Source: Alphaproteobacteria bacterium (GTDB lineage Bacteria > Pseudomonadota > Alphaproteobacteria > MPNO01 > UBA830). From it: a stretch of 64,000 bases of DNA. The position numbers were made by a program, and so were the translations under genes. The stretch spans positions 2,208,001 to 2,272,000 of the forward strand of contig OZ219790.1 of the NCBI GenBank assembly GCA_964291215.2, written 5' to 3'. The notes beneath the pieces are model-generated. The model had not been told where the DNA came from. It searched no databases and saw nothing but the letters and a program-made list of their open reading frames with translations. Shown piece after piece: positions 1 through 64,000 of this stretch; position 1 is the stretch's first letter, and each line of letters starts with the position of its first letter.

Positions 1-622
1 GGGACAGATAGGCGTTTCGCGAAGACAGCGCCAGACCATCGGGTTCGCGGACGATCGGCATCCCAATCACCCGGACCGGGAACCCGAGATCGGCGACCAT
101 CCGCTCTATGATGCGGAACTGCTGATAGTCCTTTTCCCCGAAATACGCGATGTCGGGACGACAGTGGCGAAGCAGGCGCGCAACGACGGTCACCACCCCG
201 TCAAAGTGCCCCGGCCGCACCGCACCGCAGAGGCCGTCCGCGAGCTCCGGCGCCGCGGCGAGCGACGCCACCGGGCCGTCGGGATAGATATCGCCGACAC
301 CGGGGGCGTAGACGATGTCGACGCCGTGCGCACCAAACAGTTCAAGGTCGCGCCTCTCATCGCGCGGATAGCGCTCGAAATCCTCGCCCGGTGCGAACTG
401 AGTCGGGTTGACGAACAGGCTCGCGACCACGGCGCCACAGTCCGCCCGCGCCCGACGCACCAGCGAAAGGTGACCGTTATGGAGCGCGCCCATGGTCGGA
501 ACCAAGGCGACCGTTGCGCCGCTCCGGCGATGGGGCGACAGCGCCTTGTCGATCTCAGGCGGGTCGCGTGCAACGGCCGGGAGGATGGCGTCCGGAACGG
601 CGCTGTCGTGACGCTGCGTCAC
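1..622 (-). CDS. panC: Pantoate--beta-alanine ligase, 3' end beyond window
   Basis: Manual minus-strand translation from GTG at 622: ...VALVPTMGALHNGHLSL...FVNPTQF...RPGHFDGV...FGEKDYQQ...REPDGLALSSRNAYL; lies downstream of panB. Confidence 0.95.
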   Translation of the reverse strand, partial: MTQRHDSAVPDAILPAVARDPPEIDKALSPHRRSGATVALVPTMGALHNGHLSLVRRARADCGAVVASLFVNPTQFAPGEDFERYPRDERRDLELFGAHGVDIVYAPGVGDIYPDGPVASLAAAPELADGLCGAVRPGHFDGVVTVVARLLRHCRPDIAYFGEKDYQQFRIIERMVADLGFPVRVIGMPIVREPDGLALSSRNAYLS

Positions 623-628
623 GCGGCG

Positions 629-1483
629 TCAGGACTTGAGGTGGCGGACCTCGGCCCCATCGGCTCTCGGCGCCCCGAAACACTGTTCGGGCGCCGGAAA
701 ACGCCGGGCGCGGACGTCATCGGCATAGGCCGCCGCCGCCACTCCAAGATCACGGCCGAACTCGGCGTAGCGGCGGACGAATTTCGGGGTGAACCCGTCG
801 AACATGCCAACGAGATCCTCTGTCACCAGTACCTGACCGTCGCAGGCCGGCGAAGCGCCGATCCCGATCGTCGGCACCGGAACGACGGCGGTAATCTCGC
901 GCGCAACCGGCTCCATCACCCCCTCGACGACCAGAGAGAAAGCGCCGGCATCGGCCACGGCGCGGGCGTCGTCGATAATCTGGCGGGCTGTCGCCATGTC
1001 CTTGCCCTGGATGCGGAAACCGCCATAGGCATGCACCGACTGCGGCATCAGCCCGACATGCCCCATGACCGGGATGCCACGCCGGGCGAGGAACTCTACG
1101 GTTCCGGCCATCGCCACACCGCCTTCAAGCTTGATGCCGTCGCAACCGGTCTCGCACATGATGCGCGCAGCATTGCGATAGGCGAGCTCCGGCGACTCCT
1201 GATAGGATGCGAACGGCATGTCGACGACGACGCAAGCATGCTGCGCGCCACGAACCACGGCAGCGCCATGGTTAATCATCATGTCGACAGAGACGGCAAG
1301 CGTGGTCTCAAGCCCATAGACCACCATGCCGAGGGAATCCCCGACAAGGAGGCAATCGACGTGGCTGTCGAGTATCCGCGCCGTCGGCGCCGTGTAAGCG
1401 GTCAGCACGACTATCGGGTCCCCGCCCTTGCGTGCTGCCAGTTCCGGTGCTGAAATTCGCTTGATCCGGCTAGGGGAACTCAT
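629..1483 (-). CDS. panB: 3-methyl-2-oxobutanoate hydroxymethyltransferase
   Basis: [37 protein letters not shown] motifs; ATG at 1483 with GGAGG RBS. Confidence 0.96.
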
Positions 1484-1677
1484 CGTTTTCCTCCGCTGTC
1501 CGACACCAATAGCCGCCAGACGCCGCGTCGCCGAAGAGTGCGGACGGAACCTACCAGCCCTGTCCGTATAGTCAATCGCCACCGCATTGCCAGGGATCGA
1601 AGGTCGCACGTGTTGACAACCGATATCCGCGCAACAGCAACGCGCCGCGCCCGACCGCCGCGGCCGGACGCCTGTCG

Positions 1678-2535
1678 ATGAACGCCGCCGCCAGGGGCGC
1701 GCTGTGGATGATCGGTGCGGCGGCGGCGCTGACCGCGATGGCCGTCTGCATCCGCTACCTGCCCGCCTATTCCGTTCTCCTGCTGATCTTCCTGCGCAAC
1801 GTCATCAACCTCGGGCTGCTGGCGCCATCGCTGCTGCGCCACGGCAGCGGCATCTTCCGGACGCAGCGGTTCGGGACCCATGCGCTCCGCAACGCTTTCC
1901 TCTACGGCGGCAACGTGGCATGGTTCTACGGCGTGACCATGGTCTCGCTCGCCGATGTCGCCGCGCTCCAGTTCACCTCGCCGCTGTTCACCGCCCTGAT
2001 CGCTGCCATGTTCCTCGGCGAACGCCTCGACAGCCATCGCGCGCTCGCCATCATCGCTGGCTTCGCCGGCGCGGTCGCAATCATCCGCCCCGGGCTCATC
2101 CCGATGAATTCGGGAACCCTCCTCGTGTTGCTGGCGGCCTTCCTCTATTCCTGCGCCCATGTCGTGACCAAACGCCTGTCCGACACAGAATCGGGGAGCA
2201 CCGTGGTTTTCTTCATGAGCGTCACCATTCTCGCCTATTCGGCAATACCCGCCGCCATGGTCTGGGAGGTGCCGGCGGCCGCGGAGCTTCCGGCGATCAT
2301 CGGGCTCGGCATCACCGGTTACGCCACCCATTACTGCCTCACGCGTTCACTGGCCGAGGCGGACGCGACGTTCGTGATCGCCTTCGACTTCTTCCGCCTG
2401 CCGTTTTCGGTCGCACTCGGCTGGCTGCTGTTCACCGAGATCCTGGACGCATGGACCGGTTTCGGTGCGCTGGTGATATTCGCGGCAGGCTACTACAGCA
2501 CCGTGTGCGAGGGCAAGCAGCGCGGTCCGGAGTAG
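1678..2535 (+). CDS. DMT/EamA family transporter
   Basis: 285 aa, about 10 hydrophobic helices, FTSPLF..L..FLGE signature. Confidence 0.9.
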
Positions 2536-2595
2536 ACCGGACGATCAGCCAAAGCAGCAAGCCGCCGGCAACCGGCGATATGGTATGATGCCATC

Positions 2596-3816
2596 ATGAA
2601 CGATTCTTCCCCGTCCGGGGATCCGCCCCACCGAGCTCATCCGGCAATCAGGATTCGTCCCAGGCACAGTCGGCGCGTGCGCACCGGCCATCCATGGATC
2701 TATTCCAACGAGCTTGAGGCATCACCGGAAACGCAGGCGCTCGCCCCCGGCGCGGTGGTGACGGTCGTCGATTCCGGCGGCGAGCGGATCGGCACCGCAA
2801 CCTTCAATCCAGGCCACCTGATCGCGGCGCGGATGCTCACGCGCGATGCCGACACCGTGATCGATGCCGCTTGGCTCGCAGGCCGGCTCCAACGCGCCTG
2901 CGCGCTGCGCGACCGTATGCTGGACGCGCCGTATTACCGGCTCGTCCATGGCGAGGCCGACGGCCTGCCCGGCCTTGTTGTCGACCGTTACGGCAAGGTC
3001 TGCGTGGCGCAGCTCAATTCGGCTGGCATGGAGCAGCTTGACGGGGTGCTCGGCGAAGCCCTGTTCGGAACGCTTCCGATCGAGGGCGTTGTGGTTCGGC
3101 GCGACGGGAGCGGCCGCCGCTTCGAAGGCCTCGACAGCGCCCCGCCGATTTCGTTGGGCAAGACCGAAACGCCGATCCGGGTCGTAGAGAACGGCTGCGG
3201 GTTCCTTGTCGACCCTCTCGAAGGGCAGAAGACCGGCTGGTTCTTCGACCACCGCGAGAATCGCGCCCGGGCCGCGACGCTGGCGGCGGGCTGCAGCGTC
3301 CTCGACCTCTATTGTTATCTCGGCGGTTTCGGCATGCAGGCCGCCGCCAGCGGCGCGGCCTCGGTACTCGGCGTCGACCGTTCCGCACCCGCCCTCGATC
3401 TGGCCCGGCGGACGGCAGCGGAAAACGGACTCGCCGACCGCTGCCGGTTCCTGCGTGGCGAGGTATTCGAAGCACTTGGGGAGTTTGCGGCGGAAGGCCG
3501 GACCTTCGATGTCGTGATCGCCGATCCGCCAGCGTTCGTGAAGGTCCGCAAGGACCTCAAGCCCGGTCTCAGGGGGTACCGCAAGCTCGTCCGCCTGGCC
3601 GCTGCCGCGACTGCCCCGGGCGGCATCCTGTGCGTGGCATCGTGTTCGTTCCATGTCGACGCTCCGATGCTCGGCGAGCAGATCCGGCGCGGCCTCGCCG
3701 ACGCCCGGCGTTCCGCCCGCATACTTCATCTCGGGGGCGCCGGACCGGACCATCCCGTGCATCCGCATCTTGCGGAGAGCGCCTATCTGAAGTGTTTTTT
3801 TCTTCAACTGGATTGA
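2596..3816 (+). CDS. rlmI: Class I SAM-dependent rRNA methyltransferase (RlmI-like, PUA domain)
   Basis: GHPWIYSNE, GEADGLPGLVVDRYG, GQKTGWFFDHRENR, DLYCYLGGF, DPPAF. Confidence 0.88.
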   Translation: MNDSSPSGDPPHRAHPAIRIRPRHSRRVRTGHPWIYSNELEASPETQALAPGAVVTVVDSGGERIGTATFNPGHLIAARMLTRDADTVIDAAWLAGRLQRACALRDRMLDAPYYRLVHGEADGLPGLVVDRYGKVCVAQLNSAGMEQLDGVLGEALFGTLPIEGVVVRRDGSGRRFEGLDSAPPISLGKTETPIRVVENGCGFLVDPLEGQKTGWFFDHRENRARAATLAAGCSVLDLYCYLGGFGMQAAASGAASVLGVDRSAPALDLARRTAAENGLADRCRFLRGEVFEALGEFAAEGRTFDVVIADPPAFVKVRKDLKPGLRGYRKLVRLAAAATAPGGILCVASCSFHVDAPMLGEQIRRGLADARRSARILHLGGAGPDHPVHPHLAESAYLKCFFLQLD

Positions 3817-3889
3817 GCGGCGGCGCGATCCGCGCTATCGACTGAGCACTGACGGCCGAACCGGCAATGTTCCTGCAGGGAGACCCGAA

Positions 3890-4516
3890 ATGCTGAAGAT
3901 TCTGGGGCGCGCGACCTCGTCCAACGTGCAAAAGGTTGTCTGGCTATGCAACGAGACCGGGCTGCCGTTCGAGCGCACGGACATAGGCGGCCCCTTCGGC
4001 GGCAATGATCAGCCGGATTACTTGGCGCTCAACCCCAACGGCGTCATCCCGACCATCGATGACGACGGTTTCGTGCTGTGGGAATCAAATTCGATAGTCC
4101 GCTACCTCGCCGAGAAGCACGCTGCCGGCACCGGGCTCTGGCCTGACGACCTGCAGGCGCGCGCCAGCGCGGGACGATGGATGGACTGGTCGACATCGAC
4201 GCTCGCCAGCCGTCACGTGCCGGTTTATCAGGGACTGATCAGGACGCCGGAAGAAAAGCGCGACCATGACCGCATCGCGGCATCGCGCATGCATTGGAGC
4301 AATGCGAACGCCATCCTGAACTCTTGGCTGTCGTCGCACGCCTACCTTTCGGGCGACGAGTTCGGAATCGGAGACATTCCCGCCGCGCCCTTCACCCATC
4401 GCTGGTTCAGCCTAGACATCGAGCGCGAGGACTATCCCAACCTGAGACGCTGGTATGACGCGATCTGCGAACGCGACGCGTTCCGCAGGAGCGTCATCGA
4501 CATCGGGCTTCACTGA
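3890..4516 (+). CDS. Glutathione S-transferase family protein
   Basis: GRATSSNVQKV, LNPNGVIP, LWESNSIVRYL. Confidence 0.93.
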   Translation: MLKILGRATSSNVQKVVWLCNETGLPFERTDIGGPFGGNDQPDYLALNPNGVIPTIDDDGFVLWESNSIVRYLAEKHAAGTGLWPDDLQARASAGRWMDWSTSTLASRHVPVYQGLIRTPEEKRDHDRIAASRMHWSNANAILNSWLSSHAYLSGDEFGIGDIPAAPFTHRWFSLDIEREDYPNLRRWYDAICERDAFRRSVIDIGLH

Positions 4517-4649
4517 ATCTCCACCACCGCAGGCCGTTCAGGACCCGGATCCGGAACAGCGCCTTGTCATGCGCGCGGCCGTACCGGCGCGGGCTCGACC
4601 GGCAAGCGGCGGCGTCTGCAAGGACCGCACGAGGCAGATTGGCGACGGA

Positions 4650-4976
4650 TCACCTCCAGAACCGCCGCGGGCGGCGGCGGCTCGAGGCGATCCACAGCAG
4701 GACAAGCCCGGGTACGCCGAAAACGGCCCACGCCGGAAATTCCAGGATGGTCTGCACGACCGCTTCCCACAGCCATGCCCAAACATAGCGCTGGACAACC
4801 GCTTGCGAGATATTCAGTGACGCCGTCCCTAGAATCTGGTCTAGGCGGAACCAGATCTCGCCGAACGGAACCAGCCGGTACCCGTCGCTGCCGACCGCCA
4901 GAGAGACCTCGAATCCTGCAGCGAGAACGGCAAGCACCAGCAGAATCCAGCCGATCAGGCGCAACACCATGTTCAT
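4650..4976 (-). CDS. Small hypothetical membrane protein
   Basis: Two hydrophobic segments, SLN..QAVVQRY...LW pattern, basic C-terminus; start approximate. Confidence 0.7.
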   Translation of the reverse strand: MNMVLRLIGWILLVLAVLAAGFEVSLAVGSDGYRLVPFGEIWFRLDQILGTASLNISQAVVQRYVWAWLWEAVVQTILEFPAWAVFGVPGLVLLWIASSRRRPRRFWR

Positions 4977-5193
4977 CCTTCCGCATGCGTGACGGGCAGC
5001 GATGGCTATCGTCCCGCACCCCGCTGCCGCAGGCGCCTCCAAACACGGTTTTTCATATGTTATGAGGGATGAGCGAGTTGGTCAAAGCGCCGGAAAATCC
5101 GGCCGCCGCAGAACACTGTAGTCGGAATCGGCGGCGCCACCGCGTTTCGGAGATATTGTCGATCACCGCGGCATCGTGCATATTCCGCATCGT

Positions 5194-5284
5194 GGAGGGA
5201 TGGCCGAGCGGCTTAAGGCGCACGCTTGGAAAGCGTGTATACGGTGACCCCGTATCGTGGGTTCGAATCCCACTCCCTCCGCCA
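5194..5284 (+). tRNA. tRNA-Ser(GGA)
   Basis: GGAGGGA/TCCCTCC acceptor stem, anticodon arm CACGC-TTGGAAA-GCGTG, long variable arm, GGTTCGAATCC T-loop, encoded CCA. Confidence 0.97.
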
Positions 5285-5499
5285 CCCCGCACTTTCTAAG
5301 TCGTAAAGCCCATAATTTGCCATCTGTTCTCACCATGGGTGCGCACAGGAGGAAAGCTAATGCCCGAACATTAGCTGTTAACGCGAAAAAGGGCGCCGAT
5401 GGTCGCCAGCGCCCTCGATTGTATAGAGAGTTTCGGTCGGTCAGCCCGACAGGACAAAAAAAGACACCCAAAGAAGCTCGCCAAGTGCATGGTGAGAAT

Positions 5500-6040
5500 T
5501 TACGGGTGTCCCATGCCCTGTCAACAGGTAGCGGCCGCTAACGACTCTCTCAGCAGAATTTTTTTCGGGCCGGTTCGCCCGCCATGGACACCAGAGAACG
5601 TCCCCCTCTCGATCCGCCACCGGATCCGGGCTGCGCTCGCCTCGCCCGAACGTGATCAGATCGATCCCCTCCGCCCCGGCAAACCGCTCGAGCGCCGCGA
5701 CACAGGCCCGCGTCATCGGCGCCATCAGGGCCGAAAACGGCACCGGCATGCCGCGAACATTCCGCAACAAGTAGGCCACGCCACCCGGCGCCTGAAGCAT
5801 CGGCACGTAGCCGTTGAGATACAGCCTGTCGAGGCATTCAAGCTCCAGCGTGACGTGCTCGCGAAGAACCTCACCGGCGCTCCGTGCCATAGTCATCGTC
5901 AGGACTCCGTTCAATGGGGTCACCACATGGCACATTGCCACCAACGCCCAACCGCGACCATCAGGCGGATCACTCCGCAGAGCGGAACAGCGAACCGAGT
6001 CCGCAGACCTCTCGTCGGTCTGAGGCGAAACCTCGCTGGG
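5500..6040 (-). pseudogene. 5' fragment of an unclassified transposase-like gene
   Basis: EHVTLELECLDRLYLNGYVPMLQ N-terminus, truncated after about 110 codons; family assignment from recall only. Confidence 0.55.
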
Positions 6041-6041
6041 C

Positions 6042-6282
6042 TTTGCTGTCTTCTGCTGTCCGGAGGTTTCACGGTGTGCCGGATTTTCTGGCTTCGGGGC
6101 CGTCCGCGGTCGTCGCCGGCACGTGGGCGGGTTGTTTTCGGGATGTGGGCGGGTTGTGGGCGGCGTCCGGGAATCGGCCGGACACCATTGGCGCTCAGGG
6201 CTGCGACGGCTTCCCGGCGGTCGAGCCGCCGCCGTGTTTCGGCGAGGCTCTCGCGTCGGTTGGCGAAGATCGCCGCGAGCGC
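6042..6282 (-). repeat. ISAs1-family 3' fragment; inverted copy of 13486-13727
   Basis: Near-identical reverse complement of 13486-13727; encodes ALA.IFANRRESLAETRRRL. Confidence 0.8.
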
Positions 6283-8438
6283 GGGGGCCGATATTCTCTA
6301 CGGCAGCGACCGCAAAGACTGGCTCCGTGGTGAGGCGGGGGACGACATCCTCTACGGCAATACCGGCTACCTCTACGGCAATACCGGCTACGACATGCTC
6401 TACGGCGGCAACGACGGAGACCGCACGGCCACGAAGGCGACGAACTCCTCTATGGCGGCATCGGCGACGACATCCTCAATGGCGAGGCCGGCGACGACAG
6501 ACTCCACGGCGACGAAGGTGACGACATCCTCAAGGGTAGCGACGGCAGTGATCGGTTTATCTTTAGTAACTGCTCACCCCCTGGTTCCGGCTTGATGTCG
6601 GGGTAGAGTAACGAACGGGTTTTCGTGGAGATTTGACACTGCAGGCCGATTCGTTTAGTGGTGGTTATCGAGAACGACGAGGACCGCCAGTGGGCTACTT
6701 TGGATCGAAGGCGACGAGCAGGCTGTGCCAGCTGCTTCCGGGGCTCCAGCCTCCGCATGATCTGTATGTGGAAACGCATCCGGGAGACGGCGCGCTGATG
6801 AAGCGCAAGGCGGAGTACCGGAAGATGCCGCCGGGTGAGCGCCAGGCGATGCTCGCAACGATCATGACCGTCGAGGCCGGGTGATGGCGACGGTCAACGC
6901 GGCGCGCGAGGAGTTCGAAGCGGCCAAGACCGCGGCGCTGCCGGCAAGGTGGCGGAAGAGGCCGTGATCCGCGTCCTCGTCATCCTGCTCGACATCCTCA
7001 TCGTCGTCCTTCTGGAGAAGACTACGCACGAGCCGGAACTCCGGTCTGCCGCCGTCACAGACGGACGAGAGCGTGCCGGAAGCAACGGCAAGGGCCCGAA
7101 GCCGAACCGGCAGATGGGCGACAACCTGCGCAAGACCATCGTCGAGGAGACGGTCGCGGCCTGCGACGCCTGCGGCGCCGACATCGACGGCCCCGTCGAT
7201 CGGGAGCGCCGCACGACATCGTGTTCGAGGTCGTCGAGCGCCGCGCCGAGATCAAGGAATGCCCGAAGTGCAAGGCCCGGGGCCGGTTCCCCGACAACAT
7301 CCCGTGCAGTACGGCATCGGCATCCAGGCCCTCGTCATCAACCTGCTGGTCGCCCAGATGCTATCCCTGCGCCGTCGCGTTCGTGCAGGCGATCTCCGGC
7401 ATCAAGCTCTCCGAGGCCTCGGCTATGCTTTCACGATGCGTCATGGGAGGAGGCCGCCGTGGCGCACCTCCTGCAACGCCCGATGTCGACGATTTCGGAT
7501 CAACAGTAAGTGGCTCCATGTCGTGGGACCCTGACGTGCAAGTTCCCGCACCGCAAGCGCGGGCAAGAGATCGGCCCGTGCTACAAGGGCGTCCTGGTCC
7601 ACGACTGCTGGGCCTCGTACATGGGCTATGACCAATGTAGCCACCAGCTGTGCGGCAGCCACCTGCTGCGCGAACTGACCTTTGTCGTCGAGGCTACCGC
7701 GCGACTGATGAAGAGCCTGCTCCGCGAGGTCTGCCACAAGGTCAACAAGAGCGCATCCAAAACCCTGAACGACGCCGGGCGCGAGCGCTACCGCACCATC
7801 AGGGCGCCAGGGAACTGCCCGACATCCCGCCGAAAGGAAAACGTGGACGCAAGTCCGACGCGCACAACCTGCACGAACGTCTCGTGAAACACGAAAACCT
7901 GCGCTTCACAGACGACCCCAACGTCAGCTTCACCAACAATGCCGGAGAACAGAAAATCAGGATGGCAAAGGTCAAGGTGTCCGGATGCTTCCGCTCCACG
8001 CAAAAGCATGGTGCCGGGGCTCAAGCTACCTCACCTCCATGGCCGCACTCGGCTACAACCCACTCGTCGCCACCCAGATCGCCCTCGACGGAAAAGCCGC
8101 AGACATCATCAACGAGCACTATGGCCAATCAGAACCCAACAAGGGGTGAGTAGATACTATCTTTATTGATTACCGGGACAACGGTAGCGACACGATCGTC
8201 GATTTTCAGGACAGCCGGGACGTCATCAACATCAGGGATGTGCAGGTGCAGACCCGTATTTCGTATGACGGTGGCCTCACCTGGGTCGGAGAAAATGTCG
8301 GAAGCGGGAGCTTCGACGATCTCACCATTGTCCAAATCGGGCGACGACACGGTCATCACCTACGATGGCGGGTCAATCATGTTGGAGGGGATCCAGGCGT
8401 CGCAAATCACCGAGGCCGATTTCGACTTCATTGGCTGA
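6283..8438 (+). pseudogene. RTX/hemolysin-type Ca-binding repeat protein, 5'-truncated and split by IS66 insertion
   Basis: GGxGxDxLxG-type nonapeptides (GEAGDDILYG, GGIGDDILNG, GDEGDDILKG); GSDRFIF resumes after the IS as ..GSDTIVDFQ..; type I secretion-like tail ITEADFDFIG. Confidence 0.85.
6566..8157 (+). mobile_element. IS66-family element, degenerate: internally deleted DNA adenine methylase-like ORF plus TnpC
   Basis: IRL GTAACTGCTCACCCC, IRR GGGGTGAGTAGATAC, 8-bp TSD TATCTTTA (6558-6565, 8158-8165); VLVHDCWASY, HQLCGSHLLREL, FTNNAGEQKIR. Confidence 0.9.
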
Positions 8439-8537
8439 GGCGGCAATACGTCATGTCGCCCGAGGTGTGCGATGCGGGCGCACCTGCGGTGCAAGGTGAT
8501 CTCATGCTTGTTGATGTGATGTGATCGGAGTTCTGAT

Positions 8538-10035
8538 GGGTGCAGTTCTCGCATGGCGAATGCAAGTCATTGATTTAACGCGGTTGTGTGGTCGCGAGGC
8601 AGCGGCAAAAACGGGTTTTCGTGACAATCGCCCGTTTCAGGACAGGATTTTGTCACGGGCCGAGCGGTGGAGGTGGGAACGCTCTGCACCGGAAGATGCG
8701 ATATGATATTGAAGATAATCCACAGCATCAGGAGCCCTCCCATGTCAGTTTCGCAGCCTTCCGCGTCGATCGATATTTCCGGCTTGCCGCCTCGGGTTGT
8801 CGAGGCGGTCACGCAGATAACCGCAGTTTGTCATCGGCAACTCGGTTCGCAGCGCTCTGCCGAGGCCTTTGAGGAAACGGAGCGGCGGGTGCGTGAGAGC
8901 GTGTACGCGCTGCGAGATCCTGGGCGCCGAGGCCCGGGACGATGGTGCGCCCCGGATCGAGCGGGACGGGCAGAGATGGTTCCGTGTGGCGCCGAAGACG
9001 ATGATGACCTCGCCCGGTGACCTTTTGGCGTGCGCGCTACCGCACCGGCGCACGCTGACGGTCGCTGATGCCGGTGGACGAAAGCCTCGTCGACGACTAC
9101 CTGACACGACCGGCGGCTTGGGCTGATGATGATGGGCGGCAGCGGAGGCGTTGTTCGGCAAGCTCGGTGCCATGACGCCAGCACCTTGCAGCACCTGACC
9201 ATGCAGGAGCGCCGGGAAAGTCTCGGCCCCGACATCCGTGAAGCGGAGGACATCCCGCAGGACGCGGTCACCGCCTCGCTGGACGGCGTCATGGTGGCGG
9301 GCCAGCGGGGACGGCCGTTCCGAGGCCTGCTGGCGCGAGGCGGCCTGTGGCACGGTCTCCTTCCACGACGGTGAGCGCCTGAAGACCGTCTGTCTCGGCC
9401 GCATGCCCGAGGGCCGAAAGTGCACACTGAAGGCGCAGCTCGCAAGCGAAGTCGCTCATATCAGGCGGAAACGTCCCGAGATCAGCGCCATCGCCGACAA
9501 CTGGACCTTCCTCGGGGGTCTCGAGCCCGAAACCGAGGTGATCGACTTCTGGCATGCCTGCGAGCATCTGCGCGTGGCGGCCGACCATGCAGCGGCGCCC
9601 TACTGGTTCGAGAAGTACCGCGAGATCCTGCGTCACGCCCCCCGCGGCATCGACAGGGTGATCCGGGCGCTGCGCCACCTTCGCGACACCGCGACGCCAA
9701 CATCAACAGGGAACTGTCCTTCTTCCGCAAGCATCGCCACCGCATGCGCTACCACGCGCTGAAGCAACCGGCTCGGGAATTGTCGAGGCGGCAAACAAGA
9801 CCCTCGTCACACAGCGCATGAAACGCTCCGGCATGCGCTGGCGCATCGTCGGCGGACAATCACCTTCCGCGCCCTGCTTGAAGCCAGCCGCTTCGAGAGC
9901 GCGTGGACGGCCATGATCGGTGCAGACGACGCACCAGCCAACGACAACATCAGCCCAAATCACACCCCGGCACTGGCCGCATGAGATGAACAAGTGGTAC
10001 TGAGCCTGCAACTGTGCCATACGAAACTCCCACCC
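8538..10035 (+). mobile_element. ISKra4-family element, frameshifted
   Basis: Imperfect IRs GGGTGCAGTTCTCGCATGGC / GCCATACGAAACTCCCACCC; SLDGVMV, IDFWHACEHL, GSGIVEAANK..RMKRSGMRW. Confidence 0.8.
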
Positions 10036-10697
10036 CTAAAAAAAGAAATCAAGCCGTAGCTGAAGCAGTACTGGTGCATTCCACCGCACCGGAGCGCACA
10101 GTTCGTGGCGGCGGACGTGCTTGACATTTATCAGCGGGACTTTGCCAGGGACGAGGTGCTGGTGTGCATGGATGAAACCAGCCGGCAGCAGACGAAGGAA
10201 CCCCCCCGGTCAGCCGGAGGTGGTCGACTATGAATATGAGCGCAACGGCACGGCCAACCTCTTCCTGGCCTTTGCGCCCAACGAGAACTGGCGCACGGTG
10301 AAAGTCACCGACCGCCGCGGGACTGGACGCACTTCATCCGGGAGCTTGCCGACGACCATTTCCCCGACAAGAAGATCGTGCTGGACAATCTGAACACGCA
10401 CAGTCACTGTATGAAGCCTTCGAGCCCGAGGAGGCGGGTGCGAAAGCGGTTCGAGTTTCGCTACACGCCGAAGCACGGAAGCTGGCTCAACATGGCCGAA
10501 ATCGAGATCGGTGCGCTATCGCGGCAGTGCCTTCGGCGACGCATTCCCGACCGCGACACCATGCTGCGGGAGACGGCGGCGTGGGTGGAACGGCGCAATG
10601 CGGCCGATGTCACTGTCGACTGGCGTTTCACGACGAAGGATGCCCGGACGAAACTGAAGTCTCTATATCCATCATTACAATAATGTCATACTGCTAG
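10036..10697 (+). mobile_element. IS630-family 3' half, degenerate
   Basis: DYEYERNG, LDNLNTH, YTPKHGSWLNMAEIE; ends at CTAG; near-identical to the copy at 23806-25031. Confidence 0.88.
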
Positions 10698-11109
10698 GGC
10701 GAGTGAAGGCCAGGTACTCGATGTCAGCGGGATCGCCGACATCAGGCCAAAACCGCACTTCCAGATCCGGCAGTTCGGCACTGATCGCCGCGCGCCAATC
10801 CGCGCCCGTTCCCATCAGGAGGTTGCAAATCAGAAGCGCCATGGTCCGGCCGCCCCGAGCGCGTACCGTGCGGCGACGTATCGATATCGTCAGTCACGGC
10901 TTCCTCGAGCCCCGGGACCGTCGAAGAGAGGCATACCGAAGACGCAGATCGCGGCGATCATCCGCCAGACACAACCGGCTGGTCGCGATCGACGGAAACG
11001 CGCGTGACGCCGGATGCATCGCACGCCCCCGGCGCGGCAGACACCGGCAGCAGAGGGCCGCGGTCGCCGCCGGGAAGCGCGGCAACAGCTCGGTCTCCCG
11101 CAGCGGCGG

Positions 11110-11883
11110 TCAGAGGAAGCGGCGCACCGGCCGGGTGTTCAGAGGCTGGACCGGCCGGGCGTTCGACGGATAGATCCGGCCGAAGGCATCGATCTGGCTG
11201 CGCGAGACGGCGATCGGATCCATCATCACGACCCAGCTCACGATCTCGCTACAGGGCGGCGTGGTCAGCGAACCCTCATAGCGGAAATACGCCCGCCGCT
11301 CGGGAAGCAGTCCCGCCGGATCGACGAGGCTGGTGCCCGTCCGCCGGCCGCCCGGTGCCGGGAGATCCTCCCAGAGCGCGGCGACGACCGAGTTCGCGGC
11401 GCCCTCCGAGAGGAACGCGCCGACGACGCCAAGATCCCCCTCCGCCGCACGGTGCACGAAATGCACCTCCATCGCATGGCGGGATCCGCCGACGGTATGC
11501 TCGGCGGGATGATGGAAGTGGAACTGCGTGAGCTCGAACCGGCGGCCCTCGAGAACCATCGAACTGCCCGGCGCCGCGTTTGCCTGAATGGTGTGGCCGG
11601 TATTCACCACCTCAAGCGGGAAGGCTCGCCACGAGAGGTCCATCCTGCCCGGCACCATCGCCGCGCCCGGCGCTAGGTCGATGGGCGACTGCCGTTTTCC
11701 CGTCCCGCACGCCGCGAAGGACTGATCGAGCCGCTCCCAACGCCCAGGGCCCGTATCTCCCTCGTATGACCAGTCCACATCCGTCTCGGCGGCGGCAGAC
11801 GCTACCGCCGCGCAAGCCGGACACTCCATCAACCCGTTTGCCGCAAGAGCCTTCAACATCCACCACCTGTCGCTGAACACCAT
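11110..11883 (-). CDS. Alpha-class carbonic anhydrase
   Basis: WSYEG..GP..W, QSPID, NTGHTIQ, zinc ligands QFHFH and EVHFVH, YEGSLTTPPCSE. Confidence 0.93.
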   Translation of the reverse strand: MVFSDRWWMLKALAANGLMECPACAAVASAAAETDVDWSYEGDTGPGRWERLDQSFAACGTGKRQSPIDLAPGAAMVPGRMDLSWRAFPLEVVNTGHTIQANAAPGSSMVLEGRRFELTQFHFHHPAEHTVGGSRHAMEVHFVHRAAEGDLGVVGAFLSEGAANSVVAALWEDLPAPGGRRTGTSLVDPAGLLPERRAYFRYEGSLTTPPCSEIVSWVVMMDPIAVSRSQIDAFGRIYPSNARPVQPLNTRPVRRFL

Positions 11884-12543
11884 GGTTGCACCACTGTCAT
11901 CGTTTCCTCCAGATCATCCCCGAATTTGCCGTCGACGGCCAGTCAATGCAACCGCCCGCGTACAACTCCGCAAGGTATTCCCGCGCTAAATTCTGTTTGA
12001 TTTTTCGTAACTGCCCAGGTCTGATTTCGGCAAGTGCTCACAGGCGGTGGATTGATGGTTCCGGTGTGGCGGCGCCGAGGAGGGATTTCACAAGCGCAGT
12101 TTCGGGATCAGCTGGATGGAGTCGGGGTGGGCCAGCGTTTCGAGGACATTCAAGCCCCTTTCAAACAGTCATGCTTTACTCGTGCCTGCCCAAAAATGCA
12201 CGACCGCGCGATTCTATTGGCGAAATCGTGATATAGAGGGGACGAAGAATCCCGCTTTGGGGCGGGAATTGACCAATCAGACTAGGAATCCGCCGGATTT
12301 TCGGAAAACTTCGCAAGAATTGCCACGCGAAACGTTATCCGCCCGCAGCTGGAATTGGGCTAGGTTGCGCCGGATTCTCGGTTGGAAGGGCCCTGTGCCG
12401 CTAAGAATCGGCAGGAATCCCCCTGGAAACGGAGCACCCGGAGGCTCCGGGAGTGGATCAAACCCGAAATTTCGCCGGAGGGTCAGCCAAAACGGTCATT
12501 TCCACGCAGGCACTAACTCTCCGAAGCCGCGACGCGTACCTTG

Positions 12544-13200
12544 CTAAGCCGCGCTCTGGCCGAGGTCCGAATCAATGACCACAATGCGATCGTCCGGCCA
12601 GCCCGGTTCGCGGGCACGGTCCGCCAGCCGGTATTGACGCTCGCGAGATTCCCGGTTCTTCAGGACCTGGTTCTGCGTCGACTGACGTACATGGACCGCA
12701 GCCGAGCGCTCAAGGTGCCGGTTCGTGATCCGCGATGACCGGCTCATCGGACCTCCCCCCTCCGCTTCGCTTGTCCGACCATCAGCTCCGCCAGCTCCCG
12801 CACCAGCGCCTCCCGATCCGGTGGCGGAACCCGGAGCGATTTCTCCACACGTTCCTCCCACTCCAGAAGCGCCAGCAGCGACAGTTCCTGATCCCTGTCA
12901 ATCCGTCGCCTCCAGACGCCGCTCCAACTCATCGAGCAGAGTACGCAGCCTGATAAAGTCCGACAACTCGCCGAGCAGTTCCGGCCCAACCGAACTCCGC
13001 GCCTCAAGGCTCGTCCACATCGCAGGAATCCACATGCGGGTGCCGTCCGGCAGTTCAACATGCAGGTTCAGCCGGTGATGACTGCCGCCGCCCGCCGTCG
13101 CGCGATCACCTTGACCTCCTGGTCGTCGAACGGATGCCGGAAACGGCGCATGAACACCGGCCCAAAAGGCCGGGGATGCTGAAGTGGTGCAGTAGGAAGG
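12544..13200 (-). pseudogene. Remnant of a large serine recombinase element (recombinase N-terminus plus small upstream ORFs)
   Basis: HLERSAAVHVRQST..Q....ES..RQY..IDSDLGQS truncated; upstream RHPF...LPDGTRMWIPAMWT ORF. Confidence 0.75.
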
Positions 13201-13727
13201 CTCGTTTGAAAACATGAACCACCGCCAGAGAGATTGCGTCTTCGGCGAGGACGCCTGCCTGACCCGCCCCGCAAACTGCGCCAGCCTCGACAACATCGCG
13301 CTCGCGGCAGGACTTTCCCACGCTGCATTCGATCTTGCCGCCTGTTGATGGAGAGAGGTTGCACAGGCCTAACCTGGCCGCGAGGTCGTCCACGGGTCGC
13401 CGCAACTGGAAATCCGGCAATACGCGGAAACTTGTGCCCCGCTCAGCGGTCATTCGAAACGTCAACCACAGCGTGGGAAAGTCCTGCGCTCGCGGTGATC
13501 TTCGCCAACCGACGCGAGAGCCTCGCCGAAACACGGCGGCGGCTCGACCGCCGGGAAGCCGTCGCAGCCCTGAGCGCCAATGGTGTCCGGCCGATTCCCG
13601 GACGCCGTCCACATCCCGAAAACAACCCTCCCACGCGCCGGCAACGCCGCCGGCGACGACCGCGGACGGCCCCGAAGCCAGAAAACCCGGCACGCTGTGA
13701 AACCTCCGGACAGCAGAAGACAGCAAA
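13200..13727 (+). mobile_element. ISAs1-family 3' fragment interrupted by a MITE
   Basis: EN.NH..RDCVFGEDACLTR..N.ASLDNIALA|VIFANRR. Confidence 0.72.
13308..13486. mobile_element. 179-bp MITE
   Basis: Perfect 18-bp TIR CAGGACTTTCCCACGCTG / CAGCGTGGGAAAGTCCTG; 9-bp TSD CGCTCGCGG (13299-13307, 13487-13495). Confidence 0.88.
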
Positions 13728-14150
13728 ATTGAATGCAGCGTGGGTAAGGCCCTGCAGCGGGGATTCCAGGCGGTTGCAGCGACCGCGGGATAGCGGGCAC
13801 AACGATAACAATGACTTGCAAAGCGCAACCGCGGCCCCCGCGATCGCACCCCATGGTCCGCACCGAAAACGAACACAAATTTCTCTCCACAGGTTTAACC
13901 CTTTACCGTCCTGTCAAGCAGTTTTTTTGACCGACAACGAAAAAAATCTCCGAAAATTACGCTCTGGGCCGCTTGTTTCGGGCCGCGGGCACGGTTACAG
14001 TTTGCTACATACTCACCTACGGTCAATCAAATTCAATAAGGAGCCAAAAAGGCCATGTCAAAACAAATATAATGGAGGGTAAAATTTTTGCTATCAAGCA
14101 ATGATTCATATCAATATACAAGATGACGATGAGATGAAGAGACATTCCCA

Positions 14151-14615
14151 ATGAACGCCACAAGCCAGCCAAATCAGACCAACCCTGCCAGCCGCACCGC
14201 GGGTTACGCTGGCGAGATCAGTGTTGGCGAGTTGTGGGACGCTCTCGGATCGGCGCCGGACGCGACGCTTGTCGATGTGCGTACGCGGGCCGAATGGAAC
14301 TTCGTTGGCGTTCCCGAACTGTCGGAGCTCAACAAGGCGCCGGTCTTCGTCGAATGGCAGACCTATCCGGCAATGGACATCAACCCCGCCTTCGTCGAGA
14401 CGGTGGAGGCGGCAGTCACCGACCGCAACGCTCCCATCTTCCTGCTGTGCCGGTCAGGGGCGCGTTCGCGGGCAGCAGCGATCGCCCTTACCGAGGCCGG
14501 CTACAGCAACTGCTACAACGTGACCGAAGGTTTCGAGGGGCCGCCGGATGCGGAGAGGCACCGCGGCGGGACGACCGGATGGAAGGCGCAAGGCCTTCCC
14601 TGGGCACAGGCCTAG
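14151..14615 (+). CDS. Rhodanese-like domain protein
   Basis: LVDVRT.AEW..VG.P, LCRSG.RS, GFEG, GWK..GLPW. Confidence 0.92.
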   Translation: MNATSQPNQTNPASRTAGYAGEISVGELWDALGSAPDATLVDVRTRAEWNFVGVPELSELNKAPVFVEWQTYPAMDINPAFVETVEAAVTDRNAPIFLLCRSGARSRAAAIALTEAGYSNCYNVTEGFEGPPDAERHRGGTTGWKAQGLPWAQA

Positions 14616-14619
14616 TCGA

Positions 14620-16035
14620 ATGGCCGGACCGCGAACCGACGGCGATATTCACGCGAATTGGACCTCCGTTCGCGGCGTTCTGCGTTCAGAGCTTGGAGAG
14701 CCGAGCTACAACGCATGGATCAAGCCGCTGGTGCTGCTCGGCTGCGCGGGCGGTACCGTCAAGCTGGCGCTGCCGACGCGCTTCATGCGCAACTGGGTCA
14801 TCAGCCACTACGGCGAGCGCCTGCAGGAGCTTTGGACGGAAAACGGCCGCGGGGTCGCCGCGGTCGAGATCGTGGTCGTCGCCCAGTCGGTCAGCGCCGC
14901 CGGCACGGAGACGCGCGCCCTGCAGCCGGCCGGACCGCAGGCAAGAACGACCGACCGCGCCATCCGGGAAGAACCGTCCATGGAGACCCAGGGTGGCGAT
15001 GTAGGCAACTCGCCGCTGGACCAGAACTACACCTTCGAGAACTTCGTGGTCGGAGACTCGAACCGACTGGCGCACGCCGCCGCCTCGCGAGTGGCGGACT
15101 CGCCGACGCTGCTCACGAACTACAACCCGCTCTACCTCTACGGAAGCGTCGGCCTCGGCAAAACCCACCTGATGCATGGCATCGCATGGCGGATACGCAG
15201 GAACCAGCCGGACCGCAAGGTCGTCTATCTGTCGGCCGAACGCTTCATGAACACCTTTGTGCGAGCGCTTCAGGAACGCCGCATCATGGGATTCAAGGAC
15301 CGCTACCGGTCCATCGATGTCCTGATGATCGACGATTTCCAGTTCATCTGCGGCAAGGGGCGGACGGAAGAGGAGTTCTTTCACACGCTCGACGAGCTGA
15401 TGAACAGGAACCGTCAGATCGTCATTTCCGCCGACACCGCGCCGTCCGCGCTCCCCGATATCGGCGAGCGCCTCCGCTCGAGACTGGGATCCGGCCTCGT
15501 GGCGGACATTGGCGCGACCACGTACGAGCTCCGGCTCGATATCTTGCGCAGCGTCGACCGGACCCACGCTACCAAGGCACCCGAAACGGTTCTTGAGTTC
15601 CTCGCGCAGCGCATCGCCTCCAACGGGCGCACGATCAAGGGTGCGCTCAACCGCCTGGTCGCGCACGCCGAGTTGCTTGGCGGAGACATCACGATCGAGC
15701 GCAGCCAGGAGGTGCTGCACGACCTGATGAAGACCGGTGACCGCCGGATAACCATCGAGGAGATCCAGCGGCGAGTTGCAGAGCATTTCAACGTCACCAT
15801 CGCCGACCTGCATTCGGTGCGCCGGGCGCGCGTCGTCGTCAGGCCCCGGCAGATCGCGATGTATCTCGCGCGCCAGCTCACCGAGCGGTCGATGCCCGAA
15901 ATCGGGCGCCAGTTCGGCGGGCGCGACCACACCACCGTTCTGCACGCGGTCAGGAAGGTCGAGGAGCTGAAATCCAGGGAGTCCTCCGTCGCCACGGATG
16001 TCGACACCCTCCGCCATGTCCTGGAGAACCGATGA
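14620..16035 (+). CDS. dnaA: Chromosomal replication initiator DnaA
   Basis: YTFENFVVG, NPLYLYGSVGLGKTHL, IDDFQF, RPRQIAMYL, GGRDHTTVLHA; ATG at 14620. Confidence 0.97.
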   Translation: MAGPRTDGDIHANWTSVRGVLRSELGEPSYNAWIKPLVLLGCAGGTVKLALPTRFMRNWVISHYGERLQELWTENGRGVAAVEIVVVAQSVSAAGTETRALQPAGPQARTTDRAIREEPSMETQGGDVGNSPLDQNYTFENFVVGDSNRLAHAAASRVADSPTLLTNYNPLYLYGSVGLGKTHLMHGIAWRIRRNQPDRKVVYLSAERFMNTFVRALQERRIMGFKDRYRSIDVLMIDDFQFICGKGRTEEEFFHTLDELMNRNRQIVISADTAPSALPDIGERLRSRLGSGLVADIGATTYELRLDILRSVDRTHATKAPETVLEFLAQRIASNGRTIKGALNRLVAHAELLGGDITIERSQEVLHDLMKTGDRRITIEEIQRRVAEHFNVTIADLHSVRRARVVVRPRQIAMYLARQLTERSMPEIGRQFGGRDHTTVLHAVRKVEELKSRESSVATDVDTLRHVLENR

Positions 16036-16441
16036 ACGCGTCATGACCAGCCGGCGCTACGGGGCGCGAGGCGACCGATTCGGCCGCCCGCAACGCAGGA
16101 CGGCGCTGGCGTATCGGGTCTGTGACCGACAGCGGTAATCCGGTTTCGCGGTTTTCGTCTCCACTTGACCGCCATCTGCTTTCAGCATTGAAAATCAACA
16201 TGTTAGGGTACGCCAATGATGTCTTCGCTGCCATGGGCTGCGGGCAGGGCGGTGGTCGGGAGGCACCATGGCCGCTGGCACCGAAGCGCCGACAGCCGTG
16301 AACCTTGACTGAAAACGCATTCTGCACGACAATTCTGCAAACGTCGTGCCTGCATCCGGTGGCCCAACGAAGCGCCGGGTGCGCCGTCGCGCCGAGGCGT
16401 CGGCAGGGCCCTAAATTTTCCGCAAGAACCGGTCCGGATAC

Positions 16442-17560
16442 ATGCAACTCAACATCGAACGCGGCACCATCCTGAGAGCGTTGTCCCATACGCAGGGTGT
16501 CATTGAGCAGCGCAACACGATCCCCATCCTGTCGAACGTCCTGCTGCAAGCGACCGACGGCTCACTTCGCCTCACTGCTACCAGCATGGATCTGACCGTC
16601 GTCGAGGTCATCGAGGCGAATGTCGTCCAAGAGGGCGCAGTCACCGTGTCGGCGCAGATGCTGCATGATGTCGTCCGCAAGCTGCCCGAAGGATCGGAGG
16701 TCCACATCCAGTCGGACATCGAGACCGGCCGGCTCGCCATCAATTCCGGCCGCTCCAGGCTCCAGCTGACCACTCTGCCCGACTCGGACTTCCCTGCCGT
16801 CCAGGAAGACGACCTTCCCCACAGCTTCACGATTTCGGCGGATACGCTCCTGCGCCTGATCAACCGGACGCACTTCGCCATGTCGAACGAGGAGACGCGC
16901 TACTATCTCAACGGGCTGTATCTGCACGCCACGCCGTCCGAGGGTGCCGATGTACTGCGCGTCGTGGCCACCGACGGACACCGGCTCGCCCGGTTCGAGG
17001 TGCCGATTCCCGACGGCGCCGCCGGGATGCCGGGCGTCATCGTGCCGCGCAAGACCGTCACGCAGATCCGGAGACTGCTCGACGAGACGTCCGAGGATGT
17101 CGGGGTCGCGCTATCGGATACCAAGATCCGCTTCAGGTTCGAGAATATCGAACTCGTCTCCAAACTCATCGACGGCACCTTTCCCGACTACAACCGCGTC
17201 ATCCCGGTCAACAACGACAAGAGCCTCGAAGTCAGCAGGAAGGATTTCGTCAAGGCGGTGGATCTCGTCTCCACGATCTCGAACGAACAGAGCCGCGCCG
17301 TCAAGTTCGCCGTTGATTCCGGCATCCTGATGCTGACGGCGAACAACCCGGACAGCGGCAGCGGGCAGGAAGAACTCGATGTGCAGTATCAGCACGACCC
17401 CATCGAGATCGGCTTCAACTCGCGTTACCTCCTCGACATCACGCAACAGATGGATGGTGACGACACGAGGTTCCTGATCTCCGACGAGGCATCACCCACG
17501 ATCGTGCAGGATGTCAGCGATTCGAGCGCGCTCTACGTGCTGATGCCAATGCGCGTCTGA
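16442..17560 (+). CDS. dnaN: DNA polymerase III beta clamp
   Basis: RNTIPILSNV, ETRYYLNG, ATDGHRL, SKLIDGTFPDY, VLMPMRV. Confidence 0.98.
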   Translation: MQLNIERGTILRALSHTQGVIEQRNTIPILSNVLLQATDGSLRLTATSMDLTVVEVIEANVVQEGAVTVSAQMLHDVVRKLPEGSEVHIQSDIETGRLAINSGRSRLQLTTLPDSDFPAVQEDDLPHSFTISADTLLRLINRTHFAMSNEETRYYLNGLYLHATPSEGADVLRVVATDGHRLARFEVPIPDGAAGMPGVIVPRKTVTQIRRLLDETSEDVGVALSDTKIRFRFENIELVSKLIDGTFPDYNRVIPVNNDKSLEVSRKDFVKAVDLVSTISNEQSRAVKFAVDSGILMLTANNPDSGSGQEELDVQYQHDPIEIGFNSRYLLDITQQMDGDDTRFLISDEASPTIVQDVSDSSALYVLMPMRV

Positions 17561-17570
17561 GGATCGGGCC

Positions 17571-21217
<3,647 letters not shown>

Positions 21218-21252
21218 ACCGAAACCAAGAGCGCCTGTCCGGGAAAAAAGGC

Positions 21253-22481
21253 GGTACTGTAACTTGATGTCTGGAAATTTGTCTGAGGTTTGCGCTTTGA
21301 GGCGTTTCACTGGGGGGCTAGCCCCCCCCAGTGAAACGCGGCGCCATCGTACTATCCCATGGAGTTGGAAAACCTTCATGGAGGAAGCGAATGGACCTGC
21401 GACACACTACGACGATCGGGACTGTTTTGGAACATCTGATCGCAAACGGAGCAACGGATCTGGGGCGGGTCTTTGGCCAGCTCTTCGAGCTTGCGATGCA
21501 AATCGAGCGCGAGCAGTACTTGAAAGCGGGCCACCGGACACCGGAGCGACAGGGCCAACGGCTACAAGCGGATCGACACCCCCACTGTTACCGTTCAGGT
21601 GCCAAACGGTCACGGGGACGACCCGTCCCCAGTCGCTTGAACGCGGCCAGCGATCTTCTCGCGCCGTAGCCGAGATGTACATCAAGGGTGTTTCCACGCG
21701 GCAAGATGTAATGCGCGAGTTCGGGAGCCTGTCCTCTTCTCAGGTCAGCCGGACCACCAAGTTGCTCGATGAAGAACTCGCCGCGCAACCGGCCCCTGAT
21801 GAACTACCTGATCCTGGATGCGCGCTACGAAAAAGCCCGCCATGACGGCGTTGTGCGCGATGTTGCAGTGCTCTCGGCCATCGGAATAGGGGCTGCAGGC
21901 ACGTTCTGGGGCTCTCTGTGGCGCTCTCCGAGGCCGAGGTCCATTGGAGAGCCTTCCTGGAAAGCTTGCTAGCCCTGCATGGTACGACCTTCATCGTCTC
22001 GGATGCCGGGCTGAAAGCAGCACGACGCGCGGTGCTGGGCGCGGCGACGTGGCAGCGCTGCCAGTTCCACCTGGCGCAAAACGCCGTGCACCGAACAATG
22101 ACATCAGGAAACGTATTGGAAAACAGCTCGGAGCCATGCGTCCTCACTCCAAACCGCCGAGGCTGAACTGGGCGCCCTCGTGGCCAGCGACAAGCATCCA
22201 GGCTTCCTGGCTGGAAAAGAATGCGGGGCTCGCTGTCTTCACCTTGCCCGATGCTCACCGCAAACGTATGCGAACCTCGAACGGTATCGAGCGACCGATC
22301 CAGCAAGAGCTCAAGCGGCGCACCTCCAAAGTCAGGGTCTTTCCGAACCTCGCCTCGTTGGAGCGCCTCTCAACCGCGGTCCTCATCGACGAAAAATGGG
22401 AAACCGAAACCAAGATCAAATGGGAACAGCTCGATGACTGAGAGTTTCACGAAAATTTCCAGACATCAGGTTGCGTAATCG
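21253..22481 (+). mobile_element. IS256-family element, frameshifted
   Basis: IRL GGTACTGTAACTTGATGTCTGGAAATTT, IRR AAATTTCCAGACATCAGGTTGCGTAATC; AEMYIKGVSTR, LDARYEK, WQRCQFH, RTSNGIER. Confidence 0.9.
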
Positions 22482-23384
22482 GTCGGGCCGGCGGTACCAC
22501 CACGACTACACCGAAGCCGACCATGTCGAACTCCTTGAACTGGGTCTGCCGTGTCAGGTAATGGTCTCGGGCCGCCCCTCGGCGTTGTACGACGACCTGC
22601 TGCGGGACTGGGCCGCATCGCCGAGCTGCTGGAACGCCCGGCGCTGCATGTCGACGAAACCGGCTTCCGGGTCGACGGCAGGACCCGATCGCTCCATGTC
22701 GTCACCGACGGGACGTGCAAGTTCCTGCATCGCAAGCGCGGCAGGCAGGCGATCGAGGAGATCGGCATCAGCTACACCGGCACGCTGGACTGCCGGGCCG
22801 CATAGCTGGTCTGCGATCAATGCACCCACCAGCTGTGCGGGTCCCACCTGCTCAGGGAACTGACCTTCATCGTCGGCGCCAGTGGCTACCGCCGGGCACG
22901 CGTGATGAAGAAACTGCTGCCTGCCACAGGGTTGACAAGAGTGCATCCAGGACTCTGAACGAGGCCGACCGCCGCAGCGTCATCAAGCGCTACCGGACCA
23001 TCCTGACCCGGGGGCGAAGGAACTGCCTGAAATCCCGCCCCGACAGAAAGGAAAACGCGGACGGATTGCGAACGCGCACAACCTCCAGGAGCGTCTCGCA
23101 AGACATGAAGAGTTCGTCCTGCGCTTCATGAGCGACCCGGACGTCAGCTTCACCAACAACACCGGCGAGCAGAAAATCCGGATGGCAAAGGTCAAGGTGT
23201 CCGGATGCTTCCGAACCCGGCTCCACGCCGAGGCCTGGTGCCGAAGCTCAAGCTATCTCACCTCCATGGCCGCACTCGGCTACAGCCCGCTCGTCGCCAT
23301 CCGGGTCGCACTCGCCGGAAACGCCGCCGACATGATCAAGATGCACAACGCCAAACCCGCCTCTGCGGAGGGGCGAGGAGATAC
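22482..23384 (+). mobile_element. Divergent IS66-family remnant: methylase middle segment fused to TnpC C-terminal half
   Basis: RY..DY.EADH.ELL...LPC.VMVSG.PS.LYD, then LHVDETGFRV, HQLCGSHLLREL, FTNNTGE; IRR variant GGGGCGAGGAGATAC. Confidence 0.8.
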
Positions 23385-23650
23385 CCCGACGCCAGGAAAG
23401 ATCCGGCGTGCCGGGCGCGGTGCCTGACCGCAATGAGCCGCGTCGGGATTCTCGTGACCTCCCGGAAACCGCGCTCCGAGCGGGTCCCGCTTCCGGACGG
23501 TACGACGCATGGTGTGCCGGCACAGCGCGAGAAGGAAACAGACCTTCGGATTGGTCTCGACATGGTGCGAATCGCGCGCAACGGCGCTCTCGATGTGGCC
23601 GTGACATTCAGCCAGAATCAGGATTTGGCGGAGGCCGCCCAGGAAGTTCA
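23385..23650 (+). pseudogene. NYN (PIN-like) domain fragment
   Basis: REKETDLRIGLDMVR..LDVAV.FSQNQDL resembles the NYN EKGxD..L.D..S.D.D pattern. Confidence 0.6.
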
Positions 23651-23744
23651 CACTAACCGAATCGATCTGCAGTGTCAGATCTCCACGAAAACCCGTTCGT
23701 TGCCTACCCCGACATCAAGCCGGAACCAGGGGGTGAGCAGTTAC
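23651..23744 (-). repeat. Isolated IS66 left end
   Basis: Reverse complement of about 6566-6660. Confidence 0.85.
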
Positions 23745-25097
23745 TCTCCATGAATGTTTACAACTCCATGGGATAGTACGATGGCGCCGCGTTTCACTGG
23801 GGGGGCTAGTAGTCTAACATTATTGGATTGATGAATATAGTGACTTCAGTTTCGTCCGGGCATCCTTCGTCGTGAAACGCCAGTCGACAGTGACATCGGC
23901 CGCATTGCGGCGCTCAACCCACGCCACGGTCTCCCGCAGCATGGTGTCGCGGTCGGAAATGCGTCGCCGAAGGCACTGCCGCGACAGCGCGCCGATCTCG
24001 ATTTCGGCCATGTTGAGCCAGCTTCCGTGCTTCGGCGTGTAGCGAAACTCGAACCGCTTTCGTACCCGCCTCTTCGGGCTCGAAGGCTTCATACAGTGAC
24101 TGTGCGTGTTCAGATTGTCCAGCACGATCTTCCTGTCGGGGAAATGGTCGTCGGCAAGCTCCCGGATGAAGTGCGCCCAGTCCCGCGGCGGTCGGTGACT
24201 TTCACCGTGCGCCAGTTCTCGTTGGGCGCAAAGGCCAGGAAGAGGTTGGCCGTGCCGTTGCGCTCATATTCATAGTCGACCACCTCCGGCTGACCGGGGG
24301 ATGCGGGTTTCCTGCTGCCGGCTGGTCTCCAGCACCTCGTCCCTGGCAAAGTCCCGCTGATAAATGTCAAGCACATCCGCCGCCACGAACTGTGCGCTCC
24401 GGTGCGGTGGAATGCACCAGTACTGCTTCAGCCACGGCTTGATCTCTTTTTTTTAGCGTCTTCCTGACCGTCTCTTCTGAAATGCGCTCGACAATCTCCA
24501 TCTCCACCAGACGGCCGGCAAGCAGCTTCAGCGTCCACAGCCCTCGGGCGGGGACGAACAGTGCGACCAGCTTCGCCTCCATCGCCCCCGTTTTGGCCGG
24601 CGGTTCACCTGCTCCTTGCGGCTGAGGGCGGCCCCTCCAGAACGCAGCGCTTGCGCAAACGCTCGACCGTCGCCGTGCCCAGCCCTTGCGCAATGTCGGC
24701 ATCGACAAGCCGAGCGCCCCCTCAACATCAGGATTTGTGCCCGGCGCCAGGCAGCCCCGGTGCCGTCGACAATTGCCTTCAGATCCTGGCGCTCCTGCGC
24801 TGAAAGGGTCACGCGGTAGAGCTTCCTGCCCCGAGAGTTGGCCATATGCGCCGCTTCTGTCATTGCGCCGAAGACCTGCGGGCATGCCCGTTGTCCGGAC
24901 CTGCGCATGGGGCTGCCTGCCTGTTCGGCATCTGCCCGTGTGGATATCGGTACTGTCCAGATTCCAACGAACGCCGACACGGAAATACTACCCACAAAAA
25001 AACCATCAATACAATGCCGGTGGACTACTAGCCCCCCCAGTGAAACGCCTCAAAGCGCAAACCTCAGACAAATTTCCAGACATCAAGTTACAGTACC
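23745..25097 (-). mobile_element. IS256 left end/leader only, split by IS630
   Basis: Reverse complement of 21253-21385 with IS630 inserted at the central CTAG. Confidence 0.85.
23806..25031 (-). mobile_element. IS630-family element, degenerate
   Basis: IRs TAGTAGTCTA / TGGACTACTA, TA duplication within CTAG, A-tract at the ORF A/B junction (ETVRKTLKK), YTPKHGSWLN. Confidence 0.9.
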
Positions 25098-25225
25098 AAG
25101 TGGGAAGTGGACCAAGTGGGACCAAGTGGGGGCGCATGATAGACACCACGAGAGCAGTAAACCGACATCGGTTTGCTGCCCTCGCACGCCTATCACCTAC
25201 GCCTCATCGCCAAGCGTAGCGTAAG

Positions 25226-25633
25226 CTACGCGATGTCGCCCCGCGCTGAGCCTAGGCGCCCTGTCCCCTCGATCTCCACCAGCATTTCCGGTTTCGCGAG
25301 CGCAGAGACCTCGACAAGGGAACAGGCCGGAAAATCACCCTCGAAGAACTCCCTCCGCGCCCGCCAGACAGCCTCGCGAAACGATATGTCGGTCACGAAA
25401 ATTGTCAGCTTCAACACGTCGTTCATGGATCCGCCAGCCGCATCCATATAATGCTTCATCTTGTCGAATATGAGCCTCGCCTGCTCATACGGATCGGCCC
25501 CCTCGATCGTGTCCCCGTCAAGTGCGCGGGACGTTAGGCCAGCGACGAAGAATAGGTCGCCGCTGACGAGAAAGTTGGACCAAGTCTGTGGCGGGGGTTC
25601 GGCCACGTGTTCGCTGTATATGCGTTTGCGCAT
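25226..25633 (-). CDS. RidA/YjgF family protein
   Basis: FVAG, K.TIFVTD, RREFF...FPA.SLVEVSALA.P..LVEIE. Confidence 0.9.
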   Translation of the reverse strand: MRKRIYSEHVAEPPPQTWSNFLVSGDLFFVAGLTSRALDGDTIEGADPYEQARLIFDKMKHYMDAAGGSMNDVLKLTIFVTDISFREAVWRARREFFEGDFPACSLVEVSALAKPEMLVEIEGTGRLGSARGDIA

Positions 25634-26129
25634 GGCGCCTTTCTCCTTCTGTTTGTCCCGAGCGGCCCGAATCGACCGGCGCGCACCACAGCCGCCTGTA
25701 GTCGTCTACCGTAACCGGGCGCAAAGTCCGGGGCGAGGACAGCATCACGGAATTGACCCCGCGCCGCTCCCCGCCCGTCGATCATCAGGGGCCCGATGCC
25801 ACGGACGCGATCTTCTACGCCGCCGCGTCCGAACTCGCAACACGCCGCGCGATGGCGACAGCAACGGTCGCAGCCTCCGGCACGGTCCGAGTGACGAATA
25901 AACGCTCGTCCGGGCCGGCCGCGCGCCTACACCGGGCGCAGGCAACTCGCGTCCAAAACCGCGTGCGTTCGAGGCGCGGGTTCGGATAGGGTGCAGCCCC
26001 CGAACCGGCACCCTCCGGGGGCGCCGGCCGCCCGATCCCGCACGAAATGTCACCCATGCCCGTTGACGCCGCCCCCGACCGTTCCCGCCCCCACTTGACA
26101 CCGAACCCCCGGCCGGGAGGCCGCCTGAG

Positions 26130-29100
26130 ATGGTAGCCGCACTCGGCAGGCCGGGCCGGAGCGAGTATTATCTCGACAGTCAGCAAACGCTCCACGGCCC
26201 GCTTGACGGCGCCAGGGGGCGGCGCGAGGCCGCGGGGCGGTGGTGGAACCCGGCTGGCCTGTTCGGCCTCGCCGACCGAGATCCGGTCGAGGACGCCGCG
26301 TTCGCCAACCTCCATCGCGGCGTCTCCCCAGACGGGCGCACAGCGCTGGTGCGGAACGCTGGCGGACGCCGACGCAGCGGCATCGATCTTGTGTTCCCCG
26401 CCGACAAGTCGGTCTCCGCGCTGTGGGCGATTGCCGATCCGGAGACCGGCCGGCTGATCGAGGAAGCGCATGATGACGCCGTCCGTCTCGCGCTCATCGA
26501 GATCGTCGCGAAACACGCGATGTCGGGCGTGAGGATCCATATCGGCACCTGGGTGGAGTTCGTTCCCGCAGACGTCATGGGAGCCACGTTCCGGCACGGG
26601 TCGAGCCACGCCCACGACCCCCATCTTCACACCCATTGCGTGATCTTCAACCTTGCGCGGCTTCGCGACAGCAATCGTTGGTTCGCCACAACCAAAAACG
26701 CTCTCCATTGCTGGCTGAGGGCCGCGGGAGCGGCCTACCGGCACGCACTGGCCTGGAACCTCCGCGAGCGCATCGGCGTCCGCTGCGAACCCTACGGCCG
26801 CAACGACGCCCTCATGCGCATCGCGGGCATGCCTCGCGGGCTGATCCGCGAGTGGTCGAAGCGCAAGCAGATGATGGAAAACGCATTGGAGTTGGCCGGG
26901 GTGCAGGCGCGCAGCGCAACAGGCGCACAGACCACGATGATCGCCAAAGCCACACGCGACGGAGGAGACCGGCACCCGGACCTCAAGGAACTCCGCCCCG
27001 TATGGGCGCGTGAACGGAAGTCCTGGGTCTCCGACCCGGCCCGCCTCATGGCCTCGCTGTCGAAGCCCGACGAGCGGTTCCCGTCACCGAGCCGCTACGA
27101 GATCCTCCGTAAGCTGAAACGTGTACCCGACGATCTCGCGGCGCGGCACTCCCCATTCTCCCATCCCGACCTGGTCGAGAGCGTCTGCAGCGTCTCCGCC
27201 GGTTACATCGACTGGCGCGACGCAAGCGGGTGGATCGCGGAGGCAATCCGCCGCTCTGATGTCGTCCGAGTCGACAATCCTGAGCGGTCGCCCGCGGCCC
27301 GCGCCGACCAGATGCATTCGCGGCTTTATGCCCTCGAAAACACCGCCGAATCCGGGAACGCGCTCAGGGAGGCGGCGCGCAAGTTATCCCGGGACGCACG
27401 CTTCGCCGTACCGCAAGCCAGGGTCGAGGAGCGCATCCGGAGCCTCGACGCGGCCGGCTACCCGCTCTCGGCCGACGACATCGCGGCGATCCGCTACGTC
27501 ACATCGGGGCGCCGCATCGCAGTCATCGAGCTCGCGCCCGCGCTCGACCGCAGCCTCGCCCTGCGCCCGGCCGCCGACCTTCACCGCAACGAGGGCTACC
27601 GGGTGATCGGGGCGGCGGCCACGCTCCGCGCGGCGGCCGAGCTCCAGAATGAGACCGGCATCGCGTCGATGCAGATCAACCGGCTCCTGAAGATGAACGA
27701 CAAGCGCGCGCTCGACGACAACCGGGCCTGGGTATTCGTGATCGCCGATGCCGGCATCCTGCTTGAACGCCAGTTCCGAACGCTGTTTGCGCTCGCCGGA
27801 CGCTACTCGGCGAAGTTCATCCTGGTCGCGGAAGCGGGCCAGCGTCCGTCGCTTGTGGCGGCTCCCGGTCTCGGCCTCGTTACCGACGTCACCGGCTGCC
27901 TGCGTTCCTACTACCGACGGCTGCCCGGCGATGTTGTGTCCGAGGCCTTTTCCAATAATCGCGTTCGGCTCAGCAACGGGCTCAGGGAGACACTGGAGCG
28001 CACGGCCGGGGACTGGGACCAACATAGGAGGACCTTTCCCCGAGATTCGGTCGCGGTCGTCGCCCGCACCCGCAAGGAAGAGAAGGTTCTGACCCATATG
28101 CTTCGCACGCGCCTGCTCGGCCCCGCCGCCGAAGGTGCACACGCCTGCATTGAGGTCCACCAGCACACCAAACTCACAGCGTACGGAAAATCCGCGCCGA
28201 TGGAAATCCGGGCCGGCGACCGACTGAGAATCGGCGCCACCCTGTGGGAGGCGCGCCTGTTCCGGGGCTCCGTGGTCACCGTCGAGGACATCGTCCCCAT
28301 CGCGTCAGTCACCGAAGAGACGCGTTTCCTCATCCGCGTAGCGACGCGCGAAGGCCGGCAGGTCGAGTTTTACCACGACGATGTCCGCGACGGGCATGGC
28401 GGCGTCCGCCTCGCGCACGGATACGCCTGCACGGTCGACGAACTGGTCGGCAGGTTCGATCGCATTTTCGCGTTGGCCGACGACGGGTGGCGGCGACACC
28501 AGCTCGAACGCATCGCGGCCTGCTGCCGTGTCCGGCCCCGAATCCATGTCAACCGCGAACAGCTGGCGGCCGCGTTCGGGGCACCGGCCGATGACGATAC
28601 GCTTCTCAACCGCCTGCGCCAGAGCTGGTCACTTACTGCCAGGAGCGGACAACCCTGCAGGGACCAGAAACTCCATCCCGACCGTCACGCCCATGCGGAA
28701 GGATGGCTTATAGCCAATGACGGCGGCGACGGAACGCTGCGGCAACTCGGACAGGACATCGCCCAGGCAAATCTCGACCTCCGTCACGGCGACACGGTCG
28801 CCGCCTTCGCCGCCGGCAGGGCCGCAGTGCTCGAGGAATGGGCGGCATGCCGCGAGCGCATCTCCGTCGACGGAGATGCAGCGTTGCTCGCGCCGTCGGT
28901 CGCCAGAACACTGCGCCGGCACAGGGCGCTGATCGACTCTCTCGAGACCCTGCCGCGGCGGTGGACACCTCTGGTGCAGCGGATGTTCGCGGCACGCGGC
29001 GACCTGGCACCAAACGACATTCGGAAGTTCGCCGCGCTCTACCGACGGCTGCGCGATCAACGGAGGATCGCAGCGGCGCGTCAGCTCCGGAACGAGACCG

Positions 29101-29504
29101 CCGGCGCAGACACCGCTTCCGTCGATGCGTGGCTCGCCGAAGTCGCGCGCCAGCGGCGGTTCCGCACCTTCGTGCTCAATGCCGTGGAGCACAACGCCGG
29201 GCGCGCATGCGAGATCCCGTCATGGCGGAACAGCGTGGCAGACGCCGAGCGGTTGATCGCCCGCGGCCGCGCCATCCTCGCCGCAAGCAGTCTGCCGCAA
29301 ACAGGCGATGCGGGACGCAGCGCGGTGCAAGCCGCCGTGGCGGTGCTCGAAGCGGAGCAGAGAGAAGACCTGTCGGTCCCCGGCCGCAGGCTCGAGCCCG
29401 CCCCCGACGCGGCGCCGCGCCAAGGTCTCGCTGCAGCGTTGGCGCAGGCGCACCGGCAACCCGAGAATCATCGCCTGGCCCGTGAAAGCTCTATCGCCTT
29501 CTGA
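26130..29504 (+). CDS. MobF/TrwC-family relaxase with degenerate RecD-like helicase region
   Basis: N-terminal EYY, DLVFPADKSVS, HGSSHAHDPHLHTH, WSKR; later LAHGYACTV helicase-type motif. Confidence 0.85.
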   Translation: MVAALGRPGRSEYYLDSQQTLHGPLDGARGRREAAGRWWNPAGLFGLADRDPVEDAAFANLHRGVSPDGRTALVRNAGGRRRSGIDLVFPADKSVSALWAIADPETGRLIEEAHDDAVRLALIEIVAKHAMSGVRIHIGTWVEFVPADVMGATFRHGSSHAHDPHLHTHCVIFNLARLRDSNRWFATTKNALHCWLRAAGAAYRHALAWNLRERIGVRCEPYGRNDALMRIAGMPRGLIREWSKRKQMMENALELAGVQARSATGAQTTMIAKATRDGGDRHPDLKELRPVWARERKSWVSDPARLMASLSKPDERFPSPSRYEILRKLKRVPDDLAARHSPFSHPDLVESVCSVSAGYIDWRDASGWIAEAIRRSDVVRVDNPERSPAARADQMHSRLYALENTAESGNALREAARKLSRDARFAVPQARVEERIRSLDAAGYPLSADDIAAIRYVTSGRRIAVIELAPALDRSLALRPAADLHRNEGYRVIGAAATLRAAAELQNETGIASMQINRLLKMNDKRALDDNRAWVFVIADAGILLERQFRTLFALAGRYSAKFILVAEAGQRPSLVAAPGLGLVTDVTGCLRSYYRRLPGDVVSEAFSNNRVRLSNGLRETLERTAGDWDQHRRTFPRDSVAVVARTRKEEKVLTHMLRTRLLGPAAEGAHACIEVHQHTKLTAYGKSAPMEIRAGDRLRIGATLWEARLFRGSVVTVEDIVPIASVTEETRFLIRVATREGRQVEFYHDDVRDGHGGVRLAHGYACTVDELVGRFDRIFALADDGWRRHQLERIAACCRVRPRIHVNREQLAAAFGAPADDDTLLNRLRQSWSLTARSGQPCRDQKLHPDRHAHAEGWLIANDGGDGTLRQLGQDIAQANLDLRHGDTVAAFAAGRAAVLEEWAACRERISVDGDAALLAPSVARTLRRHRALIDSLETLPRRWTPLVQRMFAARGDLAPNDIRKFAALYRRLRDQRRIAAARQLRNETAGADTASVDAWLAEVARQRRFRTFVLNAVEHNAGRACEIPSWRNSVADAERLIARGRAILAASSLPQTGDAGRSAVQAAVAVLEAEQREDLSVPGRRLEPAPDAAPRQGLAAALAQAHRQPENHRLARESSIAF

Positions 29505-29587
29505 TGCCCGAACCCCCGCGAACCGACACACGGGGAAACGCTGCCTCTGGGCTTTCACGACCCAGCTGCCACAGCCGAGAAGCCGGG

Positions 29588-31534
29588 TCAGGAAGGGCGG
29601 TTTTGCCGGTTCTCCACCAGATCGTCCACCACCGCCGGCTCGGCCAGCGTCGTGGTATCACCAAGCTGGTCGTGCTCGTTACTGGCGATCTTGCGCAATA
29701 TGCGGCGCATGATCTTGCCGGAACGGGTCTTGGGCAGGCCCGGCGCCCACTGAATCAGGTCGGGCGTCGCGATCGGACCAATCTCGCGGCGCACCCACCG
29801 CGCCAGCTCGTCGCGCAACGCATCTGACGGCTCTTCGCCCTCCATCAGGGTGACATAGGCATAGATGCCCTGCCCCTTCACGTCATGCGGATATCCGACC
29901 ACCGCAGATTCAGCGACCTTGGCATGGCCGACGAGCGCGCTCTCCACTTCGGCCGTTCCGATCCGGTGTCCCGAGACATTGATCACGTCATCGACCCGCC
30001 CGGTGATCCAGTAGTAGCCGTCCTCGTCGCGACGACAGCCGTCGCCGGTGAAATAGTATCCCCTGTAGGTCGCGAAATAGGTCTCCCGGAAGCGGTCATG
30101 ATCGCGGAAGACCGTGCGCATCTGTCCCGGCCATGAGTCCGTCAGAACGAGGTTCCCCGAGACGGCGCCCTCGAGGACATTGCCGTCGGCGTCGACGATG
30201 GCCGGCTGGACGCCGAAGAACGGGCGCGTCGCCGAACCGGGCTTGAGCGCGGTCGCGCCGGGGAGCGGCGTGATCAGGATGCCGCCGGTCTCGGTCTGCC
30301 ACCACGTGTCGACGATAGGACAGCGGCCATCGCCGACCACATCGCGGTACCAGAGCCAGGCCTCCGGATTTATCGGCTCGCCGACGGTCCCGAGCAGCCG
30401 CAACGAACCGCGGTCCGCGGCGTGCACCGGCTCGTTTCCGGCGCGCATCAGCGCCCGGATCGCAGTCGGCGCGGTGTAGAAGACGGTGACCCCGTGCTTG
30501 TCGCAGACCTGCCAGAAGCGCGAGAAGTCGGGATAGGTCGGCACCCCCTCGAAGATCAGCGTGGTTGCCCCGTTGGCGAGCGGGCCGTAGACGATGTAGG
30601 AATGCCCCGTGATCCAACCGACATCCGCCGTGCACCAGTAGATGTCGTCCTCGCGGATATCGAACACGTACTCATGGGTCATCGACGCGTAGACCAAGTA
30701 CCCGCCGGTGGTGTGGAGCACGCCCTTCGGCTTGCCTGTGGAGCCCGACGTGTAGAGGATGAAGAGCGGATCCTCGGCGTCCATCTCCTCGGGCGGGCAG
30801 TCGGCCGCGACCTTGGCCATCGCTTCGTGGTACCAGACATCGCGGCCATCGGTCCAGCCGACATCGGCGCCAGTGCGGCGAACGACGACGCTGCCACGCA
30901 CCGACGGGCATTTTTCCAAGGCCTCGTCGACATAGGCCTTGAGCGGGATCTTGCGGCCGCCGCGAACCCCCTCGTCCGCAGTCACCACCAGGCAGGAATC
31001 GGAATCATGGATTCGCCCGGCGATGGATTCCGGCGAGAAGCCGCCAAACACCACCGAATGGACAGCGCCGATGCGCGCACAGGCGAGCACGGCGACCGCG
31101 ATTTCGGGGATCATCGGCAGATAGATCGTGACCCGGTCGCCCCTGCCGACGCCGTTCGCCTTGAGAACGTTCGCAAAGCGGCAGACCTCGCCATGAAGCT
31201 CGCGGTAGGTCAGGGTCCGCGATTCGGCCGGGTCGTCACCCTCCCAGATGATCGCGGCCTTGTCGCCGCGGGTCTCGAGATGCCGGTCGAGGCAATTTGC
31301 CGACGCGTTGAGCGTACCGTCATGGAACCAGCGCACATGGACATCGTCATAGGCGTAGGAGACATCCTTGACCTCGGTGTAGGGCTGCATCCAGCCGATG
31401 CGGCGGCCGTGCTCGTTCCAGAATCCCTCGGAGTCTTCGATCGAACGCCGGTACATCTCCTGATACCGCGCATCGTCGACATGGGCCGTGCCCGCCCATT
31501 CCCTGGGAACCGCGAAGACCTCGTTTTCCGACAT
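29588..31534 (-). CDS. acs: Acetyl-CoA synthetase
   Basis: [41 protein letters not shown]. Confidence 0.98.
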
Positions 31535-31791
31535 TGCCCCATCCTTTCGTGCCGTCCCGAAAACTCCCGCGCCGGATTATCCGTCCAAATCCGCGCCGGG
31601 GCAAGACGCCAGCGCCGCCGTTCACGCGGATCCCACGCTGCTAATCCGGCGACGACTGACGAGATTTTCTCAGTTTGTGTCGCGCTGCAATCGTGCCGCC
31701 AAGGCTCGATGGGGCCTTCTCGGCACGAAAATTGCGATCAAGGAGGCGATCTGTGATGAGCCCCAACGCATTCGGATTTCGCGTCTCCGAA

Positions 31792-32184
31792 TTAGCATGG
31801 GATCGTCGTGGCCGCCGTTTCCGGCGGCAGGCCGGTCAGATAGACCTTGCCGCCTCTCACCGCCACGGGTACTGCGTTCAGCGCTTGGCCCGGACATGGC
31901 CCTTCGACGCAGAGCCCGCTGGCGATATCGAAGAGCGCACCGTGCATCGAACAGAGGATCAGCCGGCGATCGCGCGTGAGGAAGGCGTCCGGCTTCCAGT
32001 CGAGCGGCGCCCCGTAGTGGGGACAGACATTACGGTAGGCGAAAACTTCGCCGCCACGGCGCACGACAAACAGCGGAGCTTCGTCGGCAACATCCTCGAA
32101 GCCGCGACTCCCCGGATCCTCGATCTCGTCGAGCCGGCATAGCAGGCGCTGCCCGCCCCCGGCCGCTCCGTCGTCGGCCATCAC
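31792..32184 (-). CDS. Rieske (2Fe-2S) ferredoxin
   Basis: CPH...CSMHGALF...G.C..GP. Confidence 0.92.
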   Translation of the reverse strand: MMADDGAAGGGQRLLCRLDEIEDPGSRGFEDVADEAPLFVVRRGGEVFAYRNVCPHYGAPLDWKPDAFLTRDRRLILCSMHGALFDIASGLCVEGPCPGQALNAVPVAVRGGKVYLTGLPPETAATTIPC

Positions 32185-32188
32185 GTCC

Positions 32189-32602
32189 TCAGGGGTCGAC
32201 CCCGGCCATATGGCAGATTACCATCCATTCGTCCTCGGCGACCGGAACCACCGACAGCCGGGATTGCCGCACCAGGGCAAGGTTCGACAGCGCCGGTTCG
32301 GCCTTGATATCGGCCAGGGTGATCGGGGTCGCGACCGGCATGACGGCCTTGACGTCGACCATTCCGAACCGCCCCGACTCGTCGGTGGGGTCCGGATAGT
32401 GCTCCCGCACCACCTCGACGATTCCGACGATGCGCTTTTCGTTGACAGAGTGGTAGAAGAACCCCCGATCCCCGTTCCGCATTGCCTTCATGTTGTTATT
32501 GGCCTGATGGTTACGGACGGCGTCCCATTCCGCCGTTCCCGCCTCGACCTGATCGTCCCAGGACCATGCCCCCGGTTCCGATTTGAACAGCCAGTAGTTC
32601 AT
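32189..32602 (-). CDS. EVE domain protein
   Basis: YWLFKSEP, VRNHQA, FFYHS, RLSV. Confidence 0.93.
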   Translation of the reverse strand: MNYWLFKSEPGAWSWDDQVEAGTAEWDAVRNHQANNNMKAMRNGDRGFFYHSVNEKRIVGIVEVVREHYPDPTDESGRFGMVDVKAVMPVATPITLADIKAEPALSNLALVRQSRLSVVPVAEDEWMVICHMAGVDP

Positions 32603-33639
32603 GACTTCGGTTTCCCGTCCTCGAGTTCAGTGATCCCGCGCACTGGTCCATCAGTCTCCGCCCTGAGGGGCCGCGACAACAGGACTCCAATGACATCCGC
32701 GATGTCGGCGCCCCGATTAAGCACAGCGTCGACGGCTTCGATGATCGGAGCGTCGACGCCAAGCCCGGCCGCCAAAGCGCGGGCGGCAGCCGCAGTATAG
32801 ACTCCCTCGGCCACGCTGTTGCGCCCGTTGAGGATCGCAGCAAGTTCGCGCCCAATGCCCAATTCGGTGCCGAGCGCGTAGTTGCGCGACTGCCTGCTCG
32901 TGCAGGTCAGCGTCAGATCGCCGAGGCCCGAGAGCCCCATCATGGTATCGGCCCGCCCGCCCTTGGCGACGCATAGCCGGGTCAGCTCGGCAAGACCCCG
33001 CGTGATCAGCGCCGCCCGCGCGTTGTTCCCGAGACCGCGTCCTTCGGCGATTCCGCAGGCGATCGCCAGGACGTTCTTTATCGCGCCTCCGATCTGGGCG
33101 CCGATCACGTCATCGCCCGCATAGGGGCGGAACCGCTCCGATCCGAGGTCTCCTGCAAGACGCGCGGCGCCCGCAAGGTCTGGGCCCGCAAGCGTGACCG
33201 CGGTCGGCTTTCCGAGGGCAACCTCGCGGGCAAAGCTGGGCCCCGACAGCACGAAGACGGGATGCGCCGGCAGCACCGCGGCAACCACCTCGCTCATCAG
33301 GCACAGCGTTTCCTGTTCGATGCCCTTGGCGCAGACGACAAGCGCGGTCGACGGCGCCAGCCGGCCGGCCAGCGGCGCGATGGTCAGGCGAAGATGCTGG
33401 GCCGGAACCGCGAGCAGCAGCGGACCGCATTCCGCCATGGCGGAAAGGTCGGCGGTCGCGCGAATACGGGAATCGAGATCGACGCCGGACAGATAGGCCG
33501 GATTTGTCCGGGTGCTGTTGATTGCATCTGCAACCTCGGGTTCGAACGACCACAGGCGCGGCGTGTGATCGGCGCGGCACAGCGCGACGGCCAGCGCCGT
33601 ACCCCAGGCGCCGGCGCCTATGACGCCAAAGGCGACTAT
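32599..33639 (-). CDS. gpsA: NAD(P)H-dependent glycerol-3-phosphate dehydrogenase; start uncertain
   Basis: GAGAWGTALA, CAKGIE, LSGPSFA, GAIKNVLAIA, GLSGLGDL.LTC.S.QSRN. Confidence 0.95.
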   Translation of the reverse strand: MVAFGVIGAGAWGTALAVALCRADHTPRLWSFEPEVADAINSTRTNPAYLSGVDLDSRIRATADLSAMAECGPLLLAVPAQHLRLTIAPLAGRLAPSTALVVCAKGIEQETLCLMSEVVAAVLPAHPVFVLSGPSFAREVALGKPTAVTLAGPDLAGAARLAGDLGSERFRPYAGDDVIGAQIGGAIKNVLAIACGIAEGRGLGNNARAALITRGLAELTRLCVAKGGRADTMMGLSGLGDLTLTCTSRQSRNYALGTELGIGRELAAILNGRNSVAEGVYTAAAARALAAGLGVDAPIIEAVDAVLNRGADIADVIGVLLSRPLRAETDGPVRGITELEDGKPKS

Positions 33640-34298
33640 CCCGGCCCCCCGGCAGGGGTGAGGTTCACGGCCACGGAAATGCGGACCCCGCTGCCCCGGT
33701 AGGGCCGCACCCCGTGGGACAACCATGACGGAAACATCAGCATCATTCCCGTACGCGGCGGGACAAGTTCGCTGGCGCCTGCGGACTGCCCGCCGGGCAT
33801 GCTGAAGCCAAGGCTCGGCGCGAGCATCGCGGGCGCGACGCCGCGCGGATCCTGGATCTCGAACTCGCCGCCGACCGCAGCGTCGGCGCCGGCACCGCCG
33901 TCGTCGACGAAATAGGTGGCGGACCAGAACGCTCCCGGATGGGTATGAAATTCGTTGCCGTGGCCGCCGCGGTTGACGTTGGCCCACGCGTTCACGAGCC
34001 ATTTTACGTCGACCGGCCGACCGGCTCGGTCGCAGGTCAGGCGGCTGGCGAGCCTCCGCGCTTCGCCGATAACCCTTGCGGCCGCCTCGCCGCCCCAGTC
34101 TGCGAGATCCCAGCTCGACTGCCAGCCACCGAGGTTGCTGTGCTGCGTGCTCTCGTGGCTGGCGCGACGGTCGAAGATGGTCTTGCGCAGATCCCAGTTC
34201 AGTGCGCGTATATCATCCAGCATCCACCGGACGATCGGGGTTGGAAAGGCTCCGACAATCGACACCTCGGTCGACTGTCGGGCAGAAGGTTTCGCCAC
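33636..34298 (-). CDS. TIGR02466-type putative 2OG-Fe(II) oxygenase
   Basis: SNLGGWQS, WANVN..G..N..H.HP, FPSWL.H.V, RISVAVN. Confidence 0.85.
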   Translation of the reverse strand: MAKPSARQSTEVSIVGAFPTPIVRWMLDDIRALNWDLRKTIFDRRASHESTQHSNLGGWQSSWDLADWGGEAAARVIGEARRLASRLTCDRAGRPVDVKWLVNAWANVNRGGHGNEFHTHPGAFWSATYFVDDGGAGADAAVGGEFEIQDPRGVAPAMLAPSLGFSMPGGQSAGASELVPPRTGMMLMFPSWLSHGVRPYRGSGVRISVAVNLTPAGGPG

Positions 34299-34302
34299 GG
34301 TC

Positions 34303-35115
34303 CTACTGGCCGGATCCGCGCATGCGGTGACGGCGCAGGAAGCCTCCCACCGCTTCGTTGTACGCATCGACCAGGATATGGATCACGAAATGCCCGCCGG
34401 TCGGCAGCACCACCTTTTCCGCCCCGGGTACGGCTTCGGCGATCTCGTCGGACAGGTGGCGCGGCGTCACCATGTCGTCTTCAGCGACAATGACCAACGT
34501 CGGCGCCTTGATGTCGGCGAGCCGGTCGCGGCGGTCGAAGGCGCAGATGGCATCGATCCGGCTCCGCATGATCTCCATCGGCTGGCCCGAACCGGCGATA
34601 TGGGCCTCCTGCTCGGCCATCAGCCCTTCGTTCTCGGTGACGTACCACGGCGAATGGAGGCTGAGCAGGGAATGACGGGCGTATTCTGCTGTGCCGAGCG
34701 TGGTCAGCACCGCGCGCCGCGCCGCGAAGGCGCGCCGAAAATACGGATCCTGACCGGGCCAGGTCGCGCTCAGCACCAACGCTCCGAGGCGGTCCGGATA
34801 GTCCTGGGCAACGATCTGGCCCATCGCACCGCCGGTGGAATGGCCGACCCAGTGCGCGCGCTCTATTTTGAGACGATCCAGAAGGCGGATCGCATCTGCC
34901 GCCATCTGGTCGACCGAGTAGTCGATGAGCGATGGGGTACTTTGGCCGCATCCGCGATGGTCATGAGTAATTACCCGGAAATCGCGCGCCAACTCGGGCA
35001 CCTGACGATGCCAGACATTGCCGCCGCCGCCAAGGCCCGGCACCAGCATCAACGGTTCGCCGACGCCGGTCTCCTCGTAGTAGATCTCGGCGTCGCCGAT
35101 ATCAACCGCAGGCAT
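34303..35115 (-). CDS. Alpha/beta hydrolase (RutD-like)
   Basis: DHRGCGQS, GHSTGG nucleophile elbow, GGH. Confidence 0.88.
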   Translation of the reverse strand: MPAVDIGDAEIYYEETGVGEPLMLVPGLGGGGNVWHRQVPELARDFRVITHDHRGCGQSTPSLIDYSVDQMAADAIRLLDRLKIERAHWVGHSTGGAMGQIVAQDYPDRLGALVLSATWPGQDPYFRRAFAARRAVLTTLGTAEYARHSLLSLHSPWYVTENEGLMAEQEAHIAGSGQPMEIMRSRIDAICAFDRRDRLADIKAPTLVIVAEDDMVTPRHLSDEIAEAVPGAEKVVLPTGGHFVIHILVDAYNEAVGGFLRRHRMRGSGQ

Positions 35116-35120
35116 GGCCG

Positions 35121-35636
35121 CTACGCATCCCCGTCCGCCGCACGCACCGTGTCGTTCATGCCGAGCGAGCGTTCTATCGCGACGACGTCAACCGGACGCT
35201 CGAACGGCTCCGGTTCCGGATCGTGCAGTTCGCGACGGCGGCCGATCGTCTCGAAGAAGTTCTCAAGGCCCGGCGGCGCGATCACCCACAGCATCACCAG
35301 CTCCTCATCTCCGTCATTGACGATCTCGTGCTTGACATCGTATCCGAGGAAACAGGCCGACCCGGGCGCCAGCTCGTGGCGAACGTCGTCGACGAGCACA
35401 TGGCCGCAGCCGCGGAAGCAGACCTGGATCTCGATCTGGTCCCCATGCGAGTGCGGACGTACACGCCCGCCCACAGCTATGGTCTGGTAGCCCATCGACA
35501 GGCCATCGAACCCGGTGTTCTCCGGCATCAGCTTCGGATCTGCGTGGCCGTTGGCCGGAACCGGTTGCCACCAACTCGGCCCCTCGTCGGGTTGAATCAC
35601 GACGGCATGCCCGCGCGATCCAGCGTCACTGCTCAT
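35121..35636 (-). CDS. Cupin domain protein
   Basis: HSH...E and H.I.N.G metal-binding motifs. Confidence 0.85.
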   Translation of the reverse strand: MSSDAGSRGHAVVIQPDEGPSWWQPVPANGHADPKLMPENTGFDGLSMGYQTIAVGGRVRPHSHGDQIEIQVCFRGCGHVLVDDVRHELAPGSACFLGYDVKHEIVNDGDEELVMLWVIAPPGLENFFETIGRRRELHDPEPEPFERPVDVVAIERSLGMNDTVRAADGDA

Positions 35637-35809
35637 GATATGTCTCCCGACCGTTTTGGGTACTGCTACCTTACGCCGCTTCGCCGGCAAAACCAAGCTG
35701 CCGCCCGGTCCGAACTTTCCTTGCTCGCCACCGCCAGACTAGTCGCCGGTCGCGGGCAGTTACCGACAACTCCAACGAGTCCAATACCCCAGCACCACGG
35801 CGATCCCAC

Positions 35810-37091
35810 GTTAGGTTTGTTGGAAGGGTCGGTTTTGCTTGTTCAGGATGATTCGCATTTTCGCTGGCTTTTTGTGAAGCGGCGTAGTATCCGTTGTCGT
35901 GGGGGCAGCGGATTTTTTTGAGACGACTCCGGAGGGTTTTGCGCTCCGGGATGTGGTTGTGCGCCTTGCGCGGCCTGATATCGCTGGAACCGTGTTGTTG
36001 ACCGTATCTTGGTTTCAAGCAGTTTGCCGGTCGGGGTCTGCGTGTTTACTTGGCGCGGGCGGTGGATTGGTGCTGCGGGCTGGCAGACGGGCGCCCTCAG
36101 CTGCGCACCCGTTGGCTGGCGCCGCGAGGAACAGTTCAGGCGGTTGCCGGGAACAACACGAGGTTTGTTGTTCCTGGTGGTCGCCGAGTGTTTCCGGGCC
36201 TCGTTTGCGTTGTCGCGGATGGTGCGGCGGCGGCCGGGAGGCTGGCGTTGCTTGTTGCGGAGTCGTTTGTCTCGCCGACGAAGTTCAGCAGCACCATGTA
36301 CAAGGCGGCGAACCGGGAGTGTGTTGGCAGGAGCCATGCGCGCGCCAGCGGGCGCCATAGCGACCGGGGAGGCGAAGGATCTTTACGTGTTTCCGCTGCG
36401 TCGCGACGCGGGATCGTTCGCCGCTTCCTGTGGCGTGGGAGTTGCGGGCGCCGCTGGTCGGCGCAGGAGTTGCGCTCGATTTATCAGCGGCGCTTTCTGG
36501 CGCGGGGCACCGCATCGCCTCGGTGCTGTGCGTGATTTTGCTGGCTTGCGAACCGGCACGGTTGCGGCGGCGCACTACGACGCAGAAGGAGCTGGAGCAG
36601 CATGGAAGAACAGGGACAAGCCGGTCTCCACCGTGCACCGGGTGCTGCAGAACACCGACCCGGGATGGATCGAGGATGCGGCGCGCAGCCGCAGGTCGGC
36701 AACGCGGTCGACGGCAAGCGCATCGGCGAGGATCATTACGAGACAGTTTCGCTGGCCGGTATTCGATCCTCAACTATCACGACGGGGAGATCGCTGCCGT
36801 CCACGCCGCGACGGCGCTGGCCGTCTGCTCACCCTCGACGCGCTCCACACCACCCGCGAGGCTGATCATCGAGACCCATCGCGCGGACTGATGGTCAAGG
36901 GCAACGCACCTTCGAGAGAGCATCAACTGGAAGACCGCCAGCGCTACAACGAAAAGCCCGCGCATGGCCGCCAGCGCACCATCTTCACCCCGCTGGCGAA
37001 GATGATCAACTAATCAAGCAGATCTTCCGCGTCACCCGACGCGTCGAATTCAAGAAATCCGGAAAACCGAATACGCCATGACCTTATATGA
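35810..37091 (+). mobile_element. ISAs1-family transposase with DUF4338-like N-terminus, 5' part, heavily deleted
   Basis: GAAGWQ..AL, VA.N.RF, G.MY.AANR.CVG, AVDGKRI, LLTLDALH, LMVKGN; left boundary approximate. Confidence 0.7.
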
Positions 37092-38197
37092 CTAGTGTTA
37101 TGTCAGCAATGATATGTCGTACATTTGGTGCTAGACTGTCCGTCCATTCGGGATGGAAGTCGGAGTATGAAACGCTACGTGGTGACCCTGGACGAACGGG
37201 TAGAACTTTCGGAGATCAAGGGCTCGCACCTGTCGCAAAAGGTAATCAACGCCCTGCTTAACTGCGACGAGGGCGCGTTCAATGAATGCCAGATGACCGG
37301 GAAGGTCATTGCCGAGATTCTGCGCATCAGCATGCGCAAAGTAGACCGGGTGAAAAAGCGTTTCGAGGGGTTGGAGGCGGCATTGGGTGGCCGGCAAGGA
37401 CGCCGTCCTACCTACATGCGAAAAGCCGACGGCGTCTTCGAGGCGCGCTTGGTGGCCCTGAGTTGTGGTGAACCGCCTGAGGGTTACGCGCAATGGTCGT
37501 TGCGGCTGCTGGCCGACCGCGTTGTCGAGCTTGGTTACGCCGTGTCACACGAGACGGTGCGGCGTGTTCTAAAAAAAACTGCCTCAAGCCATGGCAGCGG
37601 GTGGGTGATTCCTCCTCAAGGGAACGCCGACTTCGCCGCAGCGAAGGTACTCGATCGCCGTCCCGCCGCTTTCCCCGTGGTCTGCATGGACGAAACGCCC
37701 CGACCGGCGAGACACGGCAACCGATCGCCATGGCGCCGGGACGGGCGTAACGACTACGAGTATCGACGTTGCGGCACCTGCAACGTCTTCACGGAACCCC
37801 TGGCCGGCAAGCGCATGACCAAGGTAACCGAGCGCAAGATCGACTGGGCGCAGTTCCTGGCCGACATCGCCGGGCGCTACCAGGACGCCATCACCATCAC
37901 CCTGGTGATGGACAATCTCAACACTCCCCGGCGCCTTCTATGAGGCCTACCCGCCGGACGAGGCCTTGTGGGACCGCTTCGAGTTCGTCTACACCCCCAA
38001 GCACGGCAGTTGGCTGAACGTGGTGGAACTCAACGTCATGATCCGCCTGAACCGCCGCATCGAGGTGTTACGCCGGGAAGTTGCCGCCTGGCAGGCGACC
38101 GCATCCAGGCCAAGGTGGATTGGCAGTTCACCACCGACGATGCCCGCGTGAAACTCAAACGTCTTTATCCGACATTTTATGAATGACAAAACACTAG
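37092..38197 (+). mobile_element. IS630-family element, degenerate
   Basis: CTAGTGTT..GTCA / TGACAAAACACTAG ends; WSLRLLAD, SHETVRRVLKK, CMDE, MDNLNT, YTPKHGSWLN. Confidence 0.9.
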
Positions 38198-39140
38198 GTT
38201 TTGTCCCCTTGATGATGAAATCATCCACAGCAGTTGGGGGCGGGAAAATGTGGATCTGTGGGAGAGCTATGGTTGCAGAGAGATTCCGCTCCCCTGAGCG
38301 AACACGCACAGGGGAGCGGGGATCAAACGATCTCCGCGGAGGTTGCCGTTTTGACCTTGACAGAGCCGCGACCGAGTGTGGTCGGCCAACCTCCCTTGAC
38401 GTCCCTCGCTGGATGCTTGAACCCGTATCATCGTAAGGCGAGGAGCAAGGGACGATGGTCAAGGTAGTAGCAGGGGTCAGCAAGGCCAGTCTGGACATCT
38501 GTGCGGCGGGCATTGTTTTGCGAACGACGCCACGAGCTGGCGGGCAGGTGGCTTCGCGGCCTCGGGGTGAGCCGGGTGGTGGGCGACAGGCCGCTATCAC
38601 CGCAAGGTTCACCAGTGTCTTCATGACCGGGGCTTCGAGGTTATTCTCGTCAACCCGTTGCGGGCTTCGCCGAGGCGATGGGCCATCTGGCGAAGACCGA
38701 CCGCGTCGACGCCAAGCAGGTGGCAGATGAGGTGGATGGCGAGACCGTCACAAGGGCCTCGGCGGCCGATCTCGATGATCGCATTGCCGGCGCGGCGATC
38801 AAAGCGGTGATCGCCGGTGATCCCGAGCAGAGGTATGCCATCCTGACCTCGATCCGGTGACCGCCGCGGCCCTTCTTTGCTGGATGCCCGAACTCGGCAG
38901 CGTCGGCAGCCTTGATCGGGGTGGCGCCGATGGCCAACGACCACGGTGCTCGGCATATCCGTGGCGGGCGCCGAAGGCCACGCGATCTCCTGTTCATGGC
39001 CGCAACCGGCACGCTTCAACGCGGACCTGGTGCGCCTCAAGACTGCCGGCAAGGCCCACAAGGTCGCGATTGTCGCCGTGATGCGCAAGCTCTGGCGAAC
39101 ACCCTGCTGCGACAGCAGCGTTGCCTGAAGCACCGGCACG
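38198..39140 (+). mobile_element. IS110-family element, degenerate, with a long structured 5' non-coding region
   Basis: GVSKASLD, VNP, AKTDRVDA, GVAP, IRGGR, GKAHKVAIVAVMRKL. Confidence 0.78.
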
Positions 39141-39379
39141 GTGAGTGAGCGAAGGAGACCACCCTCATGGCCCTCACCCCTGCCGAGAGCGCGATCGGGA
39201 CTGTCTCGACAGTCTCCCTCTACGACACGACTTGGGGAGAATGTCTGCAGATCATCGTCGAGGTCGACATCAAGGAGATCGAACCGCCTTGGGACACCTG
39301 GAACCCGGACGGTCACGTGCCCGGGGACGGCAAGGTAGCCGCGTTCACGTGACCAATGGACGGCAACCCGCCGCCGGGA

Positions 39380-39950
39380 CCACAAGCTTCATGTCGCCTC
39401 GCTCGCAGAGCAAACCCCACACCGCTTGTGGACAACCACAGAAAACATCACCACAGACACCCGCAAAAACCTTGCCAAGAAACATGGATGCTCGGTCGAG
39501 CGCGCCTCGCCGCAACAGCTGCTCGCATGGAATCGCGGACACTGGGTAGTCGAGAGCCACCATCATGTCCGCGATGCCACCTTCCGCGAAGACGACTCCA
39601 TGCTCCGAACGCACCCGCAAACAACGCAATCACCCTCGCCGTCATCATCCGCAACAAACGCAAGCTGCGCAAACCCTTCAACAGCTTCCCACCATGGCAA
39701 CAAGCGCAAGCAGGTCCTGCACGCAATCACAAGACCAGGCTGATCGAGCCTCTCTCCCCGACAGAAACTGCAAGCTTTCGAGCCCGGCAACCAAGGCCTC
39801 TCGCTCGCCCCGGATACGCCGACCAATCGCACCCCGATCGACGCCGTAACAGCGCGTCAGCAAATCTCAAAATCGCAGCCTCGAACGCGTCGACCCGCGC
39901 CACGATCAGGACTCCGATCACATCACATCAACAAGCATGGGATCACCTTG
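39380..39950 (+). mobile_element. ISAs1-family 3' part and right end
   Basis: RGHWVVESHHHVRDATFRED; terminal about 45 bp match 8492-8537 inverted. Confidence 0.75.
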
Positions 39951-41001
39951 GCAAACGGAGCAACGGATCTGGGGCGGATCTTTGGTCAGCTCTTCGAGCT
40001 TGCGATGCAAATCGAGCGCGAGCAGCACTTGAATGCGGGCCGCTACGAACGGACACCGGAACGACAGGGCTATGCCAACGGCTACAAGCGGATCGACACC
40101 CCCACTGTTACCGTTCAGGTACCAAAGACGGCCGGTCACGGGGACGACCCGTCCCCAGTCGCTTGAACGCAGCCAGCGATCTTCTCGCGCCGTAGCCGAG
40201 ATGTACATCAAGGGTGTTTCCACACGGCAGGATGTAATGCGCGAGTTCGGGAGCCTGTCCTCTTCTCAGGTCAGCCGGGCCACCAGGTTGCTCGATGAAG
40301 AACTCGCCGCGCAACCGGCCCCTGATGAAATACCTGGATGCGCGCTACGAAAAAGCCCGCCATGACGGCGTTGTGCGCGATGTCGCAGTGCTCTCGGCCA
40401 TCGGAATAGGGGCTGCAGGCACGTTCTGGGGCTCTCTGTGGCGCTCTCCGAGGCCGAGGTCCATTGGAGAGCCTTCCTGGAAAGCTTGCTAGCCCTGCAT
40501 GGTACGACCTTCATCGTCTCGGATGCCGGGCTGAAAGCAGCACGACGCGCGGTGCTGGGCGCGGCGATGTGGCAGCGCTGCCAGTTCCACCTGGCGCAAA
40601 ACGCCGTGCACCGAACAACGACATCAGGAAACGTATTGGAAAACAGCTCGGAGCCATGCGTCCTCACTCCAAACCGCCGAGGCTGAACTGGCCGCCCTCG
40701 TGGCCAGCTATCGCGACAAGCATCCAAGCTTCCTGGCTGGAAAACAATGCGGGGCTCGCTGTCTTCACCTTGCCCGATGCTCACCACAAGCGCATGCGAA
40801 CCTCGAATGGCATCGAGCGACCGATCCAGCAAGAGCTCAAGCGGCGCACCTCCAAAGTCAGGGTCTTTCCGAACCTCGCCTCATTGGAGCGCCTCTCAAC
40901 CGCGGTCCTCATCGACGAAAAATGGGAAACCGAAACCAAGATCAAATGGGAACAGCTCGATCAGCTTCACGACAATTTCCAGACATCGGGTTGCGTAATC
41001 C
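39951..41001 (+). mobile_element. IS256-family copy, 5'-truncated
   Basis: Near-identical to 21442-22481. Confidence 0.9.
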
Positions 41002-41108
41002 CATCTTGTACAGGAACTCTCGCCGCTACTGGACAGCTCCGCAACATCATGCGTCTAAAAACACATGGCCACAGCCCATCATGTGTTGCACTTCACTATG
41101 GAACGGGG
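41001..41108 (-). repeat. IS30-family left-end fragment
   Basis: Matches about 60450-60557, which precedes an IS30 transposase start. Confidence 0.75.
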
Positions 41109-41257
41109 GTCAGAAAGCTCAGCGCATCCGGCACAAAAGGCGCGTCTGCCTGCTGGCCGAAAAGGTCGGTGGGCGTCAGTGACAGCGACAGACCGGCTGC
41201 CGCGCCGGCCACGCCAATCAGGAACGCGCGGCGGGTGGGCGTTTGAAACAGGGTCAT
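41109..41257 (-). pseudogene. Truncated Tat-signal N-terminus, probably an IorB-like molybdopterin subunit
   Basis: MTLFQTPTRRAFLIGVAG.. with GGAGG RBS directly downstream of the IorA-like gene; cut by the IS30 end. Confidence 0.65.
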
Positions 41258-41267
41258 TTCGGCCTCC

Positions 41268-41720
41268 TCAAACCGATTCGGCGGCGTGACGGATCGCGGC
41301 CTTGATGCGTGGGTAAGTTCCGCACCGACAGATATTTGTCATGGCATCGTCGATGTCCTGATCCGTCGGCTCGGGAATTTCGGCCAGCAGGGCTGCGGCG
41401 GCCATCAGCTGCCCCGACTGGCAGTAACCGCATTGCGGCACGTCAATCTCCAGCCAGGCCTGTTGCACAGCATGTAATGCGTCGGGTGTACCCAGTCCCT
41501 CGATTGTGGTGATCTCGGCCCCCTCCGCTGTGTCCGCAGGATAGGAGCAGGACCGGACCGCCACGCCGTCCACATGCACCGTGCAGGCCCCGCATTGGGC
41601 GATACCACAGCCGAACTTTGTTCCCGTCAGCCCTGCTTCTTCCCGGATTGCCCACAAGAGCGGCGTGCCCGGATCGACATCCGCTTCAATTTCCCGACCG
41701 TTTATCTTGAGTTGGACCAT
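41268..41720 (-). CDS. iorA: (2Fe-2S)-binding subunit, isoquinoline 1-oxidoreductase alpha-like
   Basis: [32 protein letters not shown]. Confidence 0.9.
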
Positions 41721-41790
41721 ATCGCCCTCCCTGATTCAGTTGTCTTGATTAGACACGTCACAAAGCCCGACCGCCTTGTAGTATCGTGCT

Positions 41791-42642
41791 TTAATTGCCC
41801 ACGATTTCGTTACGCCACTCCGAGGGCGTGGTGCCGGTCAGACGTTTGAACGTGTGCGAGAAGTGGGACTCGTCGTGATAGCCCATGGCCGCCGCGATAA
41901 TCGCACCGGTGTTGCGATGATCCCGCAGAAGGGACTTGGCCCGCTCGACCTTGAGGCGCAGGACGAATTCGTAGGGCGCATAGCCTGTCGAAGCCTTAAA
42001 GGCGCGACTGAATGCATAGTGGCTCATGCCCGCCACCTTGGCCAGATCACCAACCCTGACGGTCTGGTCGTGCTGTTCGATCAAATATTCGATCACGCCC
42101 CGCATTTGCGTTGGCGACAGGCTGTGCGTCGGCATTCCGGGAGTCCCGCTGTTGCCGAGAATGGCACCGAACAGCGTTTCTATGATCAGATCACCGTGGA
42201 AAACCGGGGTGCGTAACTCATCTAAAATCAAAGGCCCGAAACGTTGAATCCTGTCACCCGGTAACACCCAATGTCCCGGTGCAACCATCCCGGCCAAGGC
42301 ATTATCCGCTTCGACCAGGTCTTGCGGGATGGAAAGACGCAGATACTCTGCCTCGCACGCCCAGACCCGTTTCGAATAGGGTTTCTGCCGCATGATGACG
42401 GTTTTTCCCGGTGGGGCAGGGCTCATCCGGTAAGGACCGCCATCGCTCCACCAGACCACCGAACCGCTGCCAAGCTGGATGTGGACCTCGATCCCGCTCA
42501 CGAAATCCGGTTCCACATAGCCGGCCGTCGATTTCTCGACGACGGCTGTGATCCGCTGCCAGCCGAGATCGGCGCTGGTCGCGATTTCCGAGATGTTTGA
42601 TGGGCCAAGGTCAAGCAAGGTGGTATCCTGTTGAAAATTCAT
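41791..42642 (-). CDS. AraC family regulator
   Basis: C-terminal double HTH (LAKVAGMS..F.RAFK...G; GY.DESHF...FK...G.TP). Confidence 0.92.
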   Translation of the reverse strand: MNFQQDTTLLDLGPSNISEIATSADLGWQRITAVVEKSTAGYVEPDFVSGIEVHIQLGSGSVVWWSDGGPYRMSPAPPGKTVIMRQKPYSKRVWACEAEYLRLSIPQDLVEADNALAGMVAPGHWVLPGDRIQRFGPLILDELRTPVFHGDLIIETLFGAILGNSGTPGMPTHSLSPTQMRGVIEYLIEQHDQTVRVGDLAKVAGMSHYAFSRAFKASTGYAPYEFVLRLKVERAKSLLRDHRNTGAIIAAAMGYHDESHFSHTFKRLTGTTPSEWRNEIVGN

Positions 42643-42872
42643 GGGTGAACGCGGGGTTCCTGGGTTTCGTGGCGGTTATGGCGATCGGCTTTCATCGTCG
42701 CTCAATCAACTGTTGCACGATGCGCCGGTCCTGCGCGCGCACAGTGCCCTATGGTGTCGCGGAACGCGGGATCGAGGCCGATCCGGTCACCCTGATCCTC
42801 GGGCCACGCGTCAACCGGCACAAGCAGCCCGAGCATCAGACATATGGCAACACGGATCGTCATCGCGGCATG

Positions 42873-43259
42873 CTACCTGCCGGTCACGCGCCAACTGTCG
42901 ATCTTGCCGTCCTTGACGGCAAAGATGTAACGCGCGGGCCGCGTGGCGTTACCGCCTCTGCCCCACAGAACCTCGGCGTCGACCGTGCCGTCCGCGACCG
43001 TCGCGGCTTCGATCTCAAAGACAGACCCCGGGCCGGTGATGTCGCTTTGCAGCCAGCTGTCGAAGCTGTCGCCGCGGTTCAGATCGCCATCTACCGAGTA
43101 GGCATAGCCCGCATCCTCGGTGAAAGCTGCGGCGACGGCCTCGGTATTGCCGGCCTTTAGGGCGGCGACCAGCGCGTCGACCGCATCGCGGGCCGGATCG
43201 GCTTTCGCCGGCAGGGCCGCCGAGGCGGCGAGGATAAGAGAGAGTGCGAGATGTTTCAT
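42873..43259 (-). CDS. Secreted NTF2/SnoaL-like protein
   Basis: Sec signal peptide, F.EDA, F.V.DGKI. Confidence 0.75.
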   Translation of the reverse strand: MKHLALSLILAASAALPAKADPARDAVDALVAALKAGNTEAVAAAFTEDAGYAYSVDGDLNRGDSFDSWLQSDITGPGSVFEIEAATVADGTVDAEVLWGRGGNATRPARYIFAVKDGKIDSWRVTGR

Positions 43260-43283
43260 TGCATCGTCCTTTCGTTGGTCAAA

Positions 43284-46200
43284 TCAGCTGCCCGGCGTGT
43301 CGCGGACAAATTCGCTGCCGCGTTGCGCTGTCATGGTGAAAGTCATGGCGTTCACCTTCCAGCCGCCGTCGGTACGGGTGAAGCCGTGCTCATAGGTGCC
43401 CCATACTTCCCAGAGCGCCTCGCCGCCGTTTTCGGCCAGCGCACCGCGCTCCATCCGGTTCCAGGCATAGCCATGCGACAGCATCGTGGCGTTGTCTGCG
43501 TCATGGAAGGTCACGCGGTGATTGCCGCGCAGATGGAAGGATGTCTTCTCCGCGGTCAGATTGCCCGACCAGCCTGCCATCAGTCCATCTGCCGGGATCG
43601 TGGCAGGCTCGCCGCCCACCAGCGAGGTGAAATCAACGGTAATCTCGTCTGTGAAGTAGCTGCGCGTCAGCACCCAGTCCTTGGCGTCAACGCCGGCGTC
43701 AATCGCATCGGCGATGCGGATCATCTCGGCCTGATCGACGAGTGTCTCGGCAGTCAGTGGTTCCCCGCCCAGTTGCGTCTCAGCATATGCGGGGGGCGCA
43801 GCGATCGCCACGGCGGTTATGAGTGTTGTCAGTGTAACTGCTCACCCCCCTAGTTCCAGCTTGATATCGGGGTAGAGCAACGAACGGGTTTTCGTGAAGA
43901 TTTGACATATCTACTCACCCCTAGTTGGGTTCTGATTGGTCGTAGTGCTCGTTGATGATGTCTGCGGCTTTTCCGTCGAGGGCGATCTGGGTGGCGACGT
44001 GATGATTGTAGCCGAGTGCGGCCATGGAGGTGAGGTAGCTTGAGCCCCGGCACCATGCTTTTGCGTGGAGCATGGTGCGGAAGCATCCGGACACCTTGAC
44101 CTTTGCCATCCTGATCTTCTGTTCTCCGGCATTGTTGGTGAAGCTGACGTCGGGGTTGTCTATGAAGCGCAAAACGGACTTTTCGTGTTTCACGAGACGT
44201 TCGTGCAGGTTGTGCGCGTCGGACTTGCGTCCACGTTTTCCTTTCGTCGGCGGCGGGATATCGGGCAGTTCCCTGGCGCCCTGATGGTGCGGTAGCGCTT
44301 GCGTACGGCCCGGCGTCGTTCAGGGTCTTGGATGCGCTCTTGTTGACCTTGTGGCAGGGAGCAGGCTCTTCATCAGTCGCGCCCAGCGGTAGCCTCGACG
44401 ACAAAGGTCAGTTCGCGCAGCAGGTGGCTGCCGCACAGCTGGTGGCTACATTGGTCATAGCCCATGTACGAGGCCCAGGACGCCCTTGTAGCACGGGCCG
44501 ATCTCTTGCCCGCGCTTGCGGTGCGGGAACTTGCACGTCAGGGTCCCACGACATGGAGCCACTTACTGTTGATCCGAAATCGTCGACATCGGGCGTTGCA
44601 GGAGGTGCGCCACGGCGGCCTCCTCCCATGACGCATCGTGAAAGCATAGCCGAGGCCTCGGAGAGCTTGATGCCGGAGATCGCCTGCACGAACGCGACGG
44701 CGCAGGGATAGCATCTGGGCGACCAGCAGGTTGATAACGAGGGCCTGGATGCCGATGCCGTACTGCACGGGATGTTGTCGGGGAACCGGCCCCGGGCCTT
44801 GCACTTCGGGCATTCCTTGATCTCGGCGCGGCGCTCGACGACCTCGAACACGATGTCGTAGAGGACGCGGCGCTCCCGATCGACGGGGCCGTCGATGTCG
44901 GCGCCGCAGGCGTCGCAGGCCGCGACCGTCTCCTCGACGATGATCTTGCGCAGGTTGTCGCCCATCTGCCGGTTCGGCTTCGGGCCCTTGCCGTTGCTCC
45001 CGGCACGCTCTCGTCCTTGTCCGTCTGTGACGGCGGCAGACCGGAGTTCCGGCTCGTGCGTGGTCTTCTCCAGAAGGACGACGATGATGATGTCGAGCAG
45101 GATGACGAGGACGCGGATGACGGCCTCTTCCGCCACCTTGCCGGCCGCACGCAGCGCCGCGATCCGGGTCTTGGCCGCTTCGAACTCCTCGCGCAGCGAC
45201 GCCGCGTTGACCGTCGCCATCACCCGGCCTTGCGCTTCATTAGCGCGCCGCTTCCGAGATGCGTTTCCACATACAGATCATGCGGGGGCTGGAGCCCCGG
45301 AAGCAGCTGGCACAGCCCGCTCGTCGCCTTCGATCCAAAGTAGCCCACTGGCGGTCCCCGTCGTTCTCGATTACCACCACTAAACGAATCGGCCTGCAGT
45401 GTCAAATCTTCACAAAAACCCGTTCGTTGCTCTACCCCGACATCAAGCCGGAACCAGGGGGTGAGCAGTTACGATTTGACACTGTGGACGGATTCTGCTA
45501 GATTTATCGCCAAAATAGTTTATTCATTTGGTGTGGATCTGCTATCGATGATGTCATGGATGCTATGGTCGATACGCTGCGGTATCTACTCACCCCTAAT
45601 TGGGTTCTGATTGGTCGTAGTGCTCGTTGATGATGTCTGCGGCTTTTCCGTCGAGGGCGATCTGGGTGGCGACGAGTGGGTTGTAGCCGAGTGCCGCCAT
45701 GGAGGTGAGGTAGCTCGAGCCCCGGCACCATGCTTTTGCGTGGAGCGGAAGCACCCGGACACCTTGACCTTTGCCATCCTGATCTTCTGTTCTCCGGCAT
45801 TGTTGGTGAAGCTGACGTTGGGGTCGTCTGTAAAGCGCAGGTTTTCGTGTTTCACGAGACGTTCGTGCAGGTTGTGCGCGTTTGCGTCCACGTTTTCCTT
45901 TCGGCGGCGGCGGCGGGATGTCGGGCAGTTCCCTGGCGCCCTGAGTGAGGATGGTGCGGTAGCGCTTGCGCACGGCCCGGAGGTCGGCCTCGTTCAGGGT
46001 TTTGGATGCGCTCTTGTTGACCTTGTGGCAGACCTCGCGGAGCAGGCTCTTCATCAGTCGCGCGGTAGCCTCGACGACAAAGGTCAGTTCGCGCAGCAGG
46101 TGGCTGCCGCACAGCTGGTGGCTACACTGGTCATAGCCCATGTACGAGGCCCAGCAGTCGTGGACCAGGACGCCCTTGTAACACGGGATGATGCCGATCT

Positions 46201-47193
46201 CTTGCCTCCCGGCCGCGCTTGCGGTGCGGGAACTTGCACGTCAGGGTCCCACGACATGGAGCCACTTGCCGTTGATCCGAAATCGTCGACATCGGGCGTT
46301 GCAGGAGGTGCGCCACGGCAGCCTCCTCCCATGACACGAGCGCATCGTGAAAGCATAGCCGAGGCAGGTTGCCTCGGAGAGCTTGATGCCGGAGATCGCC
46401 TGCACGAGCGCGACAGCACGGCGCAGGGACAGCATCTGGGCGACCAGCAGGTTGATGACGAGGGCTTGGATGCCGATGCCGTACTACACGGGATGTTTTC
46501 GGGGAACCGGCCCTTGGTCCGGGCCTTGCACTTCGGGCATTCCTTGATCTCGGCGCGGCGCTCGACGACCTCGAACACGATGTCGTAGAGGACGCGGCGC
46601 TCCCGATCGACGGGGCCGTCGATGTCAGCGCCGCAGGCGTCGCAGGCCGCGACCGTCTCCTCGACGATAGTCTTGCGCAGGTTGTCGCCCATCTGCCGGT
46701 TCGGCTTCGGGCCGTTGCTTCCGGCACGCTCTTGTCCGTCTGTGACGGCGGCAGACCGGAGTTCCGGCTCGTGCGTGGTCTTCTCCAAAAGGCCGACGAT
46801 GAGGATGTCGAGCAGGATGACGAAGACGCGGATCACGGCATCGACATCTTTCGGCACCTTGCCGGCAGCGCCGCGGTCCGGGTCTTGGCCGCTTCGAACT
46901 CCTCGCGCGCCGCGTTGACCGTCGCCATCACCCGGCCTTGCGCTTCATCAGCGCGCCGCTTCCGAGATGCGTTTTCACATACAGATCATGCGGGGGCCGG
47001 AGCCCCGGAAGCAGCTGGCACAGCCCGCTCGTCGCCTTCGATCCAAAGTAGCCCACTGGCGGTCCCCGTCGTTCTCGATGACCACCACTAAACGAATCGG
47101 CCTGCAGTGTCAAATCTCCACGAAAACCCGTTCGTTGCTCTACCCCGACATCAAGCCGAAACCAGGGGGTGAGCAGTTACCTGTCAGTTTCAT
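43284..47193 (-). pseudogene. Secreted SnoaL-like protein split at codon 4-5 by the IS66 nest
   Basis: ATG AAA CTG ACA at 47193-47182 continues at 43833 as TLITAVAIAA; D.KDW, FTDEITVDFTS, G.YEH, GGWKV. Confidence 0.8.
43834..47180. mobile_element. Nested IS66 composite: left-end stub, copy 43907-45472(-), 109-bp spacer, copy 45582-47180(-)
   Basis: Same IRs as 6566-8157; inner TSD GATTTGAC; outer near-TSD (T/C)TGTCAGT. Confidence 0.88.
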
Positions 47194-47225
47194 TGCGTCC
47201 TTTCCTTTCTCAGAACTTCAATACG

Positions 47226-48008
47226 TCAGGGCGCGGCGTTTCTCGCCAGCCGGAAGCCCAGATCGTTGTCGTGGGGTGAGGGCGCATGGCGCAGCTCGGC
47301 ACTTCGATTGGTGCTGCGCGCGCGGTTTGGATCATAGGTCACGCTTCCGCCCCGGGACACGCGACGGTCGCCGCTTTCGGGTCCTTTCGGATCGACCGTC
47401 GCCGCGTTGGGATAGGGTGCGTAGAAATCCCAGACCCACTCCCAGACATTGCCACTCATATCGTGCAGGCCCAGTTCATTCGGGGCCAGTTGGCCGACCG
47501 GCCGCACCGCCGTCGCATTGTCCTGATACCAGCCAACCGTGCTCAGGTTGTCACTGCCCGCGAAGATGTAGCCTTCGCTGTCCACACCGCCCCGGGCCGC
47601 AAATTCCCACTCGGCTTCAGTGGGAAGGCGATAGCCATTCGCGGACCAGTCCACGGCAACCTCGTCTGACGACAAGTCATAGACCGGTGTCAGACCTCCC
47701 TGGACGCTCAGCGCATTGGCGAAGGTCAGTGCATCGCGCCACGAGACCTCCGTTACGGGAAGATCGAGGTCTCCCTCCGATGCACCTGGGACAGAGCCCA
47801 TTACGGCCAGATACTCGCCGCGCGTGACCTCGAACTTGCCGATTTCGAAGGCGGAGAGCCGGACCTGTTGGGTATTGTGCTCGTCGCGCTCACCACCGGT
47901 CGCGCCGCGCTCGAACGTGCCGCCTGCGACAGGGACCATTTCGAGTGCCGTCGCCGAAACAGGATAAGCCGCGCTTAGGGCACTGATGAAAAGGATGTGA
48001 TTGAACAT
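47226..48008 (-). CDS. Formylglycine-generating enzyme (SUMF1) domain protein, secreted
   Basis: YRLPTEAEWEFAARGG, PNELGLHDMSGNVWEW, RGGS, LGFRL; signal peptide. Confidence 0.9.
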   Translation of the reverse strand: MFNHILFISALSAAYPVSATALEMVPVAGGTFERGATGGERDEHNTQQVRLSAFEIGKFEVTRGEYLAVMGSVPGASEGDLDLPVTEVSWRDALTFANALSVQGGLTPVYDLSSDEVAVDWSANGYRLPTEAEWEFAARGGVDSEGYIFAGSDNLSTVGWYQDNATAVRPVGQLAPNELGLHDMSGNVWEWVWDFYAPYPNAATVDPKGPESGDRRVSRGGSVTYDPNRARSTNRSAELRHAPSPHDNDLGFRLARNAAP

Positions 48009-48085
48009 GGTAAACCTATGAGATGATTGGGGGTATGCCGAGCATTTCAGGGGGCGAAGCCCGCCCACTGAATTTGGGCTGCCGC

Positions 48086-49045
48086 TCAGCTATCCGCGCC
48101 GTTTGCAGCCGCGAAATGGGCCGCCACGGTGTCAGCCGCGCGGGACACATCCTCGGGCTTGTCGTAGAAGTCGAACTGCGTGACATCTTCCAGCCATTGC
48201 AGCGTCGCCTCACCGGCAAAGCCGTTCATGAAAGTCTTCACGCCCTGCGGGATCGCTGCGGCTTCGGAATGCACAATGACCAGCGGCTGGGTCAGGCGCC
48301 CGGGGTTGTCCGCCGGGTGATAGGTCAGCCAGCCTTCCCAGCCTGCGTTGTTCCACTGGTTGTCATAGGCCGGGATTGCACCGCGATCTTGCTCGTAATA
48401 GTAGCCACCAATCGGCATCAGCACACCTTCAGCGCCTTCGGGACCCGCAGCCGGGATGATCTGACCGCCTTGTGCTTCAGCCGCTCGGGACATCTCGATC
48501 AGGCCCGCAACGCCTTCTTCACCACCATAGACCGCTTCAACAATTTCCGCATTCTGCAGCCACGGTGCGACAAGTCCGATCCGCTGGGCCAGATCGTTCC
48601 CCGCAACCGCGTCGACCATGTAGCCCGCGCTGGCGCAGATCCCCAGGCCGTTGATGCGGGTCGCGTCCACCTCCGGCAGCGTGGCGACAAAATCGAACGC
48701 TGCGCGAATGTCAGAGATTTTGGCTTCCGGGCTTTCCACAAACCGCACGTTCTGCGGCAGATCGCCCGACTTGCCCCAACCGCGGAAATCGAAAGTGAAC
48801 GCGGCAAAGCCACGCTCGACCATTTCCCCGGCATAGATGCTGGGCATCTGCTCTTCGACGGAGGTCCAGGCGCCGGTCACAACAACGGTCGGCAGGGCCG
48901 AACCATCATGGCCTTCCGGCAGGTAGAGCGTGCCCCACAGCGTTGACCCTTCATTCTCGAAAGTCACGGTGCGGGTTTCGACCTGCGCGATAGCGGCGGT
49001 CGAGGCCATTAGGGCGGCGGCAGTGGTCAGTGCGAGCGTTTTCAC
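48086..49045 (-). CDS. Secreted alpha/beta hydrolase with Cys nucleophile elbow
   Basis: Signal peptide, FDFRGWGKSG, GICASAG. Confidence 0.85.
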   Translation of the reverse strand: MKTLALTTAAALMASTAAIAQVETRTVTFENEGSTLWGTLYLPEGHDGSALPTVVVTGAWTSVEEQMPSIYAGEMVERGFAAFTFDFRGWGKSGDLPQNVRFVESPEAKISDIRAAFDFVATLPEVDATRINGLGICASAGYMVDAVAGNDLAQRIGLVAPWLQNAEIVEAVYGGEEGVAGLIEMSRAAEAQGGQIIPAAGPEGAEGVLMPIGGYYYEQDRGAIPAYDNQWNNAGWEGWLTYHPADNPGRLTQPLVIVHSEAAAIPQGVKTFMNGFAGEATLQWLEDVTQFDFYDKPEDVSRAADTVAAHFAAANGADS

Positions 49046-49166
49046 TTTTTTCGTATCTCCAGTGTTCGTGTGGGCGCGGTTGGCCCGATGACACGAGAGA
49101 TACGGCGGCCCGGCACGAGAAACTTGAACCGGAACGCTCAGTTTTTGGAAGATCCCGCTTTTGATC

Positions 49167-50081
49167 TCATGCAGATCGGAACTGACGTGGGGTCTGTCCT
49201 GTCACTTGCTTGAAACTGCGCGAGAAATGCGCCTGGTCGGCAAAGCCACAGGCAAACGCGATCTCGCCAAGAGGACGCTCAGGGTCCTTCATCATCGCGA
49301 TGGCCTGCTCCACACGATACGCCATGACGTATTGCATCGGCGTTTCACCGACGGTGTCCTTGAAGACCCGACCGAAATGCGAGGGGGACATCCCTGCCTC
49401 CCGCGCCAGATCGTCTACTGTGATCGTCCGATCCAGATTGGCACGAATGAAGGCGAGGACGCGCTTGTAGTGATCCGAGGTGAAGCGCGCCGACAGTGCC
49501 AGTTCTTCGGGTCTCGTCTGGCCATAACGCTGCAGGAGCTTCACCAGCAGCACCCGGCTCATCGCCTCGAACATGACCCCGGACGTGATGTCATCGTCTT
49601 CCAGCGCATCATGCAACATCACGCCCGCCGCGCAAAGGTCAGGATCCGAGAACAGCGGCAGATCGCGAAATTGCTGTGGGTCGAGGAGCATACCCAGTTC
49701 GGTTTGGGCAAAGCGTTCAACCATCTTCGGGTCCAGCGTGACCACGATCACGTCAGAGGTGGCGAACCATCGCCAACCCGACCGCATGCCTGCGGGCGTC
49801 ACCACGATGTCGTCCTTGCGGAAGGTGAAATCATGCATATCGCCGTCGCGCATGTTCTGCACACGATGCGGTTCGTCCTGCAGGTTCAGAAGAACGTGGT
49901 GCTCGGCGAACACATCTTCCGGCATCCGGTCGGGCTTAGCCTGAAAATATCGGACTGACATCAGAGATGCCGCAGACGTATGCGCGTTTGCGTCGCTGTT
50001 GAGCAGCGGCATAGAGGGGTAGATATCGGCGTAGCGGCGCGGCAAAGCGAGAACCTTTCGATCCGAAGTTACCTCAGACAC
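49167..50081 (-). CDS. AraC family regulator; start uncertain
   Basis: LAREAGMSPSHF.R.FK, GFADQAHFSR.FK...G.TP. Confidence 0.92.
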   Translation of the reverse strand: MSEVTSDRKVLALPRRYADIYPSMPLLNSDANAHTSAASLMSVRYFQAKPDRMPEDVFAEHHVLLNLQDEPHRVQNMRDGDMHDFTFRKDDIVVTPAGMRSGWRWFATSDVIVVTLDPKMVERFAQTELGMLLDPQQFRDLPLFSDPDLCAAGVMLHDALEDDDITSGVMFEAMSRVLLVKLLQRYGQTRPEELALSARFTSDHYKRVLAFIRANLDRTITVDDLAREAGMSPSHFGRVFKDTVGETPMQYVMAYRVEQAIAMMKDPERPLGEIAFACGFADQAHFSRSFKQVTGQTPRQFRSA

Positions 50082-50333
50082 GAACCGATAGCCATTGCCG
50101 GTACTCCAAGGTCAATCAATGGAGTTTTGGTGCGGGGTTTTTCGATAGCAGGCCTTGGCGCAAATTACAGCGTAAGTCGGTTTCGCCCTGCTTTGCGGAC
50201 AGTCGATCATCGAGTTGGAACGGCAGTTTCCGGAAGTAATGGGAGGCCCACTATCGTTACCGCTTCGACGGGCGGTTTCGGCGCGGTGATCCACCTGTGC
50301 TGAACTGGCTGAACCCCACCACAGGAGTTCAGC

Positions 50334-50567
50334 ATGCCCCATTTCGATCACACCGCCTTCGTCAACTCGCGCCGCGATGAGCGCAGCCTCGGGCACCACA
50401 CGCTTCGGGCCTACGCTCAGGACCTGCGCACCTTCGCGCGCTTCTCCAAGGCGCATCAACTCACCGATCCGCTGTCGAAAGACGACATCCTCGCCTACCA
50501 CCGCCATCTGCGCGACGTGTTAGGGGCGAAGCCCGCAACCATTGAGCGGCGTCTCGGTCTCAGGTGA
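50334..50567 (+). pseudogene. Tyrosine integrase N-terminal (SAM-like) fragment
   Basis: ER.L..HTLRAY.QDL..F...KPATI.RRL then stop. Confidence 0.7.
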
Positions 50568-50613
50568 TCTGACACAGAGGCAGTGCCTCGTCCAACTTGA
50601 CGCAAGTCCGCCA

Positions 50614-51651
50614 TCAACGGTTTAGCCTGTCCTCGATCTCACCGATCGACGACAGGATATCCGCGAAATCGGGGGCATCACCAAAGATCATCGCTTGCGT
50701 GTTGTCGTAGTCCCGGGCCAAGCGGTCGATCATGTCGCCGACAGGCCGAAGGGCGAACGTACCGGGCGCCGCGGCCGCGAGGTTGTAGTCCGGCCTACTG
50801 AAGAACGTTCGGGCATGCTCGATGCAATCTGCCCCGAGTGCCCGATCGGCGACAGCCGGGTAGCCAACATCTGAGTTTAGGAGCGAATGCAGATCGTAGT
50901 AGTGTCGGGAAATCCGCTGCCCGTCCTGGTGAAGCTCCCCGCGCCGTTCGAACCAGCTGCGCAAGCCATGAGCAATGACGATCTTGTCCCAGAAGGTCCG
51001 CTCGGCATGGATCGTCGTAACATCCGACACTCTGAGATCCAGCTCCTCGAGATCACCATCGATATACGGAGCAATGGTAACAGGACGGTTGGGGTCGAGG
51101 GCGGATTTCGCCCCCGACTCGATCTTGACCGCAGCCTGAACATATCCGGTTTCGGATGCATCTACCCGCGGATACCAGACGAGGAGCGTCTGAGAACTTG
51201 GATCGCTGCCATCGACTTCGACGCGACCCGTCCCACCCGTGTCGGCCTCCAATGCCTCAGAAACCGCTGCAAGGAGGTCGCTCGTGATATAGCGGCTGCA
51301 ATCGGCTGCAATCGCATCGAGAGCGGCTTTCCTCTTCTTGTTGGAAAGCGCCGCGAGTTCTGCCGTCGTATCCGGGTGACCGAGATCATCTCGGAAAACG
51401 GTGATGTCAATGTCTTCAGAGAAGCGGTTGATCAGGCCATAAGCCTTCGACAATGAAGTACCGCCTTTGAAGAGGAGGCGCGGCCCATTTTTGGGAAGTC
51501 GATGATAGAGCGCATTGAGCGTCCAGCACACCCAAAAGTCCTTCTCGATGTTGATCAACGGCGCGCCTAGACGCTGCGCAGTTGTCAAAAAGAGATCTGC
51601 TCGATCGGCCGGGTCTGCCCGGATGAGTTCTGAGAACGCCTTTGTCGTCAT
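50614..51651 (-). CDS. AbiEii/AbiGii nucleotidyltransferase toxin (type IV TA)
   Basis: EKDFWV, FKGGTSLSK, RFSEDID, RTFWDK, RHYYD. Confidence 0.92.
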   Translation of the reverse strand: MTTKAFSELIRADPADRADLFLTTAQRLGAPLINIEKDFWVCWTLNALYHRLPKNGPRLLFKGGTSLSKAYGLINRFSEDIDITVFRDDLGHPDTTAELAALSNKKRKAALDAIAADCSRYITSDLLAAVSEALEADTGGTGRVEVDGSDPSSQTLLVWYPRVDASETGYVQAAVKIESGAKSALDPNRPVTIAPYIDGDLEELDLRVSDVTTIHAERTFWDKIVIAHGLRSWFERRGELHQDGQRISRHYYDLHSLLNSDVGYPAVADRALGADCIEHARTFFSRPDYNLAAAAPGTFALRPVGDMIDRLARDYDNTQAMIFGDAPDFADILSSIGEIEDRLNR

Positions 51652-52313
51652 TTGGTCGATCCGGTTTCGGCGGTGGTTATCGGATTGCGCAGCATGTCTT
51701 GCATCCAAATAGGCATCGCCGAGAGGCCGTTTCGTAGATCTTCAGTGAGCCGGGAACCGTCCTTCTTGTCGGCCAATAGTTTTCGAATGGTTTGGTCCAG
51801 CTTTGAGCGCTCAACTTCACTTTGCATGGCGTCATGGATCCAATGCAGCGCCTGCACGAGATACATGCCAGGCCGTCCAGCCCAATAAAGGCGACTGGGT
51901 GCAGCCTGTTTGAAGACGATCTTCTGGTTGCCGAGCTCAATGGGCTTCAGGCGTGCGTCGACCAGGACTTCAATCTTTGCCGGAACCGCATTTGTGAGAC
52001 CCAATGTGTTGGCGGCCGTCATCCCGTCGACAACAAAGCGGGCCTTATCACGCCGCGCGACGGCCTCAATGACCGCGCGATAATCGGGCACCGAGCGTTT
52101 GCCGGTCAGCTTGTTGGTCGTCGGTTTGTCGTAGAGACCGCGTTCGATGCGCCGGAGTTCATTCGATTTGACCATGCGCTGCAAAGCCTTGTCTACTGCT
52201 TCTCGCGGACCGAGGTCGGCGAAATCTACCGGAGTCCAGACCTTGCCGGGCGCGGCAGAGATCCTGTCCTGGATGCGCATAGGCAGGGTTCGATGCGTTT
52301 CTTCTACGGTCAT
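51648..52313 (-). CDS. DUF6088/AbiEi-like antitoxin
   Basis: wHTH N-terminus (DF.DLG.R.AVDKALQR..RGLY), AAN.LGLT.AVP; ATGA overlap with the toxin. Confidence 0.88.
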   Translation of the reverse strand: MTVEETHRTLPMRIQDRISAAPGKVWTPVDFADLGPREAVDKALQRMVKSNELRRIERGLYDKPTTNKLTGKRSVPDYRAVIEAVARRDKARFVVDGMTAANTLGLTNAVPAKIEVLVDARLKPIELGNQKIVFKQAAPSRLYWAGRPGMYLVQALHWIHDAMQSEVERSKLDQTIRKLLADKKDGSRLTEDLRNGLSAMPIWMQDMLRNPITTAETGSTK

Positions 52314-52375
52314 GTCCGAAATATACCACATACTTCGGACATCTGCGAGTCCGAAAAATACGGCATATTTCGGAC
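52312..52375. promoter_or_regulatory. Tandem palindromic operators GTCCGAA-N13-TTCGGAC
   Basis: Two copies (52314-52340, 52349-52375) over the antitoxin start. Confidence 0.75.
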
Positions 52376-52452
52376 ATCGAAAAGATAAGGCAGAGCTACA
52401 TTACGGAGATTGTCGGCTGGCTTCGCCGCCATCAAGAACGACGCGACGATTT

Positions 52453-53358
52453 TCATTGCACGGAAGACATGAACCGATCGAAGGTGTCTTCCTCGGCCTC
52501 ATCCGGCTGGAAAACCGTGCGATCGCTTTCCAAGTGAAGAATGGTTATCTCCTGATCATAGCGATCGGAGCGGATACACATCTCAACAACGGGTTCGGGG
52601 AACCAGACGCCGGCAGATTGCTCTATGCCGGATCGCGCCTCTTCGGAGAATTCCCGACGCACGGCAACCGCATCGCGCGGCAACTCAAAGACCGTGTTTT
52701 TGGTGCGAATGAACCGGCCTGACTTCAAAGCAGCCTGGCTCGGTTTTGACCAGTGTGCAAATCCCTCATTGGACACGACCATAAGGGCCCGTGTCTCGGT
52801 ATATTCAAGCCAGCGAAGGACAGTAGCTGTCAGCGAGACACCATAGCGGGTTGCCATATCGCCAAGTTGATCGAGGCTCGGTCGATCGCGCGCCGGGATC
52901 TTCGAGCGATAGTCATGAAGCGGCATCAAAATGCCGGCTGCAAAGGTGTCTGCCTCTTTCTCGATCCCCTCGCCCGCTCTGCGAAGCACGCTGTTCTCAT
53001 CGCAATAAATGCCGCCGTCGAAGTCGTCACTTTTTTCAACCAGCTCGCGATGAAGGATGAAATGGCCAAACTCATGAGCGATGGTGAAAGACCGCCGTCC
53101 GGGAGACTGATCAAGGTGATAAAGGATTCCCCATTGGCGCGGGATCGTTTCGCTATAGACCAGGGCGCCCATGCATCCGGGAATGTCCTTCTTCAAGACG
53201 TCATGGATCGGTCCGGAGGGCGCGATTTGCTTTGAATATTCAAGGGCCAGCTGAGCAACGTCGACTGGATGACGGTCAAATCGGTCTTCGCCGAACACGG
53301 TATCCAGCATCTTGGTGATGCGGTTGGCCTCGCGTAGCGGCTGCTTTGTATCAGTCAC
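52453..53358 (-). CDS. capP: ImmA/IrrE metallopeptidase (CapP-like)
   Basis: FTIAHEFGHF, EKEADTFAA.ILMP, YGVSL; paired with an HTH gene and divergent from CBASS. Confidence 0.85.
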   Translation of the reverse strand: MTDTKQPLREANRITKMLDTVFGEDRFDRHPVDVAQLALEYSKQIAPSGPIHDVLKKDIPGCMGALVYSETIPRQWGILYHLDQSPGRRSFTIAHEFGHFILHRELVEKSDDFDGGIYCDENSVLRRAGEGIEKEADTFAAGILMPLHDYRSKIPARDRPSLDQLGDMATRYGVSLTATVLRWLEYTETRALMVVSNEGFAHWSKPSQAALKSGRFIRTKNTVFELPRDAVAVRREFSEEARSGIEQSAGVWFPEPVVEMCIRSDRYDQEITILHLESDRTVFQPDEAEEDTFDRFMSSVQ

Positions 53359-53687
53359 TCGGTTTTCTTTGCCCCCAGGATCTTTGCCATCTCGCGTATT
53401 TGTCGGCGGGTTTCCTCAGGTAGCCCGCTGTATTCACGATAAAAGGCCTTGTCTTCGGCTTCACTCAGGGTCTGGTCGTCCCGACCAAACAGATAGTCCA
53501 CGGTGACACCGAGCGCCTTGGCGATTGCTGATAGCTTTTCCGCGGACGGTCTTGGGGGATTCTTGTTTTCAAGCTCCCAGATATAGCTCTTGGCAGAATC
53601 AGTTGCCGCGGCCAGCTGGTCTAGGGTCATCCCTTTTTGTGTGCGCAGATCTTTGATGCGGGCACCGAAGGTAGATTGATTCACCAT
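53355..53687 (-). CDS. capH: XRE HTH repressor (CapH-like)
   Basis: FG.RIK.LR..KGMTL.QLA..SYIWELEN..P. Confidence 0.85.
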   Translation of the reverse strand: MVNQSTFGARIKDLRTQKGMTLDQLAAATDSAKSYIWELENKNPPRPSAEKLSAIAKALGVTVDYLFGRDDQTLSEAEDKAFYREYSGLPEETRRQIREMAKILGAKKTE

Positions 53688-53877
53688 GAGTCCTCAATGG
53701 GTTGGGCGTTGTTCAGTGTAGCCATACAATAGCGCCCTTGACTCTGAATTTCAAGTCACTATATCCTGTTCGGAGTAGCGATATATGGAATGTTTACACT
53801 TTGAACCTACGCAACCTAGGAGGACGCCATGACAACGCAAAGGCCATCTGATCACCAACCCATCTGGGAGAGAGACA

Positions 53878-55153
53878 TTGAAGACCCCTACGACAATTCC
53901 GGGCATCAACCCGTTTGACGATCCGCTTGACCGGATCCTTGCTGAAATCGCCTTCAGCATTCAGCTGCCGCCGTCGCTGCACAAAAAGGCGATCGAACGC
54001 TATGAAGCCGTGCAACGGTTCCTCGATTCACCGGCCACATCCTTTGAAGGCCTGATCGAGTATTTCTATCCCCAGGGATCGATGGCGATCGATGCTACGA
54101 TCGCCACACGGGGAACCGACGACGAATTCGATCTCGACATTGTCCTGCAACTCGGCGGCCGCTTTCGGTCGATGAGCCCGCTCGACATTCTCAGAGAACT
54201 TGAGACAGCGTTACAGGACTATCACGGTGTCAAAGTCGCCCAGCAGACGCGTTGTGTGACACTCTATTACAACGACGGCATGCATCTCGACATCACGCCG
54301 TCGGTTCGCGAACTGGGGACACCCGAGCGCCAAAGCCACATCATGCATGCCAAAGGCCCGTCGGTTTCCGCCCAAGATCACCTGGTGGCGATGAATGCTT
54401 ACGGTTTTGCCGGCTGGTACAATCTGCGAACGCCCCTCGAACAGCACGTCTATGACGCCTTTGCCAAACGGTGGCATGATTTTGAGGTGGCACGAAACCG
54501 GGCGGATGCCGACGTTGACGATGTACCGGAGCAGCAGGCCTTTGTCGTCAAGAATACGGCGACACTTGCATTGCAATTGCACAAGAGGTCACGCAACATC
54601 CGCTATGCGGACAATACCGGCCGGATCATTCCATCGGTGCTGTTGTCCTATATCGGTGCTGTTGTCCTATTATGCAGGCGGTTCGGCGCGTCCGAACATG
54701 CGGCTCTCCGATATGGTCGTACGGATCGCCAACCAGATCATCTCCGAGATCGAAACGGCCTCACTTTATCGATCCACGCTGCATGTCACCAATCCGGTTC
54801 ATGACGAAGATGTCTTTACCGATCGCTGGCCCGAAACGGTCTCGCAACAGAATGAACACGCAGATTTCCTGAAAGAACTGGTTCGCGGCCTTTCTTCGAT
54901 CCAGCGCGGCGAGATGGACCCCGAGGGGATGATGGACTGGATGCGGCAGCATTTCGGTCAGTTGGTCGTAACCGCCGCGGCCGACCGGATCGCCCAGCAG
55001 GTCGGCGGAGCTGTCCAGGATAGCCGCCAGCGCTATACCCGCCGCGGCGGGATTCTGCTGCCGACGCCCGGGATCATCGCTGGTGCCGGCGCCGCAGCAA
55101 GTCGGGCAGCTGCCGAACCCAAGCCGCATACGTTCTTCGGGAAGAAGATCTGA
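53878..55153 (+). pseudogene. CBASS CD-NTase, frameshifted by a 19-bp duplication
   Basis: QGSMAI.AT....EFDLD, RCVTL.Y..MHLDITP; second frame gives NP...DVFTDRW and C-terminal HTFFG-KKI. Confidence 0.88.
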
Positions 55154-55602
55154 TGAGCGCGCGGGTATTGTCGCTCGGCAACCAGATTGACGCGATGAGG
55201 GCCGCTTGGCCGAGGTTTTCGGCCCGCGGTGGGGATCGGCGACAGAATATTCGCTGGATCGGCGTACTCAGACCTCAGTTCGTCGAGTACCGCGTCGAGA
55301 TCAGATACCGATTGCTCGACTTTCCCGAGGTCCGGATCCTTTCACCGACCTTGAAGCAGCTGCCAGGGAATGACGAAGGGGCGTTGCCGCATGTTTACCC
55401 GCCGGCCGACGATCCGACCCTTTGCCTTTTCGATCCGGCAGCCGATGAATGGCATCCTTCTATGGCGATCGCTCAAACGATCGTTCCTTGGACCATCGAC
55501 TGGCTCGCCTGTTACGAGTGGTGGCTGATCACCGGCAAATGGACCGGCGGTGGCCGTCACCCAACGGAGGACGCTTCTGATCGAATGGGAGAAAGTGCAT
55601 GA
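55153..55602 (+). CDS. Stand-alone prokaryotic E2 (type II short CBASS Cap2)
   Basis: PHVY...LCLF...EW...TIVPW..WL..YE.WL.TG.W.GGG.H. Confidence 0.85.
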   Translation: MSARVLSLGNQIDAMRAAWPRFSARGGDRRQNIRWIGVLRPQFVEYRVEIRYRLLDFPEVRILSPTLKQLPGNDEGALPHVYPPADDPTLCLFDPAADEWHPSMAIAQTIVPWTIDWLACYEWWLITGKWTGGGRHPTEDASDRMGESA

Positions 55603-56633
55603 ACATTCAGGTTCCAAGACGGTCCGACGGCACAATCCAGCAGACCCGGCTCAAACAACCTTGGCCGAAAGACAAACTGTTCAGGATCCTGTCGATCGAT
55701 GGCGGCGGCATACGCGGGGTTTTTCCCGCCGCTTATCTGGCGGAAATCGAGAAGCGTTTCTTGAACGGTGTGCCGGTCTCGAGATATTTCGACATGATAG
55801 CCGGCACCTCGACCGGCGGTATCATAGCGCTCGCCCTTGCGAGTAAAATGACGGCGGCACAAGCGCTGGCAATATATTCCGAGCGAGGCGAACGGATCTT
55901 CCCCCGGAAGTCCGGCGTCGGGAAACTCACCCAGGCGGCGCGCTGGCTGACCAGGCCCAAGCACAATCCGTCGGTGTTGCAGGAGGAGCTCGAACAAGTG
56001 TTTGGCGATCGTCTTCTCGACGATGCGTCAACCCGACTTGTCATTCCCAGTTTCGAAGGTCTCCACGGCGAGCCCTTCCTCTACAAGACACCGCACCATC
56101 CGGACTATCAATTGGATCGCCACAAGAAGATGGCCGAGATCGCCCTGCACACATCCGCGGCGCCGTCATACTTTCCGGCCGTCGAAAACAATGGCCATGT
56201 CATGCTCGATGGCGGTTTGTGGGCGAACAATCCGGTCATGAATGCCCTGGTTGACGCTCTTGCGTGCTTCGACGTGCCCCGCGAGAACATTCGTATCCTG
56301 TCGATCGGCACCGGTGAATCGACATTTACGGTTGATGAGGCTGCGCGGCAGGGCGGAATTAAGCATTGGGCATTCCTGCGCGCCTTCAACGCGGCCTCAA
56401 GGGCGCAGTCAAAAAACGCCTTGGGGCAGACCTATCTGCTTACTGGCAAAAACAATGTTCTCAGGATCGACGTGCCAGAAAGCGACAAGCCGATCGGACT
56501 GGACGATGGACCAAGATCACTGAAGGAACTTCCGTTGGTCGCCAGATCACTGGTCGAAGGATCTGGCCATCTTGTCGAAAGAACATTTCTTCAACAAAGG
56601 GCAGCCCGATTTGAGAAGTACGAGGCCGTTTAG
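55599..56633 (+). CDS. capV: Patatin-like phospholipase, CBASS effector (CapV-like)
   Basis: DGGGIRG, GTSTG, SAAPSYF, DGG..ANNP. Confidence 0.9.
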   Translation: MNIQVPRRSDGTIQQTRLKQPWPKDKLFRILSIDGGGIRGVFPAAYLAEIEKRFLNGVPVSRYFDMIAGTSTGGIIALALASKMTAAQALAIYSERGERIFPRKSGVGKLTQAARWLTRPKHNPSVLQEELEQVFGDRLLDDASTRLVIPSFEGLHGEPFLYKTPHHPDYQLDRHKKMAEIALHTSAAPSYFPAVENNGHVMLDGGLWANNPVMNALVDALACFDVPRENIRILSIGTGESTFTVDEAARQGGIKHWAFLRAFNAASRAQSKNALGQTYLLTGKNNVLRIDVPESDKPIGLDDGPRSLKELPLVARSLVEGSGHLVERTFLQQRAARFEKYEAV

Positions 56634-56731
56634 TTCTACTCTTTCCCAGTTGAAGCCAGCTCCGGGGAGCTCACAAGAAGCCCAATGATGATGGTGCCGA
56701 GAACGCTCTTCGGACCCATCACGTCGCAACG

Positions 56732-57100
56732 TTAACGAGGTATTTCGAAAGCCGTAATTATCGGATTGTGATCGGTGATGTGGCGTGTGATGTCGTCAAG
56801 GGTCAGTTCAGGCATGAGAGACTCCAAACTGACAATCTCGGTGCCGCCTTGGATCAATTGGTCCTCAAGCGTACCAAACCCTCCGACATGGCTCATAACG
56901 ATTGGTCCCCACCTCTTGCTGACAAGTGTTGAAGATCCCTCCGGCAAATCAGCTGTTCCAAATCTAACACCCCGGCTGAGCAACAAGTCCATCTCCGGCG
57001 CATCGAGACCGACCTGAGTGCGCCCTACCAGTAATATCGGCTGGTCCTCGCCACGGCGGGATATCCAGTCGCTTATGGCTTGAAGTTCTGCCGTGCGCCG
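56732..57100 (-). pseudogene. C-terminal gene remnant, possibly EEP (endo/exonuclease/phosphatase) family
   Basis: R..ELQAISDW...PILLVG...TDHNPI; 5' end cut by IS256. Confidence 0.4.
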
Positions 57101-57109
57101 TCATCACAC

Positions 57110-60100
57110 GGTACTGTAACTTGATGTCTGGAAATTTGTCTGAGGTTTGCGCTTTGAGGCGTTTCACTGGGGGGGCTAGCCCTGCCGTGTCATGACAAAT
57201 CTGGTTGACAATGGTTTACGTGTTCACGCGTGTCTTTGTCTATCCCGGAACCCGATTTCCCGGCCGATTTGGTGACCCAGTGCGGCGCTGGTGTGTCTGG
57301 CCACATGATCTGGTGACCCGGGCGTGCTTTCGGTCGCGGTAGCCGCCGAGATGGGCGACCAGGTGCACCGCATCGGCGAGACGCTCCGGTTCCTTCAGGG
57401 CGTACTTGTGTGCGTAGTCGCGCGAGTTCGCTGTCGGTGAACATCAGCTGCGGCTCGCACCTGGCGGCCGAGCAGGGTCATGACCATGATGCGCCATGCG
57501 ATGACGGCGTTGATCGCCCGCTGCAGGCGGTGCGGAACAGCAGGTGTTCCACCCTGCATCCGGATTTGAGCACGTAATCCTCGATTCGCCAGCGCTGAAG
57601 GTAGAAGCCGACGATGTCGGCCGCCTCCTTCGCCAACCCGCACGGTGGTCAGCAGGCACCGGGATCCTCACCCTCGGGCGCTCCCTGACCCCGTGCAGGG
57701 ACACCGGCTTCGCGCTGGGGGCGGTGCCCGTCACGGGCAGCGTGACGGACCGCAACTCGCCAGGCGCTTCTGTCGCGCGGGCCTTCTTCCGGCTGGCTTG
57801 CTCCGTCAGTCCCTCGATCTCAATCAGGCCTGCACCGCCGGCCATGACGGCGAACAGCCTTCCCTCCTTCAGCACCCTGTCATGCTTGGCGCGCAGATCG
57901 ACGCGGGGCAAGCGCGTGTCGAACAGCTCGAAGATGTCGGCTTCCCGACGGAGATGACGCGCGTCTTGCCGCCGGGGTGGCAGCGGCGATATCCTTGAAC
58001 CCCTCGAGCCAGCGCTGCGGCGTGTCTCCTGCGACCGGGGCTTCACCGGACCCAGCACCCCGAGTGGCAGGTCAGTCACCGCCAGGGTCGCGTGCAGGCT
58101 TGAGGCCCCGGTCTGGTTCTCACCTGCAGGCCGTCGCAGCCGGGAGAAGTTCAGGTCCGTGCCGCAAGAACCGTCTTCTGGCCACGGATGCGCCGGATGC
58201 TGCGCTCACGGTGCGGCGCAAGAATGTTCGCCGGCGTGATCTCCGAGGGCGACCATCCGGTAAAACGCATTGATCGCGGTGTTGTCGGCGCTGGGAGACG
58301 CATTGATCTTCTGACCGGCCGCCAGAAGGCTGGCGCTCCAGGCGCGCAGAAAGTCGCTTGTCACCCCCCTCCAAACTCGTTCTGCGCCCAGTCGTTCAGA
58401 CCTTCGCCCGGCGAGGGCGCATGATCGACCTCCCCAGCTTCCTGCGCGCTCCAGTTCGGCCACGAAGACCGTCTTCACCGTCTCCCAGTGCTCCCGATCC
58501 TGCCGGCCTTCGGTCCTGCACAGGAAGTTGGCCGCGCGCAGGCAGGGTAACCTTCATCGGCAAAACTGAGCCATGGTCGAAACGGTCCTCGAAGTCACGC
58601 GGCGCAGGATGCGCACATGGCTGGCTAGATGCGGGCAGAGCACCTGATCAAGAAACGGCTCAGACAGACGATCCGCTGCAGGTGGTTCCGGCGCTGCCCG
58701 TCGTTCCATCCAGCGGTCCCGCGCCGCGCGGCGGCGGCAAACCCCGCTGCGCCACCCGTGCGCCGAGCCCACGAGATATTGGCAGCCGGCGAAGGTCGTC
58801 GCGGGTGTTCACGCGCAATCAGCGTGACCGCTCGGTCAATACGATCCCCGACCACGATGATCCCGAATGCGCGCGCCGGAACCTCTGCAGCGATACCAAC
58901 AGGCGAGGCCGGCGGTCGATTGTCGGTGACTTCGGCACCGGCAGGACGATCTCCGGGCGCCCTCAGCGCCTTCATGCAGCCGGCAAGCTGCAGACGGCCG
59001 CGCGCGTCGACAAAGGCAAACTCCTCGCAGACGACCCAGAGCCGACCGGCTGTCGAACTGCTCACAGGACAGCAGCGACGCGATCCGCGCAACTGCTGCC
59101 TCGTCCCGCAATGTGCGGCTGATCTGAGACTGTGACATGGGACACTTATGCCACGCCGAAACACCGTTGTTCAGCTAAAATTTCCGTGACATGCGAGGGC
59201 TAGCCCCCCCAGTGAAACGCGGCGCCATCGTGCTATCCCATGGAGCTGTAAACATTCATGGAGGAAGCGAATGGACCTGCGACACACTACGACGATCGGG
59301 ACTGTTTTGGAACATCTGATCGCAAACGGAGCAACGGATCTGGGGCGGGTCTTTGGCCAGCTCTTCGAGCTTGCGATGCAAATCGAGCGCGAGCAGCACT
59401 TGAAAGCGGGCCACTGGACACCGGAGCGACAGGGCTATGCCAACGGCTACAAGCGGATCGACACCCCCACTGTTGCCGTTCAGGTGCCAAACGGTCACGG
59501 GGACGACCCCCCCCCCCCCAGTCGCTTGAACGCGGCCAGCGATCTTCTCGCGCCGTAGCCGAGATGTACATCAAGGGTGTTTCCACACGGCAGGATGTAA
59601 TGCGCGAGTTCGGGAGCCTGTCCTCTTCTCAGGGGCCACCAGGTTGCTCGATGAAGAACTCGCCGCGCAACCGGCCCCTGATGAAATACCTGGATGCGCG
59701 CTACGAAAAAGCCCGCCATGACAGCGTTGTGCGCGATGTTGCAGTGCTCTCGGCCATCGGAATAGGGGCTGCAGGCACGTTCTGGGGCTTTCTGTGGCGC
59801 TCTCCGAGGCCGAGGTCCATTGGAGAGCCTTCCTGGAAAGCTTGCTAGCCCTGCATGGTACGACCTTCATCGTCTCGGATGCCGGGTTGAAAGCGGCACG
59901 ACGCGCGGTGCTGGGCGCGGCGACATGGCAGCGCTGCCAGTTCCACCTGGCGCAAAACGCCGTGCACCGAACAACGACATCAGGAAACGTATCGGAAAAC
60001 AGCTCGGAGCCACGCCTCCTCACTTCAAACCGCCGAGGCTGAACTGGGCGCCCTCGTGGCCAGCTATCGCAACAAGCATCCTGGCTTCCTGGCTGGAAAA

Positions 60101-60369
60101 CAATGCGGGGCTCGCTGTCTTCACCTTGCCCGATGCTCACCGCAAGCGCATGCGAACCTCGAACGGCATCAAGCGACCGATCCAGCAAGAGCTCAAGCGG
60201 CGCACCTCCAAAGCCAGGGTCTTTCCGAACCTCGCCTCGTTGGAGCGCCTCTCAACCGCGGTCCTCGTCGAGGTCGACGAAAAATGGGAAACCGAAACCA
60301 AGATCAAATGGGAACAGCTCGATGACTGAGAGCTTCACGACAATTTCCAGACATCAGGTTGCGTAATCC
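57110..60369 (+). mobile_element. IS256-family copy with an IS4-family element inserted in its leader
   Basis: Same IRL/IRR and frameshifted transposase as 21253-22481. Confidence 0.9.
57181..59200 (-). mobile_element. IS4 (IS50/Tn5-like) element, degenerate
   Basis: Imperfect IRs CCCTGCCGTGTCATG / GTGACATGCGAGGG, CTAG duplicated; GDKRLSARL, READIFELF, RWRIEDY..LKSGC, RPGHQIMW. Confidence 0.82.
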
Positions 60370-60557
60370 GCTTTTCTGTAACGCCTCAATCTGGCATCGC
60401 TCTTCGTAGGCCAGGTGACGGTAGCCTTTGGACATGAACAAGCTCCCTCCATCTTGTACAGGAACTTTCGCCGCTGCTGGACAGCTCCGCAACATCATGC
60501 GTCTAAAAACACATGGCCACAGCCCATCATGTGTTGCACTTCACTATGGAACGGGGG
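60370..60557 (-). mobile_element. IS30-family 5' fragment
   Basis: MSKGYRHLAYEERCQIEAL (IS30-type N-terminal HTH). Confidence 0.78.
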
Positions 60558-60773
60558 GATCCATTTTGCCAGCGGTCTCTGTCGTTGCTCTATGGAAAGG
60601 TTGTCAGAGTTACCGTTTATCCTTTGGCTTAGCCGAGTTACTTCCACCGCCAATTTGCCATCCACAACGAAATCAGGCGGATCGTTGCACTGATTCCGAA
60701 TATCACCGTATCCTTGGGCCTTCAGCCACTTCTGGGCAATGACTTCATCGTGGTTTTCGTGCTGGCTGCTCAT
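60558..60773 (-). pseudogene. Truncated putative PD-(D/E)xK-like protein
   Basis: E......DPPDFVVDG.LAVEVT; cut by the IS30 end. Confidence 0.45.
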
Positions 60774-60807
60774 TTCAAACTCCGTATTGCGGCCTGTTTT
60801 GCCCAAG

Positions 60808-63636
60808 TCACCTTGAGGCTGATCCGCGCACCCGATGCCTGGAGCGTCGTTTCGGTTGCCGGCGCATGACAGTATCCAGAGGCACGCGCATGCTCTCATA
60901 CAGCATGAACAGGTGCTCGACCCGTTCGCGCTCGGAGGAGAACCGCCTCTGCCGGTATAGCCGGTCCACCGCTCGGTCGAGGCGCGTGTGGGCGCGGCGG
61001 AGGGTTGGGGGCATGAGGTCAGGGTCGTAGAGGTCGGCCAGCGTCGCGCCCGGATGGCCGGCACGGGCGTCGAGGACGGCCTGAGCCAGCGGCTCCAGAT
61101 TCGACAACAGGTCCGCCTCGCCGGAAGCGAAGCCGGGCGGGGTCGGGAAGGTGTTGTAGACGAGACCGATGGAATAACGGTAATCGCTCTTGAGCCGCCC
61201 ACCGACATGGCGCAACCATGCCATGTGCATCGCCGAGGTGAGCAGTGCGAAGTCGGTCAGGGTCGCGTTTTCCAGAACGCGGACGAGGTTGCTGGGAATC
61301 GTTGGAGGCTCCAGCCAGCCGATGGGCGCGTATTCTCGCCGCTCCGAACTGACCTCGGGGATCACCAGGAACGGCGAGGTGGGGATGACGTTGACATGGT
61401 AGAGCGTCGGTGTCGTCGCGAGTTTGCGTGTCGGCGCGCTCTTGCTGGCCTCGCGGTAGGAGCGAACGGCAGCGATCCGCTTACGGACGCGCGGCAACTG
61501 CGCCAGCACCCCGGGCGATGTGTCTTGCAAGGCCAGAATCCACCGCTCGCCGCCTTGCAGATACTCGCGAGCGCCGACATAGGGGCGCAAATATGGCGCG
61601 GCGTCCGGTTCCGCTTCCAATAGTTCGGCGCGTTCCGCCGCGTCGAAGATGTAGTTGCCGCCGTCAATGGGCTTGGAGCCGATGATCAGTCGTCCCATCC
61701 CGTTGATCGGCGCGCTTTCCTCCCGCACCACCAGATGCGGGTCCGACAGCCCGCCCGCATCGAACAGATAGGGTGACAGCGCCCCGTGGCGGCTTTCCTC
61801 CGGGTCGCCGTTGATGTCGGGATAGCTGAACAGCCGCTTCTCCGGCCGCGCGGCCGCGCGCCGGTCGAGGCCGAGGATGACGACATGCACATGCGCCTTG
61901 CCGCGCGCATCCGATCCCCATGCGAAGGTCCGGTGCGCGAAGGCGATCTCCAGCTTGCAGCGCCCGAACAGCACCGGCCATAGCTGCGCGACCTGCTCGC
62001 CCTGCGTGATCGAGTTGGTCGCGACAAAGCCGACCCGGGCATCGCCGCCCTTCACATACTCTCCTGCCTTGATGAACCATGCGGCGACGTAATCGAGCGT
62101 GCCGCCGCTCTTGCCGAGGGCCGCGATCCCGCGCACCTGCGCGCGCTGGTCCGGCGTCTGGTATTTCGCGCCGACGAACGGCGGATTGCCCAGCACGAAC
62201 GAACACTCGCCCGGCGGCAGCAATTCGGACCAGTCGGTTTCCAGCGCGTCGCCGTGGACGATATGCGGCGACTTCTCGAGCGGGATCCGCGCGTAGCTCC
62301 GGCCGAACTCCAGACTCAGCCGGTTGTTCATGATGTGGTCCATCATCCACAACGCGGTCTCCGCGATCCGGGTCGGGAACTCGCCCAGCTCGATCCCGTG
62401 GAACTGATCCACATCCACCACCGACTGCCATGCGGTGTCGAGCACTGCCTGTCCGGTCGCGGCGGTCACCTCCCGAATGTCGCGGATGACCTCGATTTCC
62501 AGCAGCCGCAATTCCCGGTAGGCGATGATGAGGAAGTTGCCGCAGCCGCACGCCGGGTCGAAAAACGTCAGGCGGCCGAGCTTCGCCTGGAACTGGCGCA
62601 GCGCCGCGAGGCGGCCCCGGCGCGCTTTCACCCGCCCGAACTCCGCGCGCAGGTCGTCCATGAACAGCGGCTCCATCACCTTGAGGATGTTCTTCTCGGT
62701 CGTGTAGTGCGCCCCTTGGGCGCGGCGCTCCGCCGGGTCCATCACCGACTGGAACAGCGCACCGAAGATCGCGGGAGAGATGTTCGACCAGTCGAAGCGG
62801 CAGGCGTCCAGCAACGCCCCGCGCATCGCCGTGTCGAACGAGAAGGTCCGCAGATGCCCCTCGAACAGGTCGCCGTTGACATAGGGGAACCGCGCCAGGT
62901 CCTCGTCGAGCGTCGCCGCGCGCTCGTCCTCCGGGGTGTCGAGCACCTCGAACAGTTGCGCGAGCCATGGCCCGAGATCGGCCCCGTCCTCGCCGGTGCG
63001 CGTTTCGATGAAGTCGAGGAAGATGTCGCGCGGCTCGAACACCCCGGTGTCGTCGGCGAACATGCAAAACACGACCCGCACAAGGAAGCGTTCGAGATCG
63101 TGGCCCCCGTGTCCGGCATCGGCGAGCGCGTCGTGCAGCCGCCCGACCAGCTCGGCGGCTTCGATGTTCGCCGGGTCCTGGTCCCGGAACGTCCGGCGCT
63201 GCACGCCTAGGATGAAGCCGAACGACTCGACATGCGCGGGCAGGTCCGCCAGCGGGAAGACAACGGTCCCCCGCTCGTCGAGATCATGAAGCTCGAAGGT
63301 CCGGAAGTCGCTCACCAGGATGAAGCGCGGGCGCTCGCGGTCCGGCAGCGCTTCGAAATACTCCCCGGCCTGTTCGTACGCTCTCCGGAGATCGCGCCCG
63401 GCGCTCTTCTGCTCGACGAGCAGCACGCCCGGCCAGAACAGGTCGATGAAGCCCGAACGGTCGTCGAGCTTCGCGACATGCGCCTCGTAGCGGGCGACGT
63501 TGCGGCGCCGCACACCGAACACATCGAAGAAGGCGTTGTAGAAGCTCTGCGTCTCGCCCTTCTCATAGGCCGCATCGCGCCACTCTTCGGCGAAGGCCGC
63601 CGCCCGTGCCCGCACCTCGTTCCACGACAGACGCAC
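60808..63636 (-). CDS. MmeI-family type IIL restriction-modification enzyme (REase-m6A MTase-TRD fusion)
   Basis: GFIDLFWPG.LLVEQKS, GAHYT, DPACGCGNFL, GNPPF, TLADLYDP; 942 aa. Confidence 0.92.
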   Translation of the reverse strand: MRLSWNEVRARAAAFAEEWRDAAYEKGETQSFYNAFFDVFGVRRRNVARYEAHVAKLDDRSGFIDLFWPGVLLVEQKSAGRDLRRAYEQAGEYFEALPDRERPRFILVSDFRTFELHDLDERGTVVFPLADLPAHVESFGFILGVQRRTFRDQDPANIEAAELVGRLHDALADAGHGGHDLERFLVRVVFCMFADDTGVFEPRDIFLDFIETRTGEDGADLGPWLAQLFEVLDTPEDERAATLDEDLARFPYVNGDLFEGHLRTFSFDTAMRGALLDACRFDWSNISPAIFGALFQSVMDPAERRAQGAHYTTEKNILKVMEPLFMDDLRAEFGRVKARRGRLAALRQFQAKLGRLTFFDPACGCGNFLIIAYRELRLLEIEVIRDIREVTAATGQAVLDTAWQSVVDVDQFHGIELGEFPTRIAETALWMMDHIMNNRLSLEFGRSYARIPLEKSPHIVHGDALETDWSELLPPGECSFVLGNPPFVGAKYQTPDQRAQVRGIAALGKSGGTLDYVAAWFIKAGEYVKGGDARVGFVATNSITQGEQVAQLWPVLFGRCKLEIAFAHRTFAWGSDARGKAHVHVVILGLDRRAAARPEKRLFSYPDINGDPEESRHGALSPYLFDAGGLSDPHLVVREESAPINGMGRLIIGSKPIDGGNYIFDAAERAELLEAEPDAAPYLRPYVGAREYLQGGERWILALQDTSPGVLAQLPRVRKRIAAVRSYREASKSAPTRKLATTPTLYHVNVIPTSPFLVIPEVSSERREYAPIGWLEPPTIPSNLVRVLENATLTDFALLTSAMHMAWLRHVGGRLKSDYRYSIGLVYNTFPTPPGFASGEADLLSNLEPLAQAVLDARAGHPGATLADLYDPDLMPPTLRRAHTRLDRAVDRLYRQRRFSSERERVEHLFMLYESMRVPLDTVMRRQPKRRSRHRVRGSASR

Positions 63637-63639
63637 GGC

Positions 63640-64000
63640 TTACGGCACGTCCTGATCGAAATAGTCTTCATCGATCCGCTTGACCTCGTAACGAAGCCGC
63701 GTCCGCACGCCGATTCCGTGCCGGACCATAAGCCGCGCCAGTTCTTCGCCGTCGATCAGGACGATCCGCTTCGGACTCCGAGCCACATAGTCCTTGGCGG
63801 CGCGCGTGAAGCCGGAGGTGGTGACGAAAACGCCCTTCGTCGTGCCTGCGGCGTCGATCGCGCCCGCAAAGTTGCGCAGCTCGCCTTCGCCCACAGTGTT
63901 GCCTTCCGCGTATTTCTTCGCCTGCACGTAAACCTCGTCCAGACCCAGCGCATCCTCCCGGACCGTGCCGTCGATTCCGCCATCGCCCGAACGTCCCGTC
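63640..64000 (-). CDS. mrr: Mrr-family type IV restriction endonuclease, 5' end beyond window
   Basis: GDGGIDG..RED.LGLD.VYVQAKKY, KGVFVTTS.F, IDEDYF. Confidence 0.93.
   Translation of the reverse strand, partial: TGRSGDGGIDGTVREDALGLDEVYVQAKKYAEGNTVGEGELRNFAGAIDAAGTTKGVFVTTSGFTRAAKDYVARSPKRIVLIDGEELARLMVRHGIGVRTRLRYEVKRIDEDYFDQDVP

Follow-up and report, generated by a model that had tools for sequence, protein, structure and literature searches.

The insertion of one insertion sequence (IS) into another is known, and in one study nesting matched chance, with site preference within an IS named as an open question (PMC12065110). In the window, by which we mean the whole stretch of 64,000 nucleotides of an alphaproteobacterial genome that was analysed, three copies of one IS256-family element retain their leader. 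Two of these three leaders have been entered at the same CTAG, at the centre of a palindrome, by elements of unrelated families. This raises the question of whether the leader is a genuine insertion hotspot, and if so whether it is maintained for that purpose, multiplied together with its contents or hit by accident. The features concerned are the following.

21253..22480, plus strand: IS256-family element with an empty leader and a transposase disrupted by deletions of 5-7 bp
21302..21339, no strand: loop-less leader palindrome; position and pairing kept across the IS256 clade
21316..21323, no strand: GGCTAGCC core, putative 8-bp target of IS50-like elements, containing the CTAG used by IS630 (21318-21321)
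21357..21381, plus strand: hairpin 2 (CCATG...CATGG); five pairs retained in 27 of 27 rows, one of them as U-G in 4
21969..21972, no strand: internal CTAG of the same IS256 (TGCTAGCC), a seldom occupied within-element control
23746..25097, minus strand: second IS256 leader, left end at 25097; CTAG split by IS630-A
23809..25028, minus strand: IS630-A; TA duplicated at 23807-8 and 25029-30; transposase broken
57110..60368, plus strand: third IS256 copy; palindrome split by IS50-1; no flanking direct repeat
57182..59197, minus strand: IS50-1, an IS4-family, IS50/Tn5-like element with a DruA-like N-terminal region; transposase broken

The first IS256 copy starts at 21253, 35 bp beyond the stop codon of gyrB, and has no flanking direct repeat. 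Its palindrome begins 49 bp inward from the left end and has arms of G6 and C8. Folded as DNA, the leader gives z = -4.1, and 0 of 200 shuffles were equally stable. Hairpin 2 overlaps the start of a Shine-Dalgarno-like GGAGG (21380-84), followed by the likely start codon (21391-93), and is predicted to mask the ribosome site of the transposase gene. An earlier, sequence-only reading had described a CTAG-centred palindrome at 21302-21339, about 50 bp inside the IS256 end, and an IS630 in the minus-strand leader with TA duplicated; both descriptions hold, as does its count of two occupied leaders in three. It had also placed an IS4/Tn5-like element in the leader at 57110. The family was right, but the limits (57181-59200) and the CTAG duplication are most likely to be replaced by 57182-59197 and an 8-bp duplication of GGCTAGCC. 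The second IS256 copy is cut off by an IS66-like end ~128 bp in, and a fourth fragment (~39940-41000) is without a leader.

Elements of the IS256 family carry terminal inverted repeats, make an 8-9-bp target duplication and transpose through a circle. In a less damaged copy (L016) the transposase matches PF00872 (E 1.5e-51) and NF033543 (187 bits, cut-off 150), by which the host element is classed as IS256 family with a Mutator-type DDE transposase. Related ends occur in every complete copy, and exact 8-bp flanking repeats at some; a repeat of 6 bp or longer is kept by 24 of 72. Across the whole window no structured RNA family except one tRNA reached the Rfam gathering threshold. Between 21150 and 21500 neither strand has an intrinsic terminator (GC stem-loop and U run; 0 sites), and no promoter or terminator consensus was found in the IS256 leader. 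Nor is the palindrome a REP element, as it has a fixed position in the IS256 leader, whereas REPs are free-standing and often clustered extragenic repeats.

The window also contains long open frames for a TrwC-type relaxase (1124 aa, 26130-29504) and an MmeI-like restriction-modification gene (942 aa, 60808-63636). IS256 copies have further recurrent break points at positions ~122-129 and 1240-1270 (e.g. window 23746), and one, just upstream of the start codon, is used by the IS66-like element.

Occupancy of the leader CTAG across the genome

The genome (6.15 Mb, two contigs) consists of repeats over ~1.64 Mb, about 27% of its length, and of all tetramers CTAG falls furthest below the count predicted from its trimers (2569 against 5521). 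It has ~110 IS256 left ends, and 101 left arms still touch CTAG. A foreign element lies at the CTAG of 36 of these arms (36%): 18 are IS50-like, 15 IS630-A, 2 IS630-B and 1 IS5-like, so that four families are represented, in both orientations. Left arms were chosen for the rates because the right-arm cluster (104, against 93 in a separate count) is inflated by chaining.

Other CTAG sites are much emptier. The internal CTAG of the same IS256 is occupied at 1/78 and 4/83, a CTAG near the IS66-like end at 12/111 and 14/111, and an internal CTAG of IS630-B at 2/47 and 1/46; among unique CTAG arms 117/2853 are occupied. The comparison with background CTAG sites suggested by the sequence-only reading therefore comes out in favour of the leader (Fisher p = 1.6e-22 against unique arms, p = 1e-9 against the 1/78 at the internal CTAG), with p-values that are overstated because copies are treated as independent. 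One small multicopy CTAG site is occupied at 9/19, and its five IS630-A copies are clonal. The hotspot is also selective. IS630-B shows no enrichment at the leader (2/101), and three other classes of ends that abut CTAG (35, 16 and 12 ends, 63 in total) are absent from it. Together, the controls and the absent classes confirm that the leader CTAG is a real, multi-family but family-selective hotspot, with occupancy far above that of other CTAG sites.

Repeats mis-joined at a common CTAG could give such a picture in a genome about 27% repeated, where the G-run lengths of the left arms vary from 5 to 17. However, contigs assembled from the short reads of three runs extend across the leader/IS50-1 junctions, albeit with overlaps of 21-23 bases, below the 31-base bridging rule. 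In one run, X3, junction depth is ~524 against 48 for the unique flank (~11x), and the assembly has 10 such junctions. Leader/IS630-A junctions appear as loose ends in X4 and X5. The three runs belong to one study, X3 is possibly the source sample, and X4 and X5 have no cover of the unique flank 56900-57020. With both junction types present in short-read contigs, as the sequence-only reading needed, we consider an assembly artefact barely credible.

The occupied leaders might instead descend from a few founder insertions that were amplified as IS256 composites, through transposition in trans or when copies recombined. Fourteen of the 15 IS50-1 copies lie in the leader, two IS50-1 copies have left arms on either side, and only 24 of 72 complete IS256 copies retain a flanking repeat of at least 6 bp. 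Left-arm G runs have lengthened from 6 to between 9 and 17 in 11 of the 63 empty leaders (e.g. G000:C1:483800 and C2:2025965), yet are long at 6 of 6 junctions between the IS50-1 B end and a left arm (p = 1e-4), which may reflect one founder. Two further loci, alike in a rare variant of the leader and almost identical at the IS630-A end, look like one duplicated composite. On the other hand, nine distinct element/orientation classes are found on left arms. In four groups of IS630-A ends at the leader, diversity matched that of random ends (P = 0.14-0.53), whereas a control group was flagged as clonal by the same test (P = 0.006). The IS256 haplotypes adjoining IS50-1 are as diverse as those of empty leaders (P = 0.37, 0.80), a test weakened by mosaic copies. 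Amplification would also have multiplied insertions at the internal CTAG, yet this is nearly empty. Hitch-hiking, likewise raised by the sequence-only reading, is thus a distinctly unlikely explanation for the hotspot as a whole; it survives as composite copying, which is minor but present.

A three-level nest is found at G000:C2:3518064-3522497, where IS50-3 lies in the GGCTAGCC duplication of IS50-2, itself in an IS256 leader.

Target preferences of the invading elements

The IS50-like elements encode transposases of ~780 aa with DruA-like, Tn5 DNA-binding, DDE and Tn5 dimerisation domains. Full-length relatives match PF14706 and PF02281 (Tn5-type DNA-binding and dimerisation) as well as PF14236. 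The last of these, the Druantia-associated DruA domain, is fused to the IS4-family transposase in most of them (P0001-P0120). The IS50 subgroup of the IS4 family has a DDE transposase with a Y(2)R(3)E(6)K motif, and the ends of the IS10 and IS50 subgroups begin 5'-CT (PMC2266710). Its target duplication spans roughly one turn of the helix, in contrast to the 4 bp of IS701. The motif is present at residue 630 of relative P0001 (NF033590 291 bits, cut-off 160), and broken pieces of the window element cover residues 39-771 of this protein at 34-39%. An intact copy in the genome, L169, scores 280 bits with NF033590; this is a 793-aa DruA-fused frame (G000:C2:1643690-1645975) amid broken relatives. 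All 56 listed IS50-like ends start with CT, which the end search itself required, while matched 8-bp repeats set the boundary independently. The window invader is accordingly placed in the IS50 subgroup of the IS4 family, by motif, ends, domains and the duplications of its sister subfamilies.

The ends of IS50-1 in the window start with CT and GGCTAGCC stands on both flanks (57174-81 and 59198-205). Since the target is itself palindromic here, duplication length was read from other sites. Five non-leader sites of sister subfamilies in this genome have matched 8-bp duplications (AGCTAGCC, TGCTAGCC twice, GACTAGGT and CCCTAGCC), as do 3 of 3 two-ended copies in genome G002, in which a DNA search found none of this IS256. 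Three IS50-like ends from a metagenome scan (4 loci) have similar 8-mers alongside. Duplications of 4 bp and 10 bp were considered and rejected, the non-palindromic sites deciding for 8 bp. IS50-1 is therefore read as 57182-59197 and most likely duplicates the 8-bp GGCTAGCC, as its sister subfamilies would suggest. In the sole non-leader copy of IS50-1 the two flanking 8-mers differ, and a 4-bp duplication would suit it equally well; recombination between copies is a likely cause, given how few complete IS256 copies keep their flanking repeat. The target profile comes from few sites, with IS50-like ends unlocated at most G041 and G044 loci and at several in G002.

GGCTAGCC occurs 115 times in the genome, about 100 of these being derived from the leader; only 12 empty copies lie outside it, and none of these has the same 10-mer context. 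The leader core is thus the symmetric form of the IS50-like target motif and the source of most such sites. This invites a neutral account based on consensus and copy number only, in which the leader is simply the commonest GGCTAGCC or CTAG site and the palindromic arms are irrelevant. IS50-like occupancy agrees with it, at 18/101 in the leader against 1/13 for perfect 8-mers elsewhere (p = 0.69, a comparison of low power). With a weak profile built from 14 non-leader IS50-like arms, however, the internal CTAG of IS256 scores at the 88th and 97th percentiles and the leader at the 91st. As the internal site scores as high as the leader, consensus alone fails to predict the gap in occupancy.

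The other main invader belongs with IS630, whose target is TA in 5'-CTAG-3' (PMC2577343 Table 1). Its transposase matches PF13358 (E 3e-9), with a partial match to NF033545 that, coming from a fragment, falls under the cut-off. Nearly all of the 66 and 69 IS630 ends abut CTAG. With a DDE_3 transposase and TA duplicated in CTAG, IS630-A is assigned from these features to the IS630 family. The bases that neighbour CTAG in the leader are disfavoured by IS630-A: a C adjoins CTAG in 14% of 80 targets against 35% of the background, and the leader context stands at the 24th percentile. Even so, IS630-A occupies 15/101 leaders; two other multicopy sites that also score low have 0/78 and 1/47. The neutral account does not anticipate this difference. 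In its favour, the IS630-A rate at the leader is only about twice that at the IS66-like end, a site that scores well (7/111, p = 0.046; 8/111, p = 0.08). Overall we think it unlikely that consensus and copy number suffice.

Local sequence leaves the IS630-A excess unexplained, and the palindrome may therefore help. A factor beyond the short consensus probably aids IS630-A, most simply the G/C palindrome itself or open leader DNA. Among reconstructed non-leader targets (36 IS630-A and 30 IS630-B), 0 of 66 have a palindrome that extends more than 1 bp past CTAG, so that away from the leader neither IS630 family makes use of palindromes.

The leader palindrome in relatives and the origin of the hotspot

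A DNA search of 40 relatives gave no real copy of this IS256, and for this reason controls were taken from a protein-based scan of GTDB genomes. Among the best 80 of 187 confirmed stretches (68-87% protein identity), most leaders have a loop-less palindrome of 30-36 bp at a fixed spacing from the left end. A comparison of centre-anchored 32-mers covered 34 leaders, 25 of them distinct; rows sharing a leader and ~7 rows without a detectable left end stand outside it. The arms differ among the 25 versions, with compensatory changes. At pairs 4-15, 291 of 300 cells are Watson-Crick, and none of the other 9 is G-T. Such strict Watson-Crick covariation would point to a constraint, or to a repair process, that works on both strands of the DNA.

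In IS10 and IS50, a hairpin over the ribosome site guards against read-through expression. The IS256 leader resembles them in that a conserved hairpin covers part of the transposase gene's Shine-Dalgarno-like sequence, and differs in the additional upstream palindrome of 30-36 bp, loop-less and strictly covarying, for which no counterpart was found in print. By analogy, the palindrome, together with hairpin 2, may damp transposase expression from read-through transcripts, a role to which we give about even credence; the insulating function suggested by the sequence-only reading is in that sense plausible.

The centre is not conserved in the same way as the arms. Among the 25 distinct versions it is CATG in 11, CGCG in 5 and CTAG in 1, that of the present genome, and the nearest relatives, L023 and L024, combine CATG with arms that hardly differ from those here. 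The proposal that IS256 or its host maintains a CTAG palindrome to absorb other elements, the safe harbour or decoy of the sequence-only reading, is largely refuted by this. The 36 insertions in the leader and the share of IS50-like ends found there (34/54) would suit a decoy, and REP palindromes are known IS targets (PMC1525189). Yet the palindrome is clade-wide while its CTAG is not, IS630-B is unenriched at the leader and the 63 other CTAG-abutting ends are absent from it. Most IS630-A and IS630-B ends lie elsewhere (22/130 and 2/86 are beside leader arms), and nothing indicates a benefit to IS256. We regard an evolved decoy as very improbable.

Palindromes of two relatives with other centres are unoccupied at the centre, with 0/14 in G041 (CATG) and 0/27 in G042 (TATA). 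These genomes are rich in IS630-type genes, with at least 150 and at least 94 DDE_3 matches, respectively. They are imperfect controls because the IS630 families sampled there make their TA duplications in AT-rich surroundings, with no specificity for CTAG, and because their IS50-like elements are distant from those of G000. The empty centres therefore indicate no more than that the hairpin does not by itself act as a general sink.

Given a CTAG centre in only 1/25 versions and unoccupied CATG and TATA relatives, an accidental hotspot is the most likely explanation. We favour, with reasonable though far from full confidence, the reading that a CTAG centre by accident made ~100 IS256 leader copies preferred targets of two unrelated transposase types. 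The step from a CATG to a CTAG centre would predate the spread of IS256, given that L023 and L024 combine near-identical arms with CATG. DruA-fused IS50-like transposases would prefer a symmetric 8-mer near GGCTAGCC, most sites of which the leader provides. IS630-A would require CTAG, its use of the site likely being raised further by the long G/C palindrome as bendable or extrudable DNA. Some composites would subsequently have been copied through recombination or IS256 movement. As an insertion would harm expression control, the site would be a weak point of IS256 rather than a service that it offers.

In a bolder version, the leader of a widespread IS256 clade would contain a palindromic control element, so far undescribed and acting at the level of DNA. 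Its structure would raise target capture by transposases of unrelated types whenever the centre suits them, and a change of two bases would let other elements inactivate an expanding IS family en masse. This version is possible, but we hold it only tentatively and think it rather doubtful.

An accidental hotspot of this kind has several partial precedents. The targets of Tn10 (GNNGCTNAGCNNC) and Tn5/IS50 (AGNTYWRANCT) are both palindromic (PMC2577343 Table 1), and the symmetric GCTAGC core used by the IS50-like elements here is much like that of Tn10. Their duplication, however, is 8 bp rather than the 9 bp of Tn10 and Tn5, and their transposase of ~780 aa has a DruA-like N-terminal region. 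IS630-A, as is usual for IS630, duplicates TA in CTAG; what differs from the targeting of IS630, Tn10 or Tn5 is that two unrelated families converge on one site within a third IS.

REP palindromes are targeted by ISPsy8, ISRm22, IS1397 and IS621 (PMC1525189). They share with the leader the character of a multicopy non-coding palindrome, insertions at or near the symmetry axis and the involvement of more than one IS family. In contrast to REPs, the palindrome here is a fixed part of the IS256 leader, and its invaders also use many non-palindromic sites.

IS231A inserts into the ends of Tn4430. This is likewise a mobile element found repeatedly at a fixed site of another, and the invader is of the IS4 family with a G/C-flanked symmetric target (GGG-N5-CCC; PMC2577343 Table 1). 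The IS256 site differs in being an internal leader palindrome, in attracting several families and in having target bases peculiar to one lineage.

In the open-access literature searched, no published account of the leader palindrome, the hotspot or the deletion pattern described below was found. Nor did it yield a description of the 8-bp motif targeted by the DruA-fused IS50-like transposases. The conserved leader palindrome and the 8-bp motif are thus features not found described. Palindromic targets, REP targeting and IS-in-IS insertion are all already known, and we see here an accidental, lineage-specific hotspot, not a new kind of system. Its value is as a natural experiment on how transposons choose their targets: the palindrome comes with CATG, TATA or CTAG centres, exists in ~100 replicates and has a control site within the same element. 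It shows how, as an IS expands, a minor alteration to one element can steer other families and give rise to nested composites.

Recurrent small deletions in multicopy elements

The multicopy IS of the window (21253-25097 and 57110-60368) and of the genome at large carry dense, recurrent deletions of 5-7 bp, mostly 6 bp, whose positions recur while their end points vary. This pattern may matter more than the hotspot. IS256 has 1-21 deletions per copy (50 copies) and IS50-1 has 10-24 (12 copies); pairwise, the 12 largest repeat families have 3.9-9.9 per kb. No such deletions were found in six families of repeats whose open frames are long, in dnaN-recF-gyrB compared with G001 (3.9 kb), or in three IS pairs of G002.

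Microhomology at the deletions is 1.7 against 0.83 at random, AT starts are enriched 2-fold, and the same 5-7-bp indels are visible in short-read contigs. No match to Piwi or Ku was obtained in G000-G004, and MutS is present in all five of these genomes. The deletions are possibly the product of a transposon-directed decay process. That L169 is intact amid its broken relatives hints that the load of deletions may depend on copy number.
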